A DNA stretch of 64,000 bases, taken from the NCBI GenBank assembly GCA_965223905.1, contig CBDCXV010000011.1, positions 928,001 to 992,000 on the forward strand. Direction: 5' to 3'. This DNA comes from Candidatus Latescibacterota bacterium. Its GTDB lineage: Bacteria; Latescibacterota; UBA2968; UBA8231. This document shows, piece after piece, positions 1 to 64,000 of the stretch (the stretch's first letter is position 1; every line of letters starts with the position of its first letter). The translations under genes were made by a program, and so were the position numbers. The notes below the pieces were generated by a model, which did no database searches, was not told where the DNA came from, and worked only from the letters and a program-made list of their open reading frames with translations.

Positions 1-265
1 GCCTTCTGTTCTCCTGCCTTCGGGTACCAATCCGATCCCCAGCCGCCGCGCTTCCGGAGGCGAATCGGGAGGTACCGGCTTTCCTTCCACCAGGATGTCC
101 CCCCGACAGACGCTTATCGGCACCGAAAACGGCCCGGGTCAGTTCGGTCCGTCCGGCTCCTATCAATCCCGCAAAGCCCACGATCTCGCCTCGCTTTACC
201 CGAAAGGACACTTTGCTCACGCTGGAGGTCGTCAGATTGTCGACCTCCAGAATGACGTCTCCCCG
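1..265 (-). pseudogene. Sugar ABC transporter ATP-binding protein (RbsA/MglA-type second ATPase half), fragment running off the left edge
   Basis: Manual translation [61 protein letters not shown]...[14 protein letters not shown]. Frameshift at the C6 run 99-104; no N-terminal half seen upstream. Confidence 0.75.
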
Positions 266-563
266 CCCGGTATGGCAGGACCTCCAATCTCAGCGCCATC
301 GGCACCCGCGTCCGGGTCCGGGTAGGGGATCGGGTCCAGGAGGCCGAAGTCAGCAGCGGCATCGGTTTTGGCTCATCCAACAGCTGGCCGCTGGAATTCG
401 GACTGGGCGTCCGTACCCAGGTCGACGAGTTGGAAATCTTCTGGCCTTCGGGTAAAACCGAAAAGCACCAACACCTCGATGCCGACCAAGTCCTGCATTT
501 TACAGAGCAAGCGCCGTAGCTTTGCGTTGCCCTCAGCCGGCGGATGGCCAGACCCGCGGTATG

Positions 564-1403
564 TCATTCCCTTACCGCCCCCGCCGTCAATCCCTGCACA
601 AAGTACTTCTGCAGAAAGACGAAAAGCACGATAGGCGGGAGGCTGAAGATCAGGGAGGCGGCGAAGAGCTGGTCGTACTTGTTGACGTACTGACCCAGAA
701 AAGCGGCGCGCAGGCCCACGGGGATGGTGAGCGCCCGGGTCTTGGTAAACAAATAGGCGAAGAGGAATTCATTCCACGCCAGAAGAAAAGCGAAAATGCC
801 CACTGCGATAACGGCCGGGGCGGCCAGGGGCAATACAATGCGGTAGAGGAGCTGCAGACGGTTGCACCCGTCGATGAGGGCGGCCTGCTCCAAGTCTGCG
901 GGAATGGAGCGAAAATATCCGTTCAGCAGCCAGGTGCAGAAAGGGATGGCGAAACCAGTGTAGACCAGCACCATGCCCGCGTGGGTATCCAGCAGCCCCA
1001 GGTTGCGGATCACCTGGAAGAGCGGAATCAGAATCGAACTGCCGGGCAGCATCTGGGACATAACCACCAGCATGAGCAGGACGGTGTTCCCCCGGAAGCG
1101 AAAGCGGGCGAAGGCATAGGCAGCGCAGATGCTGAAGATCAGGGCGACCAGAGCGGTCATCAGCGAGATGACCGTACTGTTGAAGAGGTACTTGAGAAAG
1201 GGCGCTGCATCCCAGAACTCGACATAAGCTTTGAAAGTGATCGACCGGGGAAAGATCAGCGGCGGACTGCTCGCCACCTCCGCCAGCGGACGCACCGAAG
1301 TGGTGACGACCCAGATCAGCGGTGCAACCAGAAAAAACGTACCCAGCCCCCCCAGGCTGTAGGCCATCCAGGCCCTGAGTGCGTCGCGGGTTTTAAGCTT
1401 CAT
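564..1403 (-). CDS. Carbohydrate ABC transporter permease (MalG-like)
   Basis: EAA-like loop LEQAALIDGC, AWNEFLFA, C-terminal FVQGLTAGAVRE. Confidence 0.92.
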   Translation of the reverse strand: MKLKTRDALRAWMAYSLGGLGTFFLVAPLIWVVTTSVRPLAEVASSPPLIFPRSITFKAYVEFWDAAPFLKYLFNSTVISLMTALVALIFSICAAYAFARFRFRGNTVLLMLVVMSQMLPGSSILIPLFQVIRNLGLLDTHAGMVLVYTGFAIPFCTWLLNGYFRSIPADLEQAALIDGCNRLQLLYRIVLPLAAPAVIAVGIFAFLLAWNEFLFAYLFTKTRALTIPVGLRAAFLGQYVNKYDQLFAASLIFSLPPIVLFVFLQKYFVQGLTAGAVRE

Positions 1404-2292
1404 GCCCCTCCTCCTTGAAGATGGTGCGGATAAAGACGACACTCATACCCAGCAGAAACACCAGGAGCAGGAGACCGGCGGCCGCACCCCGGCCTAGGAG
1501 CAGGTTTTCGAAGGCGATCCGGTAGATGGTGATCGGCAATACCTGGGTGCTCCTGGCCGGTCCTCCTTCGGTCATGATGTAGATCAGGGCGAAGTCGTTG
1601 ACCATCCAGATCGTGGCGAAGAGGAAGACCACCCCGATGACGTGCCTGAGCTGCGGCAGGGTGACGAACCAGAAGCGCTGCAGCAGACCGGCGCCGTCCA
1701 TGTGGGCGGCTTCGTAGAGTTCGGCAGAGATGCTCTGGAGGCCGGCCAGGAGCATGATGGTTATGTACGGCATGAAACGCCAGATATTCGCCACGACTAC
1801 CGCGGCCATGGCCGTGTCGGGGTGAGCCAGCCAGGGCACGTTCGCATCGATCAGGCCCAGGGTGTGCAGAAAATAGTTGACCAGTCCGAAGCTGTCGTGA
1901 AATAGCCAGCGCCACATGTAGCCTGTTACCACCGGTGCAATAGCCCAGGGGACGATGAGGAATGCGGTGAAAACAGGTCTGTATTTTTTGATTTCGTTGA
2001 AGATAGAGGCCATCCCCAACCCCAGGACAAAGACCAGTGGCAGGGAGATCAAAGTGAACTTCAACGAACTGACTACGCTGCCGATGAAAGTCCGGCTGCC
2101 CAGCAGCTTGGCGTAATTGGCCAGACCTACGAAGTCGCCGCCGCCGCCTTTGATCAATTTCACCTTCTGCAGGCTCATGACCACATTCCCCACGACCGGA
2201 TAGAGGGTTACTACAGCCAGAACCGCCATCCCTGGCAGGAGGAAATAGTAGGGGGTCAGTTTTTTGCGCCTGAGCGCGGCTCTAAAAGTCAT
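1393..2292 (-). CDS. Carbohydrate ABC transporter permease (MalF-like)
   Basis: FVGLANY, ELYEAAHMDGA EAA loop, IYIMTEGGP. Confidence 0.92.
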   Translation of the reverse strand: MTFRAALRRKKLTPYYFLLPGMAVLAVVTLYPVVGNVVMSLQKVKLIKGGGGDFVGLANYAKLLGSRTFIGSVVSSLKFTLISLPLVFVLGLGMASIFNEIKKYRPVFTAFLIVPWAIAPVVTGYMWRWLFHDSFGLVNYFLHTLGLIDANVPWLAHPDTAMAAVVVANIWRFMPYITIMLLAGLQSISAELYEAAHMDGAGLLQRFWFVTLPQLRHVIGVVFLFATIWMVNDFALIYIMTEGGPARSTQVLPITIYRIAFENLLLGRGAAAGLLLLVFLLGMSVVFIRTIFKEEGHEA

Positions 2293-3553
2293 TGAGGATC
2301 TCATTGACCTCCTCTGCGGCGAGGTCCAGAGCCTCCTGAGGACCTATGGTCCCGGTGAAGGCGGTGTTGACCGCAATGGCCAGAATGATCTGAATCTCGG
2401 CAATCCGTGGATGGCTCGACCAGCCCAGGCCTACCTGGGCCTCTGAGAGCAGGACATCCAGGTCGATATACTCGGATTCGATTTCTCCTTCGTACGCGGC
2501 CTTCTGGGTGGGCAGACCCGTCATGGCCGGCTCGAGTCTCAGCAGGCCTGGATGGTCTGAGAAAAGGGCTTTGAGCACGGCCCAGGCCTCTTCCTTCACC
2601 TTACTGTAGCCGGCAATGGAGACCATGGGAACGTCGAGCAATGTGCGGGGAGGGTGACTTTCGAGGGGACGGGCAGGACCGGGGACCGGGGCCAGCGCCA
2701 GCTTGGAAAGATCGAAATCATACTGGTTGTAGACTACGTCCTGCCACCAAGGTCCTTCAATGGAGATCGCCGCTTTCTCCGTGCACCAGTGGGCAAGGTT
2801 CTCGTCCCAGAGGTAGGCCGCACTGGCGGCGGGTAGGAAGCCCTCCCGCTGCATATCCACCAAAAAGCTGAGGGCGGCCACCCCGGCCGGTCCATTGAAG
2901 GCCGCCCTAGTCTGGTCCTCGTTCAAAACCCGTCCACCGGCTTTGCACAGCAGGGGAAAGAAGCGGTAGGAAGTATCCCCTTTGGGCCCGCCCGGCATGG
3001 TGAAAGCGTGAATCCCGCGCTCTTTCAGAACCGGTCCGAGGGCGCGCAGTTCTTCCCAGGTGGAAGGGGTTTCCAGGCCGTGGTCTGCGAGGATTTTTTT
3101 GTTTACCGCCAAAACGAAGGGAAGCATGGTAATGGGTAGACCATAGTGCTTGCCCTCAAAGGCCACCAGCTCCATGACATTGGGGAAATAACGCTCCGCT
3201 ATCTGGGGAAAGTCCGGGAAGTTATCCAGAGCGTACAGCCCTCCGAGGCCGCCGAATTCGGCCGAGTAGCGGTGGAGAATGTGGAGGAGGTCCGGGCCTT
3301 CACCCATGATGGTAGTGCTAATCAGGCTTTCCCGCTGGGTGAACCAGTCTTTGAAGTGGAGATCGACCTGGATGTCTTTGTGGGTGGCGTTAAAGGCCCC
3401 GACCGCCTCCCTGAGCCAGGACTGCTGGCCGGAGGTGCCACCGAAGTGCCAGTGCACCACCACGGTGGGCTTTCCTTTCCCGGGCCCGGCCTCTCTCTGG
3501 CAGGCAGGACCCAAGAAGGCGACACACAGTGAGAAAAGGAGGTATTTGACCAT
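2282..3553 (-). CDS. Sugar ABC transporter substrate-binding lipoprotein
   Basis: Lipobox FLGPAC, GKHYGLP and PSTWEEL motifs; upstream of two permeases. Confidence 0.88.
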   Translation of the reverse strand: MVKYLLFSLCVAFLGPACQREAGPGKGKPTVVVHWHFGGTSGQQSWLREAVGAFNATHKDIQVDLHFKDWFTQRESLISTTIMGEGPDLLHILHRYSAEFGGLGGLYALDNFPDFPQIAERYFPNVMELVAFEGKHYGLPITMLPFVLAVNKKILADHGLETPSTWEELRALGPVLKERGIHAFTMPGGPKGDTSYRFFPLLCKAGGRVLNEDQTRAAFNGPAGVAALSFLVDMQREGFLPAASAAYLWDENLAHWCTEKAAISIEGPWWQDVVYNQYDFDLSKLALAPVPGPARPLESHPPRTLLDVPMVSIAGYSKVKEEAWAVLKALFSDHPGLLRLEPAMTGLPTQKAAYEGEIESEYIDLDVLLSEAQVGLGWSSHPRIAEIQIILAIAVNTAFTGTIGPQEALDLAAEEVNEILNDF

Positions 3554-3569
3554 CTCCCATCTCATCAGC

Positions 3570-4609
3570 TCAAACCTCCACTTCGCGTCCCTGTTCAGCC
3601 GATTCGTACATGCCCACCAGAATGCGATGCACGGTAAGGGCATCTTTGTAGGTGACGATGGATTCGCCATTTTCCTAGATGGTCGCTATGAACTCTTCGT
3701 GCGCGGCGGCGTACTGGTTCTTGGGCTCGGGCTCTGCGGCCAGCTCGACTGGGACGATTTTTTCGCGTTCTTCAAGTTCCACGGGTCCACTGTCTTTAGC
3801 CACTCCCAGGGTCCCATTTTTCTCGAATCCGGTCTCCCGTCCGCCGGGATGGGTCAGCCAGCTCCCCTCGATCGACATGGATGAGCCATCTACAAAGCGC
3901 ACGTGAGCGTGCCCGAAGTCCTCTACTGTGACTTCGCAGATCTGGCCCTCAAAGTGAATCGGCGGATCAGGCATTTTGTCGATCCGGCAGTTGGTCGATC
4001 CACTCACTGTCACCGGCTCCGGCATCCCGATAACCCACAGTGCCGCATCTAAGATGTGTATCACCGTGGCTCCCATCACCCCGCCAAAGAAATATTCCTT
4101 GCGGTGGTGGAAGCGCCCCCAAGGGTAGGCGTAGGCCATGACGTGCCCTCCCCGGACCCGAGTGTGGTAGACTTGTCCGAGTTTGCCTGCGGCGATGAAG
4201 TCTCCGAGGGCTCGAAAGGCGCGATTCTGCCGCATCTGAAACCCCATGGTGAACAGCTTTCCGGTTTTTTCCCCTGCTTCTACTATGGCTTCGGCCTCAG
4301 CTATGTTCATGCACAGCGGCTTCTCGCACAGGACGTTGGCACCGGCCTCAAAGGCGGCTATATATACTGTGCTCGGCGTGATACAGGGCCGGAGAGGCGA
4401 CCACCACATAGTCTGGTTTCTCCACCTGCAACATGGCCCGATAGTCCGCATAGGTGGCGGTCACTCTGTACTCTGCGGCAACGGCTTCCAGAGTAAAAGG
4501 ATCGGGATCGACCAAGGCGATGACTTCGGCATCGGCGGCCATGCCCCAGCGCTCTGAGATGCCCTCTGCCCATGGCGCCCCCACCGATTACAGCGGTTCT
4601 GACGCTCAT
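3570..4609 (-). pseudogene. Gfo/Idh/MocA family oxidoreductase, disrupted
   Basis: MSVRTAVIGGGAMG start and VLCEKP motif spread over three frames (shifts near 4545 and 4365), plus an in-frame TAG at 3675 followed by the conserved C-terminus ...GMYESAEQGREVEV. Confidence 0.8.
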
Positions 4610-4649
4610 CTTATTCCTTCACTTGACGGGTTTATCGGGACGGCAAGTC

Positions 4650-5756
4650 CTATCCCAAATGCATGGCCTCGCCGCCGAGCAAAAAACTACGGGTGTCGTA
4701 ACGACCAGGACGCTGTACGGGCAGCTGGCCCGATTCCACCATCAGGTCGAGTGGATTGTCGCGGGTCTGCAGGGGCAAATACACTTTCTCGTGACAGCGT
4801 GCCGATTCAAAGACCCCCATCATCATATGCATGGTCCACAACCCGTTTTCCGCCTGGTTGCGGTGGACGCAGCGGCCTTCGATCCAGTCGACTAGTTCCC
4901 GGGCCTGGGCAGCCATAGGTTCGACATTTTCCACTTCCACGTCCTTCCAGCCTTTGGTCTTGACATTGAAATAGCGTATCCAGCCATCGTCGAAGTCAAT
5001 CACGCCCTCAGTACCCTGCACAAAAGCCCACTTTTGCTCGGGCACCAGATCCGTCTGGAAGGTTCCCTGAACCCCACCTGCAAAGCGCAGAAATCCCGCC
5101 ACGCAGTCTTCGCAGCGTACACTGCGCTCGTAGCGGTCGGTCTTGCGCTCCACCTGACCGAAGACCCACTCGACTTCGGGATTGCCCAAGATGTAGCGCA
5201 TGCAGTCCAGCCCATGGCTGGTGGCATTGAGCAAGCCCGTCAGACGGGTATGCGACACCCGCTCCACTTGGCCGACGGCACCCTTGGCAATGAGCTCTTT
5301 GGCCTTGGTCCAGGCCCCCAGGAAGCGGCGCTGGAAGCCAATGGCCAGTTTGACCTGGTTGCGCTGACAGGCGATCACCATTTCCTCGGCCTCTCCCAGG
5401 GAAGTAGCCATGGGCTTTTCGGTGAGAATAGCCTTGGGCTGGCGAGCTGCTGCTGAGATAGTCATCTCTGCATGCAGCGGGTGCCAAGTGCACACACTGA
5501 CGATATCGGGGCGCTCTTTGTCCAGCATCTCCCGGTAGTCCCCGTAGATTTTGGGCACGCCGAATTCTCGGGAAAACCGCTGCCCCCTGGCCTCGTCGGG
5601 ATCGGCCCCGGCCACCAAGTCGATCGCATCCACTCCGCTGTAGCCCCGGGCGTGCGACCCGGCTATGCTGCCGCAGCCGATGATGGCCGCCCGGTAGCGA
5701 GATGGCGACTGCACCGGTCTCTTCTTCCGCTTTGCTTCTGCTTGGGCCTTTGCCAT
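4650..5756 (-). CDS. Gfo/Idh/MocA family oxidoreductase
   Basis: AIIGCGSIA Rossmann motif, TEKPMA, GFQRRF. Confidence 0.92.
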   Translation of the reverse strand: MAKAQAEAKRKKRPVQSPSRYRAAIIGCGSIAGSHARGYSGVDAIDLVAGADPDEARGQRFSREFGVPKIYGDYREMLDKERPDIVSVCTWHPLHAEMTISAAARQPKAILTEKPMATSLGEAEEMVIACQRNQVKLAIGFQRRFLGAWTKAKELIAKGAVGQVERVSHTRLTGLLNATSHGLDCMRYILGNPEVEWVFGQVERKTDRYERSVRCEDCVAGFLRFAGGVQGTFQTDLVPEQKWAFVQGTEGVIDFDDGWIRYFNVKTKGWKDVEVENVEPMAAQARELVDWIEGRCVHRNQAENGLWTMHMMMGVFESARCHEKVYLPLQTRDNPLDLMVESGQLPVQRPGRYDTRSFLLGGEAMHLG

Positions 5757-5795
5757 ATTCCCTCCCTTGCCGCCAAGCACAATTTTGGACCCTTA

Positions 5796-5847
5796 GAGCC
5801 TATAAAAAAATCCGCGTGAGGCCAGGCCGGAATTTTCACATAGGCCC
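5796..5847. mobile_element. 52-bp miniature inverted-repeat element (IS5/IS1031-like ends)
   Basis: Left end GAGCCTATAAAAAAATCC vs reverse complement of right end GGGCCTATGTGAAAATTCC; flanked by TTA on both sides (5793-5795, 5848-5850). Confidence 0.5.
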
Positions 5848-5954
5848 TTAATCATAGCGACAACCGCTACCTCGAATCAAGGATGATTTTGGCGCGACAA
5901 GGCGACTGTCCCCGCTCTCGCTTGACACCAATCTGCCGCAGACCATAACTTATG

Positions 5955-6383
5955 CCTGAATCCGTGATCGTTTATTAGCGAGTGGTCAAGTTTGGTATTT
6001 AGCTGAATCATGCGCTTTTCAACAGGGGATTTGGGTGTCAGCAACTGCCTATTACGGCTGATGCCGCTGTCGATGGCTCTCGACGTCGGTGGGAGTCGCA
6101 AGAGCGGGCATACCGGTGCCCTGAGTGTCATCACGTCGCCGTGAGAAAACTCGGGCTGAGGTCGCTCGGCCAAGGTGATCTCATCCACCCGCGCAGCCAG
6201 GCACGTACGTCCCATCAAGGCCAGCCCGGAATGCGACGTCAGCGTTTCTTCGCCCTGCGTAATTTGAAACGAAACCGGTTTCAATGCTTCACCTCCAAGG
6301 TGAGTCCAAATCCAGCTCTACTATACCCTCGATTCCCCTCGGAAGACAACAAAAAATAAAGGCCTCCACTTCACGGATTCAGG
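5955..6383 (-). mobile_element. Internally deleted IS1380-family element (429 bp)
   Basis: Perfect 13-bp TIR CCTGAATCCGTGA (5955-5967 / 6371-6383); 5-bp TSD TTATG (5950-5954 / 6384-6388); internal ORF start MKPVSFQITQGEETLTSHSGLAL resembles the IS1380 transposase N-terminus. Confidence 0.82.
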
Positions 6384-6385
6384 TT

Positions 6386-8395
6386 ATGGCCAAGTCGCAT
6401 GAAACCCCGTGCATAAACCTGCTGCGCATGCCTGAAAGTCCCGCTCAGACCGCGGCCAGTGGCCTCACCCTGCGCTCCCTGCTCCTCGGGATCGCCGTAG
6501 TGGTGGTCGTGTGTCTGGGAACCCCTTTCGGGAACTGGGTCCTGGGCTCTTCCGAACTCACTTGGTCCTACTTCCCGATCGGCGTGGGCTTTCCCTTTAC
6601 CTGCATCCTCTTTCTCCACATCCTGCTAAAGTCCATAAACCGGAACTGGGCCCTGCGCCCAGCCGAGTTGATCACCATCGTGGTCATGGGACTGGTGGTC
6701 ACCCGGATTCCCAACTTCCTGTGCGGCTATCTCCTCGCCATTCCCACCACCCCCTATTACTTTACATCCGCCGAAAACCAGTGGGGCAAGTACGTCGTAC
6801 CCAACCTGCCCCAGTGGCTCCTGCCCAGCAACGCCGGGCTGGCCATGACTTGGTTTTTCGAAGGTTTGCCCCCGGGGGAACCCGTTCCCTGGAGCACCCT
6901 GCTGGCGGCTTGGATCCCACCCCTGTTTTGGTGGCTGAGTTTTCTGTGGACCCTGTTCTTCGTCACCTTCTGTCTGGTCGTCATCTTGCGCAAGCAGTGG
7001 GTCGAGCGCGAGCGCCTGGACTTTCCTCTCATGGAAGTACCTCACGCCCTGATCGCCGATGCCGACGGCCCTGCGCGCGTGCCGGCCATCCTGCGCACCC
7101 GGCTGTTCTGGATCGGCGCCAGTGTGCCGCTCTTCGTCGTCTTCTGGAACATCGCTGGCTTCTTTTTCCACTACGTACCTCAAATTGCCTGGGACTATCC
7201 GGTGCAAATCGCCCGTGGCTTTCCCTCTCTCAACATCCGGCTCTACTTTCCAGTTATCGGTTTTCTCTACTTTGCCAAGCTGAATGTGTCGTTCAGTCTG
7301 TGGTTCTTCTTCGCGATCTGTCTGGTAGAAGAGGGTATCTTCAACCGCTTTGGCCTCGGCGTTACTGAATCGGATGCCTTTGTCTGGGGCCTGCCCTCCA
7401 CTTCCTGGCAGTCCTGGGGAGCCTTTGTAGTCATGGTCTTGTGGGGGCTGTGGATGGCTCGCAGCCACCTTAGAGACGTTTTCCTCAAGGCCTGGAATCC
7501 CCGCTATCCCGTAGACGAATCCAGGGAACTGCTCTCCTACAGGGTAGCGGCGTATGGGCTGGTGCTGGGCTCGATCTACATGCTGCTGTGGCTACACCGC
7601 GCCGGCATGTCCTTTCCGGTCGCCGGCCTCTTTCTGGCCGGAGTGCTCATCGCCCATCTGGGTATCACCCGTCTGGTAATCCAGGCCGGGGTCTATTATC
7701 TGACCACGCCAGTGGTTTCCCAGGCTATGACCATGGCAACCTTTGGCACCAACGCCATCTCCGCCTCCGGCCTGGCCACCCTGGGGCTGTGCTATTCGTT
7801 TTTCGGCGACGTGCAATCGCTGTTCATGCCCTCTGCAGCCCACGCTGCCAAACTGCATGATGCCATGCGCACGACCCGACGCGGCCTGGGCCTGGCCGTG
7901 CTTCTGGCCGTCTTCCTGGGTTTTATCCTCGCCTTGTCCTTCATCCTCTACAGCGCCTATGACCAAGGTGCTTCCAACTTTAATTCCTGGATCTACCGGG
8001 TTTCGTCCGGGGCCGGAGTACTGGCCTTCGACAATGTCGTAGCCAAGATAAAAAATCCGGTCGGACCCCACCTGCAGAAGCTGGGTTTCTTCAGTGGGGG
8101 AGCCCTGGTTATGGCTGTGCTGACCTTCATGCAGTACCGCTTTCCCTGGTGGCCGCTCCACCCCATCGGTCTGCCCATCGCCGCCGTCTGGATGATCCGC
8201 AACCAAGTCGGCGCAATTTTCTTAGCCTGGGCGGCCAAGAGCGTCATCATGCGCTTTGGCGGTATTGACCTGTACCGACGAGCCTCGCCGTTTTTCATTG
8301 GTCTGATCCTCGGCCATTTCCTCGGCGTGGGCATCTCCTTCATTGTCGACATGATCTTCTTCCCCGGCAACGGCCATGGTATCCTCCACGGCTAA
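6386..8395 (+). CDS. Polytopic membrane protein, DUF6785/DUF6784-type putative peptide transporter (start 6386 or 6428)
   Basis: Many TM helices; LTLRSLLLG, ILRKQWVERERLDFP, RFPWWPLHPIG and PFFIGLILG motifs. Confidence 0.8.
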   Translation: MAKSHETPCINLLRMPESPAQTAASGLTLRSLLLGIAVVVVVCLGTPFGNWVLGSSELTWSYFPIGVGFPFTCILFLHILLKSINRNWALRPAELITIVVMGLVVTRIPNFLCGYLLAIPTTPYYFTSAENQWGKYVVPNLPQWLLPSNAGLAMTWFFEGLPPGEPVPWSTLLAAWIPPLFWWLSFLWTLFFVTFCLVVILRKQWVERERLDFPLMEVPHALIADADGPARVPAILRTRLFWIGASVPLFVVFWNIAGFFFHYVPQIAWDYPVQIARGFPSLNIRLYFPVIGFLYFAKLNVSFSLWFFFAICLVEEGIFNRFGLGVTESDAFVWGLPSTSWQSWGAFVVMVLWGLWMARSHLRDVFLKAWNPRYPVDESRELLSYRVAAYGLVLGSIYMLLWLHRAGMSFPVAGLFLAGVLIAHLGITRLVIQAGVYYLTTPVVSQAMTMATFGTNAISASGLATLGLCYSFFGDVQSLFMPSAAHAAKLHDAMRTTRRGLGLAVLLAVFLGFILALSFILYSAYDQGASNFNSWIYRVSSGAGVLAFDNVVAKIKNPVGPHLQKLGFFSGGALVMAVLTFMQYRFPWWPLHPIGLPIAAVWMIRNQVGAIFLAWAAKSVIMRFGGIDLYRRASPFFIGLILGHFLGVGISFIVDMIFFPGNGHGILHG

Positions 8396-8406
8396 AGGAG
8401 TGCGCC

Positions 8407-9237
8407 ATGAGACTGAAATTCGCCATCCTCACAGCACTTGTCCTCGGCTGCACCGTCAGAGCCGAATGGAATGCGGATCTTCCCACTATCCACGTGCCTT
8501 TCCTCGAAAAAGCCCCCCACATCGACGGGGATCTGAGGGAGTGGAAAGAGCTGGCCTTCACCGACGGGGTGTGGGATATCTATCGGGTACAGCATGCTTC
8601 CTGGTATACACCTGAGCTCAACCGCCTGACAGATCACGGCAATGAGCCGAATCCGGAGGAAGATCTGGCGGCGCGCTACTACACCGCCTGGGATGACCAA
8701 TACCTCTACATGGGTGCCGAGGTGCGCGACAATGTAAACGACGTGGACGATCCGGAACACGCGCCCTATCGCTGGTACTTCAAAGACTGCGTCGTCTGGT
8801 TCATAGAAGCTCCCTGGGACAAAAAAGAAGAGCATTTTGGCCAGGGCGACCATGGCTTCTGCTTCGTGATCGATACTCGCAAGCCTGCCTACGGAGCCTG
8901 GTGGCGCCATGGAGATACCATGAGAGAGTACCTAGAAGAGCCCTTGCCCCCGGAAGCTGTGGACTACGCCATCCGCATGGACCCCTGGGGTAGGAGCAAG
9001 GCAGACTTCACCCTCGAAGCCCGGGTGGATATGGCTGCCACCCTGGGCAAGAGCGATCCGCAGTGGAAGCCCCCACAGATCGGCGATGTCTACGGGGTGC
9101 AGATCGTCCATACAGATCCGGACGGAGGGGCCTACGGCGGCCATTTGCTGGTCTACGGCGAAACCGATGACGATACCAATTGGGGAAAAATGATACTGGT
9201 CGGGCCGCGGCAACCCCTGGAACGTCGGGAAAAATAG
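8407..9237 (+). CDS. Secreted CBM9-like sugar-binding domain protein
   Basis: Signal peptide; APHIDGDLREW and AWDDQYLYMGAEVRD motifs. Confidence 0.7.
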   Translation: MRLKFAILTALVLGCTVRAEWNADLPTIHVPFLEKAPHIDGDLREWKELAFTDGVWDIYRVQHASWYTPELNRLTDHGNEPNPEEDLAARYYTAWDDQYLYMGAEVRDNVNDVDDPEHAPYRWYFKDCVVWFIEAPWDKKEEHFGQGDHGFCFVIDTRKPAYGAWWRHGDTMREYLEEPLPPEAVDYAIRMDPWGRSKADFTLEARVDMAATLGKSDPQWKPPQIGDVYGVQIVHTDPDGGAYGGHLLVYGETDDDTNWGKMILVGPRQPLERREK

Positions 9238-9348
9238 ATCCTGCTCGGCGAATACCTCAAGCAAAAGCTTCGAGTGCTCGAACCGAGCCTTGCGGCCATG
9301 AGCGGAGAAGGCGCTGCCCGACCCGCGTGGCGTCCACGGTCACCGGAG

Positions 9349-11073
9349 TCAAGGTGCTATGGGCTCGACCAAGAAAAGTACCTGGTTGGCGCGCACGTTC
9401 TCGAGCACCTGCACCCTGCCAGAGGGCCAGCGCACCTCCAGGCGCTCCACCTTGTCGTTGATTCCCATTCCGAAAAATGGCGCCTTCTGGCTGGTAGATA
9501 GGAATCCCGATCCCGATTTGACTTGGCGGAAGAGTCGCAAAGCGCCTGCCCGCAGGTAGATCTTGGCCCCGATGCCGTCCCGATTGCTCTCCCTGCCCTC
9601 CAGTTCGACCTGCAGCCAGTTGTTGGCGTTGCCGCCGTCGTTGCGCAGCACCGCCGTCGGTCCTCCCGAATTCACCAGCACGATATCCAAATCGCCATCC
9701 CCATCACCATCACCGAAGGCCGTCCCCCTTCCCACGTAATTCACCCTCAACCCCGGTCCCAGATCCCTGGTGCGTTCCACGTAGCGGCCACCGCCTTCGT
9801 TGTGGAAAATCTGAGCTTGCTGGGCATAGGTTGCCAATTCGTCGTAGTCCTCAATATTGTCGTGCACATGGCCGTTGGCGACGAAGAGATCCAACCAGCC
9901 ATCGTTGTCGTAGTCGAAAAAACCTGTCCCGAATCCCAGGTAGTTGAGGCTGGTCTCGCCCAGGCCGGCCTGGAAACTCACCTCGGTAAAATAGAGTCCG
10001 TCGTTGCGGTAAAGCGCGTTGTTTTCGAGCTGGTAATTGGTGACGAAGAGATCTAGATCGCCGTCGTTGTCCAAGTCGCCAGCATCCACGCCCATGCCCG
10101 CCTGGGCAGCCCCGTTGGCACTGAGGGCGGTACCCGAGCTCAGACCGATTTCCTCGAAGCTTCCGTCGCCCTGGTTTTCGTAGAAGAAATTGGGTGTCTT
10201 GTCGTTGGCAATGTAGAGATCTTGGTCGCCGTCTTCGTCCAGATCGGCGGCGACCAGCCCCAGGCCGTTGCCGGCGCGCACGATCCCGGCCGCCTCGCCC
10301 ACTTCTGCGAAACTCCCATCCCCGTTGTTGCGGTAGAGAAGATCGCGGGTAGGCGAGTACTTGAGAGGATCGCAGTAGAAGCGAAGGTCCATGTCTCGAC
10401 AGCCGCACCAAGGATGTTGGGTTTCGATGTCGAATTCAACATAGTTGGCCACACAAAGATCCAAATCGCCATCGTTGTCGTAGTCCACGAAGGCTGCACT
10501 GCTGCCCCACAGTGGGTTCCCAAGGCCCGCCTCTGCCGTCACATCCGCGAAGTACCCTCCGTCGTTGCGGTAGAGGACATCCTCGCCCAAGTTGGTCAGG
10601 TAGAGGTCAGTGTCTCCGTCGTTGTCGTAATCTGCCGCTGCTACCCCCATTCCGTAGGCTCGGCCAGGGACATTGGCTACTGCCGTCACATCGACAAACC
10701 GGGCTCCATCATTGCGGTAGAGCCGGTTCAGAGCATCCCCCCTACCCTTTGTCACATGGCCGCTGTTCACCAGGTAAAGGTCGAGATCGCCATCCCCATC
10801 ATAGTCGAAAAATGCCGTCCCCGAACCCGTGGTTTCGGGAAGCATCTTCGCGCTGCTCATACCGTTCTGTTGGACAAAATGGATGCCCCACTCCACTGTC
10901 ACATCCACGAACTGCACTTCGCTTCCTCGGGCTTGTCCGTCCCGGTACAGGCACATGGCCAGACACGCGAGTACCAATCTGCAAATGAACAAACCAATTC
11001 CCCTGTAGGGTTGGTAGCCAGACTGCGCTGCGGTAGAATTGTTCGCGCTCGCTGTGCCCGGCGGGTTTTGCAA
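9349..11073 (-). CDS. CRTAC1 family protein (FG-GAP/VCBS repeats + ASPIC/UnbV); start uncertain
   Basis: Repeated DYDNDGDxDLY motifs; NRDGIGA and FGMG...LEVRWPSG C-terminal domain. Confidence 0.92.
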   Translation of the reverse strand: MQNPPGTASANNSTAAQSGYQPYRGIGLFICRLVLACLAMCLYRDGQARGSEVQFVDVTVEWGIHFVQQNGMSSAKMLPETTGSGTAFFDYDGDGDLDLYLVNSGHVTKGRGDALNRLYRNDGARFVDVTAVANVPGRAYGMGVAAADYDNDGDTDLYLTNLGEDVLYRNDGGYFADVTAEAGLGNPLWGSSAAFVDYDNDGDLDLCVANYVEFDIETQHPWCGCRDMDLRFYCDPLKYSPTRDLLYRNNGDGSFAEVGEAAGIVRAGNGLGLVAADLDEDGDQDLYIANDKTPNFFYENQGDGSFEEIGLSSGTALSANGAAQAGMGVDAGDLDNDGDLDLFVTNYQLENNALYRNDGLYFTEVSFQAGLGETSLNYLGFGTGFFDYDNDGWLDLFVANGHVHDNIEDYDELATYAQQAQIFHNEGGGRYVERTRDLGPGLRVNYVGRGTAFGDGDGDGDLDIVLVNSGGPTAVLRNDGGNANNWLQVELEGRESNRDGIGAKIYLRAGALRLFRQVKSGSGFLSTSQKAPFFGMGINDKVERLEVRWPSGRVQVLENVRANQVLFLVEPIAP

Positions 11074-11351
11074 CCTCGAGCGAACGTCGATTTGTTGCGT
11101 AACTCGCTGAGCGATCAGCAGGTAAAATCACAAGCCTCCATCCGAAGCAAAGGATATCTCCGGGAGGCATTGAGATTTTAGGCTGCTCTAAGCTCCTTCA
11201 TGCTTTAGCCGGTTACTGCGTGTGGATGTCTTTTATTCTTATTTTTTTCTGTCTATATAATTATACCACATTTTTAGCGAAATCGCGCTTTGCGCAGTAT
11301 CGATGTAACCTCCCTCTTTCGTACAAAATGACCAAGGAAAGGAGCAGTTGG

Positions 11352-11538
11352 ATGAGTGAATTAACAACAGTTCAAGGTTGGCGACGTAGTGCAACTCCGC
11401 AGTGGCGGACCGCATATGACAGTTGTCGAGATTGTGTCAGACGGACGAATTGTCGTCACTTGGTTCAGTAGATCAAATCAGAAGAATGGTGAGTTTAGTC
11501 CCGATACGTTGGGGCTGGTGGAAGACGAAGGATTGTGA
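11352..11538 (+). pseudogene. DUF2158 (YodC-like) small protein, frameshifted near the start
   Basis: FKVGDVVQLRSGGPHMTVVEI...VTWF...F motif from 11371; RBS AAGGAG upstream; ATG is one base out of frame. Confidence 0.7.
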
Positions 11539-11624
11539 TCGTGCCGGAGCATAAAAAAACTTTCCGAGCCACCCCCTAACGACCGATCCGACTCCGGCTG
11601 CGGGACGAAGAAAAGGATTACAGC

Positions 11625-11775
11625 ATGAACCCAGGAGATCTCGTCAGACATCGAGATGGTGGCCCTAATATGGAGTTGTCGTTTCAGTCTCCGGCGAGAT
11701 TGAAACCGCAGAAGGAATCCACGTATTACCAGTGACTGAATTCAAAATGGAAATGTTGGAGACTGTTCAGGGATG
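11625..11775 (+). pseudogene. Second degenerate DUF2158-like small protein
   Basis: MNPGDLVRHRDGGPNM, then frameshift to VVSVSGEIE...EFKMEMLETVQG. Confidence 0.5.
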
Positions 11776-12394
11776 AAGTTTTCGCCTGCGTAGTTATCGA
11801 TATAATTCCCCTTCCTAAGGGTGGTTATGATTGAGGCATCGCTTTGAGCGGAATGACCCGCAAATTGAGGATGAACTGAGCTGCGGGTGGTCACCGCAGA
11901 AGCAAGCGAGCCCATGACATGAACCATTCAGAATATTGCCAGCCGGCCGGCGGGTCAAGAAAAACAGAAAAAGGGGGCATCTTGCCCCTATTTCAAGCCG
12001 GATTGCATGCACTAGAACTGCCGACAACCGGCGGTCGGACGCTCGACCATCCGGCCCAGACAACTGGGGAACCCTGGCCAATGGGACCCATTGTGTTGAT
12101 GAACAACGGTTCCTATTTTCCCCTTTGCTCTCGGGTTAGGAGACGGTCGACTTTTTGGCTGTCTGACAGACTCCGCCGACCCTGTCATCAGGAGTAGTTC
12201 CCATGAGTTCTTCTTTGCGGTTTGCCGCTCCTACCTCCAGTCTCGCGTGCCGATCACCACACATACGCGGACGCTCCAGATGGACATCAACGTCATTCTC
12301 TATGCTTTCACCCAGGAAGGCTCAATGACGCAGCGCTTGATGCAGATGGTAAACTGAAACCGGCGCATCGGTTGGCTCGGTGCTGTGCGTCCCG

Positions 12395-13225
12395 ATGCAT
12401 ATTTCGCCCATAGTTGCATCGTCCCTTTCCATCCTCGTTCTGACCTGTTGCGGCGAGCGCCGCGCTCAGGTTCACGTCAGTCGCCTCTCCGACCCCAGCC
12501 GGGAAGCGCGGATGCAGGCCAGCCGGGAACTGGTCGAAATGGGTCCTGCCGCCGTTGAACCTCTCATCGCCGGGGCCGCCGCGTCGGGCTCTGACAGCTT
12601 GGAATACATCAGTGCCCAGATCCTTGGGCGCATCGGCAGTCGCCGCGCAATCCCCTTCCTTCGGCAGTTGACAGGTCGAGGCAATCCTTTCGTGCGGAGG
12701 GAAGCAGTAACCGCACTGGGACAGACAGGTGACGGTGGACTGATTCCCCTGTTGTCGAACATTCTCCAAAGCGACCCCGAAACCGAGGTGCGCGCCTCCG
12801 CCGCGAAAAGCCTGGGCAATTTCCGCGATACTACTGCAGTGCAACCTCTGGTCCGTGCCTTGCGGGATACCTCGGCCGAGGTGCGTCGACATGCCTTGGC
12901 TTCTCTCCATTACCTCTGGACTGCGGATGCGGAGCGGGCGGCGATTGATTGCCTACAGGACCCGGATGAAACCGTGCGCTTCATCGCCGCACAGATGATG
13001 GGAACCCACCGCACGGGCAAGGCGCGCGATGCCTTGTGCATCGCCCTGCACGATACCAGTCTCTGGGTGCGTACCGAGGCGGCTCGTTCCCTGGGATTAC
13101 TTGGCGACAGCACGACGGTGGAAAACCTTGAAGCTCTCCTCAGGCTCGAGGGAGGGCCCGACCACGACGCCGCCCTCCAGGCCCTGAGGGTCATTACAGG
13201 GATGGACTACGTCCTTGTTGAATGA
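12395..13225 (+). CDS. HEAT-repeat (PBS lyase-like) lipoprotein
   Basis: Repeated VRxxAAxxLG motifs; N-terminal LVLTCC lipobox-like sequence. Confidence 0.88.
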   Translation: MHISPIVASSLSILVLTCCGERRAQVHVSRLSDPSREARMQASRELVEMGPAAVEPLIAGAAASGSDSLEYISAQILGRIGSRRAIPFLRQLTGRGNPFVRREAVTALGQTGDGGLIPLLSNILQSDPETEVRASAAKSLGNFRDTTAVQPLVRALRDTSAEVRRHALASLHYLWTADAERAAIDCLQDPDETVRFIAAQMMGTHRTGKARDALCIALHDTSLWVRTEAARSLGLLGDSTTVENLEALLRLEGGPDHDAALQALRVITGMDYVLVE

Positions 13226-13700
13226 CTTGCAGCGCTGGAAAGCCTTCCCCTACGCGGGATTGATACTCCTGTTCTGGGGCTGCCAGGACTTCATCCACGC
13301 GCAGCCCCGAATCCGGAGGGTTGGAATCGCAATTACCGACCAAGTAGAGCGGAGGGGGCTGCCTCCCCACTTGAACGAGTTGCACGACAAGGCCCTCCGC
13401 CACCTGTACGACGGGGTGCGGGATCATTTAAACGGATTGGGGCGCTTCCAGACCGTCGCCTGGAACGCCGTCGGCGAGCGCCGGAAATACAGATACGTCG
13501 GCCCCGGCCAAGTCGATTTCGTAGCCCACGCCACGATCTACAAACTTGAAAAGATCTACCGCAACGAGACGCTGTACAATAATCCGGGCTACCCCGTCAA
13601 TTTCAAACAAGATGGAGATAAACCCTACGAGATTATCTCCAGGCCGGCCGTCACTTCGAGACTCAAACTGGCCCTGATTGAGCAGAACAAGGGCAAGGTT

Positions 13701-13850
13701 GACTCCTTCGTATAAACCCCATTTTGAGGATGTTCAGCGATTCAGCACATTAGAGCGCCACTATATATTGGCCAACTAAGACAAAGCATACACTATATGT
13801 TGTATGACAAACGGGCATTCTGAGCGACGTAGGGTTTTTACGAGAGAATC
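13701..13850. mobile_element. 150-bp non-autonomous MITE
   Basis: TIR GACTCCTTCGTATAAACCC vs reverse complement GATTCTCTCGTAAAAACCC; 6-bp TSD AAGGTT (13695-13700 / 13851-13856); AT-rich interior; interrupts an ORF. Confidence 0.85.
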
Positions 13851-13987
13851 AAGGTTATTTGGTCCGCCATGCGCGACAGCACAGTCCTCGTCCCCCACGA
13901 CCCCTATATCTACCTGTACAATCCGAAAAAATATCCGGGTCTGTCCCACCCCGCGCTGATCCGCACTCACCTGTCCAGAATCATCCG

Positions 13988-15393
13988 GAGCTACCTTCAA
14001 TAGGTGTGGAAAAAGAGAAAAGGCGACCCTAACCTTCCATTATACAGTTCCAACCAAAACCGCCCGGTAGCCTCCGGGCACGGAAGGAGAGAGTCGCCAT
14101 GAGAGAATCTACGCTGGAATCTGTAGCCCCGGCCATGCCCACGTTCGCCACGTTGGAAAACTGGGCCCGATCCTCGATCCAGGATCTGTTGCAACGGGTT
14201 CTGGAGGAGGAGGTGACGGAGTTTCTGGGGCGGACGCGCTACCAGCGACGGTCCGCCGTAGACGGCACCCCCGGCTCCCGCAACGGACACGGCAAACCGC
14301 GACAGGTGTCGTTGATGTCGGGCACCATCGAGGTGAGACGGCCGCGCGTTCGGGGATTGGAAGAGCGCTTTGAGAGTCGTATTCTGCCGCTGTTCATGCG
14401 CCGTACCCACGAGGTGACCCGGATGTTGCCCGAGCTCTACCTGCACGGGCTGTCTCAGGGTGACTTCGAACTGGCTTTGCGGGGGCTTTTGGGCAACGGC
14501 GCTCCCCTGTCGGCTTCGTCCATTGGCCGGCTGCGGGCGCAGTGGGAGGAGGAGCTGGAGACTTGGCGAGAGCGACGTCTCGACGACCGCGAACTGGTGT
14601 ATGCGTGGGCGGATGGCATCTACGTCAAGGCCGGGTTGGAGAAGGACAAGGCGGCCCTGCTGGTCGTCATCGGCGCCATGAGTGATGGCCGGAAAGAGGT
14701 ACTGGCCGTGTGGCCCGGCCACCGCGAGTCGACGGAGTCCTGGCTGAAGGTCCTGCGCGACCTGCGCGATCGGGGTCTGCGGGCCCCGCTGCTGTTGATG
14801 GCCGACGGGGGCCTCCCAATTTGGAGCGCCACCGAACAGGTGTGGCCGCAGGCATCGCACCAGCGCTGCTGGAATCACAAGATCCTCAACGTGCTCGATG
14901 ACCTGCCGAAGCGGGTTCAGGGAAAGGCTCGGGCGTTGCTGACGCAGATCCCTTCGGCCGAGACGCGCCAGGAGGCCGAGAAACGACGTACCACGTTTGC
15001 CCGCCGCTACCGCGACCGGTATCCGCAGGCGGTAGCCACCCTCGAACGCGACTGGGAGCGCATGGTCACCTTCTACGACTTTCCCAAGGAGCACTGGAAA
15101 CACCTGCGCACAACCAATCCGGTCGAGAGCCCCTTTGCTTCGGTACGCTTGAGGACTAATGCCGGAAAACGCTACAAACGCGTCCAGGGAGCGACCGCTC
15201 TGATTTGGCGTGTGTTGATGGTGGCAGAAAAACGCTTTCGAAAACTCAATGCGCCCGAATTACTGCCCCTCGTCTACGCCGGACAACAATACCAGGATGG
15301 GAAACCCATCAAGAACGAAAAGACATCCACCAAGAGAAGGTTGAAGCGGGCCGCCTGATCTCATTTAATTTACACACCTCTTGACGTGACCTC
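13988..15393 (+). mobile_element. IS256-family insertion sequence (1406 bp)
   Basis: Imperfect 25-bp TIRs (GAGCTACCTTCAATAGGTGTGGAAA / GAGGTCACGTCAAGAGGTGTGTAAA) and 8-bp TSD ATCATCCG (13980-13987 / 15394-15401). Confidence 0.93.
14099..15358 (+). CDS. IS256 family transposase
   Basis: RNGHGKPR, LYLHGLS, WADGIY, ADGG, QRCWNHK, LRTTNPVES motifs; intact ORF. Confidence 0.95.
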   Translation: MRESTLESVAPAMPTFATLENWARSSIQDLLQRVLEEEVTEFLGRTRYQRRSAVDGTPGSRNGHGKPRQVSLMSGTIEVRRPRVRGLEERFESRILPLFMRRTHEVTRMLPELYLHGLSQGDFELALRGLLGNGAPLSASSIGRLRAQWEEELETWRERRLDDRELVYAWADGIYVKAGLEKDKAALLVVIGAMSDGRKEVLAVWPGHRESTESWLKVLRDLRDRGLRAPLLLMADGGLPIWSATEQVWPQASHQRCWNHKILNVLDDLPKRVQGKARALLTQIPSAETRQEAEKRRTTFARRYRDRYPQAVATLERDWERMVTFYDFPKEHWKHLRTTNPVESPFASVRLRTNAGKRYKRVQGATALIWRVLMVAEKRFRKLNAPELLPLVYAGQQYQDGKPIKNEKTSTKRRLKRAA

Positions 15394-15899
15394 ATCATCC
15401 GCCTGCAGAACGTCAACACTTCGGTGGAGCGGAGCATGGCTCAGTCCGGCCGCTGGTTCGTTTCGTCTCCCCAAAAGGATATAGACGCTTCCCAGGAGCT
15501 TCTCGCTGCCCTTCTTGCTTCGTTCCGCGCGGACCTGACGGAAACCTGCCGCTCGAAGGCCGCATCGAGTCGATTCTCCCACTGGACACAAAGGGAAGGA
15601 CCCAGGTCTTGCTGAATATTGGAGCCCTGGACGGACTATTCCCCCGGTTGCGGCTGGAAATATGGCGTCCCGAGCCATCGGACCAGAAAATCGGACAGGT
15701 CGAGATCGTCGAGGTGGATTCCAGTTTAGCCGTGGCAATGGTGCGCAAAATCGAAAAGAAGCTCCGCAAACGCGGCGAGGGCCCAAATCCAGGTGACCGG
15801 GTTATCTCCAGGAAACGTCCCTCCCTGCTTTATTGAACCTGTGGCGAAAAGCGACTTCCCTTTTTGCCTGTCCTGGCTGCGTGGCAGGGAACAGGAAAA

Positions 15900-16072
15900 C
15901 CATTCGAGCCAGTTCCTTCTTCACCTTGCCCTGGTCTGGACTCTTCTGAACCTTCAGCCGGTACCCGGGGCAAACAAGCTGGGAGCGGAGGTTCCTTCGT
16001 CGTTGCCTCAGTTCACGGATCAGACGACGGCTTCGGGAATCGACTTCCACCACGTTTCCGGAGGACTCGAAA
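15900..16072 (+). pseudogene. N-terminal fragment of a CRTAC1-family protein
   Basis: Hydrophobic leader then PQFTDQTTASGIDFHHVSGGLE, matching the N-termini of the two other CRTAC1 genes here; ends abruptly. Confidence 0.6.
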
Positions 16073-16759
16073 ATAGCCTTTTTCTGGCTCTTCCACACGG
16101 TTCCCTGGGACCCGAACATCCGGCGTTTCCAGGGAGGCCACGTCGACTGCCAGCTCGCCTACAGCCTCAACGGATGGCACTGGCACCGCGGCTTGCGAGA
16201 TCCCTTCATCCCCAACGGTCCCCCCGGCGAGCCGGACTCCGGCTGCGTGTACCCCGGCTCGATCGCCGCAATGGCGGACGGCTCTCTGCGGATCTACGCC
16301 TCGGCCTGCACCCACGAGCACGGCGTCCCGCCTGCCGGCTCCGGCTCGATCACGGTGTACCGCCTGCGTAGAGACGGGTTCTGTTTCCTCGAGAGCGGCG
16401 GCGGTCCCGGGCTGGTCGGAATTCGCCCTGTCTACTGGAACAGCGGCGAAGTCGAGCTCAACGTGGCCAGCCAGGGGGGCCGGGTGCGCGCGCGGGTAAC
16501 CGACCCGATGGGGGCGCCGCTGGAGGGGTACGGCTTCGAGGACTGCCAGCCGTTCTCCGGCGACGACACCGCCTGGACCCCGGCCTGGAAAGACGGCAGA
16601 AAATTGTCGGCTTTGAGCGAACGCTTTCTGCGCCTCGAGATCGAGCTCGACAGCGCCCGCCTGTACGCGATCCGTGGAGACTACGTGAAAACCATGCCGC
16701 GAGACATCGCGCGGCACCGGGAGTACGGCGACATCCTCCAAGCCCGGATCGGCTGGTAG
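16073..16759 (+). pseudogene. C-terminal part of a beta-propeller glycoside-hydrolase-like protein (N-terminus missing)
   Basis: Open frame IAFFWLFHTVPW...QLAYSLNGWHW...LRRDGF...LEGYGFEDCQPFSGD...ARLYAI with no start. Confidence 0.65.
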
Positions 16760-16906
16760 CCCGCTCGCCGATCGCGCAGGGGGACCTCCAAACGACCTCG
16801 GGGTCGACCCTCTCTGCCGTACGCGTGCAGTGCGCGCCGCCGGGGCGGCTGAGCGATCCGGCAGCAGCTGACCCCCGATTCGCGGCGCGGCGTCCGCACG
16901 GGAAGG

Positions 16907-17951
16907 TCAGTCCCAGGTGAAAAGGACCTTGCCGCACTTGCCGCTGTCGAACAGCTCGAAAGCCTCGATCGCCTGGTCTATGCGAAACCGGTGGGTGACG
17001 AGTCGTTCCAGCGGCAGCTCTTTCTCCAGCACGAAATCGACTACCTCCTCGTACAAGCCGATGTTGTAGAGCCACGAGCCGGTCAACGTCAGCTGCTTCA
17101 TGATCATGCCCTGGAATGTCTCCACCCGGAATGTCTCACCCACGCCGACGATCGCCAGGCGCGCGTATTTTCCGGCGCACGCCATCATTGCTTCCTGCGC
17201 CTTGGAGTGACCGGAATAGTCGGCGCCGGCGCTGATTCCCTTGCCGTTGGTGAGATCCAGCGTCACCTCCGCCGGGTCGCTGTTTGAAGCGTCGATGACC
17301 TTCCACGCCCCCAACCGGCGCGCCAACTCGAGACGCTCCGGAACCAGGTCGACCCCGATCACGCGCGCGCCGCGCGCCGCGGCGAACGCAACCGCGCAAA
17401 GGCCGACCGGGCCGAGGCCGAAAATCGCCATCGTGTCCTCTCCGGACGCCTCCACCCTCTCGATCGACTGGTAGGCCGTGCTCCCGACACAGGCGAGCAC
17501 TGCGGCATTCTCGAAACCGAGAGCGTCGTGCAGGGAGAGGCAGTTCCGCTCCGGAGCGATCACGCAGTCCGCGGCCGAACCGTCGTACCTCGTTCCGTAG
17601 CTGCCGCGCTGAGGGCAGAACATGATGTCGCCCAGACGACAGAAGCGGCAGGTTCCGCAGCCGACGTGCGGGTAGACCGAAACCCGGTCGCCCGGCTGGA
17701 CTGCCCTCACTCCCGCTCCGATCTCCTCTAACGATGCCGCAGGGTTCATGCCCCGTTATCGTATCTGGAGATCCCCCGAGCATCTCCCGGAAGGCCACCA
17801 GGTCTGCCCAGCTCTTGCGGTAAAAGTGCATGTCCGTGCCGCAAATCGAGGAGGTCTTCATGCGCACCCGCACCTCTCCAGGGCCGGGGTCCGGGGTGGG
17901 AAACTCCCTGATTTCGGCTTTTCGATCTCCAGTGAATACCACCCCTTTCAC
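16907..17951 (-). CDS. Zinc-binding alcohol dehydrogenase (MDR family), frameshift near 17730
   Basis: ICGTD and GHEPCG in one frame; GCGTCRFC...C and GLGPVG in the next. Confidence 0.88.
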
Positions 17952-17963
17952 AGTGTCCTCCTC

Positions 17964-18023
17964 TTGTTAGTTAGGTAGAACTTTTTGTTAGTTAGGTAGA
18001 ACTTTTTAGTTAGGTAGAACTTT
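17964..18023. repeat. AT-rich tandem repeat, 3 copies of (TTG)TTAGTTAGGTAGAACTTT
   Basis: Copies at 17964-17984, 17985-18005 and 18006-18023, directly upstream of the ADH RBS. Confidence 0.9.
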
Positions 18024-18195
18024 GGTCCCGATCGGTACAGCTCGACTTCGCCTTCGACAGCCATCCGACAGATCCCGTCGAAACAAGCGGACCTTCAGGC
18101 GAGCCCAGGTAGCGGGCGGCCGGACTTGCTCACAGAACCGGTTTGCCGCGGCCTATGCAGGCACCATCGGTTGCGTTCCATGTCCGTTGAGGTGG

Positions 18196-18984
18196 TCATA
18201 CAGCCGCTACCCTCTTTTCGAGCGCTGCCAGGCCATCGACCATCCGCCTGATTCGCGGGCTCCTGCTTTCCAGCAGGGCTCGATGAGGGTGAAAGATACC
18301 TGGAGACTGTTTCAGCTCTTTCAGCTCGGCCTCGGTCCGGGGTCGCCCGGCGAACTTCAAAACGATGGTTCTCCGCCTCCCCACCTTGCCGTACACGGAG
18401 TGAAATATCCAGGGGTTCACGATCGCGATGTCGCCGGGAGCCGTCTCTACGGCGCACCCGGGTATGTCCTGGCCCTGCAGCCCGAAAAAGAGGGGGTGTT
18501 CCTTTGTATGCTCTTCTTGGAAAGGCAGGAGGATGTCGAACAGGGGCGACCGGTGCGACCCCGGGATAACGCGAAGTGCACCTTCCTCCCGGGTCAGCGG
18601 GTCGAGGTAGAGCATGATCTTCAACCGCCGGGAGGTCAGCTTCACCCTCGATTTATCCCCGTCGGTATGCCAGTGGTGGACCGGTCCGTTCCGGTCTACG
18701 CCGCGCATACCTTCAGAACCGACCCACAGAAAGCGATCTCCGATCAGGTCGCAGGCCGCCTCGTGGATGCGCTCGTCATCGATCAGCCCCATCAACTGCT
18801 GGCTGCGTTCGACAAACCCGGCTTCCCATATCACTTCATCCTCCTGCGGTTCGCGCCCGAGAACCCGACGATACAGCCTCTCGGTCTCAGCGATGAGCTC
18901 CCCGGTTTCGGCGTTGGAGAAGGCGCCGCGCAGGATCAACAGGCCGAACGCCTGGAAATGGCTGATTTGCTGATCTGTCAACAT
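18196..18984 (-). CDS. Phytanoyl-CoA dioxygenase (PhyH) family protein
   Basis: MLTDQQISHF..G, WHTD, GALRVIPGSH, distal H (FHSV). Confidence 0.9.
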   Translation of the reverse strand: MLTDQQISHFQAFGLLILRGAFSNAETGELIAETERLYRRVLGREPQEDEVIWEAGFVERSQQLMGLIDDERIHEAACDLIGDRFLWVGSEGMRGVDRNGPVHHWHTDGDKSRVKLTSRRLKIMLYLDPLTREEGALRVIPGSHRSPLFDILLPFQEEHTKEHPLFFGLQGQDIPGCAVETAPGDIAIVNPWIFHSVYGKVGRRRTIVLKFAGRPRTEAELKELKQSPGIFHPHRALLESRSPRIRRMVDGLAALEKRVAAV

Positions 18985-19046
18985 CGGATATTCCGGTCTC
19001 CTCGGAGCCGCCGAAGATGGGCAGAAATGTGCCGGGGTTGGCAGCT

Positions 19047-20079
19047 CTACCCGTCACCGCCTTGATTCTGCAGCTGTCGCAAGTAAGGATCTGCGTCTTC
19101 CCGGTGCTCGGCCAGCAAGTCCGCGTCAATTCGGATCGGCGCTCCCGCCAGGGTGGCCAGCGTGACCGCATCGCTCGGCCGCGCGTCGATTGCGGCATCG
19201 CCCCCGTCATCGTGGATCCCCAGCTCTCCTATGAATGTGCGGTCGCTGATGGCGGTCACCCCGGCGTGCGTGATGGTCGCGTTCCCCGTTTCCACGAGAT
19301 TGAAGAGAAGCCGGTGCGCGGGAAAGCGGTCGATCTGTACATCTTCCACAGCCTCGTAAAATGCCATGGCCTGGCAGAAGTCGACAATTATCGTGAAGAC
19401 GGAGGTCGAATCCGGGTCGATGAAAATCAGCCCCACACCGCTCCGGGCGGGATTCCGCGCGAAGGCCAGGAACCGCAGCGATACCGGTTGCGACTGGGAC
19501 TGCCGCGCCGCTGGCGCTGGCTGCCCGCCGAGGGCTGCTTGTCCTGCCGGTACCGCCGATTCCGATCGGTCCTCCAACCCCAATGTCAGGTGCTCGAGAA
19601 GGGCGGCCGTTCCGACTATGTCCGCGAAGGTACGCTGTGCCGACAGCCAGCGCGTCCCCCGGGGAGGCCTCCAGGTCCACCACGGTGATCCCGTGCGCAA
19701 CCGAGACGTGTGCGATGGCGGAATCTCCGATGACGTCGATCGTGACGCTCGGGACGGCGAGTCCGAGCTCATCGGCGATCGCCTTGAACAAATCGTGTGT
19801 CCGGGGTCGAGGAAACGGGATTTCGTGGATCTTGTCGTAAACGACATCGCCCGTGCAATCCGCTATCGGAAGCTGCACCACGCGGCCGTCCGGCCGCAGC
19901 AGAACGACGACTGCCGATCCGTCTTTCCGATACAGTACTTCCTCTATTGTCAGTTGCTCCGGGACAGGCTGCCCGTCGCCGCTGGCGGTGACCGTCTCCT
20001 TGCCGTCGTCACCGCAGGCGAGCAGAAAAACCCACACGAGCGCCGGAGGCAGCCAGGAGCGCAGGGGTACGATCCTCAT
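19047..20079 (-). CDS. Lipoprotein with two bifunctional-nuclease (DUF151/BFN) domains; frameshift near 19640
   Basis: Lipobox FLLAC; PRPRTHDL...LEASPGDALA (domain 1); AHRLL...FIGEL...IDARPSDAVTLATLAGAPI (domain 2). Confidence 0.72.
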
Positions 20080-20565
20080 CCGTGGAGAACCCGGTGCCCG
20101 TTGGCCGGGGAAAAAAGATCATGTCTGTGATGGAAGAGATGCCCACTCTTGAGGAATTTGCCCGGAATGGGGCGGCTGAAGATGGGCGAGTCCCAGGGGG
20201 GAGCTCAATGTCACCCACGCGCCTTGTCAGCCTCTCGGCGGCCCCCGATTTGTCGCTGGATTCCGTTCGGACGGGCGACCACGGGATTCTGTCACGTCCT
20301 TCCCTTTATGCTTCGGCGCGTCCACAAGTCGCCCGCGGATATGGTGCCCTCGGTCGACAACGGCGCAGGCGACTGCGATCGCAGAGTCTCGATGTTCGCA
20401 CATCACGAACAACGCTGTGCCACCGAAAAATTAGCATTTTATTCTCCTGATATCTTATCTGATAGCGACGGGAAGCCTCTTCTGAGATCGCGCCGGCTGC
20501 CCCCTGTGCACCGGGCCATGTCCGGAAGTACATATCGAAATCCTCTTTCGACGGAGCACTTACCT

Positions 20566-21724
20566 ATGTACAACACCATTTGGACCTATCTGTGGGATCT
20601 CTGTGACGACGGGATCGCCGAATCGGTCCGCTATCTGCGCAATGAGATCGGCCTCGACGCGATCAGCGTCGCCACGGCCTACCACACCTTCCAGCAAGTG
20701 CGGCCTCACCGGCAGGGCCGCAAGTTGCTCACGGGGGACTCCGCCGCGGTCTACTTCCTTCCCGACGGCAGCTTGTACGGCGATACCGCCATCAAGCCCT
20801 ACGTCGCTCCCCTGGCCCGCGACTCCAACCCCTTGCAGGAACTGGCCGAAACCTGTGCCGGACAGGGCCTCGATCTCATCAGCTGGACGGTCTGTCTGCA
20901 CACCAGCCGCCTGGCGCGGACCTATCCCCAGTACGCCCAGCAGACCGCGTACGGCGACAACCTCGGCTGGATCCTGTGTCCTGGCGAGGAGGAGGTGCGC
21001 GCCTATGTCTCCGCCCTCTGCACCGATCTCGTCGCCAACTACGGAGTCAGGCGGGTCGAGCTCGAGACCTGCAACTTCGGCGGGTACGGGCATTCCCATT
21101 TCCACACCAAGGACGGCGTGCCCCTCGGCACCGTCGGAAACTACCTGTACAGCCTGTGCTTTTCTCCCGGTTGCGTCGCCAGGGCGAAACAGCGAGGCAT
21201 CGACGCCGCGGGACTGAAATCGTGGGTCAAGCGGCAGCTGGACCAGGTCTTCGCCTCGGGGAAGGGGCTGGAAGGAGAGATCCCCTCATTCGTGGAGTCG
21301 CACCCCGAGTTGGCGGCGTTCCAGGAGATGCGGGAAGATCTCGTGACCTCGCTGATCGGCAGGATCAAGGCGGACAGCGGCGCTCCCGAGGTCTCCTTCC
21401 TGCTGATGGGAGACCGCTGGTTGGCCGGCATCAGGCCGGAGAAGATCGCCGGGCAATGCGACCTCCTCGGGGCACTGGTTTACACCGCCAGCCCGGAGGT
21501 CCTCGAAGAACGGGTCAAGGGAGCCCTCGAGCAGTCGCGGATCGAGCCGGGGAGGCTGGTCGTCGGATTGCAGGCCTATCCCCCGTGCGCAGGTGACGCG
21601 GAAACCCTCGCAGCCGTCTTCGCGCGCGCCCGGGAATGCGGGGGGGGAACAGTTCTCCTTCTACAACTACGGCGTCATGCCGCGCCCGAACCTCGATTGG
21701 ATCCGGCGCTGCGTGAGCAGCTGA
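20566..21724 (+). CDS. Hypothetical TIM-barrel / glycoside-hydrolase-like protein; frameshift in G-run near 21640
   Basis: YLWDL...ATAYH, SWTVCLH, LCPGEEEVRAY; natural C-terminus FSFYNYGVMP lies in the shifted frame. Confidence 0.6.
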
Positions 21725-21779
21725 CGCCGGATCGCGGTTTCCAGCACGCAGCCGGAGGTGGGGCCGGGAGGAAGGCCGC

Positions 21780-22301
21780 TCAGCCGGCCAGTTCCCCGAG
21801 TGCGGCCAACGCCGCGTCGTAGTCGGGTTCGTCGGTCACCTCGGGAACAACCTGTGAGTAGACGACCCTTCCACTAGCGTCGAGCACGAAGACGGCCCGG
21901 GTCAGGATTTTCAACTCCTCGATCATCATCCCCCAGTCCTCTCCGAACCGGCGATCCTGGTAGTCGCTGCCGGTGCGCATGTTGGCGATCCCCTCTTCGC
22001 CACAGAAGCGGGCGATCGCAAACGGCAGATCGCAGCTTACCGTCAAGGCGTGGACGCGGTCCCCGAGACCGGCGAGCTCTTCGTTGAAACGTCTCGTCTG
22101 CACGGCGCAGACCGGGGTGTCGAGGGAGGGCACCACACTTATGATGGAAGGCTTTCCCTCGAGATCGGCCAGGGTAATGGTCTGCATGCCCTCCTCGAAG
22201 TAGTGCAGAACGAAGTCGGGGGCCTGCTGTCCGACGTGAAGCTCCTCACCGGCTAGGGTCAGGGGTCCCCCCATGAAGGTTACGACTCCAGTGCGAGCCA
22301 T
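21780..22301 (-). CDS. tpx: Thiol peroxidase (atypical 2-Cys peroxiredoxin)
   Basis: VPSLDTPVCAVQTRRFN, SCDLPFAIARFC, EPDYDAAL. Confidence 0.93.
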   Translation of the reverse strand: MARTGVVTFMGGPLTLAGEELHVGQQAPDFVLHYFEEGMQTITLADLEGKPSIISVVPSLDTPVCAVQTRRFNEELAGLGDRVHALTVSCDLPFAIARFCGEEGIANMRTGSDYQDRRFGEDWGMMIEELKILTRAVFVLDASGRVVYSQVVPEVTDEPDYDAALAALGELAG

Positions 22302-22575
22302 GATTGTTTTCTCCTTTGTTCCGATTTCTGCCGGTTTGAGACCGGGAAACATAGACCCGGAATGTCTGTCTGCAACTCTTAGGTTGCAGACAGAGCTCGC
22401 CACAACCACCGCCAGGCCGGTTCTTTCCCTGTCCGCGTATTACAGTTATGGTTTTTACGATGTCAGACACCGACGAAACATGTGATTTCCAACATCGACC
22501 GGAACGGTTTCCAAGGAAGGCGAGGCGGTTCCCCTGTTCAGCAGGCACGGAACTTCAATTCCAAAGGAGCGATTC

Positions 22576-23691
22576 GTGAAGAAAGCAATTCCTTTATTTG
22601 TGCTGATCTGCCTGCTAGGAGGGTCGGAGCCGGGGTCTGCAGGACAATTCACTCCCTACGGCTTTATCCGCTTCGACGCCGTCCTCGACGACTCCAGGCT
22701 GTCTCACCACCAATACCCCAACTGGGTGAAGTCCGAGCCACCGGGCGCCGAAGACCACGGCAATCTGACCATGTACCCCCGCCTCACCCGGATGGGGGCC
22801 AGGTTCACGCCAGTCGAATTGGGGGAGGACAGCGAGATAAGCGGGGTCATCGAAACCGACTTCCAGAACGGCGGCAGCGAATCGCGTCAGATTCTGCGCC
22901 TGCGGAAGGCGTATTTCAACCTGAGGAAAGGAAATTGGCACTTCCTGGCCGGCCAGACCTGGGACCTGATTTCCCCCCTGTTCCCGGCTGCCAACAACGA
23001 CGGAATGATGTGGAACACCGGCAACCTGGGCGACCGCCATCCCCAGGCGCGCCTCACCTACAAACCCGCAACGGGCTTTTCCGCAGCGGTCGCCCTCGGC
23101 CAGACCGGGGCGGTGGACAAGAAGGATCTCGACGGCAACGGCATTCTAGATGGTTGGGAGGCAAGGATGCCCTTCCTGCAGACGCGGGTCGGGATGGAGC
23201 AGAAGAATTTCAGGGCCGGCGCCTGGGCCCATTGGGGGACGGAGGAGACAGCCACCCCGGTGGCCGGCAGTTCCAGCTTCACCTCGACCGTGGTGGGACT
23301 GGACTTCTCGGTATCCCCGGCCGACAGGCTGGCCATCGAAGGAGAGGGCTGGACCGGCAGCAATCTCTCCGATATCCGCGGCGGCATCGGCCAGGGAATC
23401 AACACGGAGACCGGAGAGGAGATCGCGTCCTCCGGCGGCTGGGTCCATGTCCTGGTCAAGCCGAGCGAGGGTTGGAAGCTGTATGCCGGAGCGCTCATGG
23501 ACACCCCGGATGAGGAGGCGGTGCCCGAAGGGGGACGCACCAGGAATCAGGCGGTCTACCTGGTGAACCGCTACCGGCCCTGGAAGAACTTCCAGGCCGC
23601 GGTCGAGTATTTGCACTGGACGACCGAGTACAAGCAATCGCACGACGGGGCGGCCAACCGGGTGGATCTCCATTTCACCTACAGCTACTGA
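22576..23691 (+). CDS. Outer-membrane porin (DcaP-like)
   Basis: Signal peptide; YGFIRFD, TRMG, IETDF, RLRKAY, LAGQTW; terminal aromatic residue. Confidence 0.75.
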   Translation: MKKAIPLFVLICLLGGSEPGSAGQFTPYGFIRFDAVLDDSRLSHHQYPNWVKSEPPGAEDHGNLTMYPRLTRMGARFTPVELGEDSEISGVIETDFQNGGSESRQILRLRKAYFNLRKGNWHFLAGQTWDLISPLFPAANNDGMMWNTGNLGDRHPQARLTYKPATGFSAAVALGQTGAVDKKDLDGNGILDGWEARMPFLQTRVGMEQKNFRAGAWAHWGTEETATPVAGSSSFTSTVVGLDFSVSPADRLAIEGEGWTGSNLSDIRGGIGQGINTETGEEIASSGGWVHVLVKPSEGWKLYAGALMDTPDEEAVPEGGRTRNQAVYLVNRYRPWKNFQAAVEYLHWTTEYKQSHDGAANRVDLHFTYSY

Positions 23692-23984
23692 AGCCTCCCG
23701 CGGCCGGCGGACGTCGAACGTGGCTGATCATCTCTACCCGCTGACTGCCGAAACGGTCTGGTCGGCGCGCTTCCGGAACCTTGGAAGTTGGGGCGGCCAG
23801 TGCCCGCAAAGAAAAGATCCAACCTTCACCATGCCGACTCCGAAACTGCTGGGCAGGTGATCGATTCTCCGGCCGGGAGCGTGTGGTTCCGCTTTCCCGC
23901 GGTGAACCGAGACGTCGAATTGGTCGGAGTTCATTCTGGCCACCCCCCTTATTCCACTATAAGGTTCATCAAAGCAAGGTCCTT

Positions 23985-25321
23985 CAAAGCCGCGGGACAG
24001 GCCTCGTCGTCGCCATCGTCCTCGCCTACGGGGCCTCGCGCTTCGAATCGCGCCCGGTGGTCGAGATGACACGCAGCGCGCGGGAGATGGCGAGCGGCGG
24101 ATACGGCGGACACATACCGGGAACGGCGTTGGCAGCCAGGGAGCTTCACGACCTCGCCCGGGCCCTGCGAGACATGTACAGCCAGATCCAGGACCGCGTC
24201 GCCCAGCTCAGCACGGAGAAAACCCGGCTCGAGGCGATTCTAGACAGCGTCTCGGAAGGGATCCTGGTAACCGACCCGGACAATCGCGTCGCCCTCGCCA
24301 ATCCGGCCTTGACGCGTATGTTCGGGCTCGAGAGCTGGCGTCCCGGCATGCCCCTGGTCGAGCTGGTACGCAATACCCGGGTCGAGGATAGCGATCGCCG
24401 AGACCTCGAACTCGGGAAGGGGGACGGCACTCGAAGTCGAGCTCAGCGGCGAAGAGCGCCACATCGACATCAGGGTGGCGCCGGTCGTTTCCGAGCGGCT
24501 CGGCCGGGGTACGGTGGCCGTTTTCTACGACATCACCCGCCAGCGCCGCCTGGAGACCATGCGCAAGGATTTCGTCGCCAACGTCTCGCACGAGCTACGA
24601 ACCCCCCTGACCGCGATCAAGGGCTGCGCCGAGACCCTCGTCGACGGCGCCATCGATGACGATGATGCGGCCGCACGCTTTCTCCAGGTCATAGCCACCC
24701 ATTCCGACCGTCTGACCAACCTGCTGAACGATCTCCTCGACCTCTCACGCCTCGAGTCCGACGAACTCGAAATCGAGGCGGCCCCCTGCAACGTGCGGGC
24801 CCTGGCGGAGTCCTCGATAGAATCCGTTGCCCAGATCGCCGCGCGCAGGGGCATCGCCATCGACGTCTCCGTAGGTGCGGAGATTCGTGCCCTGTGCGAT
24901 CGCAAGCTGATCGAGCAAGCCCTGATAAACCTGATCGAGAATGCGGTGAAGTACTCGGCTGAAAACGGCCGCGTCGAAGTCGGAGCCCGCATCCTGTCCC
25001 GGGCGGAGACCTGGGCCCCTTTCTCGCCGAAAGAAGCTGGAGCGGCGGGGCCTCGCCCCCCTGGCCGACGGCGGCGAAAAGAGGGCGGGGGCCATCCTCC
25101 TCCAGGTCGCCGATACCGGGATCGGCATCCCGTCGGAGGCGGTCACCCGGGTTTTCGAGCGCTTCTACCGCGTCGACAAGGGCCGTTCCCGGGAAATGGG
25201 GGGGACCGGCCTCGGGCTCTCCATCGTCCGCCACGTGGTCGAGGCCCACGGCGAGCGCGTCTTCGTCGACAGCGAGCTGGGCCGCGGGTCGACCTTCGGG
25301 TTCACCCTTCCGGCCGCCTGA
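23985..25321 (+). pseudogene. phoR: PhoR-like sensor histidine kinase (HAMP-PAS-HisKA-HATPase), N-terminally truncated and multiply frameshifted
   Basis: [64 protein letters not shown] in successive frames. Confidence 0.75.
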
Positions 25322-25451
25322 CGAACCTGCGGGGGCGGGGACAGGGACGCACAACAATCGGAGATTGCCTTCTTCTGCTGCTTCCGGGCGCGGCTTCGCC
25401 AATCACATCCACCCGACACCTCGCCGGCTTGACCGGCCCACGGAGAAGAAA

Positions 25452-26240
25452 ATGAACGCACCTGATGTCGAACTGAGACCGCCGGAGGGATTGGAGCTCC
25501 CGATCCAGGGGCCGCCCTACGGACGCCCACCTGCCGAGCTTCTCGAGGCGATGCAGGTGGTCAGCAGCGCCACGGCCGCGGCCATGCTGCACAAGATGGG
25601 AATTCGCCAGACCTTCATTCAGGGACCGCTTCCCCGCACCCCGGGCGCCAAGGTCGTCGGCTCCGCCCTCACCCTGCAGTTCATGCCCCAGCGCGAAGAC
25701 GTCGCCTCCGGCGCGGCCCAGGAAAACGTCGAGAAGTCGTCGGCGCTGTGGCAGGTGTTCCGCCACGTACGGCCCGGGGACCTGCTCTGCATCCAGGCAT
25801 ACGGAGACATGTACACCGGCTGCGTAGGCGAGATGTTGACGACCTATTTCAAGGCGCAGGGAGGAGTCGGGCTCGTCGCCGACGGCTGCGTTCGCGACTG
25901 GCCCCACATCCGGGAGATCGGCCTCCCGATGTGGCTGCGCGGCTTCACTCCGAACTACGCCTCGCAGACCCACCTGTTTCCCTGGGCCTGCAACGTTCCG
26001 GTCGCCGTCGCCGGCGTCCTCGTCATGCCCGGAGACGTCATCATTGCCGACGACGACGGAGCCGTGGTGGTGCCGCTGCAGATGGCCGCCGCGGTCGCGG
26101 AAATCACCAGGGAGCACGAAGACTGGGAGAGCTTCAGCCGCATGAAGCTGACCGAGGGAGGATCCCTCTACAAGTACTATCCCCTCAATGACGAGGGGCG
26201 CGAGGAGTACGAAGCCTGGCGACGCGGGGACGGGAGCTGA
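25452..26240 (+). CDS. RraA family / HMG aldolase-like protein
   Basis: VGSALTLQFMP, GCVGEM, DGCVRD, PGDVIIADDDGAVVVP. Confidence 0.88.
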   Translation: MNAPDVELRPPEGLELPIQGPPYGRPPAELLEAMQVVSSATAAAMLHKMGIRQTFIQGPLPRTPGAKVVGSALTLQFMPQREDVASGAAQENVEKSSALWQVFRHVRPGDLLCIQAYGDMYTGCVGEMLTTYFKAQGGVGLVADGCVRDWPHIREIGLPMWLRGFTPNYASQTHLFPWACNVPVAVAGVLVMPGDVIIADDDGAVVVPLQMAAAVAEITREHEDWESFSRMKLTEGGSLYKYYPLNDEGREEYEAWRRGDGS

Positions 26241-26249
26241 ACCGGACCC

Positions 26250-27347
26250 ATGCGGCACGCCGTGCTCCATCGCGACGAGAACGCCTACTCTCCGTGGCCG
26301 GTTCTCTGGCAGCTTCCTGACGGCAGCATCGGGGCCGGCGTCGTCACCTCCCCTGTCGGCAGTCATCCGGGGGCGTCTGTTTTCGGGAGGTTCCTCCCCT
26401 TCGTCTCCCGGGACCGGGGCCGCAGCTGGGAAACGAGCGACGATCCCGCCCACCCTGCCAACTGGCCCGCGGGGACGGCGGACGAGCAGATGGACCGCTT
26501 CGCCGCGGTCCTGCCGGACGGGACCTTCGTCGCCGCAGGCGCCTGCGGCTTCGAAGCCTGGGATGCCGGCCGCCTCGAAGAGGCGCGCTCCCTGGGCCGC
26601 TGGGTCCGCGAGATCCCGGAGCGACCGGAAAGTATCGCGGTGCAATCCCCCTTCCTCTGCTGTCAGCGCTCCGCCGACGGGGGGCGGACCTGGGAGCGGC
26701 GCGAGTGGGAGGTAGCCGGCGTCCAGGGGATGTGGTGCTTCAACCGCGGCACTCTGATGGCCGATGGAGCCATCGTCGTCGGCGTCTACGGCGTCGACCA
26801 CGAGAACCGCGAGCGGCCCTACGCCCTGCGCTCCGCGGACCGCGGCCGCACCTGGCGACTGCACGACCTGTGCGCCCACGCAGCCGCGGTCCCCGCCAGC
26901 GAGGCGGCGTTGTGCGAGACCGCCCCGGGCAGGCTGACCGCCATCGTGCGCGGGGAATCCGGCCCGCAGGACCACCATCTCCTGCAGCTGTGGTCGGAGG
27001 ACGGAGGCAGGACCTGGAGCGAACCGGTAAAAACCGGGATCTGGGGCCACCCCGCCCACCTGCTGAAGCTCGAGGACGGGCGCATCCTCTGCACGCACGG
27101 GTACCGGCGCCAGCCGATGGGGGTGCGCGCCGTGCTGAGCGAGGACGGCGGCGAGACATGGGGCAGCCCGGTGGTCCTGCGGGATGACGGCGGCGGCCAC
27201 TCGCCTCATCGCGGCGAGGGCACCGGCGCCGGGGACGTCGGCTACCCGGTTTCCATCCAGCTCGAGGACGGCGAAGTCCTGACCGCGTATTACATCACTC
27301 CCGCGGACAACGTCACGCATTCCGCGGTGACGATCTGGAGACCCTGA
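26250..27347 (+). CDS. Sialidase-like BNR/Asp-box protein
   Basis: Several SxDxGxTW Asp-boxes; DVGYP motif. Confidence 0.85.
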   Translation: MRHAVLHRDENAYSPWPVLWQLPDGSIGAGVVTSPVGSHPGASVFGRFLPFVSRDRGRSWETSDDPAHPANWPAGTADEQMDRFAAVLPDGTFVAAGACGFEAWDAGRLEEARSLGRWVREIPERPESIAVQSPFLCCQRSADGGRTWERREWEVAGVQGMWCFNRGTLMADGAIVVGVYGVDHENRERPYALRSADRGRTWRLHDLCAHAAAVPASEAALCETAPGRLTAIVRGESGPQDHHLLQLWSEDGGRTWSEPVKTGIWGHPAHLLKLEDGRILCTHGYRRQPMGVRAVLSEDGGETWGSPVVLRDDGGGHSPHRGEGTGAGDVGYPVSIQLEDGEVLTAYYITPADNVTHSAVTIWRP

Positions 27348-27430
27348 CCGCCGTCACCGGGACGACCCCTGCACCGCCCCGGGTCTTCTCCCTCGGGCGC
27401 GGAAACAGGCCGCGACGGTTCCCCGGGAGG

Positions 27431-28558
27431 TCAATCGACGGCGAGCTTCGCCCAGCGCGCGTGCACGAGGCTGGCGCCGGTGCACCACCAGATCGCCAGC
27501 AGCTCCCCGCTCGCCAGCGCGATCAGCGACGGGGCGCCGTAGGCGATGGTGTCGTGGCTGTGCGGGTACTTCTCGGAGCTGTCGTAGCCGATGGTCGTCC
27601 AGCCGCTTGCGTCCCACACCTGTACCTGGCTCTCGAGGTTCCAGGTTGGGCCGAGATCCTCCGACAGGGCCACGTGGAAACCGGGACTGCCGGCCTCGCG
27701 GCAGGTGTAGATAGCGGCGAGGCGGCCGTCCGGCAGTTGCGCCGCGCAGTTGGTCTGCCCAGGCAGGTTGGTCTCGACCGGTTTCTGCCAGGCGCTCGCC
27801 GCCGGATCGGAGACGGTAAAGTGATTCCTGAGGTTGACCGGCCCCTCGTCGGGGAGGGTCATGTCCGCGGCCCACAGCAGGGAGAAGATCCGGCCGTCCG
27901 ACAGCTTGAGGGCGCGGCCGTGCCAGTACCCCTTGCCCTCCCCGGCGCCATCCGCCATGACCGTCATGCCGCGCCAGGTGCGGCCGCCGTCCGGGGACGT
28001 GCATGACCACATTCGCGGCTCGTAGGCCCCGGAGTCGCCAAAGGCCGGCCACTGGTCGAAGGTTGCCAGCCAGCGGCCGTCGTCGAGCTCGATCAGGCCC
28101 TGCGCCGCGGTGAGGTTCATGCCTCCGGGCAACTCCTGGACCTGCGGATCCGACCAGGTGCGGCCGCCGTCCGGGGACGTGAACAGGATCGGCTCGTTGG
28201 CGATCAATCCGGCATTGTCGCTGAAGAGCCGCACCTCCGGGTCGCTGCGGTCGATGCGGAAAGGGGTCACCGTCAGGGTGCCGTCGCTCATCCGCGACAG
28301 GAAGCTGGCCATGTAGGAACAGGGCCGGTCGTCCAGCGAGCGGTCGCGCAGGTCCCCCTCGTCCTCCCAGGTACCGCCCCCGTCGAGAGAGCGGAGCACG
28401 CCGAGAGTGTTGTTCGGCGCATACAGGCCGTCGCCGTGCTGGTACACGCACAACAACTCCTTCTCGGAGAGCTGCACGACGTTGGGATAGAAGATGGAAC
28501 CGTGGCGGTACGCCGGCTCCGGGTTGACGTGGAGGATACCGCTGTCGACGATGCGCAT
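27431..28558 (-). CDS. Sialidase-like BNR/Asp-box protein
   Basis: Four Asp-boxes (SLDGGGTW, SPDGGRTW twice, SEDLGPTW). Confidence 0.85.
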   Translation of the reverse strand: MRIVDSGILHVNPEPAYRHGSIFYPNVVQLSEKELLCVYQHGDGLYAPNNTLGVLRSLDGGGTWEDEGDLRDRSLDDRPCSYMASFLSRMSDGTLTVTPFRIDRSDPEVRLFSDNAGLIANEPILFTSPDGGRTWSDPQVQELPGGMNLTAAQGLIELDDGRWLATFDQWPAFGDSGAYEPRMWSCTSPDGGRTWRGMTVMADGAGEGKGYWHGRALKLSDGRIFSLLWAADMTLPDEGPVNLRNHFTVSDPAASAWQKPVETNLPGQTNCAAQLPDGRLAAIYTCREAGSPGFHVALSEDLGPTWNLESQVQVWDASGWTTIGYDSSEKYPHSHDTIAYGAPSLIALASGELLAIWWCTGASLVHARWAKLAVD

Positions 28559-28754
28559 GAGCTGACCAGTCTTGTTTCGGGTTCTGTCGGGTACGGAACG
28601 TCCGCCCTATAATAGGCGCCCTGCAGCAGGGGTCGCCATCTCCGGATCAAGGCGCGGAAATGATTCTCTTCTCAGGGCTCCCGGGACAGCGGCGAGACTC
28701 CGGGGAGAATCCATTGATTTTGCAAAGACAGCAAAGCGCCCTGCGGCGGGGAAG

Positions 28755-28941
28755 CACCCTGTACGCCCACTTCGGACCGGAGCGGCTGTGCTGGGCCTCG
28801 GACTACCCGGTGGTGCTGCCGTACATGACCTACCGGCAGTCGCTGGAGGCGGTGCGCACCCACTGCTCCTTCATTCGCGAAAAGGACATGGACCTGATCC
28901 TCGGCGACAACATGGCCCGGCTGCTCGGGCTGCAGGAGTGA
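28755..28941 (+). pseudogene. Amidohydrolase (Amidohydro_2) C-terminal fragment
   Basis: FGPERLCWASDYP...ILGDNMARLL; upstream part absent. Confidence 0.7.
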
Positions 28942-28953
28942 AAGGCTGAATCG

Positions 28954-29984
28954 ATGCGGGACATCCGCTGCAACCGGAGTTCTTCCAGGGCCATCTGTCG
29001 CTCGAGCATGGGGACGGCTGGATCAAGCCCTGGCGGCTGCCCCACGACCGCAGGGCGCTCTTCCCTTCCCCCGACGAAGCGCTGATGGCCAAGGCGGAGA
29101 ACGCCAGCGGCGTGCGCCTGCGGTTCGCTACCGCCTCCACCACCCTGAGGCTCCGCTTTCTGCCCCTCGACGAAGGCCCCCCCGCAGGCGATCGGGGGCA
29201 CTACTGTTTCGACGCCACCGTAAACGGGGAGCTGGTCGCCACCGCCACGGCTCAGCCCGGCGCCGGGGAGGTCCTGTTAGGGGGCTTGCCCGAGGGGGAC
29301 AAGGTCGTCGAGGCCTGGCTGCCCCAGGAGATCCCGGTCAGCCTCTGCGGCCTCGCCAGCGACGACGGGGCTCCCTGCTCCACGGCCGCGGACTCGCGCC
29401 GCCGGTGGATCACCTACGGCAGCTCGCTGACCCACTGCACCCGCGCCCACGGCCCGGCGCGCATCTGGCCTGCCATCGTCGCCAGGCGGCACGGCCTGCA
29501 CCTGACCAGCCTGGGGTTCGCCGGCCAGTGCCACCTCGACGCGCAGGTCGGCATGGTCATCGCCGGGCAGCCCGCGGACCTGATCACCCTGAAACTGGGG
29601 ATCAACTGCATGCCGAGCGCCTCGTTCAGCGCCCGCACCTTTCCGGCCGCGGTGATCGGCCTCGTCGGCATCATTCGCGCCGCTCACCCCGACATCCCGA
29701 TCGGCCTGGTTTCGCCGATCGGCTACCCCCCGCACGAGACCCGGCCGAACGCGGTCGGGTACACGATCTCCGACATGAGAGAGGCGATCGACGACGCCGG
29801 CAGCAGGCTGGCGGCGATGGGGGACCGCAACCTGTACTGTTTCGACGGCCTCGAAGTCTTCGGCCTCGAGCTGATTGCCCGGTACGCCGAAGACGAGTGC
29901 CACCCGAACGCCGACGGCATCGAGGTGATGGGCGACAACTTCGACCGCGTCGTCATGCAGCCGCTCCTCGCCGCCTGCGGCTGA
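28954..29984 (+). CDS. SGNH/GDSL hydrolase; frameshift just after the start
   Basis: YGSSLT, LGFAGQC, LKLGIN, DECHPN motifs. Confidence 0.82.
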
Positions 29985-29999
29985 CCTTCAGGCAGGTCG

Positions 30000-31637
30000 G
30001 TGTCCTCTCCACACGGCGTCACCCATCCCGCGTACCGCCCCTCGGTGCGCGGCCGCAACGGCGCCGTCGCCTCGGGCGACCCTCTCGCCTCGCAGGCCGG
30101 CATCCGCACGATGCAGGCAGGGGGTAGCGCCGTCGATGCGGCGATCGCCACCGCGGCCGCCCTCGGGGTGGTGGAGCTGCCCATGTCCGGGGTGGGAGGA
30201 GACGGGTTCATCCTGATCCACGACGCCGCCTCGCGGCAGGTGTACGGCCTCAACGCACCGGTCCGGCCCCTTCCGGCGCCACCCGCGAGCTCTATGTCGA
30301 GCGCGGCGGCATCCCGATGAAGGGGATCCTCAGCGTTTCGATCCCCGGCCTCGTCGACGGCTGGCTCAAGGCGCACGAGCGCTTCGGAAGGCTGAGTCTC
30401 TCCGAGGTGTTCGCCCCGGCGATCGACCTGTGCGAGCGCGGATTCCCCGTCGGCGAGAAGCTCGCCGCCATGCTCGCCGAAGAGCACGAACGATTCTCTT
30501 CCGACCCGTTCACCCGCCCCCTCTTCGAGCCTCGGGGCAGGCCGCTTCAAGCCGGGGAACTTCTCGTACAGGGAGACCTGGGGACCACCCTGCGCCGCAT
30601 TGCCGAGGAGGGCCGTTCCGCCTTCTACGAAGGGGCCATCGCCCGGGAGATCGCCGCCTTCAGCAGCGAGTACGGAGGACTGGTCACGGCCGCGGACCTG
30701 GCGGCCTTCGAGGCGCGCTGGGAGGAGCCGATCCACGTCGACTACCACGGGTACCGAATCTTCGAGATGCCTCCGAACTCGAGCGGCCACGTGCTGCTCC
30801 AGGAGCTCAACCTCGTCGAGCAGTTCGACCTCGAGGGGATGGGCTGCCTGTCGCCGGAAAGCATCCACGTCATGGTCGAGGCCAAGCGGCTGGCCTTCGC
30901 CGACCGCGAGGAGTTCATGGCCGACCCGGACTGGGTCGACGTGCCGCTGGCCGGCCTGCTCGACAAGCAGTACGCCCGCGAGCGCGCCCGCGGGATCGAC
31001 CCCGGGCGCGTCAACCCCGACGTCCGGCCCGGCTCCCCGGAACGGCTGGAGGACACCACCTGTTTCTGCGTCGCCGACGGCGAGGGCAACGCCGTCTGCG
31101 TGTTGCAGAGCCTGCAGTCGGGATTCGGCTCCGGCCTGGTAGCGGGGAACACGGGGGTGCTGCTCAACAACCGCATGACCTACTGGCACCTCGAGGAAGG
31201 GCACGCCAACTGCCTGGCGCCCGGCAAGCGGGTGCGGCACACCATGAACCCCGTCATCGCCACCCGGAACGGCGAAGGGGTCATAGTCTGCGGCACCCCT
31301 GGCGCCGACACGCAGGTGCAGACCAACCTGCAGCTGCTGACTCACGCCATTCACTTCGGCATGACCCCCCAGGAAGCGGTGGAGGCGCCGCGCTGGCGCA
31401 GCCTGCAGAACCCGATGGAGTCGACGGTTCCGCACACCTGCGAGGACTGCCTGCAGCTGGAGAACCGCTTCGGCGCGCCGGCCCGGGATGGGCTGGAGAA
31501 GCGCGGCCACCGGCTGGAGATCCTCGGTGACTGGGACGGGCCGGGAAAACGCCCAGTTCATCCGCATCGATCCGGGAACCGGTGCCCTCGCCGCGGGATC
31601 CGACCCCCGCCGGGACGGGTATTCCATCGCCTACTGA
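30000..31637 (+). CDS. ggt: Gamma-glutamyltransferase family protein; frameshifts near 30270 and 31545
   Basis: GGSAVDAAIA, SGVGGDGF, DTTCFCVAD nucleophile Thr, LNNRM, PGKRVRHT, DPRRDG. Confidence 0.88.
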
Positions 31638-31944
31638 CCCCCTCCTGGATACTGCTGCCCGCCAGCGATTCACCTCCGCAAAGGTCCCGAGACGTCGGCA
31701 GTGGAATGCTTTCGGGAGGTACTGCGTGCCTGCTCGCCTGAGCCAGCGCACCGTCGAGAGCGGCCAACTGCCCCGCCCGACAGGCGCCTGAACGCGAGGT
31801 ACGGAGTGGGTACGGCGAGCCTGGCAACGAGGCGATTCGGAATTGAGGGAAAAATTGCACAGATGAACTGGTTTGGATTGTACCGCGCTTTCCCCCCGAG
31901 ACGCCGGCGGTGCCGTCTTCAGCAGGAAATGGTATCGGGCAGCA

Positions 31945-33543
31945 CTAGGCCGAAACCGTCAGTCCGTCGAAACGAGGATCTGTAGCGCCTGCCTGAACGG
32001 CCGGATCGCCGGAAACCGTCACCACGTGCCCGGGACCGCCGATGCCGGGAACGGTATCGACGCTGTGCCCCAGGTTTCGCAACCCTTCCATGACCCGCTT
32101 CCCCGCCCTGCGTTCGACCTGCAGCGGCTCTGCCCCTTCCGTGTGCAGGCGCGCGGCAGCGAGGGCCTGCAGCGGATCGAGCCCGCGATCGATCAACCCC
32201 ACCGTCAGGGTCACCTCGTTGTTGGGGATGGTGCGCCCGCCGGGGAGACCGTAGGCGGCGAAGGGTCGTCCGTCCCGCAAGGCAATGAACGGGGCCATGT
32301 TGTGCAGCGGCTGCTTGCCGGGTGCGATCGAGTTCGCCAGTCCGGGCCGCGGGTCGAAGCGGGCGACCCCGTGCCCCAGCAGCAGTCCGGTCCCGGGAAC
32401 GGCGACCATCGAACCGAATCCCCCGCCGTGGGTCTGGGTCAGGCTCACCAAATTGCCGGCGACGTCCGCGGTCGAGATGTGGCTGGTGCAGCTGATCGGC
32501 TCCGAAGCGACGAGACGCCCAGATCCCGGGGACCGGAGCCCCTCTTTCATGCGGCGCCCGAGGCGGACGACGAGCTCGTCGGAGAGCTCGTCGGCAGCGT
32601 CGACATCGACAAATTCAGGATCGCCGTAGCGCTCGAGACGTTGGGGCCAGCAGAGCTTCATCGCCTCCGCGAGGTGATGCATCCGTTCGACAGCGGTCAT
32701 CGTCCCGAGCTCGAAGGCCTCGAGCAGACGCAGTATCTGCAGCGTCGTCAGCCCTCCCGCGGCCAGGGGCGGGGTGAACAGCCGGCAGTCCCGGTAAGTG
32801 GCCGCGTACGGCTTCACGACGCGGGCGCGGTAACCGCGCATGTCCTGGGCGGTCAGACAGCCCCCGAGCTCTTCCACACGAGCGGCGATCTTCTTGCCCA
32901 ACGGGCCGCGGTAGAAGAGGGACTGGCCGTCTTCCGCCAGCTCCTCGAGGGTGCGGGCCAACTCCCGGTTGGTGACCCGCTCCCCGCGGCGGGGAGGGCG
33001 CCCGTCCTTGAGCAGAAGGCGTGCGGTTTCCGGGAAATCGCGCCGCCAGTCCGCGGCGTTCTCCGCCAGCCCGAGGCGATTCCGGCGGCCCGGAACGTAC
33101 CCGAAGCGCGCCGCGCTGATCGCCGGTCTGATCACCTCCGCCAGCGGCATGGTGCCGAAGCGGCGCAGCGCCAGGCAGAGCCCGGCGACCACTCCGGGAA
33201 CGCCGACGGAGAGGGGGCCGAAGACATTTGCCCTTCCCGGAACCTGGTATCCGGCCGGGGCCGGCGCCTCCTCGATGGCGAACATCTCCTCGGAGGCCGC
33301 GGCCGGGGCGGTGGAGTTGCAGTCGACGGCAACGACCCGCCGGCGACCGGCGAGGTGGATGACCATGCAGCCGCCGTACCCGGCGATTCCGTTGTGCAGC
33401 GGCTCGACCACCCCCTCGGTGAAGGCGGCCGCAACCGCGGCGTCGACGGCGTTTCCACCGGCCCGGAGCATCGCCATGCCGGCACGGGCGGTCTTGGGAT
33501 GGGGGCCGGCAACGGTCCCGAACCTTCTTCTTCGCTCTGTCAC
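31945..33543 (-). CDS. ggt: Gamma-glutamyltransferase family protein
   Basis: GGNAVDAAVA, CTSHISTAD, PGKQPLHNM, GLPGGRTI, DPRFDG. Confidence 0.9.
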   Translation of the reverse strand: MTERRRRFGTVAGPHPKTARAGMAMLRAGGNAVDAAVAAAFTEGVVEPLHNGIAGYGGCMVIHLAGRRRVVAVDCNSTAPAAASEEMFAIEEAPAPAGYQVPGRANVFGPLSVGVPGVVAGLCLALRRFGTMPLAEVIRPAISAARFGYVPGRRNRLGLAENAADWRRDFPETARLLLKDGRPPRRGERVTNRELARTLEELAEDGQSLFYRGPLGKKIAARVEELGGCLTAQDMRGYRARVVKPYAATYRDCRLFTPPLAAGGLTTLQILRLLEAFELGTMTAVERMHHLAEAMKLCWPQRLERYGDPEFVDVDAADELSDELVVRLGRRMKEGLRSPGSGRLVASEPISCTSHISTADVAGNLVSLTQTHGGGFGSMVAVPGTGLLLGHGVARFDPRPGLANSIAPGKQPLHNMAPFIALRDGRPFAAYGLPGGRTIPNNEVTLTVGLIDRGLDPLQALAAARLHTEGAEPLQVERRAGKRVMEGLRNLGHSVDTVPGIGGPGHVVTVSGDPAVQAGATDPRFDGLTVSA

Positions 33544-33717
33544 TTTCTCACCCTTTCCTTGCTGCAACAACTGGTTTGAGCGTTCCTTCTCGCCCTTGGC
33601 CGGCAAATGAAGCCTCCCTGCTGGGGGGCTTGCGGCGCCGGTCAGGCCGACCCGAGTGAACGCGGCCGGGAGAGACCTGCCTGAGATGCTGCCCCAACAA
33701 TCGGCGGAAACCACCCG

Positions 33718-34585
33718 ATGACCAAATTGCATATCCGGCGGAACGCCCTGGGGTTCGAGATCCTCGACGGAGAGGAACTCGCCGCCCTCTACAGGGCGAC
33801 CGAGGAGCTGCCCCGCAGCGAGTCCCCCAAACCCTGTTTCGCCCCGATATACACCCCTGCCGGCGAACTCGTTACCGAGTACCGGCCGGCCGACCATCCC
33901 TGGCACACCGGACTATACTTCGGCTGGGTCTTCGCCAACGGCGCCAACCTCTGGGGCGGACCCTGGTACCTCCCGGAGAAGGACCGCTACGAGCTGATCG
34001 AAGGCACTCACGGGGTGCAGCGGCACGATCGGTTCACCCTGATCGACCAGGAGAATGGCGGCGTGGTCGCCGAAGAAAGGCTGAGCTGGCTCGACGCCGA
34101 GGACGGGGTCATGGCCGCGGAGACCCGCAGCTACCGGGTGCGCAAGGTTTCCGACCCCCTCGCCTACCACTGGGACGTCCGTACCTGGATCGAGCCGGTG
34201 GGCGGTCCGCTGAGGCTGGGGGCGTCGAGAAAGTCGCACTACAGCGGCTTCGAGCTGCGCACGGGGCCCGCCCTTTGCCGGGGACCGGCACCTCAGCAGC
34301 GAGGGCGCAGAAGGCCACGAGAGCATCATGAAGCAGCGGGCGCGCTGGGTGAGCGCCGCGGGCGCGGCCGGGGGCGCGGTAGTCATGATGGATCACCCGG
34401 ACAACCCGCGGCACCCGGTGACCTGGTTCACACGCCGGAACCTCCTCGGAGCCGGGCTGCTGATGAGCGGCGACCTCGAGATCGAGGAAGGGGACGTTCT
34501 GAACCTCCGGTACGGCTTCGCCGCCCTCGCCGAGGAGCCGGCCGCGGCCGAGGTCGAGGCGCTTTACGCCGCCTTCGCCTCGTAA
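33718..34585 (+). CDS. DUF6807/PmoA-like family protein; frameshift near 34275
   Basis: KPCFAPIYTPAG, DHPWHTGL, HYSG, MDHPDNPRHPVTWF. Confidence 0.75.
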
Positions 34586-34795
34586 CGACGGCCGATGAAA
34601 TATCCCTGCCACGGTATCCGCTACCTTGGGAATGCCTTCCGGTCTCTTTCCCGGCGGACGGCAAAAGGTCCCGCAGGTCGCAGCAGATGAACTTCCGTTT
34701 CCGGCCGGACCGGTCGACTCACCCGGACTGGTGAACGCTCATACCAGGCGGAACCGCGGCCACACTAACCGGGACAGCTGTCTTAAGGAAGAGAC

Positions 34796-35893
34796 ATGAA
34801 GATTCGAAAAATCGAAGTCATCCAGATCGAGACGCCCCGCTACTACGAGACCCTGACCGGGTACTCCGGCAGGATCTCCGGGCACGTGATTTTCAAGGTG
34901 CACACCGACGACGGGCCCATCGGCCTGGGAGAGGCTTCCGACAGCATCGCGGACGACGTCGCCGCCATCGCCGCTCGCTGCAACGAGCTGCTGAAAGGAC
35001 GGGACGCCACCTGCATTACCGAAATCAACGAGCTGATGCGGGGGCAGCAGTTCGGCAGCTCCGTCAGCGACGCCCACCTCGCCTCGGCCATCGACATCGC
35101 CCTCTACGACCTCAACGCCAAGGCCCGGGGCGTTCCCGCATATCAGCTGATGGGGGGCAAGGTGCGGGACAAGCTGTATTGCTGCTACCCGATCTTCGGG
35201 TTGCAGGTCGCCGAGGATTTCGAGCAGTCCGCGGGATTTCTGCAGCGGATCGTCGACCTCGGCCACCACCTGTTCCGCTACTACGTCTCCGGCGACAGCC
35301 GGGTCGACGACCGCTTCCTCAGCGAAATGAAAAGCCGTTTCGGAGACCGCATCCGCCTGAAGTCGATCGACATGTCGCTACGCTTCGACGCCTGGGACAC
35401 GGCGCTCCACTACGCCGAGGTCCTGCGCCACCACGATCCCATTCACTTCGAGCACCCGAGCCGCTCGATGCGGGTCAACGCCGAGTTCACCAGGCGCTGG
35501 GACCTGCCCGTAAGTCTCCACATCGGCTCCCTGCAGGATGCGCGGGAAGCGGTCGATCTGGGTGCGGGCACCGCCTTCAACATCGCCTGCGTCTCCTCCG
35601 GCCCCACGTACATCCGGCGGATCGCCGCGGTCGCCGAGGCGGCTGGCTTCCGCTGCCTGATCGGCACCGACCAGGAGTCGACGATCGGTACCGCCGCCCA
35701 AGTGGCGGTGGGGATCACACTGCCCAATCTCTCGCTTCCGTGCGATCCCATGGGGCCGGTTCTGTACATGGAGTCGCCGGCGAAGGAGCGCATACGCGCC
35801 GAGGCCAGCCATCTCTACCCGCTCGAGGGACCGGGCTGGGGGGTAGAGCTCGACGAGGAGAAACTGCGCCGGCTCACCGTGGCGGCGGCATGA
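34796..35893 (+). CDS. Mandelate racemase/muconate lactonizing enzyme family protein
   Basis: VHTDDGPIGLGE, SAIDIALYDL, PAYQLMGGKVRD, GPGWGVELDE. Confidence 0.88.
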   Translation: MKIRKIEVIQIETPRYYETLTGYSGRISGHVIFKVHTDDGPIGLGEASDSIADDVAAIAARCNELLKGRDATCITEINELMRGQQFGSSVSDAHLASAIDIALYDLNAKARGVPAYQLMGGKVRDKLYCCYPIFGLQVAEDFEQSAGFLQRIVDLGHHLFRYYVSGDSRVDDRFLSEMKSRFGDRIRLKSIDMSLRFDAWDTALHYAEVLRHHDPIHFEHPSRSMRVNAEFTRRWDLPVSLHIGSLQDAREAVDLGAGTAFNIACVSSGPTYIRRIAAVAEAAGFRCLIGTDQESTIGTAAQVAVGITLPNLSLPCDPMGPVLYMESPAKERIRAEASHLYPLEGPGWGVELDEEKLRRLTVAAA

Positions 35894-36071
35894 CGCAGTC
35901 CGGTCCCCCTGCCCGGAGGCTCCCCCTGATCCCGGCGAACAGCGCATTCCGCGCTTCTTCCAACCGGCTTCATGCCCTGGTCTTCAAGGCTGTCTTTACC
36001 CCGGACTACGCAGCACCGAGAGCGGCCCGGATGCCTCCGGCCACCTCGGCCAGGAAAAGGAGAACGAGCCC

Positions 36072-37145
36072 GTGAAGATCGCTGCCGTCGATCTGTACGA
36101 AGTCCACGTCCCCGACCGGCCCTGGGCCTGGTCGGACGAGGAGAACGGCATGCCCGCCCACCGCCTCACCGGCAGCCTGCTGGTCGTGGTGCGCTGCGAC
36201 GAGGGGGTCGACGGCCTCGGGGAGCTGGGGCTGCACGGGGTCGACCGGGGGACCGTCGCCGCCGCGGTCGAGGACTGGATCGGGCTCGATCCTCTCAGGC
36301 AGTCCCGGCTGGCGGAGGGGGCGGTCGCCGCGGCTGCGTACGAGTGCGCCGTCCTCGACATTCGCGGCAAGGTGCTGGGGTGTCCGGTGGCCGAGCTGCT
36401 CGGCGGCGCCGTCAGGGACCGGGTCCCGGTAACTCTGTGCACCGGATACAAGACCGTCGAGAACACCGCCGCGGACGCGGTCTGGGGCTGGGAGCGCGGC
36501 TTCCGCACCTACAAGATGAAATGCATCACCGGGACCCCGCATCCCGGCGAGCGCATCGACTACGTCGTCCATCGGGTCGAGGCGATTCACCGCGAACTGC
36601 CGGAGATGGATGTGCGTCCGGACATCCGCCGCCGGCTCGAGGAAGTGTGGGCAGCCGAAGAGGTGGCGAGCCGGCTCGAAGGGCACCGCCTCGATTGTCT
36701 GGAGTCGCCGATCATCACCGGCGCTCACGGCGGCAGCTTCAACGAATGGCGACGCCTCCGGCAGCGCATCGGCTTCCCGGTCGCCGAGCACACAGGGGCC
36801 GAGCAGCTGCTGGCCATGTGGTCGGCCGAAGCCCTGGACTACGCCATCATCGGAGCGCCGAGCGCCGTCGAGACCGTGCGGCTGTCGGCCATGGCCGAGA
36901 AACTCGGCCTCCCCTGCTGGACGCAGTACGTCGGTCTTGGAGTGAACAACGCCCTGGGTCTGCACGTCTGCGCAGCGGGTCCGAGCCTGTCCCGGCCCCA
37001 CGATTTCGTCGGGTTCTGGGCCAAGCAGGACGACTGCGTGGTGGAGGAATTCCCCGTCGTCGACGGCGCCGTGCACGTTCCCGACGCTCCCGGACTCGGG
37101 GTCACCCTCGACATGGACGCCGTCAGGCGCTACGCCGCCCCTTGA
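36072..37145 (+). CDS. Mandelate racemase/muconate lactonizing enzyme family protein
   Basis: PVAELLGGAVRDRVP, GFRTYKMK, PDAPGLGV. Confidence 0.88.
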   Translation: MKIAAVDLYEVHVPDRPWAWSDEENGMPAHRLTGSLLVVVRCDEGVDGLGELGLHGVDRGTVAAAVEDWIGLDPLRQSRLAEGAVAAAAYECAVLDIRGKVLGCPVAELLGGAVRDRVPVTLCTGYKTVENTAADAVWGWERGFRTYKMKCITGTPHPGERIDYVVHRVEAIHRELPEMDVRPDIRRRLEEVWAAEEVASRLEGHRLDCLESPIITGAHGGSFNEWRRLRQRIGFPVAEHTGAEQLLAMWSAEALDYAIIGAPSAVETVRLSAMAEKLGLPCWTQYVGLGVNNALGLHVCAAGPSLSRPHDFVGFWAKQDDCVVEEFPVVDGAVHVPDAPGLGVTLDMDAVRRYAAP

Positions 37146-37247
37146 CCGCCTGCCTGGATCGCGTTCGGGATGCCATCTCTCATCGGTGTCGGTCTGCCAG
37201 AAGGCTTTTTTTTCACCTTCCGCCGATCAAACCTTCAGGAGGATCTC

Positions 37248-38144
37248 ATGTTTCAGGAAGTGACCGCGGCCGCCATTTCGTTCGTCCCCGAGAAGTTCGG
37301 TCTGCAGGGCAACGCCGACCGACTGGAGGAGATGTTCCGCAAGGCCGCCGGCGGGGGCGCCCAGCTCGCCGTAGCCCCGGAAGGGGTTCTCGAGGGGTAC
37401 GTCGTAAGCCCGATCATTTCCGGCGAGCAGCCGGCGGAGCGCATGAAGGAAGTGGCGCTGACCATGCGCAGCCCGGTGATCGGCCGTTTTCGCGAGCTGG
37501 CGCGGGAGTTGAAGATCTGCCTGGCCTTCGGGCTCGCCGAGCGCATCGGCAGGAATGTTTTCAACTGCGCCCTCTTCATCGATCAGACGGGCCGCATCCG
37601 CGGCAAGTACCACAAGATGCAGCTCGCCGAGGGCTCCCATCGTTCCTGGTGGTTCAACCGGCTGGGGAAGAAGAGCCGCGCCTGCAACACCCCCTTCGGG
37701 CGCTGCGGGTTCCTGATCTGCAACGACCGCTGGAATACCGACATCGCCCGCATTCCCGTCCTCGACGGGGCGCAGTACCTGCTGATTCCCTCCTTCGGCT
37801 CGCGCTCGAAAGAACAGGACAAGGCGGTGCTGGCGCGGGCGCGCGAGAACGGCGTGCCGATCGTCGAGGCGAACGTCGGAGTGACCCTCATCGTCAGCAA
37901 GGGGGAAATCGTCAGCCTGTCCCGCCGGGAAACCGCGGTGACCTTCGGGACGATCGAGGTTCCTGCCGCGGTCTCCCCGGCCAATCGCGATCGCCACGAG
38001 CGCGCCTTTCTGCGCTGGCGCAAATCGGAGATGCCCCGGCGCTACGCCAGCTACATGAAGCGGATCAAAAACGGGAAGGGAAACGAGGACCCGAAGCACT
38101 TGAAGCAGCGCCACGACTCCAAAGGGATGATCATCAGCGGCTGA
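37248..38144 (+). CDS. Carbon-nitrogen hydrolase (nitrilase superfamily)
   Basis: Catalytic E (APEG), K (YHKM) and C (LICNDR). Confidence 0.9.
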   Translation: MFQEVTAAAISFVPEKFGLQGNADRLEEMFRKAAGGGAQLAVAPEGVLEGYVVSPIISGEQPAERMKEVALTMRSPVIGRFRELARELKICLAFGLAERIGRNVFNCALFIDQTGRIRGKYHKMQLAEGSHRSWWFNRLGKKSRACNTPFGRCGFLICNDRWNTDIARIPVLDGAQYLLIPSFGSRSKEQDKAVLARARENGVPIVEANVGVTLIVSKGEIVSLSRRETAVTFGTIEVPAAVSPANRDRHERAFLRWRKSEMPRRYASYMKRIKNGKGNEDPKHLKQRHDSKGMIISG

Positions 38145-38556
38145 GGGGGACCGCCAGGCAGTCCTGGGACCAGATACCCGCTTCGCGAAAGGCCGCGTCC
38201 AGGGTCCTGTAGGTCATGGCCGCGGCGGCTAGCGGATCGTAGGCCGGGGGGCGCTGCACCTGCATGCTGATCTCCGCGGTGATGAACCCGTTGTACCCCG
38301 CCTTCCGCATTTCCCGCAGGTACTGGACGTAGTCGAACTCCCCTTCCCCCGGAATCCGGCAGCGCTCGTCCTTGACGTGGGTGTGGACCGACAGCGGATG
38401 CGAAGGCGCTCGGCGGCCCCCAGGGTGTCGAGCTCGGTCGAGTACGAGCGGAATCACCGTGATCTCAACGCCCCTGGAAGCCGAGGGGGCCAGCTCCCTG
38501 ACCGAGGTGTCGATCGGCAGGCCGGGCTTGGTCCAGGTAGAGAAACCGAGCTTCAC
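38134..38556 (-). pseudogene. Sugar-phosphate isomerase/epimerase (xylose-isomerase-like TIM barrel), internally deleted
   Basis: N-terminus MKLGFSTW...GVEITVIP joined directly to C-terminal HTHVKD...PGEGEFDY...GYNGFITAE; the middle is missing. Confidence 0.72.
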
Positions 38557-38613
38557 GAGACCCTGCTCCCATGGCGGTCAACCCGGCCTCCTCCAGTGCC
38601 TGGCAGCCCACCT

Positions 38614-39792
38614 TCAGGAGGTCTGCGAATCGTGCCAGGACATCGCCTCCCCGCGCACTATGCCGGAGCGCACTTCGGAATATCCAGGCCATTCGATCGG
38701 CAGGTCGCCGTTTTCGATCATGTGCGCCAGCGGGTTGAGCTTGGTCCTAAGCGGCATCCGGATACGCTGCCGTTTCCGCGCCGATTCGAACAGTGCCATC
38801 ATCACCTCCTGGACGGCGCGGCCGTGGTCGCCGCCGCTGATCGGGTTGTCGATGCGGCCCTCGACCCAGTCGATCGCCTCCTGGCACTGGTGCGCCCAGG
38901 AGTCGTGAAACGGCGCCCCGATCTCCTGCCAGCCGCGGGTCGAGGCATTGAGGTAGCGGGCGGTCCCGAACTCGGCGTTGTAGCGCGCCGACGGGCCTTC
39001 CGGCGAGTACATCCCCCCGTCGGAAGGGATCTCGGAATCCGGCTTGCGTCCGGTGGAGAGCTCCAGGATCCCTTCCGAGCCCAGCACGCGGCAACCCTGG
39101 CCGAGGCCGGCGGTGGCGATATCCCCGCCCTGGATCAGCAGCGTCGCCCCGTTGCTGCACCCGGCGATCCCGAGGGTGGAATCCTCCGCCGGCAGCCCCC
39201 GTTCGTAGGTGTCGGCGGTGCGCTCGGTCGTACCGACGACCCACTCGACCTGCGGATCGCCCATGAGAAACAGACCGAGGCGGATGTTGTGGGAGTTCGT
39301 GTTGAGGATGTTGCCCCCGCACTCGAGCTCGATGCGCCTGATCTCTCCGATCACCCCCTCGGCGATGAGATCCCGCGCCTTGAGCCAGACGGCGTGGTGG
39401 GGGCGCTGAAAGGCGATGACGAGCTTGACGGAGTTGCGCCTGCAGGCCATCAGCATGCGGTCGGCCTCGCCGAGGTCGCCGGCCATCGGCTTCTGGCAGA
39501 GGATCGCCTTCGGGCGCCGCGCGGCCGCGGCGATGACCATCTCGGCGTGCTGCTGGTGCCAGGAGCAGACATCGACGAAGTCGGGCCGCTCCTCGTCGAG
39601 CATCTCGCGGTAGTCGGAGTAACGGTGCTCCTCGCCGACGCCGAAGAAGTCCCCGAACTCCCGCAGGGCGTCGGGGTTGGTGTCGGCAAGGGCGCCGATC
39701 TCGACAGGCCGGCCGGGAACTCCGAGCCAGCCGCGGGTGTGAACGCGGCCGATGACGCCGCAGGCGATGATGGCGGTTCGGTACTTTGCCAT
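38614..39792 (-). CDS. Gfo/Idh/MocA family oxidoreductase (paralog of 4650..5756)
   Basis: AIIACGVIG, CQKPMA; shares the C-terminal NPL..M.E.G.LP extension. Confidence 0.9.
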   Translation of the reverse strand: MAKYRTAIIACGVIGRVHTRGWLGVPGRPVEIGALADTNPDALREFGDFFGVGEEHRYSDYREMLDEERPDFVDVCSWHQQHAEMVIAAAARRPKAILCQKPMAGDLGEADRMLMACRRNSVKLVIAFQRPHHAVWLKARDLIAEGVIGEIRRIELECGGNILNTNSHNIRLGLFLMGDPQVEWVVGTTERTADTYERGLPAEDSTLGIAGCSNGATLLIQGGDIATAGLGQGCRVLGSEGILELSTGRKPDSEIPSDGGMYSPEGPSARYNAEFGTARYLNASTRGWQEIGAPFHDSWAHQCQEAIDWVEGRIDNPISGGDHGRAVQEVMMALFESARKRQRIRMPLRTKLNPLAHMIENGDLPIEWPGYSEVRSGIVRGEAMSWHDSQTS

Positions 39793-39866
39793 GAACGATT
39801 TTCCAGTGCTGTGGGTTGGATGAGATGTGGTCGGAAGCCTGGGAAAGAGCACACCAGCAGGCGGCG

Positions 39867-40475
39867 TCAAGGACCGAGAGCAGATTCCCGGGACGGGCCG
39901 AGCCCGAGCTTTTCTTCCTCCGGCCGCAGCGCCTCGATGGCGAAGAGAATGTGCTCATCGAGCCCGACTCCGAGCTCTTCGGCACCCTGGGCGAGCTCCC
40001 CGCGATCGACGCCGCGGGCGAAGGCCTTGTCCCTGAGTTTTTTCCTGACGCTCCTGACCGTGAGGTCTCCCAGGCTTCGCGAAGGGCGCACCAAGGCACA
40101 GGCTACGAGGAAGCCGCAGAGCTCGTCCACCGCGAACAGGGCGCGGGCCACGGGGGTGTCGCGGGGCACCCCCGAGTAGGAGGGGTGCGCGAGGATGGCC
40201 CGGCAGAGCTCCTCGGGAAAGCCGCGCTCGCGAAGCAGAGCGACCCCGAAGGCCGGGTGCCCTTCGGTGGCGGAATGCTCCTCGTTCGGATATCGCTCGT
40301 AGTCGAAGTCGTGAAGCAGGCCTGCCAGTCCCCACGCCTCCTCGTCCCCGCCGTATTCGCGGGCGCAGGCGCGCATGGCGATCTCGACGGCGTACATATG
40401 CCGGCGCAGCCCTTCGGAAGAGGTGTAGGCGTGCATCAGGTCCAGCGCCTGATCGCGGGTGAAAGAGCCGGTCAT
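39867..40475 (-). CDS. HD-domain (HDIG) phosphohydrolase
   Basis: LRRHMYAVE, GLLHDFDYE, AILAH, AVDELCG, KAFARGVDR. Confidence 0.9.
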   Translation of the reverse strand: MTGSFTRDQALDLMHAYTSSEGLRRHMYAVEIAMRACAREYGGDEEAWGLAGLLHDFDYERYPNEEHSATEGHPAFGVALLRERGFPEELCRAILAHPSYSGVPRDTPVARALFAVDELCGFLVACALVRPSRSLGDLTVRSVRKKLRDKAFARGVDRGELAQGAEELGVGLDEHILFAIEALRPEEEKLGLGPSRESALGP

Positions 40476-40939
40476 TTCTGTTTCAGGATCCTTTCGGGAC
40501 GGCCGTCCGCTTGGCCGGCAGTCCGGTTCGATATTCCTTTTCGTTCCATTCCGTCGCAAACAAGCGCAATGTGCGCACCAGGTTCAACGCCGGACCTACG
40601 ATTTGACCGCGAGCAGACGAAGCCATCTCCACCTGATCCCCGGCTGCCTGTTCTCCCTCCGGGCGACCACGGCCGCGGCCCTCACCTTGTTCCGCCTCGG
40701 CGGGGCCGGCGAGCCGCCCCCCGACCTCGAGGTGGAGTACGAATTCGTGCAGCTTCCCTGGACCGGGGTCGACGAGGCGCGCTTCGGATCGGCCGCGGGC
40801 CTCGAGCTGCGGCCGGAATCGATCCGCCCCGAGAGAACCAATCCCGATTCCAACCTCGCCCCCCTTCCTGAAGGGGACCGCTTTGCCATCCTGACCCACT
40901 TTCCGGGCTCGGTGTGGGGGGGGGACCCGACTGGGTTCC

Positions 40940-42521
40940 GTGGGGGAGCGTGGGGAGGACGAGGGAGACCGCCTGAGCGAAAAGCCGGGGGCTGCCGGGT
41001 ATCTCGACTACCTGCAGACCTTGATCGACAAGGAGCTGATGCTGCAGGAGGCGCGCCGTCTCGGCCTCGACCAGGATCCCCAGTTGCGCGGCAAGCTGTC
41101 CAAGGAAAGGGCGGACCGCATCATCAAGCGGTTTCTGGAGATCGAGGTCTACGACAAGATCGAGTACACCGACGAGGAGCTCCGGGAGCTGCAGAAGGAG
41201 ACCGAGCGGGACCGGGCAATCCGGGTGCGGCGCATCGTCCTGGGCAGCGAAGAAGAGGCGGAGGAGATCGCCGCTGCCTGGCGCCAGGGCGCGAATTTCG
41301 ACGATCTGGCTACCCGCACCCTTCTCGAAGAGACCGACCTGTTCGGCGGCAGACTGCTTCTCAAGGACGAGCTAGGGCCCGAAATCCTGCAGGAGGCGGT
41401 CTGGCCCCTGAAAGCGGGCGAGATCTCCGATCTGGTGTTCTATGGCAACCAGTACGGCGTCTACAAGGTAACCGAGGAGCGCGAGATTGACCTCGATGTC
41501 GTGCGCCAGCTGATCGAACCTGAGCTGTTCGGCCTGAAGATCCCGGACCGCATGAACGAGCTGGCCGCCGAGCTGAAACGGAATCTCGAGGCGCGGACCA
41601 ACGAGACCGCCCTCGACCTCCTCGCCGAACGGCTAGTCGCCGGGCAACCGTTCTCCGACGAGGAGCGCCAAATGGTGCTGTTCGAGAACACCGGAGGGGC
41701 CTACACCGTCGGGGATTTCCTGGTCTTTTCCGAATACATCAAGATGGGGTACGGCGATTCGCATGGGGTACGGCGATTCGCGCCGGATCCTCGACTGGTT
41801 CGCAAAGGAGGTGGTCGAACCCCGCCTGCTGATTCTCGAGGCGGCGCGGGCCGCCGGGATCGACCGCGAGGAGGAGATGGTGTCGTGGTACCAGAGCCGC
41901 GAGCAGTCGCTGCTGCTGCAGGCGGTGAGGAGAGAAGCGACGGCAAACGTGCTCGTCGACGAGTCCGAGGCGCGGCGCTACTACGAGCAGAATCCGATAA
42001 AGTTCACTCCCCTGGAGTCGGTTACCATTCGCGAAATCCTGGTTGCCGGCGAATCAGAGGCCGAGGGCCTGCTTGAGCAGATGAGGCAAGGCGCCGACAT
42101 GGGAGAACTCGCGGCGCGGCACACCCTGCGCCGACAGGGCCGGATCAGCAAGGGGGAGTTCCACATCCACCCCTTCGAAACAGGCCAGTACGGACCGGCG
42201 TTGGAAGCGGCCAGGGGGGCGGAAGTCGGGGATCTTCTGGGTCCGGTAGAACTGACCGTTCCCGCCTCCGACCTGCTGAAACCGGATCCGGCTTCGACAG
42301 CGGGGCCCCACTACTCCATCTTCGAGCTCCTCGACTCGACCATCGGTGCCGGCCCGGAGCCGTTCGGCAAGGTCGAACGGAGAGCGCGCGCCCTGGTCCG
42401 GAGGGACAAGGCGGACCGGGTTTTCTACGAGTTCCTGCTCGAACTGCGCTACGAGAACGAGGACAGGGTCCGGGTGTACGCCGAAAACGTCGAGAAACTG
42501 GCTGCGCACAGGGCGGCCTAG
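40940..42521 (+). pseudogene. SurA/PpiC-type peptidyl-prolyl isomerase, N-terminus missing, frameshifted by a 19-bp duplication
   Basis: LQTLIDKELMLQEA, two parvulin-like domains (GANFDDLA, GADMGELA); ATGGGGTACGGCGATTCGC repeated at 41744-41781. Confidence 0.72.
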
Positions 42522-42556
42522 CCCCTTCCCATCTCCTTCCCGCGTCAGCCGCGACG

Positions 42557-44289
42557 TTGAAGCCACCCGCTCTTCCCCTGCTCCTCGCAGTCGCCATGCT
42601 GCAGAACCCGGCCGGCGGCGACCAGGAGCCTGTGGGAACTCCCGCCCCCTCCCCTATCTTCGCCGACGTCACGGCCGCGGCCGGCATCGAGTTCGTGCAC
42701 CAGACCGGGGCCAGCGGGCACCGGTACTTCCCCGAAACCATGGGAGGTGGAGTCGCCTTCCTCGATTTCGACGGCGACGGCGACCTCGACATCTACTTCC
42801 CCAACGGGGCACCGCTTCCCGGATACAGCGATTCGTCCAAACCCGCCAACGCCCTCTACCGCAACGAGGACGGCCGCTTCACCGAGGTGGAGGCCGCGGC
42901 GGGGGCAGGAGATCCGGGGGGCTACGGCATGGGCTGCGCCGCTGCCGACTACGATAACGACGGCCGCCTCAATCTCTACGTGACGAACTTCGGGGCCAAC
43001 GCCATGTTCCGGAACGAAGGGCCCGGATTCGCTGACCTCACCGCCCAGTCCGCCCTGGGAGACACCGCCTGGGGGGCCGGCTGTGCCTTCTTCGACTACG
43101 ACAACGACGGGGATCTCGACCTCTACATCACCAATTACGTGCACTTCGATTTCGCCTCCGTCGATGAAGATCTAGACCCCTACCTGAAGTCGACGAAAAA
43201 GCGGCCCCGGGACGCCGGTGCCAGGATCAGCGCCTACCCCGACCCCGGACAGTTTCCCGGTGCCGAGGACCGCCTGCTGCGCAACGATGCGGGAGGCAAG
43301 TTCGCCGACGTCACCGGCCGTTCCGGTATGGTCGACACCGTCTCCATCGAGGGACGCGGGCTCGGCGTCGTCGCCGTCGACTACGACCGCGACGGTTGGC
43401 CCGATCTCTACGTCGCCAACGACGGCTCGCGAAACTTCCTGTACCGCAACCTCGGCGACGGCTCTTTCGAGGACGTCGCCAGCCTCGCCGGGGTGGCGTA
43501 CGGTCTCGACGGGCAGCGCGAGGCCGGGATGGGAGTCGATGCCGGAGATTTCGACAGCGACGGTTCCGTCGACTTGGTGGTCACCAACTTCGAGCAGGAA
43601 CCGTCCAGCCTGTACCGCAACCTCGGAAGCGGCACCTTCCTGCATTTCTCCTACCCGGCCGGGATCGGGCTTCCGACCCTGCGGCCGCTGTCGTTCGGAC
43701 TTGGCTTCCTCGACTACGACAACGACAGCTTCCTCGGCCTGTTCATCGCCAACGGCCACGTCCTCGACAACATCACCCGCTTCGACCGCTCGCGATCCTA
43801 CGGGCAGGCGAATCAGCTGCTCCGCAACCAGGGCCCCGATCCCCAAGGGCAGGTCCGTTTCAAAGATGTCTCGGCCGCGGCGGGAGAAGGTGTCACCGCC
43901 CGATGGTCAGCCGCGGCACCGCCTTCGGGGATTTCGACGAAGACGGGGACGTCGACCTCCTCGTCGGCAACGTCGGGCAACGGCCCAACCTGCTGCGCAA
44001 CGACCTCGGCAGCAGCAACAACTGGCTCCGGGTGAAAGCGGTCGGCCGCGACAGCAACCGCGACGGAATCGGCGCCCGCGTCAGGATCGCCGCAGGAGAT
44101 CTGCGCCTGGCCCGGGAGGTCAGGGGCAGCTACAGCTACCTCGCTAACAGCGACCTGCGCGTCAGCTTCGGACTGGGAGAGCGGGTAGTGGTGGATGAGG
44201 TCGAGGTGAAGTGGCCTGGCGGCTTGAAAGACCGGTTGACCGGCGTCGAGGCCAACCGCACCGTCGTCGTCGTCGAAGGCGGCGGTTAG
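42557..44289 (+). CDS. CRTAC1 family protein (FG-GAP + ASPIC/UnbV); frameshift near 43900
   Basis: DFDGDGDLD repeats; SRGTAFGD, NRDGIGA, FGLG...VKWPGG. Confidence 0.88.
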
Positions 44290-44597
44290 CCGGAGGAAGG
44301 GTTCTGAAGACGAGTCCTGATCCACGCCGGGAGCGTCAGGGACCCATGCCACGCCCCAGGGCCATCCCCGAAAGCTACCGGCACGCCGGCGCTGGTCGAG
44401 GGAAACCGCATCGCCCGCTCCTGGATGGTGATAACGGCTACCAGGGATGGACTACGCCACGAACCACGACTTCTGGCACCCGGTCGAACACGGCCGCTGT
44501 TTTCATAACCGCGCGGGCAGGAGACAAGCCAGCCGTTCGGGCAGGGAATGCGCAATGCCGGATCAACTGCCGGCTCACAAACCACTGGAGGAAGATC

Positions 44598-45332
44598 GTG
44601 AAAATTCTCATCACCTCGGCGCAGAGCGCGCTGGGGCGTGCCCTCGTTGACGAGCTGACCGGCGCGGAAGAGCTGCGCCTTCTGGAGAGCGAGGCCTTCG
44701 ACCCCCCTGCCGGCTGCGAATGCGTGGCCTCCGACCACCTGGCCCCCGCCAGCCTGGAACCGGCAGTGGCCGGTGTCGACGCCGTCGTCCATACCGGGGA
44801 GCTGCCGCTGACACCGCCCCCCGACGATGCCGGGAAGCTCGACTGGTACACCCGAGGAACCTACGACCTGATGGCGGCCGCGGTCGCCGCCGGCGCCGGG
44901 CGCTTCGTGTACTGCGGCACCCTCGACCTGTTCGAAAGCTATCCCGGCAACGTCTACATCACCGAAATGCACCAGCCTTTCCCGCCGGCTTCCGGGGAGA
45001 CCATGTGGCGCTACCTCGCCGAGTTCACAGTACGCGAGTTCACCCGAGACCACGCGATCACCGGCACCTCGCTGCGCCTGGGCACGCTGACCTTCGAGGA
45101 GGATGCCGACGCCACCGCCCCCGACCCCGGCTGGCTCGACCCTCGGGATGCGGCGCGCGCCGTGCGCACCGCCCTGGCCCGCGACTCCAGCGCCGAGCTC
45201 AACTGGGTGCGGCGCTGGCAGGTCCTGCACGTATGCGCCGATCCCCCCAACCCGCGGTTCCTGATCGGCGCGGCGATTCGGGAGGGGTTCGAGCACGACT
45301 TTGCCGCTGTCTGGAAGGGGGGTTCCCGATGA
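44598..45332 (+). CDS. NAD-dependent epimerase/dehydratase family protein (degenerate Rossmann motif)
   Basis: KILITSAQSALG, GVDAVVH, LRLG; RBS GGAGG. Confidence 0.75.
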   Translation: MKILITSAQSALGRALVDELTGAEELRLLESEAFDPPAGCECVASDHLAPASLEPAVAGVDAVVHTGELPLTPPPDDAGKLDWYTRGTYDLMAAAVAAGAGRFVYCGTLDLFESYPGNVYITEMHQPFPPASGETMWRYLAEFTVREFTRDHAITGTSLRLGTLTFEEDADATAPDPGWLDPRDAARAVRTALARDSSAELNWVRRWQVLHVCADPPNPRFLIGAAIREGFEHDFAAVWKGGSR

Positions 45333-46075
45333 CCACCGCTTCCCCCAGAAAAGTCAAACGGGTCGTCGTCTTCGGGGCATGCGGCAACATCGGCCCCTTC
45401 ATCACGCCGGGCCTGTCGGCGGAGTACGAGCTGACTCTGACCGACGTCGTCCCGCATCCGGACGGTCACCCGGTAGTAACTGTCGACATCCGCGACCCCA
45501 AGGCGGTGAGCCGCGCCTGCGAGGGACAGGACGCAGTGTTCAACCTCTGCGTCGTGCGCGACGATCCGGTTCTGAGCTGGGAGGTGAACACCCGCGGCGT
45601 CGAGAACATCAGCCGCGCCCTGGTCGAGCACGGCATCCGGCGCGTCCTGCACACCGGCCCGCAGCTGGTGCGCCAGTGGTACGACCACGACTTCCGCGTC
45701 GGCGACGTTCCCCCGGCTCCGGGGACCGGACACTACTGCGTGACGAAGTTCCTCGGCATGGAGATCTCCCGGGCGTACGCACGGCAGTACGGCATCGACA
45801 CGGTCTGGTTCCTGTTCAACGGGTTGGGGCCGAAGCCGGACGAGCCCCGCGAGCGGGCGGCACATCCGCCCTTCACCATCGTATGGGAAGATCTCGTCAA
45901 CGCCTGCCGTCTCGCCTTCGAGGTCGAAGAGCTGGAGGACCACTACCAATGGTTCAACCTCAACAGCTACCTCGAGCAGGGGAAGTATCCCGTCGACAAG
46001 GCGCGGCGTATTCTCGGGTACGAGGTCGGAGAGAAGGTGGAGGAGTACTTCCGCAGGCCGCCGGAGGACCTGTAG
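45329..46075 (+). CDS. NAD-dependent epimerase/dehydratase (uronate dehydrogenase-like)
   Basis: VVVFGACGNIG, VNTRG, YCVTK (YxxxK), KARRILGY; ATGA overlap with the upstream gene. Confidence 0.82.
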   Translation: MTTASPRKVKRVVVFGACGNIGPFITPGLSAEYELTLTDVVPHPDGHPVVTVDIRDPKAVSRACEGQDAVFNLCVVRDDPVLSWEVNTRGVENISRALVEHGIRRVLHTGPQLVRQWYDHDFRVGDVPPAPGTGHYCVTKFLGMEISRAYARQYGIDTVWFLFNGLGPKPDEPRERAAHPPFTIVWEDLVNACRLAFEVEELEDHYQWFNLNSYLEQGKYPVDKARRILGYEVGEKVEEYFRRPPEDL

Positions 46076-46285
46076 CTACTGCTTCAACACGATCGAGCCG
46101 ACCACGGTGATCCAGGTGGCGACGAAAAGACCGACCATCCGCCACTGCAGCTGATCCATGCGCAGGTCGAAGCGGCCGAATCCGGCATTCGTATCGGCTC
46201 GCAGCTGGCGCAGATCCTCCTCGACGCGGGTGAGGCGGCTGTCGACCTGCTGGAACACGTCCCGGGTGGTGAGATCCTCGGACAT
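46076..46285 (-). CDS. Small coiled-coil protein with C-terminal TM anchor (DUF1640/CCDC90-like)
   Basis: MSEDLTTRDVFQQVDSRLTRVEEDLRQLR...WRMVGLFVATWITVVGSIVLKQ. Confidence 0.72.
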   Translation of the reverse strand: MSEDLTTRDVFQQVDSRLTRVEEDLRQLRADTNAGFGRFDLRMDQLQWRMVGLFVATWITVVGSIVLKQ

Positions 46286-46296
46286 GCTGGAATTCC

Positions 46297-46572
46297 TCAG
46301 GATTTCAACCAGATTGAGCCGAGGACGGTGATCCAGGTGACGACGAAGAGACCGACCATCCGCCACTGCAGCTGATCCATGCGTTGGGTAAGGCCCTGTC
46401 GCCACTGATCCAAGCGCTGGGTGAGCCACTGCTGAACCTGGTCGATCCGCAGATCGAGGCGGCCGAATCCGGCGTTCGTATCCGCTCGCAGTTGGCGCAG
46501 GTCTTCTTCGACGCGGGTGAGCCGGGTGTCGAGCTGCTGGAACACGTCCCGGGTGGTGAGATCCTCGGACAT
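46297..46572 (-). CDS. Tandem paralog of the above with two extra 11-residue repeats
   Basis: Near-identical N- and C-termini; 22-aa insertion. Confidence 0.72.
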   Translation of the reverse strand: MSEDLTTRDVFQQLDTRLTRVEEDLRQLRADTNAGFGRLDLRIDQVQQWLTQRLDQWRQGLTQRMDQLQWRMVGLFVVTWITVLGSIWLKS

Positions 46573-46736
46573 GACATTTCCCTTTTCGCGAGTATAGCTG
46601 TGGGCCCGGCAGTTGGCAATTCGCAAGAATCGTGCCGCGCCTGAAACCGTATCCCGCACCTGCCGGCGCGAGAAATGCGGCGGTCCACCGTAGCCGATCG
46701 GTAACTCGCTGCCCCGGAGAGGGAACACTCCAAACC

Positions 46737-48692
46737 TCACTGCCGGTCCTCGAGCCGCTCGAGTTCCTCAGAAACCTCCAGCCAGCGCTGCTCGTGTCCG
46801 GGAAGGTCGGCGGTCAGCTCGGCGTGCCGCCTAAGCCATTCGGCAAAATCCGGATCCTTCGGGCTTTCGGGCAGGCACAACCTGCGGTCGAGCTCGGCGA
46901 GCTCCTCCGTGCACCTTTTCAGCCTCGCCTCCGCGGCCGACACCTCCCTGCGGATCTTCTTCGTGCGGTTCGAGCGCTGCTGCCGCTGCTCCGCCTCGCG
47001 CCGTTTCCTCTCCGCCGTCTTCCTCCCCTTCCCCGCGGCCTTCTTCGGCTCGACGGCCTTCGGAGGCCCACCCTGCTCCCGGGCTTCAATGCGCTCGAGC
47101 CACTCGCTGTAGTTGCCGTGGTAGAGCACCGCTTCGCCCGGTTGGATCTCGAGAATGCAGTCGACGAGAGAGTCGAGGAAGTCGCGGTTGTGCGAAACCA
47201 CCAGCAAGGTCCCCCCGTAGGTCGCCAGCCCGTTCTTGAGGGCGTCGCAAGCTTCGAGATCGAGGTGGTTGGTCGGTTCGTCGAGCAGCAGCATGCCCGG
47301 TCTGGACAACAGGATGCGCGCCAGGCTGACGCGGGCCTTCTCGCCGCCCGACAGCACTTCGATCCGCTTCTCGAGATCGCTGCTGGAGAGCCCGAGGCTG
47401 GCGGCAAGGGAGCGCACCCGTACAGGGGCGTTGCCGAAGCTCTGCTCGTCGAGGTAGTCGAGGGTGACGATCTGCAGGGGCAGCTCCTCCATGCGGTGCT
47501 GGGCGAAAAAGCCGGTGCTGACCTGGTCGCTGCTTCGCAGGCTGCCCGACAACAGGGGCAGCTCTCCGGCGCAGCACTTCAGAAACGTCGACTTGCCGGC
47601 ACCGTTGACGCCGACGATGCCGATCTTCCGGCCCCCTTCGATGAGGCACTGCGGCAGCTCGAAAAGGGGATGCCCCGCGCCGTACCCGAAAACCGCCTTC
47701 TCGAACTCCAGCACGCGGCTGGGCAGGCGCCGCTCCAGCTCCAGGCGAAAGCTGGCCGGGCGCCTTGAGACCACCGGCATCGACTCCCTGAGCTCCTCGA
47801 TCTGCTGCTGGTAGTGGTCGGCGGTCTTGAGGCGGTTCTGCGCCTGGCGGGCTTTCGTCGCCTTGGCGCGAAACCGCCTGGCGAAATCCTCGAGCCGCTC
47901 TACCTCCTTCTGTTTGTTGGCGATCGTCGCTTCCAGCTGGTCTATGCGCTGCTGCTTGAGCGTCTCGTACTGCCTGAGCGACCCGGGCCACAGGGTCAGT
48001 TGAGGCGGCGCGAACTCGAGGATGCTGCGGGCGAGACGCTGAACCAGCCGGCGGTCGTGGCTGATCAGCATGAACGAGTGGCGGTACTGCTCGAGGAACT
48101 CCTCGAACCACTTGACCGAGCGGATGTCGAGGTGGTTGGTCGGCTCGTCGAGGAGCAGCAGATCCGCCTCCTGCAGCAGCAGGCCGGCGAGGTGACAGCG
48201 GATCCGCCAGCCACCGCTGAGCTGCACCGCAGGCTGGCCGAACTGACCGGAACCGAAGCCGAGGCCGGCGAGCAGCTCCCTCGCCGTCTGCTCGACCTGG
48301 TGGCCTCCGAGTATGCTGAACTGGTGCTCGATCTCCAGGTAGCGCTCCACGAGCTTCTCGTTCGGGGATTCGGACAGCTGCCCTTCGATCCGGTTCATCG
48401 CCTCGCGCGCTTCGAACCAGGGGGCGAACTCCCGCAACGCCGCCTCGAGAACCGTGTCTCCCTGGCGGGGCAGCCACTCCTGGCGCAGCTGGGCAACGCG
48501 ATAGTTCTTCGGCGTCCTGATTTCCCCCTCGTCCGGCAGCAGTTCGCCGGCGAGCATGCGGAAAAAGGTCGTCTTGCCGGCCCCGTTCGGGCCGACCACT
48601 CCGATGCGCTCGCCGGGGCCGACGGCGAAGCCGGCGTTCCGGAAAAGTACCTGGTCTCCGAACTGCTTGGCGACGTTGTCTATCGATATCAT
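46737..48692 (-). CDS. ABC-F family ATP-binding protein (YheS/Uup-like)
   Basis: Two ATPase cassettes (GPNGAGKT, LSGGW, LDEPTNHLD twice), no TM domain, C-terminal coiled coil. Confidence 0.93.
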   Translation of the reverse strand: MISIDNVAKQFGDQVLFRNAGFAVGPGERIGVVGPNGAGKTTFFRMLAGELLPDEGEIRTPKNYRVAQLRQEWLPRQGDTVLEAALREFAPWFEAREAMNRIEGQLSESPNEKLVERYLEIEHQFSILGGHQVEQTARELLAGLGFGSGQFGQPAVQLSGGWRIRCHLAGLLLQEADLLLLDEPTNHLDIRSVKWFEEFLEQYRHSFMLISHDRRLVQRLARSILEFAPPQLTLWPGSLRQYETLKQQRIDQLEATIANKQKEVERLEDFARRFRAKATKARQAQNRLKTADHYQQQIEELRESMPVVSRRPASFRLELERRLPSRVLEFEKAVFGYGAGHPLFELPQCLIEGGRKIGIVGVNGAGKSTFLKCCAGELPLLSGSLRSSDQVSTGFFAQHRMEELPLQIVTLDYLDEQSFGNAPVRVRSLAASLGLSSSDLEKRIEVLSGGEKARVSLARILLSRPGMLLLDEPTNHLDLEACDALKNGLATYGGTLLVVSHNRDFLDSLVDCILEIQPGEAVLYHGNYSEWLERIEAREQGGPPKAVEPKKAAGKGRKTAERKRREAEQRQQRSNRTKKIRREVSAAEARLKRCTEELAELDRRLCLPESPKDPDFAEWLRRHAELTADLPGHEQRWLEVSEELERLEDRQ

Positions 48693-48949
48693 CTGGAATC
48701 AGGCGAATTCGCTTATGACTGCAGGGCTTTCCGGCTGCCTTGGCAGGGGCCCCTGCGGCGTCCTCTCAACCGGGTACGGCCGGCCCCGACGCCGGTCCCC
48801 CCACCTAACCCGCAGGGGGCTCCCGGCACGGGCCCGGACAGTCCTCAACCTGGGAAAGGACATGATTTCCGGCGCCGCCGGCTTCCTCATGAAATGCCGC
48901 GGTGCAACGATCGACCCGGATACCCGGCGTCTTCCTCGACAGCCGAACC

Positions 48950-49987
48950 CTAGTCCACCCCAGGGCCCCTCCAGGCCGCCAGCTCCTCGTTGAAGGCGAA
49001 CACCTGCGGCAGGCCTCCCGAGTGCAGGAAGAGGAGCGTCCGATCTCCTGCGAACCCACCCGACCTGATGCCGTCGATCAGCGCCGACATCGACTTCCCG
49101 GTGTAGTTGGGATCGAGGATCACCGCCTCGGTCCGGGCCACGAGGTGGATGGCCTCGAAGGCGGCATCGGTCGGTGCCGCATACGCCGGTCCGGAGAAGC
49201 CGTCGACGATCTCGACGTCTTGCGGGTCGAGGGGAAGCGGCAGCTTCATGAACTCCGCGGCCTGCCTGCACCGTTTCACCATCCCCTCGCGGACTTCGTC
49301 GACGTTGCCGGGGCTGTAGAGGACCATCGAGGCTTTCCAGTCGAGCCCGAGGTTCTTCGCCAGCAGACCCAGTCCCGGCAGGGAGGCGCCGACCAGCCCC
49401 CAGACGTGAATCCGCTGGACACCGTACGCCGCGAGCTGGGACATCAGCTCGAGGCCTGCCTCGACGAAGCCGATGGTCCCGATGATCTGGGGGAACCAGT
49501 CCTCGTTGAGGATGTAGGGTTTCCCGCCCTGGCCCCGCACCCTGGCGGCGATGGCTTCGGCGCAGGCCGAGGAATCCTCCCCCGCGGAAAGGCGGTGGAT
49601 CTCCCCTCCCATCAGCTTGACCAGCAGGAGGTTCCCCTGCAGCGGGCGCTCCGTCTCCCCCACGGATAGGAGGATGTAGCGGATCCCGGCCTTGACGCAT
49701 GCCGCGGCAGCGACCCTGGCGTGGTTCGAGTGGAAGTTGTTTATGCAGATCAGGGTGTCGAAGCCCTGGTTCCTCACGTGCGCCATCTCGAACTCGAAGT
49801 GCCGCGACTTGTTGCCCCCGTAGGCCAACCCGGTGGTATCGTCCCGCTTCACCAGCAGGCGCGGACCGCCGATCCTGCTCCGCAGTCTCTTCCACTCTTC
49901 CAGCGGCGTCGGGATGTGCGACCACCTGATGCGGGGGATTTCCGCCAGGTTTGCCCGTATCTGCTCGGGAGTTGTCGCAGGTGTCAT
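48950..49987 (-). CDS. D-cysteine desulfhydrase/ACC deaminase family PLP enzyme
   Basis: PTPLE, KRDD, GGNKSR, SNHAR, LDPNYTGK, LHSGG. Confidence 0.88.
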   Translation of the reverse strand: MTPATTPEQIRANLAEIPRIRWSHIPTPLEEWKRLRSRIGGPRLLVKRDDTTGLAYGGNKSRHFEFEMAHVRNQGFDTLICINNFHSNHARVAAAACVKAGIRYILLSVGETERPLQGNLLLVKLMGGEIHRLSAGEDSSACAEAIAARVRGQGGKPYILNEDWFPQIIGTIGFVEAGLELMSQLAAYGVQRIHVWGLVGASLPGLGLLAKNLGLDWKASMVLYSPGNVDEVREGMVKRCRQAAEFMKLPLPLDPQDVEIVDGFSGPAYAAPTDAAFEAIHLVARTEAVILDPNYTGKSMSALIDGIRSGGFAGDRTLLFLHSGGLPQVFAFNEELAAWRGPGVD

Positions 49988-50105
49988 GGTGGTGCCTTTC
50001 GATAAAAACGTCAGCTGTCGAGATCAATCCGGAAATCGCGAGTCGACCGGGAGGATTGGGGCCTTCCCGGCTTCCACGTTGCAAGGGGAACCCCGCCCGG
50101 CGTCC

Positions 50106-51092
50106 TCAGGACTCCCCGGCAAAGAGCCCGGCCAGGCGCGCCAGCGGCAGGTTGCCCCCACTCAGCACCCCGGCAACCCTCTTCCCCTGCAACTCCTCCT
50201 GCAGCTTGACCGCGGCGGCCGTAGCCGCGGCCCCGGCCCCCTCCGCCAGCTGCCGGGTGTGCCTCGCCAGCAGGCGGATCGCCGCATTGATCTCCTCGTC
50301 GGTGACGAGCACGAAATCGTCGAGCAGCTCCCACATGAGCTGCATGGTCATCGCAAACGGCACCCGCGTCGCCAGGCCTTCGTGCTCGGTATTCATCGCG
50401 CACTCGACCTCCAGCCGTCCTTTCTTCCAGGCCTCCCAACAGGCAGGTGCCGAGGCGGACTGGACGCCGATGATCCGCGTCCCGGGCCGCTGCTGCTTGA
50501 CGGCCAGGGCGATACCGGTGGCGCCGCTGCCTCCCCCTACCGGGGCGATGATCACCTCGACGTCGGGGAAGGCGTCGGCGATCTCCAGGCCCATGGTGCC
50601 GACTCCTGCGATCAGCAGCGGCTCGTTGCCCGAGTGGACGTAGCGCCGGCCCTCGGCCGCGGCGACCCGCTCGACCTCCCCGCGCGCCTCGTCGAAGTCC
50701 CGCCCGAACAGGCGCACATCCGCGCCGAGGGCGCGCATCGCCTCGATCTTCACCGGGTTGGCGTTCCGCTCCGGGGCGTAGATGATCACCGGGATGCCGA
50801 ACAAGCCGCCGGCAAAGGCGATCGACTGCCCGTGGTTTCCGGTGCTCGCCGTGACCACCCCGAGGCGTTTGACGCCGTCGTCGAGGTTCCCCAGCAGGTT
50901 GACGCCGCCGCGGACCTTGAAGGCCCCCACCGGCTGCACGTTTTCGCACTTGACGTAGTAGTCGAACCCGAGCTGCTGCGACAGGGAGTGGGCCTTGATC
51001 AGCGGAGTCGGCGGCAGGTAGGGGGCGATGAAGCGGCGGGCGGCGACCACATCGTCGCGGGTCGGCAGCTCATGGTCGGGGTACAGTTTCAT
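50106..51092 (-). CDS. Threonine/serine dehydratase (fold-type II PLP)
   Basis: KCENVQPVGAFKVRG, ASTGNHGQ, PVGGGSG, LSGGN. Confidence 0.9.
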   Translation of the reverse strand: MKLYPDHELPTRDDVVAARRFIAPYLPPTPLIKAHSLSQQLGFDYYVKCENVQPVGAFKVRGGVNLLGNLDDGVKRLGVVTASTGNHGQSIAFAGGLFGIPVIIYAPERNANPVKIEAMRALGADVRLFGRDFDEARGEVERVAAAEGRRYVHSGNEPLLIAGVGTMGLEIADAFPDVEVIIAPVGGGSGATGIALAVKQQRPGTRIIGVQSASAPACWEAWKKGRLEVECAMNTEHEGLATRVPFAMTMQLMWELLDDFVLVTDEEINAAIRLLARHTRQLAEGAGAAATAAAVKLQEELQGKRVAGVLSGGNLPLARLAGLFAGES

Positions 51093-51261
51093 CCGGCGCC
51101 CTTCCGCTCTTGTCCGAGCCGGAGACAGGGGTTCGGCATCTGGGGGCCTCTCCGGGGAACCGAGGAAACGGCGAGGATTCCCGACCGACCCCCGGCCGCC
51201 GCTTCCCGCAGGTTGGGCCCGAAAATCCCGGCTGCTCCCGAGGGCCCGGACCAAGTCCCCT

Positions 51262-51993
51262 TCATCGGTTCCTCATGCATTGCTCCGCCGCCTCCAGGAC
51301 GCGGCCGTTGTCGTACGCCCCGAGCAAGCGCCGGCTCCCTTCCGGGTCGGAGGCCGAGGGGCCTGCCGCCTCGATCAGCAGGGGCATCGCCCTGACGACG
51401 TTGTCGACTATGGAGATGCTGGCCAGCTTCGCCGTGCGCGACAGGGGGTTGAGATCGACGGTCACCACCTCCTTGCCGGCGGCGCGCAGCACCTGGCAGC
51501 GGTCGCCATCCTCGAGGGGCACGAAGACCACGTCCGCCCGGTGGATCCCCTCCGGGTGGACGTACCGCCTGTTGGAGTCGATCCCCTCGAGAAAGGTGTC
51601 CGCGGCAGGCAGCAGCACCCGGGTGGCGCCGCTTGCGACCAGCAGCTTTTCGATGGCCCGCTCGCGCTCCTGCGATCTGTGGAACAGGTTGACCTCCAGG
51701 GGGCAGGAGAGGGCCGCGGCGAGCGCCACCAGCCGATCGGCGACAAGGGCCGCGGCGTTGCCGTTGACCGACAGCACCGGCCTCTGCGCGGCCGCCAGCA
51801 TGGCCGCGGCCGCGGCGACCGCCTCCCGGGCGAAATAGTGGGTGCGCTCCCCGAGGAGGTAGTCGAACGCCTCGCCGCGGCCGTGGGCGATCAGCCCGTG
51901 TACCGAGGTCACCCCGCGGTCGACGCCGGCGACGACGGCGTCCCGCAGCCGCAGCGATTCGTAGCGCGGGTGGGTTTCTGGAACGTCGGCCAT
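51262..51993 (-). CDS. 4-phosphopantoate--beta-alanine ligase (archaeal-type phosphopantothenate synthetase, PPS)
   Basis: HPRYESL, GLIAHGRGEAFDYLLGE, PVLSVNGN, EVNLFHR, VPLEDGDR, DLNPLSRT, VDNVVRA signature. Confidence 0.93.
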   Translation of the reverse strand: MADVPETHPRYESLRLRDAVVAGVDRGVTSVHGLIAHGRGEAFDYLLGERTHYFAREAVAAAAAMLAAAQRPVLSVNGNAAALVADRLVALAAALSCPLEVNLFHRSQERERAIEKLLVASGATRVLLPAADTFLEGIDSNRRYVHPEGIHRADVVFVPLEDGDRCQVLRAAGKEVVTVDLNPLSRTAKLASISIVDNVVRAMPLLIEAAGPSASDPEGSRRLLGAYDNGRVLEAAEQCMRNR

Positions 51994-51995
51994 GG

Positions 51996-52835
51996 TCAGT
52001 CCAGCACCCTGGCGGGGGCCAGGGCCAGCGCCGTCTCGGTCGAGCCTGCGAACGGGGCGGTGCTGAAGACGGCGTGCCCGAGCATGATCATCGAGGCAGA
52101 CCCTCCCGAGGCCTCCACCGAAGCGACCGCCTCCCTGACCCGGGGATCGGTCATCAGGCCGCTGTCCCCGGCGAACTGCCTGGAGATGCGCACGCACTCG
52201 GCGACCGCCACCCCCTCCCGGCCGGTCAGCCCGGACAGCTGCCGCAGGGCGGCGTCCGCGGCCTGGTTCACCGAGGCGCGGCGGTCGGGATCGGACAGCA
52301 CCTCCCGGGTGCTTATCGGCCCGAAATACCGGAAATGGATCGGCTCCCCCTCCGCAACCGCCAGGCGCTGCGCCACCAGCGGCGCCCCCGGCCTCAGCTT
52401 GACCAGGCATCCGCCGTGGTACTGGGCGCAGACGTCCCCGAGGCCGGTCAGGTTCTCCACCTCGGCCACGTGGGCGTGCAGTGCCAGCTCTTCGGCGGCC
52501 ATGCCGAGGCCGAGGAGGCGGTCGATGGCGTACGCCGCGCCGAGGGCGGAGGCGCCGCTCAGGCCGAATCCGCAGCTCAGCGGCAGGGCCGACTCGACGG
52601 AGACGTGGAAATCGCGGTCGCTTAGCCGTCTGGTCAGGGTCGCCACCGTCGGGAAGCGGATCTCCTCGCCGTTGAAGGTGACCGCGGTACGGGAGGATTC
52701 CGAAACCATGACCTCGGCCCCCTCGGTAACGGTGAAGCTGAGCCCGAGGGAGTGCATCTTCTCCGGATTGTCGTCGGCGATGATCTTGAAGAGGCCGGAA
52801 ATGCTTCCGGGTGCGAAGGCGGTGGCCGACCTCAT
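51996..52835 (-). CDS. Pantoate kinase (archaeal-type PoK, GHMP superfamily)
   Basis: AFAPGSISGLF, LPLSCGFGLSGASAL, AHVAEVENLTGLGDV, PGAP, ASMIMLG; adjacent to PPS. Confidence 0.9.
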   Translation of the reverse strand: MRSATAFAPGSISGLFKIIADDNPEKMHSLGLSFTVTEGAEVMVSESSRTAVTFNGEEIRFPTVATLTRRLSDRDFHVSVESALPLSCGFGLSGASALGAAYAIDRLLGLGMAAEELALHAHVAEVENLTGLGDVCAQYHGGCLVKLRPGAPLVAQRLAVAEGEPIHFRYFGPISTREVLSDPDRRASVNQAADAALRQLSGLTGREGVAVAECVRISRQFAGDSGLMTDPRVREAVASVEASGGSASMIMLGHAVFSTAPFAGSTETALALAPARVLD

Positions 52836-52916
52836 GAAGGGCGGCCTGCGGGGTTCGCTGTACTGGACGCGGATCGGCTGGGTGTCATTGCGGTTCGCAG
52901 CTGGTCGCCCGGCCGA

Positions 52917-53713
52917 TCAGCTGCCGGCGTTGACGCCGGGACCGCGGCGGTTGGCCTCGAGCGACATCAGGTCGTCGGCAGCGACGTTGCCGATGTTGAC
53001 CTCGGTTCCGTAGCGGTCGATCAGCTCGCACCGGAAGCGATGGACGTCGCTCGCGGTCACCCCGCCGATCCAGGGACCGGGAAGCTCGAACATCACCTTC
53101 TCCAGACCGGGGGAGGCAACGATGTCCTCGACCGCTGCCGATGTCGCGCTGTCGTCCGCCAGCAGCTCGGCCGCCTCCAGCAGGATGAGCCGGGCCCCGC
53201 CTTCGAGGCATATCCTGGCGTTGTCCAGCGGAGGTATGGAGTTTTCGAGCCCTCCTTCCTGCCGACCTCGCCGAGGACCTTCAGGCCGAACCCTTCCCTT
53301 GCCCTGCGGATCGTCGCCTCCTTCCAGGCCGCGGTGGCCGGCAGCAGGTTGTCGGAGACCTCGACCCAACGGTAGCCGGTCTCCGCGACCGCTTCGAAAT
53401 AGCGCTCGAGCTTCCCTTCCGTTTCCGCATACTCGAGGTACTGTCCGCCCGGAAACGGCTCTATGTCCCCGGCGAGATAGGAGTCGATCTTGCCCTGCAG
53501 AAGGGGGCCTGAAAGAAGCCGGGAAACCCCGACCGCCACTTTGGCGAAATCGATACAGGAACCGCCGGCATCCAGCAGGTCCCTCTGCCGGTTCGGTCCC
53601 ATTCCCCAGTCGACGACCATGGTCAGGCCTGCCGGCCGCGGTTTTTGCGAACGCTGCCCCGCCTGCTTTCCGTCCAGTCCCTCGAAACGCTTCGCTCCAT
53701 TGAGCCTATCCAC
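52917..53713 (-). CDS. comA: Phosphosulfolactate synthase (ComA) family; frameshift near 53250
   Basis: KPRxxGLTMVVDWG, IDFAK, FPGG, VEVSD, GEVGRK, FELP, VNIGNV, LEANRRG. Confidence 0.85.
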
Positions 53714-53746
53714 TGAATCGCTTGTCTTTGATGTCGAGAAACTACG

Positions 53747-55306
53747 ATGCGGCAGAAAGCAGATAAAGCTCCATCACCCCTCCGGCGACTCGCCTGTCCG
53801 CTTCTCGCCGGCATGCTGGCTGCCGCGGGACCTGCTGCTTCCCAGCCGCAGCTGACAGCCCACCACGAATACCAGTTCGGCAACCTGCCCGGGTCGGAGC
53901 CCGGCGATCTGCGCACGGTCTACCAGCAGCTGAACTTCGGTTTCGAAACCTCGGGATTCCTCGCCAGCCTGCGCAGCGAGGCCTTCCGCTCCAGCGCCGG
54001 CGGGCGCGACTACTTCCACCTCGCCCAGAGATCCCTCTCCTACCGGCAGGGAGGTTTCGAGGCGACCGCGGGGACCTACTACACCCTCGTCGGCAGCGGA
54101 CTGCTGCTGCACGCCTTCGAGCTCCCCGGAGTCGTCACCGAAAACCGCGTCTCCCGGAGGCGCTACCAGATCATGCGCGACCTCGACGGATTCCAGGTCC
54201 GCTACCGCCGGGGCGACGTCGACCTGACGTTTCTGACCGGCCGGTCGGTCGACAGCGAGCTCGCCCCTGGCCAGAAGGGACCGGAGCGCCGCCAAGGCCG
54301 CGTTTCCGGGGGGGCCTTCAGCGCCCGTCCCGTGGCCGGCCTCGAGGTCGGGATGGGAGTCCTGGACTTCGACGGCGAAGAGCGCGGGGCCACCACCCAT
54401 GCCCGGGTCCGCTTCGGACCGCTGCTGAAAGCGCTCGGGCTGCCGGACTGGTACGGCGATCTGTACGGCGAGTACGCCCGCATCGATCCGGCCCTCGACA
54501 GCTGGTTCTCCCTCGACCGCGAGCACGCGCGGGCCCTCTACCTCTCCAGCACCTTCACCGGGGGGACCTGGGGGTTGAGCCTCGAATTCAAGGACTACGA
54601 CGACTTCAACTTTCCCGCCATCAACAACCCGCCGACACTGATCCGGGAGCACGAGGCATTCCTCCTGAACCGGCAGACACACACCCTGCTCCCCGACGAC
54701 GAAACCGGGTTTCAGGCGGAGCTGACCTGGGCCCTGCCGCGCCAGGTCGGGCTGATCGCCGCCTGGAACCTCGCCACCCGCCGGGGTTCCCGTCCCGGGG
54801 AGGAGGAGAAGTCGTTGAGCGAGTACTTCCTGCAGCTCGATTCCCCGGTGGGGGAGGAGCTGTACTGGCAGGTCTTCCTCGATTTCGCGCGCAGCCGCAT
54901 TCTCCAGAACGAGCGGCGGGTGACCGCGGGCACCCGGTGGGACTGGTCCGCGGGCTCGCGCTACGCCGTCGCCGCCGACCTGCAGTTCCAGGACGTCGAC
55001 CGCCGCTTCGGCAGCAGGAAGTTTCCCTACGAGAACCTGCTGGCCGCCGCCGAGGTCAGCCGCTTTCCGGCCTGGACCTGGTCGCTGCAGTTGCAGCGGT
55101 CAAACGACCCGCTGGAGGCCGGGGCCTCGCAGTCGGGCGCGACTTACTGGTGGACCCTGGGGGCGAGCTTGCTGTTCCGCGACGCCCACACCGCCACCCT
55201 GTTCGCCGGCAAACGGCGCACCGGTCTCGCCTGCACCGGCGGGACCTGCTACGAAGTGCTGGGGTTCGAAGGGATGGAGATTCGCCTTACGAGCAAAGTG
55301 CTCTGA
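53747..55306 (+). CDS. DUF6029-like outer-membrane beta-barrel protein
   Basis: Signal peptide; GTYYTLVGSGLLL, LEFKDY, NNPPTL; C-terminal GKRRTGLACTGGTCYEV.GFEG. Confidence 0.7.
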   Translation: MRQKADKAPSPLRRLACPLLAGMLAAAGPAASQPQLTAHHEYQFGNLPGSEPGDLRTVYQQLNFGFETSGFLASLRSEAFRSSAGGRDYFHLAQRSLSYRQGGFEATAGTYYTLVGSGLLLHAFELPGVVTENRVSRRRYQIMRDLDGFQVRYRRGDVDLTFLTGRSVDSELAPGQKGPERRQGRVSGGAFSARPVAGLEVGMGVLDFDGEERGATTHARVRFGPLLKALGLPDWYGDLYGEYARIDPALDSWFSLDREHARALYLSSTFTGGTWGLSLEFKDYDDFNFPAINNPPTLIREHEAFLLNRQTHTLLPDDETGFQAELTWALPRQVGLIAAWNLATRRGSRPGEEEKSLSEYFLQLDSPVGEELYWQVFLDFARSRILQNERRVTAGTRWDWSAGSRYAVAADLQFQDVDRRFGSRKFPYENLLAAAEVSRFPAWTWSLQLQRSNDPLEAGASQSGATYWWTLGASLLFRDAHTATLFAGKRRTGLACTGGTCYEVLGFEGMEIRLTSKVL

Positions 55307-55452
55307 CCGGCAGAAAACGCGGGACAGCCTCAATGGCAGCGCCGGTTGCCCGAGGGCCTCCGGATTCATTCGATCGGCAAAGGCTGCCCCGGCACCTGCC
55401 ATTTGACCGTACTGTAGACTTGGATCATTTCACACACCAGAAAGGGGGAGCA

Positions 55453-56202
55453 ATGGGCGAGACACCCGGCCGCAGAATCGAAACGGAGGGGGCATTCAAC
55501 ATCCGGGACATTGGGGGCTACCCCACGACGGACGGACGCCGGGTTCGGTGGCGAACCTTCTTCCGCGCCGACAGCATGCACAGGCTGACGGCAAACGACC
55601 AGCAGACCCTTCTCGGGTTCGGGTTGCGCACCGTCATCGACCTGCGCCGGACCCGGGAGCTGGCGGAGCTTCCCAACGTCTTCGCCTCCTCGTCGGAGGT
55701 GAACTACCGCCACCACAACCTCGTCGGCGACGAGCCCCTCCCCTATTCCATCGCGGACGGCACTCCTGCGGACCGGATCTTCGGCTCCTACTCCTCCTGG
55801 ATCGAGCATCGCGAGGAACAGGTGGGCGAGGTACTGGCGATCCTGGCTGGGCGGGAGGCCCTGCCCGCTCTTTACCACTGCGCCGGGGGCAAGGACCGGA
55901 CCGGGGTGATCAGCGCCCTGCTTCTCGAGCTCGCCGGTGTTGCGAAAGAGACGATTGCCCAGGACTACGGCCTGACGGCGAGGTATCTGTGGGATCGCTG
56001 GCAGTCGGAGCCCCCCGAGGTCGAAGGGGGAGCGGTCCTTCGCGACTGGCGCGACTACCAGCGCGAGTTCTGCCCGCCGGAATGCATGGTCAAGGTCCTC
56101 GACTTCCTCGAGGCCCGGTACGGCGGGGCCGAGGGGTTCGCCCGGTCCGCCGGACTTGGCGACCGGCAGATCGACAGCCTCAGGGTGGCCCTGGTGGAGT
56201 AG
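55453..56202 (+). CDS. Tyrosine-protein phosphatase (Y_phosphatase3 family)
   Basis: NIRDIGGY, VIDLR, HCAGGKDRTG P-loop, DY.LT. Confidence 0.92.
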   Translation: MGETPGRRIETEGAFNIRDIGGYPTTDGRRVRWRTFFRADSMHRLTANDQQTLLGFGLRTVIDLRRTRELAELPNVFASSSEVNYRHHNLVGDEPLPYSIADGTPADRIFGSYSSWIEHREEQVGEVLAILAGREALPALYHCAGGKDRTGVISALLLELAGVAKETIAQDYGLTARYLWDRWQSEPPEVEGGAVLRDWRDYQREFCPPECMVKVLDFLEARYGGAEGFARSAGLGDRQIDSLRVALVE

Positions 56203-56370
56203 GCTGTCTGCCGGCGATGTATCCGGCCCGTCGACGATGCAGCGAATTATGCGCAGCCCTGTTTGGGGGGCGCTGCGATGCCCGGCCCAATTGTTTTCGG
56301 GTGGAACCCCGGGGCCGGCCGAAGGTGCCCACCTCCTTCAGCGCCTGTCCGCCGGCGTCGCGCCGGAGGG

Positions 56371-57255
56371 TTACTTCAGCAGGGTAACCTTCCGGGTAAC
56401 CACCCGGCTTTCCTGTCGCACGGATGCGAGGTACACCCCGCTGGCGAGGGCATTCCCTTCCTGGTCGCGTCCGTTCCAGGTCAGGGAGTGCCTGCCCACC
56501 TCGAAATGCCCCGACCAGTCGCGCACCACCCGCCCACTCAGATCGGACAACACCAGGGTCAGCGGCCCGGCCGAGTTCACCGTGAAAGACAGCGTGGTTT
56601 CGGAATTGAAGGGATTCGGGAATGCCTGCCCCACCTCGAACCGGGCCGGAAGCTGCGGCGAAGCCGCTACTTCCGTGGTCACTTCCTCCACCTCTTCTTC
56701 CTCTTCCTCCAGGAATTCCGCGAGGTCCTCGAGAGAGGCTTCGATCGCCTCGCGGATCTCCCCGTCGACGAAGCGCTCGCCGAGCGGCCCGGCCCCGGAA
56801 CGATAGCGGACGATCCCCTCGTGATCGATCACGAAGTAGTAGTCCTGCCCGACGCCGTAGTCACTGCCTACCTGGGACCCGTTGACGAGCATCGGGTAGG
56901 AAGCCAGCCCGTCGTCGATCCACACCGCCTGGACGTTGGCGGGATCGGCGTTCCAGATGTCGATGCCGAGTGCAATCAAGCGGTCGCCCCCGTAGTCCTG
57001 CCATATCGCTTCGGAATTCGCGGCCCCCGCGATACAGTACGGTCAGGTGTTCCCGAGGATGTTGAGAAAGACAACCTTTTCGTCGCGAAAGTCGCCAAGT
57101 GAGACGAGCTGTCCGTCCACGGATTCAAGCTCAAATTCGGGGGCGATATCCCCGGCGACCACCTGCGCCTGGGCCCCGCCCGGCCCACCGACCAAAAATG
57201 CACTGCACGCGACCGTTACGGCCGCCCGCCATCGAGTCCTGTTCCTGGTTTTCAT
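56371..57255 (-). CDS. Secreted redoxin (AhpC/TSA-TlpA fold) selenoprotein, UxxC, with C-terminal FlgD-Ig/T9SS-like domain
   Basis: Signal peptide + APEFELESVDGQLVSLGDF...FLNILGNT-TGA(57043-45)-PYC, reading in frame into ORF 56371..56979; C-terminus AFPNPFNSET...WNGRD...ASGVYL...RKVTLLK. Confidence 0.82.
57018..57032 (-). promoter_or_regulatory. Candidate bacterial SECIS hairpin
   Basis: UCGCGG-GGG-CCGCGA stem-loop begins 10 nt after the UGA; G-rich apical loop 16 nt downstream. Confidence 0.6.
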
Positions 57256-57818
57256 TCGCTCCTGCCTTCCGTCGAATCGGGTTGCGCTGCCAGCAGCTCC
57301 GCCAGCTTGTCGCGGAGCCCGGTTTCGTCCCCTGGTTTGTACCCCACGTGCCTGTAAACTACCGCCCCTTCGGTCGAAATGATCAAGGTAGCCGGCAGGA
57401 CGGAGAGCTGAAACTGCTTCATCACCTCTCTCGTGTGGTCGAGCAGGACCGGCAGCTCTAGCCGGTGGCGCTTCAGGAAGGGCCGCACCTTGGGCTGATT
57501 GCGCGGCCCGTCGGTGTTCACGGTGTATACCCCGACCCCGCGCTGGCGGTATTCCTCGGCGATTTCCTGCAGCTTCGGCAGCGCCTTGATGCACGGCTTG
57601 CACCACGTCGCCCAGAAATCGAGAACCACCGGACCCTGCTTCAGTGCCTCCTGCAGGGAGAACTGCTCGCCGTCGAGAGTCGGCAGCGTGAACTGCGATT
57701 TCTGAGCAGCCGCGGCCGCGGCGGAGAGAAAAAGACACGATCCGATCGAGGCAGCCAGGGCCAGAATGCGGGACAGGGAACGGCAATTCGACGCGATGCT
57801 TCCGGATCTTCGCTTCAC
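57252..57818 (-). CDS. TlpA-family thiol:disulfide oxidoreductase (exported)
   Basis: Signal peptide; FTLPTLDG, DFWATWCKPC; stop overlaps the selenoprotein start (ATGA). Confidence 0.9.
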   Translation of the reverse strand: MKRRSGSIASNCRSLSRILALAASIGSCLFLSAAAAAAQKSQFTLPTLDGEQFSLQEALKQGPVVLDFWATWCKPCIKALPKLQEIAEEYRQRGVGVYTVNTDGPRNQPKVRPFLKRHRLELPVLLDHTREVMKQFQLSVLPATLIISTEGAVVYRHVGYKPGDETGLRDKLAELLAAQPDSTEGRSE

Positions 57819-59044
57819 TCGCCTGACCTCCGGGGAGCTTCGGCCGCCCCCGTATCCGCGGGAACCACGGACTGGACCAGTCCCGGCAGCATCATTCCCG
57901 GAGGCATCGGAATACAGCGCCCCAGCGATTGGTAGCCGCAAACCGTCCCGTCTATCCATGTGGCGCCGATCAGGGAGCACCCTTGGAACCTGACCCGCCC
58001 CAGGCGGGCCCCCTTCAGGTTTGCCCGGCGCAGATCGGCAGCGAAAAAGTTGACCTTGTCGATGACAGCTTCCCCCAGATCGGCCCCCACCAGCCGCGCG
58101 CCGTCGAAGTCGACATCTCCCAGGCGCGCGGACTTCAGGACCGCCCCGTCGAGCTCCGAGCGCACGAAGCGGGCCCCGCGCAGGTCCGCGCCGCTGAGCA
58201 CGGCGCCCCGCAGGGTCGCCCGCGTCAGGTCAGCTCCGGAGAGGTCGGAATCCTTCAAGCTCGTGCTGTCGAAGCTGGCGTCGCGGGCCACGGCCTTTCC
58301 GAGATCGGCCCCGGACAGGACGCTGGCGATCGCATCGGCGCCGGTGAGATCCGCCTTCCGCAAAGTCGCCCCTGACAGGCGCGCCCGGTTGACCACCGCA
58401 CCCTTCAGGTTTGCCCCGGAAAGCCGGGCCCCGGTCAGGTCCGCGGAGGTGAGGTCCGCGGCGCGAAGGTCAGCGCCGCCCAGGTCCGCGGCAGCCAGCC
58501 GCGCCCTCCTGAGATCGGCTCCGGACAGGCTGCAGCCGGGACAATCCTTGGAAACCACTATCGTATCGGGGCGTACGAACAGCGCCCCCACACCCCTGCG
58601 CCCCTCGCCCTGGGATACGCACAGATTGTACCGCCCCCGGGGAATCTCGGCAGTGGCGGACGTCGTAGCGCCGCCGACGCCGAGCAGAACCGCTCCGGAG
58701 GCATCGATCAGCTCGACCCGGCTCGAAGGGTGGGCCCAGGTTCTGATACGCAGGGTTCGCTGCGACCGGCGCTCGAAGACCAGGGGAATCACGTCCGTAC
58801 CGATTTCTCCCGTATCGCCGCGATGGGCCTGCTCCGCCTCCGGGCTTTCGAGGTGAAGGAGGACGACCTGGCCTTCCCTCGCCGCCGCCGCCCCGGTATT
58901 GCCGAGCGAGCGTTCGTCGAGGTGGCTGATCCCCGGAGCGTAGTCCCCCGGCTGGCCGGCGCGGGAGTAGCAGCCGACAAGGACAGCGGCCAGCAGCAGT
59001 GCGCTACCTGCGGTCTGCTTGCCAGGGGGAAACCGCCCTTTCAT
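57815..59044 (-). CDS. Pentapeptide-repeat lipoprotein
   Basis: Lipobox VLVGC; about 200 aa of A(D/N)LxG repeats bracketed by DCPGC and WIDGTVC...SLGRC. Confidence 0.88.
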   Translation of the reverse strand: MKGRFPPGKQTAGSALLLAAVLVGCYSRAGQPGDYAPGISHLDERSLGNTGAAAAREGQVVLLHLESPEAEQAHRGDTGEIGTDVIPLVFERRSQRTLRIRTWAHPSSRVELIDASGAVLLGVGGATTSATAEIPRGRYNLCVSQGEGRRGVGALFVRPDTIVVSKDCPGCSLSGADLRRARLAAADLGGADLRAADLTSADLTGARLSGANLKGAVVNRARLSGATLRKADLTGADAIASVLSGADLGKAVARDASFDSTSLKDSDLSGADLTRATLRGAVLSGADLRGARFVRSELDGAVLKSARLGDVDFDGARLVGADLGEAVIDKVNFFAADLRRANLKGARLGRVRFQGCSLIGATWIDGTVCGYQSLGRCIPMPPGMMLPGLVQSVVPADTGAAEAPRRSGE

Positions 59045-59324
59045 GTTTTGTCGCTCACCATGCAAGAGATGCCATGCCACTTGAAAACCGGTTGAGCAGC
59101 GCTCTCGACCGGATCGGCGTCGAAAAAATACACCATCGCATCTTCCCCCGCGCGCATGGGGACACGGTGCGGCCGGGAATCTTTTTGCCCGGCACCGGAG
59201 GCCGCATCCTCGGGAGGTCCGGCTGCAAGGCAAGGGGCGCCCTGGAGAACCGAGCCCACGTGCAGCCGACGCTTCAGAGCCCCTGGAGTGCCCGGGGGGC
59301 TTCCGTGCACCGGGATCGGCGCCG

Positions 59325-60329
59325 GTGAGCCGCGGTCCCCTGGCGCCGGGCCTGCGCGCCCCGGACTTCGCCCTGCCCTGCCCATCCGGGGACCCGGTGC
59401 GGTTCTACGGCCGCGCCGGCGGCACCCCCTGCGCCCTGATATTTGCCGAGCGCTCACAGGGGGCCGCGGCCGAGGAGTTCGCTACGGCCCTGACCCGCGG
59501 GTGCGAGGCCAGGGTGGAGATCCTTGGGGTCATTTCCGGCGGCGACAGCGAAATCGGGGAAACGCCGTTCTCCTTCGACACCTTCACCGAGCCCGGAACC
59601 CCGGTCAGCGAGCCGTACGGGGTCGCCTCGGCGAAACCGAGAGTCTGCCTGCTCGACGAAAACCTGCGTATCCTCGGGTGGTACGGTCTCGCGGACCCGG
59701 CGCGGGCGGCAGCAGAGGTCGGAGAACTCCTCGCGGAAGACGGACCCGGGCGGGAAGGGAGGCTTGTCGAATCCCCGGCCCCCGTGCTCATCGTCCCGCG
59801 GGTGCTCGACGAGGCCTGGTGCGCGGAGCTGATTTCGAAATGGCGGCGGGATGGGGCCGCGGCCACCGGGGTGGAGGCCAGCCTCGGCGGGCGCCGCGCC
59901 GATGTCGTCGCCTGGGACCGCAAGCGGCGGCGCGACCACGTCGTCAGCGATCCCGGGCTGTTGCAGCAGCTGACATCGCATATCGGGCGCCGGGTCATCC
60001 CCGAGCTGCAGAAGGCCTTCGCCTACCGCGCCACCCGCTTCGAGGGGTTCAAGATCGTCTGCTACGGCTCCGCGGAGGGGGGCTTCTTCCACGCCCACCG
60101 GGACAACCTCAGCCCCTCGACGTCGCACCGCCGTTTCGGGCTCACCGTCAACCTCAACGACGGTTTTCAGGGGGGTGAGCTACGCTTTCCCGAGTACGGC
60201 CCGGACCTGTATCGCCCGCGGGCGGGAGCCGCCATCCTCTTTTCCAGCTCGCTTCTGCACGAGGTGCTGCCGGTGACCGAAGGGGAGCGCTTCTCGCTGC
60301 TGTCCTTCCTGTTCGCAGCCCCGCGATAG
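59325..60329 (+). CDS. Redoxin-like domain + 2OG-Fe(II) oxygenase fusion
   Basis: N-terminal LAPGLRAPDFAL; HRD...LNDGFQGGELRFPEY...LLHEV...RFS. Confidence 0.85.
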   Translation: MSRGPLAPGLRAPDFALPCPSGDPVRFYGRAGGTPCALIFAERSQGAAAEEFATALTRGCEARVEILGVISGGDSEIGETPFSFDTFTEPGTPVSEPYGVASAKPRVCLLDENLRILGWYGLADPARAAAEVGELLAEDGPGREGRLVESPAPVLIVPRVLDEAWCAELISKWRRDGAAATGVEASLGGRRADVVAWDRKRRRDHVVSDPGLLQQLTSHIGRRVIPELQKAFAYRATRFEGFKIVCYGSAEGGFFHAHRDNLSPSTSHRRFGLTVNLNDGFQGGELRFPEYGPDLYRPRAGAAILFSSSLLHEVLPVTEGERFSLLSFLFAAPR

Positions 60330-60340
60330 GGCCGACCTTC

Positions 60341-60862
60341 TCATTCAGCCCGCCGCTCGGCGACGTGGCGGGCGATCTTCTCCCTAGTCTTGGCGCCGAG
60401 TCCCTTGACCCGGTCGAGCATTCCCGAGGCCAGGGCGGATTGGAGGGCATCGAGGCTGTCGATGCCGTGCTCGGCGTACAGGGTGCGGGCCATCTTCGCC
60501 CCAAGCCCCGGCACCTCGGCGATCTCGAGGAGAGTGATCGGTCTGTGCTCCGCCCACTCCTCTTTTTTGGCGCAGGTGCCGGTCCGCAGGTACTCGCCGA
60601 TCAGAACGGCGATCGTCGGCCCGACGTCGGGAATCTCCCCGAGGCGGCCCTCGGCGTGCAGACCGTCCACCGGCTCGGAGTACCGAGATATGGTGTAGAA
60701 GAGCCGCTTGTAGACCGCGGCGTGGGTCTCCTCGTACCCCCCGATTACTAGGAAATCATGCAGGCGCGCCAGCTCCTCCGCCAGCCAGTCGTTTCTGTGC
60801 CAGCGCTTGCGGCCCTTGGCGTCCGTGTAGGAATCTGCGGATTCCGTATGCGGATCCTTCAT
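60341..60862 (-). CDS. Stand-alone helix-hairpin-helix protein matching the PolX N-terminal domains
   Basis: N.LAEEL...AAVYKR, IPDVG, VPGLGAK...LYAEHGIDSLDAL, VKGLGAKT; no palm or PHP domain. Confidence 0.8.
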   Translation of the reverse strand: MKDPHTESADSYTDAKGRKRWHRNDWLAEELARLHDFLVIGGYEETHAAVYKRLFYTISRYSEPVDGLHAEGRLGEIPDVGPTIAVLIGEYLRTGTCAKKEEWAEHRPITLLEIAEVPGLGAKMARTLYAEHGIDSLDALQSALASGMLDRVKGLGAKTREKIARHVAERRAE

Positions 60863-60955
60863 TACTCCCCGGATTCAGCAGTCCAGTTTATCGGTTAAAA
60901 AACTCGAGCCTCGCAGAACCAGCGGACCAACTGCTCCCGGTGCAGGACCGCAGTG

Positions 60956-61399
60956 TTAGGCGGTCAGGTGCTCGTCCAGAGAGGCGAGGCAGCCTTCCCA
61001 GCCGCTCTGGTGACGGGCGCCCACATCCTCGGAACTGAAACCTTCGTGGATCAGCTCGATCACCGTCCCCTTGCCGCTGCGGCGAAACTCGATGGTGACT
61101 GTTGAAACCTCCCCGTCCATGCTGGTCTGCTCCCATTCCCAGGTCATTACCAGCCTGCGGGGCGGGAGGATTTCCCGGAAAGTCCCCTTGACGAACATGT
61201 GATCCCCGTCCGGCGCCTGCATCTCCAGGCGATAGATGCCGCCGACCCTCAGGTCGACGTCGGCGCTCGGCGCGGTGAATCCGGGCGGGCCCCACCAGTC
61301 CATCAGCTGCTCCGGATCCGTGAAGGCGGCGAACACCGCTTCCGGCGGCGCGGCTGTTTTGTGGGTGAGACGCAGGGAAAAGGGGCCGGGTGCCGTCAT
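60956..61399 (-). CDS. SRPBCC/Aha1 (START-like) domain protein
   Basis: APPEAVFAAFTDPE..WWGP, DLRVGG, PPRRLVMTW, GWEGCL. Confidence 0.92.
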   Translation of the reverse strand: MTAPGPFSLRLTHKTAAPPEAVFAAFTDPEQLMDWWGPPGFTAPSADVDLRVGGIYRLEMQAPDGDHMFVKGTFREILPPRRLVMTWEWEQTSMDGEVSTVTIEFRRSGKGTVIELIHEGFSSEDVGARHQSGWEGCLASLDEHLTA

Positions 61400-61538
61400 T
61401 TCAATTCAACCTCAACCGACTCGTGAATCGGGGTGTATCGGGGTTGTCCGGGCATGGTTCAGAAGCGCAGGATGGCGATCGCAAACAAGTCTCTCCTGTA
61501 GTTGGCATCAGACCGACGGAAAAAGGTCCTTGAAAAAG

Positions 61539-62297
61539 GGCTCCTCTGGAGAATCTGTGGGTGAGGAGGGGACGCTGCGGGGATGGGCATAGAGGAGGCC
61601 AAGGTAGCACAGGCGCATCATCCCCGGTATGTTGGGACAGTCCACCAAGACCGATCCCAACTACCTGTGGAGGGAATGATGCGCCTGATCACGGTACTCA
61701 ACCGGTGCACGACGTTCAAGCAGTTTGTGTTTGAGGGCAGTCATTTTGACAGGCACGGAAGGATGATGGTGAGGATCAGACCACGGAAAAATTCCAGGGC
61801 CGCGTGCAGCGGCTGCGGTCACTTGTCCCCCACCTATGACACGGCCACCGAGGCACGGCTGTTCGAGTTTGTTCCCCTCTGGGGGTTTCCGGTCTTTCTG
61901 GTGTATCGCATGCGCCGGGTTGCCTGCAAAGCCTGCGGCCGGATGGTCGTCGAGAAAGTCCCCTGGAGCACGGGCAAGCACCACCTGACCGACCTCTACC
62001 GGCTGGGGGCAGGGAAGTTTCTCCAGCGCTGGTGTTTCCGTACGATGAGAAGCAACATCGAACCCGATGAAAGACATCGCCAAGATGCTGCGGCGTCATC
62101 AAGAGCTCATCCTAAATTGGTTCAGGGCCAAGAAGCAGTTCAACAACGGCATTGTCGAGGGCTTGAACCTGAAATGGAATCTGACGGTGAGAAAAGCATT
62201 CGGATTCCGCACCTTCAAGGCACTCCAAATCGCTTCGTTCCATCAGCTTGGCGATTTACCCGTACCCCAATTCACCCACGAATTCTACTGACGAGCC
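61539..62297 (+). mobile_element. Internally deleted ISL3-family element
   Basis: TIRs GGCTCCTCTGGAGAATCTGTGGGTGA / reverse complement GGCTCGTCAGTAGAATTCGTGGGTGA; zinc-finger N-terminus (CSGCG...RRVAC..CG) joined to C-terminal NGIVEGLN...RKAFGFR; no matching TSD. Confidence 0.85.
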
Positions 62298-62299
62298 AT

Positions 62300-62864
62300 C
62301 AATTTTACCGACTACGACATCGACCTCTCCTCCAAGAAACGGGGCCGACGAAGACTGGCGCTTCGGGATACGGCTACTCACTTGGCATGGAGGCGGGCCG
62401 CCGTATCGCGTTTGGTGAAAACCGAAACCTGATACCGAGAACGTGGTTGGTTCACACCACGGGTTTCCGTGGACAAATTCACGGATCACGGATGTATATA
62501 TTCACGGATCACGGATGTATATGATGTATATGGTGAACGCGCGCGTGTTTTACCCCACGGCCGATCGCTTCGGTGGAGGCTTCGGGTTGGTGGCCGAATG
62601 GACGCCCGTCTGGGCTAAAAGAAGCCTGTCACTGCGGGGGTGTCGCTGGACACCGAGCGGACCTTCCTGGGAGCCGGGACATCCGTTCTGGTATCGGGAG
62701 AGAGGCTGATCTCCGAAGCCGCGAAAAACAGCCTGCTCCTGGGTCTGAGCGGCACCTATCGCCAGGGCCGCTTCGCCCTCGGGGTCGAGACCTCAGCCGG
62801 GGCGGCTTTGGGATCCGGCCTCATGGAATACTCCGGGTTCCTCCATTTCGGAGTACGGTTTTAG
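62300..62864 (+). pseudogene. Autotransporter-like beta-barrel C-terminal remnant
   Basis: GYGYSLGMEAGRRI...LIPRTW...SVDKFTD...; terminal YSGFLHFGVRF; several frameshifts; truncated at the ISL3 end. Confidence 0.6.
62477..62531. repeat. Nested tandem duplications (23-bp ATTCACGGATCACGGATGTATAT x2, plus an extra GATGTATAT)
   Basis: Read directly from the sequence. Confidence 0.85.
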
Positions 62865-62962
62865 CAGGAAGAAGCCGCCGGGACTGAGGGACGTACGGTC
62901 GCTGGAGCCGTTCCCGCGGCAGGTTGACATGTACCCCCAAGGCAGCGGCCGCTTTGCGGGGT

Positions 62963-63427
62963 TTACCCGGGGCGAAGCTGTCGCAGAAAGCCGTCGAGAT
63001 CCGCGTCGAAACGCTCGCAGAGCCTGGCGACTCGGCCGGCGATCTCCCCGACTTTGAGCGGATCGAGGTCCGCGGTGCAGGGGTGGCGGAACAGATGCCG
63101 GAAGCGGCGCAACTCGTCGAGGATTTCCGCGGTCTCAGGAGACAGCAGGGCGGGCCGAATGCCCTCGATCCGCAGCTTCATGCGGCGCAGCAGGCCGGTG
63201 TGGTAGCCCTCCCCTTCCACCTGGTTCTCGAAGGTCCCGGCAATCTCCTCGAACAAATGCTCGAAGCCGCCGTAGAGGTTGTGGAGCTGGTAGGCCATGC
63301 TGTCCACCCCTTCCGGTGTATCGGCGAAACCGGAGCGCCGCTCGAGGATCCTCTCCGCGAGGCTGTGCAGCTCCTCCCGCCGGCTGTCCAGTGCCGCCTG
63401 CAAGACGGCGAACGAATCCCTATCCAT
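62963..63427 (-). CDS. HEPN-domain (HepT-like) RNase toxin
   Basis: LHNLYGGFE..F..IA..FE, H..LL..M, LRRFRHLFRH (RX4H). Confidence 0.85.
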   Translation of the reverse strand: MDRDSFAVLQAALDSRREELHSLAERILERRSGFADTPEGVDSMAYQLHNLYGGFEHLFEEIAGTFENQVEGEGYHTGLLRRMKLRIEGIRPALLSPETAEILDELRRFRHLFRHPCTADLDPLKVGEIAGRVARLCERFDADLDGFLRQLRPG

Positions 63428-63759
63428 AGACCTCGAGCCCCGCTTCGGTGAACGACTCGGCCGCGGGATGACGGTCGAGGTCGATGACGTCCACCTGCCG
63501 GTCGGTCGCCTCCTCCAGGGCCTTCATCACGTCCAGAAAGCGCATGCGAACAGCCGCTGACCGCGACGTCGACGTCGGATGAGCTGCGCCAAGCCCCCGG
63601 GGTCTTGAGGGAACCCACGATGTAGGCAGCCTCGATCCCATGCTGGCGGCGAATCCGCCGCAAGACCTCCTGCACCCGTTTCAGCAGTGCCTCCCGCTCC
63701 TCCTCCAGCTTCAGCCGCCGGCTCCTCAGGGCCTCGTCCAGTCTGTGCGTGTCGAACAT
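63420..63759 (-). CDS. Minimal nucleotidyltransferase (MNT) antitoxin; frameshift near 63545
   Basis: YIVGS...SDVDVAVSG then ...RQVDVIDL; overlaps the HEPN start. Confidence 0.82.
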
Positions 63760-64000
63760 GAAACCTCCGGCAGATGCGCCTCGGTCAATCTCCACTTCCT
63801 TGGAATCTCAGGGGTCGAAGGTCGGACTACAAGCTACTTGGCAGGTCGACCCCATGTGTGACAGGCAGGTTCACCTCCGCGGCCATCGTCCCCAAGCCCG
63901 AGCTGATCTTTGAAGAGACCGATCGCATTCCCGGCTCGATACTGGATATCGTCGCGGGTCGGGTATGCCTGACAAGCTCGTGCAGGAAGATCGTGGTCGA

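Follow-up and report, generated by a model that had tools for sequence, protein, structure and literature searches.

The locus analysed here raises the question of whether a bacterium outside the Poribacteria makes 4'-phosphopantothenate by the archaeal route, via pantoate kinase (PoK) and phosphopantothenate synthetase (PPS), and whether this route has taken the place of PanC and pantothenate kinase (PanK). Both routes have the same net reaction (pantoate + beta-alanine + 2 ATP to 4'-phosphopantothenate), although the enzymes have unrelated folds and the order of the steps is reversed in PoK/PPS. Until now, Bacteria and Archaea have been told apart by this order of steps, the Poribacteria counting as a curiosity: in the literature searched, a swap to PoK/PPS in bacteria is reported for that phylum only (Thomes & Lescure 2020). 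In the available portions of this study (PMC7883664), the sponge-symbiotic Entoporibacteria carry PoK/PPS, lack PanC, PanK and the classical ketopantoate reductase and keep CoaBC, CoaD and CoaE, whilst the Pelagiporibacteria use PanC/CoaX; there, PoK/PPS is taken as a Poribacteria-specific trait and the two routes are said not to have been described so far in a single organism. A first-pass annotation of the locus, made from the sequence, had named this precedent, and the same portions bear it out.

Within the window, by which we mean the whole stretch of 64,000 nucleotides that was analysed, the pair is arranged as follows:

51996..52835, reverse strand: PoK, an intact open reading frame of 279 aa encoding a GHMP-family kinase
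51994..51995, reverse strand: the PoK-PPS spacer of 2 nt ('cc'), between the PoK stop codon TGA (51998-51996) and the PPS start codon ATG (51993-51991)
51262..51993, reverse strand: PPS (4-phosphopantoate--beta-alanine ligase), intact, 243 aa

The first-pass annotation had described two adjacent, intact genes 2 bp apart that encode PoK and PPS, and both the reading frames and the best-matching families and structures agree with this description. In case of PoK, GHMP_kinases_N (PF00288, Pfam) scored 46 bits against a cut-off of 22.3, the glycine/serine-rich phosphate-binding motif PLSCGFGLSGAS was found in the translation, and the two top NCBIfam models are both pantoate kinase models (NF040725, 156 bits, E 8e-46; NF041122, 79 bits), with other GHMP kinases reaching at most 32 bits (homoserine kinase 32 bits, mevalonate kinase 25 bits). 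The NF040725 score lies below the equivalog cut-off of 380; since none of the four matching archaeal control genomes passes this cut-off either, it marks a narrow lineage and not the enzyme family. The best PDB chain is the pantoate kinase of T. kodakarensis (6jbc, residues 6-259, E 5e-17, 65 bits), with mevalonate kinases at E of about 3e-3. Residues S104, E134, D143 and T186 of the T. kodakarensis enzyme are identical in the window protein (S93, E125, D134 and T176) and R155 is exchanged for lysine (K146); these five we take to be the catalytic and pantoate-binding residues. Across 34 bacterial rows the corresponding columns hold S in 33 and E, D, K and T in all 34, compared to S 19, E 18, D 13, R 10 / K 9 and T 19 in 19 archaeal rows. 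The assignment as a pantoate kinase is functionally clear, with ATP-dependent phosphorylation of pantoate as the predicted reaction.

Whilst PoK is only distantly similar to its T. kodakarensis counterpart, PPS is alike from end to end: the solved T. kodakarensis structure (3wdk) aligns to residues 1-235 (E 1.9e-63), and the blocks HGRGEAFDY, SVNGN, VPLEDGDR, DLNPLSR and IVDN are intact in comparison to it. The open frame extends over 51262-52410 on the reverse strand, and the family match starts at the ATG at 51993, giving the 243-aa protein. With 209 bits for PF02006 and 314 bits for NF010324, the protein passed both thresholds (26.4 and 227, respectively), the archaeal equivalog NF041123 scored 288 bits and hence slightly under its cut-off of 300, and 62 residues of the window protein recur in 95% or more of the 101 PPS rows aligned. 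Its assignment as a 4-phosphopantoate--beta-alanine ligase is equally clear, the predicted substrate being 4-phosphopantoate. An antisense frame of 661 aa (51028-53013), chosen by crude GC3-based ORF picking, was rejected as a high-GC artefact without family support.

The host genome is bacterial and 7.9 Mb in size (estimated at 93.6% completeness and 5.1% contamination), and the window lies inside a 2.2-Mb contig that also bears a bacterial ribosomal operon, CoaBC and CoaE. By SecY, its closest relatives with a name (80-86% identity) carry the labels Latescibacteria/Latescibacterota or Gemmatimonadetes, and on this basis the sponge-associated host is probably Latescibacterota-like and not one of the Poribacteria. 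In a profile search of this genome, PPS matched once, PanB (two copies), CoaBC, CoaD and CoaE were present, and PanC (PF02569), CoaX, the type III pantothenate kinase (PF03309), and type I pantothenate kinase (TIGR00554) were not found; the control for type II (PF03630) matched no genome, and the absence of PanK refers to types I and III. Neither a PanE-type ketopantoate reductase (ApbA_C) nor PanD was found in the host genome, so that its supply of pantoate and beta-alanine is incomplete; matches to the Pyridoxal_deC family are the sole candidates for a beta-alanine source. Given the estimated completeness and contamination, these absences are not absolute. Nevertheless, with PanC and PanK types I and III missing and PanB, CoaBC, CoaD and CoaE in place, no route to 4'-phosphopantothenate other than PoK/PPS is visible. 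In the proposed pathway, pantoate would arise via PanB plus a ketopantoate reductase, PoK would convert pantoate to 4-phosphopantoate using ATP, PPS would form 4'-phosphopantothenate from 4-phosphopantoate and beta-alanine, and CoaBC, CoaD and CoaE, all ordinary bacterial enzymes, would complete coenzyme A, with free pantothenate at no stage an intermediate. In contrast to archaea, CoaD and CoaE are bacterial-type enzymes and not archaeal PPAT/DPCK, and unlike T. kodakarensis the host is bacterial and mesophilic, its PoK/PPS genes being high in GC. The host resembles the Entoporibacteria, as described in the available portions of PMC7883664, in possessing both enzyme families and bacterial CoaBC/CoaD/CoaE and in lacking PanC and PanK, with no PanE-type ketopantoate reductase found. 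We consider it highly probable that the pair represents a working PoK and PPS, that it is the host's sole route to phosphopantothenate, that it has replaced PanC/CoaX and that it belongs to a bacterial clade which arose a single time from archaea and then moved among bacterial phyla, several of which are sponge-associated.

The same two enzymes could act in the bacterial order, the PF02006 enzyme serving as a pantothenate synthetase and the GHMP kinase then phosphorylating pantothenate. The curated name 'phosphopantothenate/pantothenate synthetase' permits either activity and sequence alone does not fix substrate order; furthermore, three Acidobacteriota-labelled genomes without PoK carry PPS along with PanB as well as a typical CoaX, which raises the possibility that some members of PF02006 supply a pantothenate kinase. 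However, the T. kodakarensis enzyme that aligns with the window PPS was deposited as 4-phosphopantoate--beta-alanine ligase, the closest characterised relative of the kinase is a pantoate kinase, and the two genes are as tightly paired as in archaea. The T. kodakarensis enzymes are also said to prefer pantoate and 4-phosphopantoate biochemically. On this evidence the bacterial order appears unlikely for the window pair.

That PoK/PPS acts in place of the usual enzymes is borne out by its distribution in the host phylum. Among 168 genomes of this phylum, PPS was found in 33, PanC in 125 and CoaX in 129, and in none of the 168 did PPS and PanC occur together. No PPS-bearing genus has PanC or CoaX; G031, a Latescibacterota-like genome, carries PPS plus a weak, divergent match to the CoaX family. 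PanC and CoaX, the route of the host's other family and phylum members, are found without PPS in genera g2, g11, g12 and g16 of the same family. Within one family of the Latescibacterota-like phylum, part of the members have very probably exchanged PanC and the type III pantothenate kinase for PoK-PPS. One subgroup with PoK/PPS and the remainder with PanC/CoaX is also the division between Ento- and Pelagiporibacteria, as far as the available portions of PMC7883664 describe it. In 19 of 20 same-phylum loci PoK is the gene immediately upstream of PPS, making the pair a tightly linked cassette, and this arrangement recurs, among the matches listed, in 14 of 46 loci with bacterial labels and in several from archaea.

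Of the genes around the cassette, the first three listed here suggest a second alternative, in which PoK and PPS would have a different task:

52917..53713, reverse strand: ComA-like phosphosulfolactate synthase gene upstream of PoK, in two frames with a 1-nt deletion near 53250
50106..51092, reverse strand: PLP-dependent threonine/serine-dehydratase-like gene downstream of PPS (PF00291, 268 bits)
48950..49987, reverse strand: PLP enzyme like CuyA (cysteate sulfo-lyase) or XcbE (NF052482, 231 bits; NF052537, 200 bits; both under their cut-offs of 450 each)
53747..55306, forward strand: DUF6029 protein, divergent (PF19494, 59 bits)

Such a task could be tied to the sulfonate genes, e.g. the making of a sulfonated analogue of pantoate or pantothenate, with CoA precursors scavenged from the sponge. 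Within about 3 kb on the upstream side of PoK, ComA occurs in 9 of the 20 same-phylum loci and in the named record L034, a homologue of the downstream dehydratase-like gene (best NCBIfam match 270 bits, under every equivalog cut-off) is present in 11 of the 20, and in the genus of the window the CuyA-like gene comes next, being syntenic, among the same-phylum loci, in the 2 same-genus loci only. Against this, ComA linkage is limited to the host's family, L034 standing alone among 80 loci in the matches listed, and the window ComA is frameshifted while PoK and PPS are intact: frame 53093-53713 holds PF02679 positions 2-137 and frame 52917-53369 holds positions 149-239, the site reading GGG in the window versus GGGG in the two loci of the same genus, whose gene occupies a single frame. 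An assembly error at this site was rejected, four independent RNA-library contigs crossing 53250 gapless with the same base count, and a coupling of ComA to PoK-PPS in function was likewise rejected. Scavenged pantothenate would moreover be useless to a cell without PanK, the strict exclusion between PPS and PanC over the 168 genomes fits a function in CoA synthesis, and in other bacteria PPS occurs with PanB, PanE and a PLP decarboxylase, i.e. in a pantothenate context. A sulfonate-related role is hence very improbable.

The neighbours are bacterial in kind, comprising an ABC-F protein, the DUF6029 protein (the outer-membrane barrel of the first-pass annotation), SBP-type ABC transporter genes and FG-GAP/ASPIC proteins, and in GC (0.70-0.71) and GC3 (0.91) PoK and PPS are similar to the flanking genes (GC 0.65-0.70, GC3 0.78-0.91), their codon usage being that of the host; bacterial surroundings, a lack of GC contrast and ameliorated genes had all been anticipated from the sequence, and so these proved to be. 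That the pair is an artefact, a piece of archaeal DNA wrongly assembled or binned with a bacterial genome, is extremely improbable: despite the contamination estimated for the bin, the pair is interior to the 2.2-Mb contig with host-like GC3, its nearest homologues are bacterial, and the arrangement is repeated in identical gene order in two same-genus genomes, one a single 7.05-Mb contig, with PoK and PPS at 87-93% protein identity.

The preferred reading, a PoK-PPS cassette of archaeal origin that supplies the host's 4'-phosphopantothenate, was placed in a wider context by quick SH-aLRT trees of both proteins. The window pair sits inside an all-bacterial clade in each of them (SH-aLRT 87 for PPS, 64 rows; 98 for PoK, 34 rows), its members labelled Poribacteria, Gammaproteobacteria, Verrucomicrobiota, Chloroflexota and others, and an archaeal group labelled DPANN and Methanosarcinales is the sister of this clade. 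As in both trees the pair shares the clade with the Poribacteria rows, the inter-domain transfer looks old and shared. Of the points raised in the first-pass annotation, a bacterial host without PanC and PanK and outside the Poribacteria, on a contig neither archaeal nor chimeric, is what we found; the ancient transfer between domains stood as regards its age, whilst a separate event into the host lineage did not, the trees showing a single shared bacterial clade; and novelty by phylum holds only for the printed literature searched, although databases already name the homologues: NCBI and JGI carry 'pantoate kinase [Candidatus Latescibacterota bacterium]' entries and '4-phosphopantoate--beta-alanine ligase' in several bacterial phyla. 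The bacterial clade looks to have a single archaeal origin, a direction of transfer that we infer from the trees; its later spread was probably between bacteria, and for the host lineage, acquisition of the pair from other bacteria or inheritance by descent is the most likely course. Compared with Poribacteria-labelled loci, the window proteins show 58-62% (PPS) and 52-56% (PoK) identity among the matches listed, with the PPS of the Poribacteria-labelled locus L029 reaching 65% over a shorter segment. The host differs from the Poribacteria in its phylum, being Latescibacterota-like, and in the local context of ComA, PLP enzymes and DUF6029.

A broad scan of contigs for PPS loci, with none of the window's near relatives among the matches listed, placed PPS under at least eight further bacterial labels beyond the Poribacteria. 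Together with three Acidobacteriota-labelled genomes that hold PPS alongside PanC and CoaX, this departs from the picture given in the available portions of PMC7883664. PoK was present and PanC and CoaX were absent in 22 of 27 other PPS-bearing bacterial genomes, whose completeness is unstated, and in G171, labelled Methylomirabilia, PoK and PPS stand beside a PanC broken into three pieces. The swap to PoK/PPS is apparently common to many bacterial lineages: whole sub-clades of several bacterial phyla live on PoK/PPS and have lost PanC/CoaX. The window represents a second phylum with this replacement and one instance of a wider multi-phylum pattern, which is unpublished in the literature searched and is of more interest than the window case itself. 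We tentatively suggest, as a possibility that we hold to be less probable than its negation, that PoK-PPS is a mobile two-gene bacterial cassette, obtained once from archaea near the DPANN- and Methanosarcinales-labelled group, that repeatedly displaced PanC and CoaX across unrelated phyla. These would comprise the Latescibacterota-like phylum, Poribacteria, Gammaproteobacteria, Verrucomicrobiota, Dehalococcoidia and others, in many cases as sponge symbionts; G171, G031 and three Acidobacteriota-labelled genomes would be surviving transitional states. The advantage would lie in the absence of free pantothenate, because of which no vitamin would leak to host or neighbours and pantothenate antimetabolites would lack a target.

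For metagenome-assembled genomes from PoK/PPS sub-clades, pathway-based calls, be it 'pantothenate auxotroph' or 'CoA pathway incomplete', would therefore be wrong, and the view that sponge symbionts provide vitamin B5 has to be re-examined, since PoK/PPS yields no free pantothenate. The transitional genomes offer a means of studying the swap of an essential two-step pathway.

With respect to the window itself, a promoter and terminator scan of 48600-54000 gave no site of either kind, and an Rfam scan of the whole window gave no match and hence no rRNA. RNA-library contigs, which cover PoK, PPS and the PLP gene in part and are in themselves no proof of transcription, matched parts of PoK/PPS in three of four sponge-metagenome libraries from one study with 0-5 differences per 161-220 nt, PoK in libraries X10, X15 and X21 and PPS in X10 only. 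Finally, a DUF6029 homologue (49% identity over 464 aa) adjoins PoK-PPS in L022, a locus labelled Latescibacterota, and further homologues lie beside the pair in L087, L088 and L106.

The archaeal-type route to CoA is represented in the window by two adjacent genes:

52835–51996, reverse strand: pantoate kinase (PoK), ATG-initiated ORF of 279 aa
51993–51262, reverse strand: phosphopantothenate synthetase (PPS), ATG start, 243 aa

Two nucleotides, "cc", separate the PoK stop codon TGA (51998–51996) from the PPS ATG at 51993. A longer listed PPS frame (to 52410) only overlaps PoK, and because the NCBIfam family match begins at ATG 51993 (model position 2 is residue 141 of the long frame) we take this ATG as the PPS start. 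PoK exhibits the N-terminal GHMP-kinase domain (Pfam search), its top two NCBIfam families are both pantoate kinase (156 and 79 bits, all other GHMP kinase families at or below 32 bits) and its best match among solved structures is the T. kodakarensis pantoate kinase (6jbc, E 5e-17), followed by mevalonate kinases (E ~3e-3). The 156 bits fall below the curated equivalog cut-off of NF040725 (380 bits): as all four archaeal control genomes matching this model also remained below 380, the cut-off is uninformative for the window PoK. Pipelines using NF040725 will leave most PoKs unnamed. Residues S93, E125, D134, K146 and T176 stand at aligned positions of the T. kodakarensis enzyme that we take to be catalytic or pantoate-binding; of the 34 bacterial rows 33–34 keep them, as do most of the 19 archaeal PoK rows, position 146 being R in 10 and K in 9 of the latter. 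In case of PPS, scores of 209 bits against PF02006 and 314 bits against the subfamily model NF010324 (cut-off 227) were obtained, residues 1–235 align with the solved T. kodakarensis PPS (3wdk, E 1.9e-63) and, in this alignment, the blocks HGRGEAFDY, SVNGN, VPLEDGDR, DLNPLSR and IVDN are all intact. Every detail of the first-pass annotation of adjacent, intact genes with a 2-nt spacer was thus borne out by ORFs, junction sequence and family and structure matches, and its reported lack of GC contrast was reproduced (GC3 of 0.91 for PoK and PPS, 0.78–0.91 for their neighbours). One further frame covers the locus:

51028–53013, forward strand: 661-aa shadow frame, antisense over PPS, PoK and part of the neighbouring ComA gene, GC3 0.82

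With no family support, this frame was rejected as a gene: it is the usual shadow of high-GC genes, and it caught out a simple picker that selects genes by GC3.

The window spans positions 928001–992000 of a 2.2-Mb contig, in a 7.92-Mb assembly of 11 contigs and 64% GC that is estimated as 93.6% complete with 5.1% contamination. On this contig, CoaBC, CoaE and a ribosomal-protein operon of bacterial type are also encoded. The SecY encoded in this operon has relatives at 80–86% identity that submitters label either "Candidatus Latescibacteria/Latescibacterota bacterium" or "Gemmatimonadetes/Gemmatimonadaceae bacterium"; according to PMC10581226, GTDB-Tk moves some MAGs gathered as Gemmatimonadota to Latescibacterota and neighbouring phyla. 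In both the PoK and the PPS tree, a Latescibacterota-labelled locus (L022) clusters closely with rows from the window's family; it also has the DUF6029 neighbour. From these relationships we conclude that the host is a Latescibacterota-like bacterium and no poribacterium, a different phylum being the condition that the first-pass annotation had set for novelty. In two genomes of the same genus, one assembled as a single 7.05-Mb contig, the genes are arranged as in the window (DUF6029, then ComA, PoK, PPS, PLP dehydratase-like, CuyA-like and ABC-F), with protein identities of 81–97% from DUF6029 to ABC-F, which excludes a chimeric locus; with the ribosomal operon on the same contig, the host is bacterial, and the archaeal or chimeric contig that the first-pass annotation had named as its possible undoing was not found. 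Contigs from RNA libraries (four "sponge metagenome" runs of one study) match parts of the PoK/PPS locus with 0–5 differences per 161–441 nt: since they are near-identical to the locus, the organism or a near-identical strain inhabits sponges.

Family searches of the window's genome (93.6% complete) revealed no PanC, no type III (CoaX) and no type I pantothenate kinase, the absence that had been proposed as a check, whilst two copies of PanB as well as CoaBC, CoaD and a bacterial CoaE are present. By gene content, PoK and PPS fill exactly the gap between PanB and the CoaBC/CoaD/CoaE complement. Neither PanE (ApbA_C) nor PanD was found in these family searches; Pyridoxal_deC-family matches are present and might be a source of beta-alanine. 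PMC7883664 describes Poribacteria as likewise without a classical ketopantoate reductase and proposes IlvC as substitute.

Among 168 genomes of the host's phylum, PPS was found in 33, PanC in 125 and CoaX (E <= 1e-10) in 129; PPS and PanC never occur together and 10 genomes have neither, all given as plain counts over related, non-independent genomes. PPS is present in 31 of the 75 other genomes of the window's family. Its PPS genera (g1, g3–g10, g13–g15, g17 and g18) show no PanC and no CoaX; genera g2, g11, g12 and g16 carry PanC in 40 and CoaX in all of 43 genomes, with no PPS. This division mirrors the Ento-/Pelagiporibacteria split of Poribacteria, as given by Thomes & Lescure (PMC7883664). 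Of 20 loci taken from the 32 other PPS holders of the phylum, 19 have PoK immediately upstream of PPS. The distribution of PPS against PanC and CoaX is the strongest argument that the pair performs the CoA job, and we consider it highly probable that the window genes encode a functional PoK and PPS that act in CoA synthesis. Outside the window's family, PPS occurs in a single genome of the phylum, G031; a family search found no PanC there, and its locus (L101, contig C45) differs in content:

5154–5927 and 5953–6720, both reverse strand: PPS and, directly following it, a divergent gene of the type III pantothenate kinase family (63 bits)

No PoK was found within this 12.5-kb locus, and the kinase-family gene may be a non-orthologous pantoate kinase, or PPS may be used in a PS-like manner.

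The nearest named PPS homologues are bacterial, with a "Gemmatimonadetes bacterium" at 86% followed by Planctomycetota, Gammaproteobacteria and Poribacteria at 62–66%. A scan of species-representative genomes returned at least 80 PPS loci, of which at least 46 are bacterial and at least 34 archaeal by label.

Bacterial-labelled PPS loci among the matches listed
Poribacteria: 21
Chloroflexota/Dehalococcoidia: 8
Pseudomonadota: 4 (one with a doubtful Klebsiella label)
Verrucomicrobiota: 3
Acidobacteriota: 3
uncultured bacterium: 2
Latescibacterota, Gemmatimonadaceae, Methylomirabilia, Cloacimonadota, Spirochaetota: 1 each

In the PPS tree (quick IQ-TREE, SH-aLRT support only, 101 rows) all bacteria but three form one clade of 64 rows (support 87), with a Nanoarchaeia row and then a Methanosarcinales/Woesearchaeota/Nanoarchaeota-labelled group as sisters (joint support 98) and the other Euryarchaeota and TACK rows outside. 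The PoK tree (53 rows) places all 34 bacterial rows in one clade (support 98), sister to the same labelled group (joining branch length 1.52, support 100). Inside the bacterial clade, well-supported branches force the host phylum's rows into at least four places per tree, Gammaproteobacteria rows are nested among them, and L091 joins Poribacteria in the PPS tree. For the window's genus, the PoK tree gives a place with the rest of its family (support 92), the PPS tree a weak grouping with Gammaproteobacteria and Verrucomicrobiota (support 82). We read this as probably one old archaeal-to-bacterial transfer of the pair followed by exchange among bacteria, the direction being taken from nesting alone, in trees that are midpoint-rooted and built on a biased sample; the window's copy would have been inherited within its genus. 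The ancient inter-domain transfer of the first-pass annotation would hold for that single old event, but the window genes themselves sit in an all-bacterial clade with later bacterial exchange. The three exceptions (G031 and two loci with pantothenate-type operons) fall among TACK archaea and look like separate acquisitions, with long branches for L101 and L075:

L059, 60–3716, forward strand: PPS-PanE-PanB-PLP decarboxylase (Cloacimonadota-labelled)
L075, 260–3977, forward strand: GHMP kinase-PPS-PanB-PLP decarboxylase (Spirochaete-labelled)

Of greater interest than the window pair itself is the wider pattern over many lineages. PanC, CoaX and PoK were searched for in 27 genomes out of the at least 46 bacterial-labelled loci, and in 22 of these genomes, which are of unreported completeness, PoK was found but neither PanC nor CoaX.

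PoK genomes without PanC and CoaX, by label
Dehalococcoidia/Chloroflexi: 6
Poribacteria: 5
Gammaproteobacteria: 3
Verrucomicrobia: 3
Latescibacterota, Cloacimonadota, Spirochaete: 1 each
unlabelled: 2

Three Acidobacteriota/Blastocatellia-labelled genomes (G182–G184; loci L043, L047 and L048) carry PPS, an intact PanC and a typical CoaX with no PoK, in L048 in the order PanB-PPS-CoaX (5117–7666, forward strand). According to PMC7883664, no organism had been described with both routes. A Methylomirabilia-labelled genome (G171, locus L018) combines adjacent PoK-PPS and intact CoaX with a broken PanC:

contig C84, 3898–4564, reverse strand: three frame-broken PanC pieces (model positions 2–83, 105–146 and 209–267)

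The first piece is in another frame than the remaining two and parts are missing: this looks like a decaying gene caught mid-replacement. A MAG labelled Klebsiella pneumoniae (L050), a label that looks doubtful, has a PPS 59% identical to that of the window and CoaX, with no PoK or PanC found in the genome. In many lineages the all-bacterial cassette clade appears to have taken the place of PanC/CoaX, and some genomes still show transitional states.

A search of titles and abstracts in freely accessible journals returned only PMC7883664 for bacterial PoK/PPS; this is the Poribacteria exception named in the first-pass annotation. Novelty through a different phylum stands for the literature so covered, but databases already annotate such homologues: NCBI names a "pantoate kinase [Candidatus Latescibacterota bacterium]" and a "4-phosphopantoate--beta-alanine ligase" in Planctomycetota and Poribacteria MAGs, and the JGI name is likewise "pantoate kinase". 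Among other close homologues the names "sugar kinase", "GHMP kinase" and "hypothetical protein" persist, a mixture that fits an NF040725 cut-off too high for most PoKs. The window pair is a phylum-level addition, real and functionally clear, to a kind described in 2020.

Upstream of PoK lies a phosphosulfolactate synthase (ComA) gene, split by a 1-nt deletion near 53250:

52917–53713, reverse strand: ComA-like gene, frameshifted (G run GGG, GGGG in both congeners, where the gene is in one frame)

Four RNA-library contigs cross this site without gap and agree with the window in base count, which makes the frameshift a true feature of the population; the gene is either a recent pseudogene or read through. 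A T run near 53688 shows a second 1-nt difference; here the additional base of the congeners is also present in one RNA contig. Of 20 family loci, 9 include ComA and 11 the PLP dehydratase-like gene; among the at least 80 loci from elsewhere, ComA is near PoK-PPS only in L034. We attribute this linkage to inherited synteny rather than functional coupling.

DUF6785/DUF6784-family proteins adjoin PPS in three scanned Poribacteria-labelled loci without adjacent PoK (two copies flanking PPS in L007 and L021, one downstream in L009), an association that may be chance. The window has its own copy ~43 kb from the pair:

6284–8395, forward strand: DUF6785/DUF6784 protein, 703 aa

The first 24 kb (1–24000) have a GC content of 54–65%, mostly 58–60%, and contain a Mutator-family transposase gene, sugar ABC transporter genes and FG-GAP/ASPIC proteins, with one feature recorded alongside the GC contrast at 14099–15358 (forward strand); positions 24001–64000 are mostly at 65–71%, with 61–63% in the last 4 kb.

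Follow-up and report, generated by a model that had tools for sequence, protein, structure and literature searches.

A Candidatus Latescibacterota redoxin gene with a T9SS-type C-terminal domain and an in-frame UGA that almost certainly encodes selenocysteine

Here we describe a gene on the minus strand of a Candidatus Latescibacterota genome that occupies positions 56371..57255 of the window, by which we mean the whole 64,000-nucleotide stretch of DNA analysed. It comprises 294 codons (57255..56374) and a TAA stop (56373..56371), and its ATG start (57255..57253, minus strand) has AGGAG 3 nt upstream. The frame contains a single TGA (57043..57045, minus strand), which corresponds to residue 71, the first residue of a UxxC motif in the context L-G-N-T-U-P-Y-C, as placed from aligned copies and distant homologs. 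Under translation table 11 the gene is split into a 202-aa ORF (56371..56979) and the tail of a second ORF (57043..57786). The initial annotation had joined these fragments into one frame broken only by a TGA at the first position of the motif (GNT-U-PYC); translation bears this out, and all 30 of the 30 full-length relatives share this frame, each with one TGA. Two further genes lie upstream on the same strand, encoding a TlpA/ResA-like redoxin with a WCKPC motif (57252..57818; likely start GTG at 57818, with GGAGG 8 nt upstream) and a pentapeptide-repeat protein (57815..59233). The TGA stop of the pentapeptide-repeat gene overlaps GTG 57818 (GTGA), while that of the TlpA-like gene (57254..57252) overlaps the ATG of the UGA-containing gene (ATGA), and on sequence grounds we predict that the TlpA-like gene is translationally coupled to it. 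A scan for promoters and terminators returned no promoter-like site, and terminator-like sites at chance level.

The predicted product opens with a signal-peptide-like N-terminus (residues 1-31; 57163..57255, minus strand), in which a basic n-region, a hydrophobic core and AQA-Q are recognizable by eye and whose residues 1-29 are modelled at pLDDT below 50. This leads into a thioredoxin-fold redoxin domain (residues 35-152; 56800..57153, minus strand) supported by Pfam, the structure model and Foldseek. Pfam assigns residues 34-152 to AhpC-TSA (48.9 bits) and Redoxin (41.3 bits), and the model, with a pLDDT of about 88-97 in this domain, places U71 at the N-terminus of helix 72-76; the domain thus has a thioredoxin fold whose C(U)xxC sits at the start of helix 1, as in the TlpA/ResA/DsbE type. 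Structurally the domain resembles TlpA/ResA/CcmG (DsbE) proteins such as 3hdc, 2b1k, 3k8n and 1su9 (TM to target 0.76-0.84), with U71 aligned to the first Cys of their WCxxC. It differs from them in carrying Sec for Cys, in its added T9SS tail and in having Q-D-Y-Y at the position of the cis-proline; no Pro aligns with that of 3hdc or CcmG, and no Pro is invariant between G134 and D144. Scores for the corresponding families lie far below their cut-offs (ResA 28.6 against 170, DsbE 27.3 against 359), and the Trp before the motif is absent, position -1 being T, N, S or I.

Two kinds of chemistry could be expected of such a domain. The enzyme could be a thiol peroxidase, with Sec peroxidatic and C74 resolving, that detoxifies extracellular peroxide rather than reducing protein disulfides: the Foldseek matches comprise AhpE, ResA and CcmG and are headed by AhpE, a 1-Cys peroxiredoxin (E 1.5e-10, TM to target 0.81), AhpC-TSA is the best Pfam family, and the protein has no cis-proline of the sort usual in CxxC oxidoreductases. 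Sec also resists irreversible over-oxidation, a property that would suit a peroxidase. However, only the overall fold is AhpE-like, in that the peroxiredoxin signature PxxxT/SxxC is absent (an invariant G68 stands at -3) and no Arg is invariant, including ahead of the VID strand, whereas the feature that is invariant is a CxxC-type dithiol, and the solved structures closest in sequence are CxxC reductases (3hdc, CcmG/DsbE and ResA; E 2e-07 to 1e-05). We therefore regard a peroxidase as somewhat unlikely. Since the protein has neither the cis-proline of TlpA/ResA/CcmG nor the Thr and Arg of peroxiredoxins, its chemistry cannot be read from either family; fold and motif together point to a TlpA/ResA/Prx-like thiol-disulfide oxidoreductase, in which U71 would attack and C74 would resolve as a selenenylsulfide.

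Beyond the redoxin domain, sequence and model indicate a long helix and an acidic, low-confidence linker (residues about 164-205; 56641..56766, minus strand) that includes the stretch EEEEEEVEE, followed by a C-terminal beta-sandwich of T9SS type A sorting or FlgD-Ig-like kind (residues 212-294; 56374..56622, minus strand). The tail displays the motifs PNPFN ... SGVY ... KVTLLK, is modelled as all-beta over residues 220-292, and matches NCBIfam TIGR04183 (34.7 bits, cut-off 23) and Pfam FlgD_ig (35.6 bits). TIGR04183 is also above its cut-off in all 35 members of our alignment of tailed redoxins (A3). A profile search of the genome for T9SS machinery, covering PorU, SprA and PorV, found PorU (617.4 bits, cut-off 420) and SprA (607.6 bits summed, cut-off 200), with a PorV-like gene adjoining PorU (91.3 bits, under the cut-off of 250). 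The signal-peptide-like N-terminus, acidic linker and FlgD-Ig/T9SS-type tail described in the initial annotation are all present in the sequence, and its T9SS reading of the tail is strengthened both by the TIGR04183 score and by the presence of PorU and SprA.

From these features we infer that the selenoprotein is exported and displayed at the surface. The precursor would cross the inner membrane by means of its signal peptide and be handed by its sorting domain to the T9SS (SprA, PorU/PorV), which would cleave the tail and either release or surface-anchor a redoxin of ~20 kDa with an acidic extension. Alternatively, the protein may be retained in the periplasm or at the inner surface of the outer membrane, with its Ig-like tail acting as a module for binding or anchoring instead of a cleaved T9SS signal. 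The tail does score higher with FlgD_ig than with Pfam Por_Secre_tail (PF18962; 23.2 bits, short of the 27 required), the PorV match is sub-threshold, and both the TlpA-like protein, as the obvious partner, and a DsbD-type electron source reside in the periplasm or inner membrane. Against this stand the TIGR04183 matches here and throughout the tailed redoxins, the clear PorU and SprA hits, and some 50 further ORFs of the genome that carry the same C-terminal domain, as would be expected of a cargo tag, so that retention in the periplasm seems to us unlikely. Among the structural and sequence matches, the Etrx1/Etrx2 proteins of Streptococcus pneumoniae (4hqz, 2yp6) offer a parallel for an extracytoplasmic, surface-located TlpA-like thioredoxin fold, with a role in reducing surface methionine sulfoxide reductase. 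Unlike the protein described here, they are Gram-positive, lipid-anchored and Cys-using, and they have no T9SS tail.

The identity of residue 71 was assessed by comparison across the class. A search of 132 genomes returned 1796 matches, and among those listed (150 of 1796) exactly one in-frame TGA was found in 76 of the 77 that span residue 71, representing at least 54 genomes. In our own alignment of 73 fetched copies, the column of residue 71 is TGA in 72, at identities of 35-100%, and TGC in one; the Cys at +3 is invariant in all 73, and both flanks of the TGA are conserved down to ~35% identity, with invariant residues before and after U71. More distant full-length database proteins (P0112-P0244) have the same architecture of signal peptide, redoxin domain, linker and TIGR04183 tail at 24-35% identity, and carry CxxC in the Sec column in 34 of 34 cases; in a quick tree, 30 of these 34 fall across the midpoint from the Sec copies. 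The TGA copies and Cys homologs read, by alignment, as a classical Sec/Cys pairing. A search of genome contigs for related loci brought up nothing beyond matches to the tail alone or ordinary Cys redoxins of other phyla, and the relatives compared here stem from the genome search instead. Sequencing error was also considered and rejected: no difference appears at 57043-57045 in the contigs that cover these positions, which were assembled from runs X3 and X5 of two separate studies and from X13, an RNA-library run. Of the runs that cover part of the stretch (X10-X21), the comparison took in X11 and X13, and these partial runs are not taken as evidence of habitat. RNA-library contigs do not prove transcription.

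Public records present a truncated version of this family. The approximately 38 close database homologs (59-99% identity) are all 162-219 aa long and cover 55-74% of the query; no full-length entry was found among them, and they are recorded as truncated "T9SS sorting domain" or hypothetical proteins. Public gene callers halt at the UGA and record just the last 160-220 residues, as the initial annotation had anticipated when it suggested that such programs would split the gene; the 202-aa table 11 ORF and the database homologs lack the N-terminal part. Our finding thus corrects a systematic annotation error among close database homologs, and it adds to the bacterial selenoproteome a lineage-wide family, with a TGA copy in at least 54 of the 132 class genomes among the matches listed, often in several copies (up to at least four in single genomes such as G063, again among the matches listed).

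The genome is equipped to decode UGA as selenocysteine. Profile searches recovered selA (541 bits), selB (321.6 bits, 344.6 summed) and selD (367 bits), all above their cut-offs, together with a tRNA-Sec (72.6 bits, anticodon TCA) that ARAGORN also calls as tRNA-SeC (tca). In-frame TGA codons occur at known Sec sites in selD itself and in two fdhA-like genes of the same genome, and across the class selA is present in 125 of 132 genomes, including all 54 with a TGA copy. With machinery, independent assemblies and the homolog column all in its favour, the 294-aa selenoprotein first proposed from the reading frame holds, and the in-window "stop" almost certainly encodes selenocysteine in a real, mis-annotated selenoprotein gene. 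It is very improbable that a near-cognate tRNA or a changed genetic code places Cys or Trp there in place of Sec. TGA is the ordinary stop of both upstream genes, and selA, selB, PorU and SprA contain no in-frame stops; since these upstream genes end in TGA and such large genes lack it in frame, TGA otherwise acts as a stop in this genome. Read-through of this kind would also ignore the complete Sec machinery and the other Sec genes, and would give no role to a conserved hairpin at SECIS distance. Least probable of all is that the UGA is a true stop, leaving a 70-residue secreted peptide and a separate 202-aa tail protein, or marks a pseudogene or assembly error: a table 11 ORF does begin at TTG 56979 and matches what public records hold, but the 21 codons from TGA to TTG, including the invariant +3 Cys and an AEAA..E..IW helix, are conserved in frame across the 73 copies, the TGA itself persists at 35% identity and in independent assemblies, and the 202-aa product would have no signal peptide and only half of the thioredoxin fold.

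Downstream of the UGA, within the codons for I-A-G-A-A, lies a candidate SECIS hairpin (57018..57032, minus strand) of the form UCGCGG-GGG-CCGCGA, made up of a 5' arm (57032..57027, UCGCGG), a loop (57026..57024, GGG) and a 3' arm (57023..57018, CCGCGA) that pair over 6 bp around the 3-nt loop. The initial annotation had placed a perfect 6-bp hairpin with a G-rich loop 16 nt after the UGA; the stem and its GGG loop stand as described, but it is the loop that lies 16 nt away, and the stem begins 10 nt after the UGA. This spacer of 10 nt is identical to that of selD in the same genome and compares with 11 nt in fdhA. In the bacterial SECIS model the apical loop lies 16-37 nt downstream of the UGA and has a G among its first two positions; the loop here lies at 16 nt, and GU is missing from it in most copies. 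Considered on its own, the 64-nt fold after the UGA is not distinguishable from chance (z = 0.13), and 9.8% of synonymous recodings of the window's segment fold equally well or better (fraction 0.098).

Given that the window's single copy is non-significant, support for the hairpin comes from the comparison of homologs. A hairpin occurs at the same place in three deep clades with differing sequences, its variants including UCGCGG-AGG-CCGCGA, CUCUCG-CGUGC-CGAGAG, UCUCGGA-GGC-UCCGAGA and AGGCGG-AGG-CCGCCU. At the aligned hairpin positions pairing holds in 87.1% of cells and never exceeds 55.7% when the positions are slid. Covariation scores 0.223, compared with 0.110 in shuffles, none of 500 of which attained 0.223, and three pairs have changed on both sides; because the sequences in the alignment are related to one another, these shuffle statistics overstate the support. 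Each of the 39 distinct TGA-copy segments folds better than the majority of its synonymous recodings, with a median fraction of 0.056 and 18 of the segments at 0.05 or less. RNAalifold returned no consensus structure for 53 distinct 45-nt segments, in which the loop measures only 3 nt and the three minor hairpin types are shifted by one base. Scanning 56300-58000 against Rfam with E up to 10 gave no SECIS family and three weak, unrelated matches. The loop, GGG here and AGG in most relatives, is without the GGUC that is present in the selD and fdhA hairpins of this genome, so that recognition of the candidate hairpin by SelB is putative. The comparative evidence nevertheless supports well a first step in which SelB and tRNA-Sec would decode UGA71 as Sec under the direction of this hairpin within the coding sequence, and the natural variants could serve as a mutational series for what a minimal bacterial SECIS needs.

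The protein belongs to a known kind of selenoprotein, the UxxC Prx-like thiol:disulfide oxidoreductase or Redoxin family. Both "Prx-like thiol:disulfide oxidoreductase" and "Redoxin family protein" appear as UxxC classes in Table 1 of PMC13188914 and Table 1 of PMC9312934, the former table confirming the view of the initial annotation that UxxC redoxins are a recognised class. As far as these tables describe their entries, the likeness extends to AhpC-TSA and Redoxin domains, Sec as the first residue of UxxC and decoding of bacterial SECIS type, while the signal peptide, acidic linker and T9SS type A domain set the present protein apart by description, within what may be the same class. The text of review PMC13188914 contains no word starting with "secret" and no "signal peptide", and a T9SS tail on selenoproteins was not found in the selenoprotein literature searched. 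None of the curated selenoprotein NCBIfam models scores over its cut-off (WAxxUGC_long 18.3 against 300, deiodinase_rel 31.6 against 250). A deiodinase-like identity, which we had considered for the G-x-T-U-P context and the weak NF038285 match (the same 31.6 against 250), was rejected; no PF00837 match appeared at E up to 0.01.

We give a probability of roughly 85% to the account as a whole, which combines decoding of the UGA as Sec, export by the T9SS, thiol-disulfide oxidoreductase activity and a TlpA-like partner. More tentatively, and at somewhat less than even odds, we propose a T9SS-cargo selenoenzyme, that is, a surface-displayed or released Sec thiol-disulfide reductase or peroxidase coupled genetically, and perhaps by electron flow, to a dedicated periplasmic TlpA-like reductase. 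This points to Sec chemistry beyond the outer membrane, a location that the selenoprotein reviews searched do not discuss. If true, Sec may have been chosen since an over-oxidised Cys outside the cell could not be repaired, and the Sec redoxin and TlpA-like pair would constitute a route by which a diderm bacterium supplies its outer surface with reducing power.

Of the four steps, the redox partnership is the one we put forward most cautiously. Gene linkage suggests that the WCKPC TlpA-like protein may be the redox partner of the selenoprotein and could itself be fed by a DsbD/CcdA-type membrane protein, a candidate for which is encoded elsewhere in the genome (DsbD_TM, 84.7 bits). In 15 of 30 loci the TlpA-like gene is the immediate upstream neighbour, and in the other 15 it is missing from the 1.5-kb flanks. 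Its conserved pairing with the selenoprotein gene, as a canonical TlpA-like gene, provides a concrete and testable two-protein redox module. An enzyme at the surface would be parted from its periplasmic TlpA-like partner by the outer membrane. A possible lipobox (IGSC) in the TlpA-like protein was dropped from consideration, its Cys not being conserved among relatives. Among the relatives, the pentapeptide-repeat gene is found only in the two that belong to the same genus as this genome.

The window carries on its minus strand a single frame of 294 codons (ATG at 57255 to TAA at 56373..56371) containing one in-frame TGA (57045..57043), which we interpret, with a probability of about 0.9, as a real, mis-annotated selenoprotein gene. 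Translation table 11 splits this gene into a 202-aa ORF (56371..56979) and the end of another ORF (57043..57786); in the read-through product the TGA is residue 71, in the context L-G-N-T-U-P-Y-C, as expected from the initial annotation of one frame interrupted by a single TGA at a UxxC motif. The N-terminus is basic, then hydrophobic, and ends AQA-Q, a putative signal peptide read by eye. It is followed by an AhpC-TSA/Redoxin domain (residues 34-152; Pfam 48.9 and 41.3 bits), a Glu-rich linker and a C-terminal domain for which FlgD_ig scores 35.6 bits and the T9SS type A sorting-domain model NCBIfam TIGR04183 scores 34.7 bits (cut-off 23); Pfam Por_Secre_tail, at 23.2, falls just short of its cut-off of 27. 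The broader proposal of an exported UxxC selenoprotein redoxin with a T9SS-like tail is supported by the conserved TGA, the selenocysteine (Sec) machinery, TIGR04183 and the PorU and SprA genes of the source genome.

By the domain-plus-motif scheme of published reviews, this protein belongs to an already known kind of selenoprotein. Among the predicted families in the table of a 2026 review (PMC13188914) are 'Prx-like thiol:disulfide oxidoreductase' (PF00578, UxxC/UxxU) and 'Redoxin family protein' (PF08534, UxxC), and both also appear in PMC9312934. What sets it apart is the secretion architecture: the literature searched (titles and abstracts) yielded no selenoprotein with a T9SS sorting domain, and in the text of PMC13188914 neither 'signal peptide' nor any word starting with 'secret' occurs. 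A redoxin-like ORF on a Zixibacteria MAG contig (L036:2958-3494) also has an in-frame TGA, in F-G-S-F-T-U-P-P-Y, a deiodinase-like selenoprotein signature that marks a different family.

Comparison with relatives makes a strong case that the UGA serves as a Sec codon. We searched 132 genomes from this class at the protein level; 150 of the 1796 matches were listed, and counts derived from them are lower bounds. Residue 71 is covered by 77 of the listed matches, of which 76 have exactly one in-frame TGA and one has none; TGA copies occur in at least 54 genomes (family f1, which includes the source genome, 52 of 76; f2, 2 of 3), with none in f3 or f4 among the matches listed. When 73 of these 77 copies were aligned, the Sec column held TGA in 72 and TGC in one, the Cys at +3 was invariant, and the two residues between were variable (PY, PF, SH, PA, HF and others). 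In 20 full-length sequences sharing 34-83% identity, invariant residues lie both before the TGA (G35, A38, F41, L43, G48, L53, V61, G68) and after it (C74, A78, E82, W85 and more), which argues that both halves are selected as one protein. Close homologs in a large protein database (~38) are all 162-219 aa long and all start after the TGA, one being named "T9SS type A sorting domain-containing protein".

Tandem redoxin copies were seen at G003:C178:1052-3332 (L108), G084:C154 (L104) and G001:C2:5186892-5189745 (L115). The sole TGC copy belongs to G003, where this Cys copy (C-K-Y-C), which keeps a similar short hairpin, adjoins a Sec copy (U-T-Y-C), an arrangement that suggests a recent Sec/Cys switch following duplication. 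A family member at G063:C1:4136423-4137229 (L076), aligned only from the Sec codon onward, has a TAG plus a TGA within the match and is possibly in decay.

A profile search of 1.84 billion representatives yielded full-length proteins of the same architecture; in the 34 of the best 150 that were aligned, each matching nearly the whole profile in one stretch, the Sec column is always part of a CxxC (34/34), and TIGR04183 is found in all 35 rows of this alignment. A quick maximum-likelihood tree of 105 redoxin domains (145 columns), unrooted and with many forks open, resolves the 70 Sec rows into three well-supported clades that share one side of the midpoint with 5 Cys rows, the remaining 30 Cys rows lying across it, and implies at least three changes of the Sec/Cys label; its sampling is uneven, as the Sec copies come from genome DNA of one class and the Cys copies are called proteins from worldwide sources.

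In an AlphaFold model built from 20 sequences (mean pLDDT 77.5, ~88-97 over the redoxin domain), U71 follows strand 61-67 and precedes helix 72-76, where thioredoxin folds classically have their active site; the redoxin domain is followed by a long helix (164-189), a disordered acidic stretch and an all-beta tail. Foldseek ranks AhpE, ResA, CcmG, Bcp and the pneumococcal surface thioredoxin Etrx2 highest among PDB structures; by sequence the top matches are 3hdc, CcmG/DsbE and ResA, in whose alignments U falls on the first Cys of WCxxC. Unlike the TlpA/ResA/CcmG type, the protein has neither a Trp before the motif nor a cis-proline, the latter position aligning to Q-D-Y-Y. The chief rival for the chemistry is a peroxidase role: AhpE, a 1-Cys peroxiredoxin, is matched by fold only, and in contrast to peroxiredoxins the protein lacks a Thr at -3 (G68 is invariant) and the peroxiredoxin Arg. 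Judged by its residues, the protein lies outside the finer definitions of both CxxC reductases and peroxiredoxins. We assign it as a UxxC thiol-disulfide oxidoreductase, in which U71 would attack and C74 would resolve by way of a selenenylsulfide intermediate, and we slightly favour disulfide reduction or isomerisation over peroxidase activity.

A candidate SECIS hairpin, UCGCGG-GGG-CCGCGA (57032..57018), begins ten nt after the UGA; the initial annotation correctly noted it, but the 16 nt given there reach to the loop. Taken singly the sequence is unimpressive (z = 0.13 for the 64-nt fold), 9.8% of synonymous recodings of the 24-nt segment fold at least as well, RNAalifold found no consensus over the homolog hairpin segments, and Rfam gave nothing relevant around the gene. 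Support for the putative element comes from comparison of homologs. A hairpin stands at the same place in every clade, with differing sequences and encoded peptides: UCGCGG-AGG-CCGCGA (AEAA), CUCUCG-CGUGC-CGAGAG (LSRAES), UCUCGGA-GGC-UCCGAGA (ISEAPR), AGGCGG-AGG-CCGCCU (KAEAAS), ACGGA-CGG-UCCGU (TDGPS) and a short hairpin in the RAAAPD copies. AT-rich relatives (L061) retain the codons GCG GAG GCC GCG, with A or T at neighbouring third positions. Over 53 distinct sequences, 87.1% of cells pair in the 6-pair structure versus 30-56% with the partner slid, the covariation score is 0.223 versus 0.110 in shuffles (0.223 being reached in 0/500), and three pairs show changes on both sides (20 cells), figures that overstate the support, given the relatedness of the sequences and the derivation of the structure from these same sequences. 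On synonymous recoding, all 39 distinct TGA-copy segments fall in the lower tail (median fraction 0.056, maximum 0.294; at most 0.05 in 18). The geometry is that of the genome's own SECIS elements in selD (CGAGCCC-GGUC-GGGCUCG, 10-nt spacer) and fdhA (GGUUGCC-GGUCU-GGCAGCC, 11-nt spacer); the loop differs, GGG or AGG versus GGUC, and we therefore only infer that SelB accepts it.

The source genome (7.9 Mb, 11 contigs) carries the full Sec machinery: selA (541 bits), selB (321.6 bits, 344.6 summed), selD (367 bits) and tRNA-Sec (72.6 bits; ARAGORN call tRNA-SeC(tca)). Its selD (C10:1272233-1273156, L015) is itself a selenoprotein with Sec at the known site (C-G-U-A-A-K), and two near-identical formate-dehydrogenase-alpha-like genes (C10:10525-11259, L127; C5:718-1437, L128) have TGA at the known Sec site (C-S-R-A-U-H-A-P), each with an fdhF-type hairpin; the second of these, on the short contig C5, is possibly a duplicate or an assembly redundancy. 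Of the 132 genomes of the class, 125 have selA, and the 7 that lack it all fall outside the 54 holding a TGA copy. This agrees with Sec use but is weak evidence, because nearly the whole class has the trait. An altered genetic code does not explain the in-frame TGA: elsewhere TGA is a stop, ending both genes just upstream, and selA, selB, PorU and SprA have no internal stops.

The TGA is not an assembly error. Run contigs from two other studies cover 57043-57045 without difference (X3 record 8, 56780-57329; X5 records 16 and 17), as does an RNA-library contig (X13 record 4, 56928-57135). The checks proposed at the outset, for Sec machinery, for homologs with TGA or Cys in the column and for the TGA in independent data, thus all came out in favour of a selenoprotein. 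Two metatranscriptomic libraries labelled 'sponge metagenome' (X11, X13) hold contigs near-identical to 56300-56722, 56758-56991 and 56928-57135, a weak hint only of expression, as assembled RNA-library contigs are no proof of transcription.

Regarding export, the type A sorting domain makes the protein a well-founded candidate T9SS cargo. The genome encodes a PorU sortase (617.4 bits, cut-off 420), directly downstream of it a PorV-like gene (91.3 plus 47.8 bits, under the cut-off of 250), and a SprA translocon (607.6 bits summed), and the same ~80-residue C-terminal domain ends ~50 further ORFs. We consider it fairly likely that the redoxin leaves the cell by this route.

The gene is the last of three minus-strand genes linked by 4-nt overlaps. 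The first, 57815-59233, encodes a 472-aa pentapeptide-repeat protein (Pfam 145.5 bits), occurs elsewhere only in the two same-genus genomes, and has a TGA stop overlapping GTG 57818 (GTGA), the start of the second, a TlpA/ResA-like gene (57252-57818) with GGAGG 8 nt upstream and a TGA overlapping the ATG of the Sec gene. This TlpA-like product is canonical, with WCKPC and a V-P-A-T cis-Pro loop (AhpC-TSA 87 bits; ResA 95 bits, under the cut-off of 170), and at 55-92% identity is more conserved than the Sec protein. In 15 of 30 loci, spread over the clade with the AEAA-type hairpin, its gene immediately precedes the Sec gene; no copy was seen in the 1.5-kb flanks of loci from the USHC or LSRAES clades. 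From this linkage we tentatively suggest that the two redoxins might work together; a DsbD_TM protein is encoded elsewhere in the genome.

Two plus-strand genes run towards the 3' end of the Sec gene, encoding a DUF6029 protein (53747-55306, 59 bits) and a Y_phosphatase3 tyrosine phosphatase (54937-56202, 188 bits); as listed the latter overlaps the former, and its true start is therefore probably later. A plus-strand ORF at 61583-62524 has an ISL3-type transposase zinc ribbon (33.6 bits), which places a mobile element ~4 kb from the operon.
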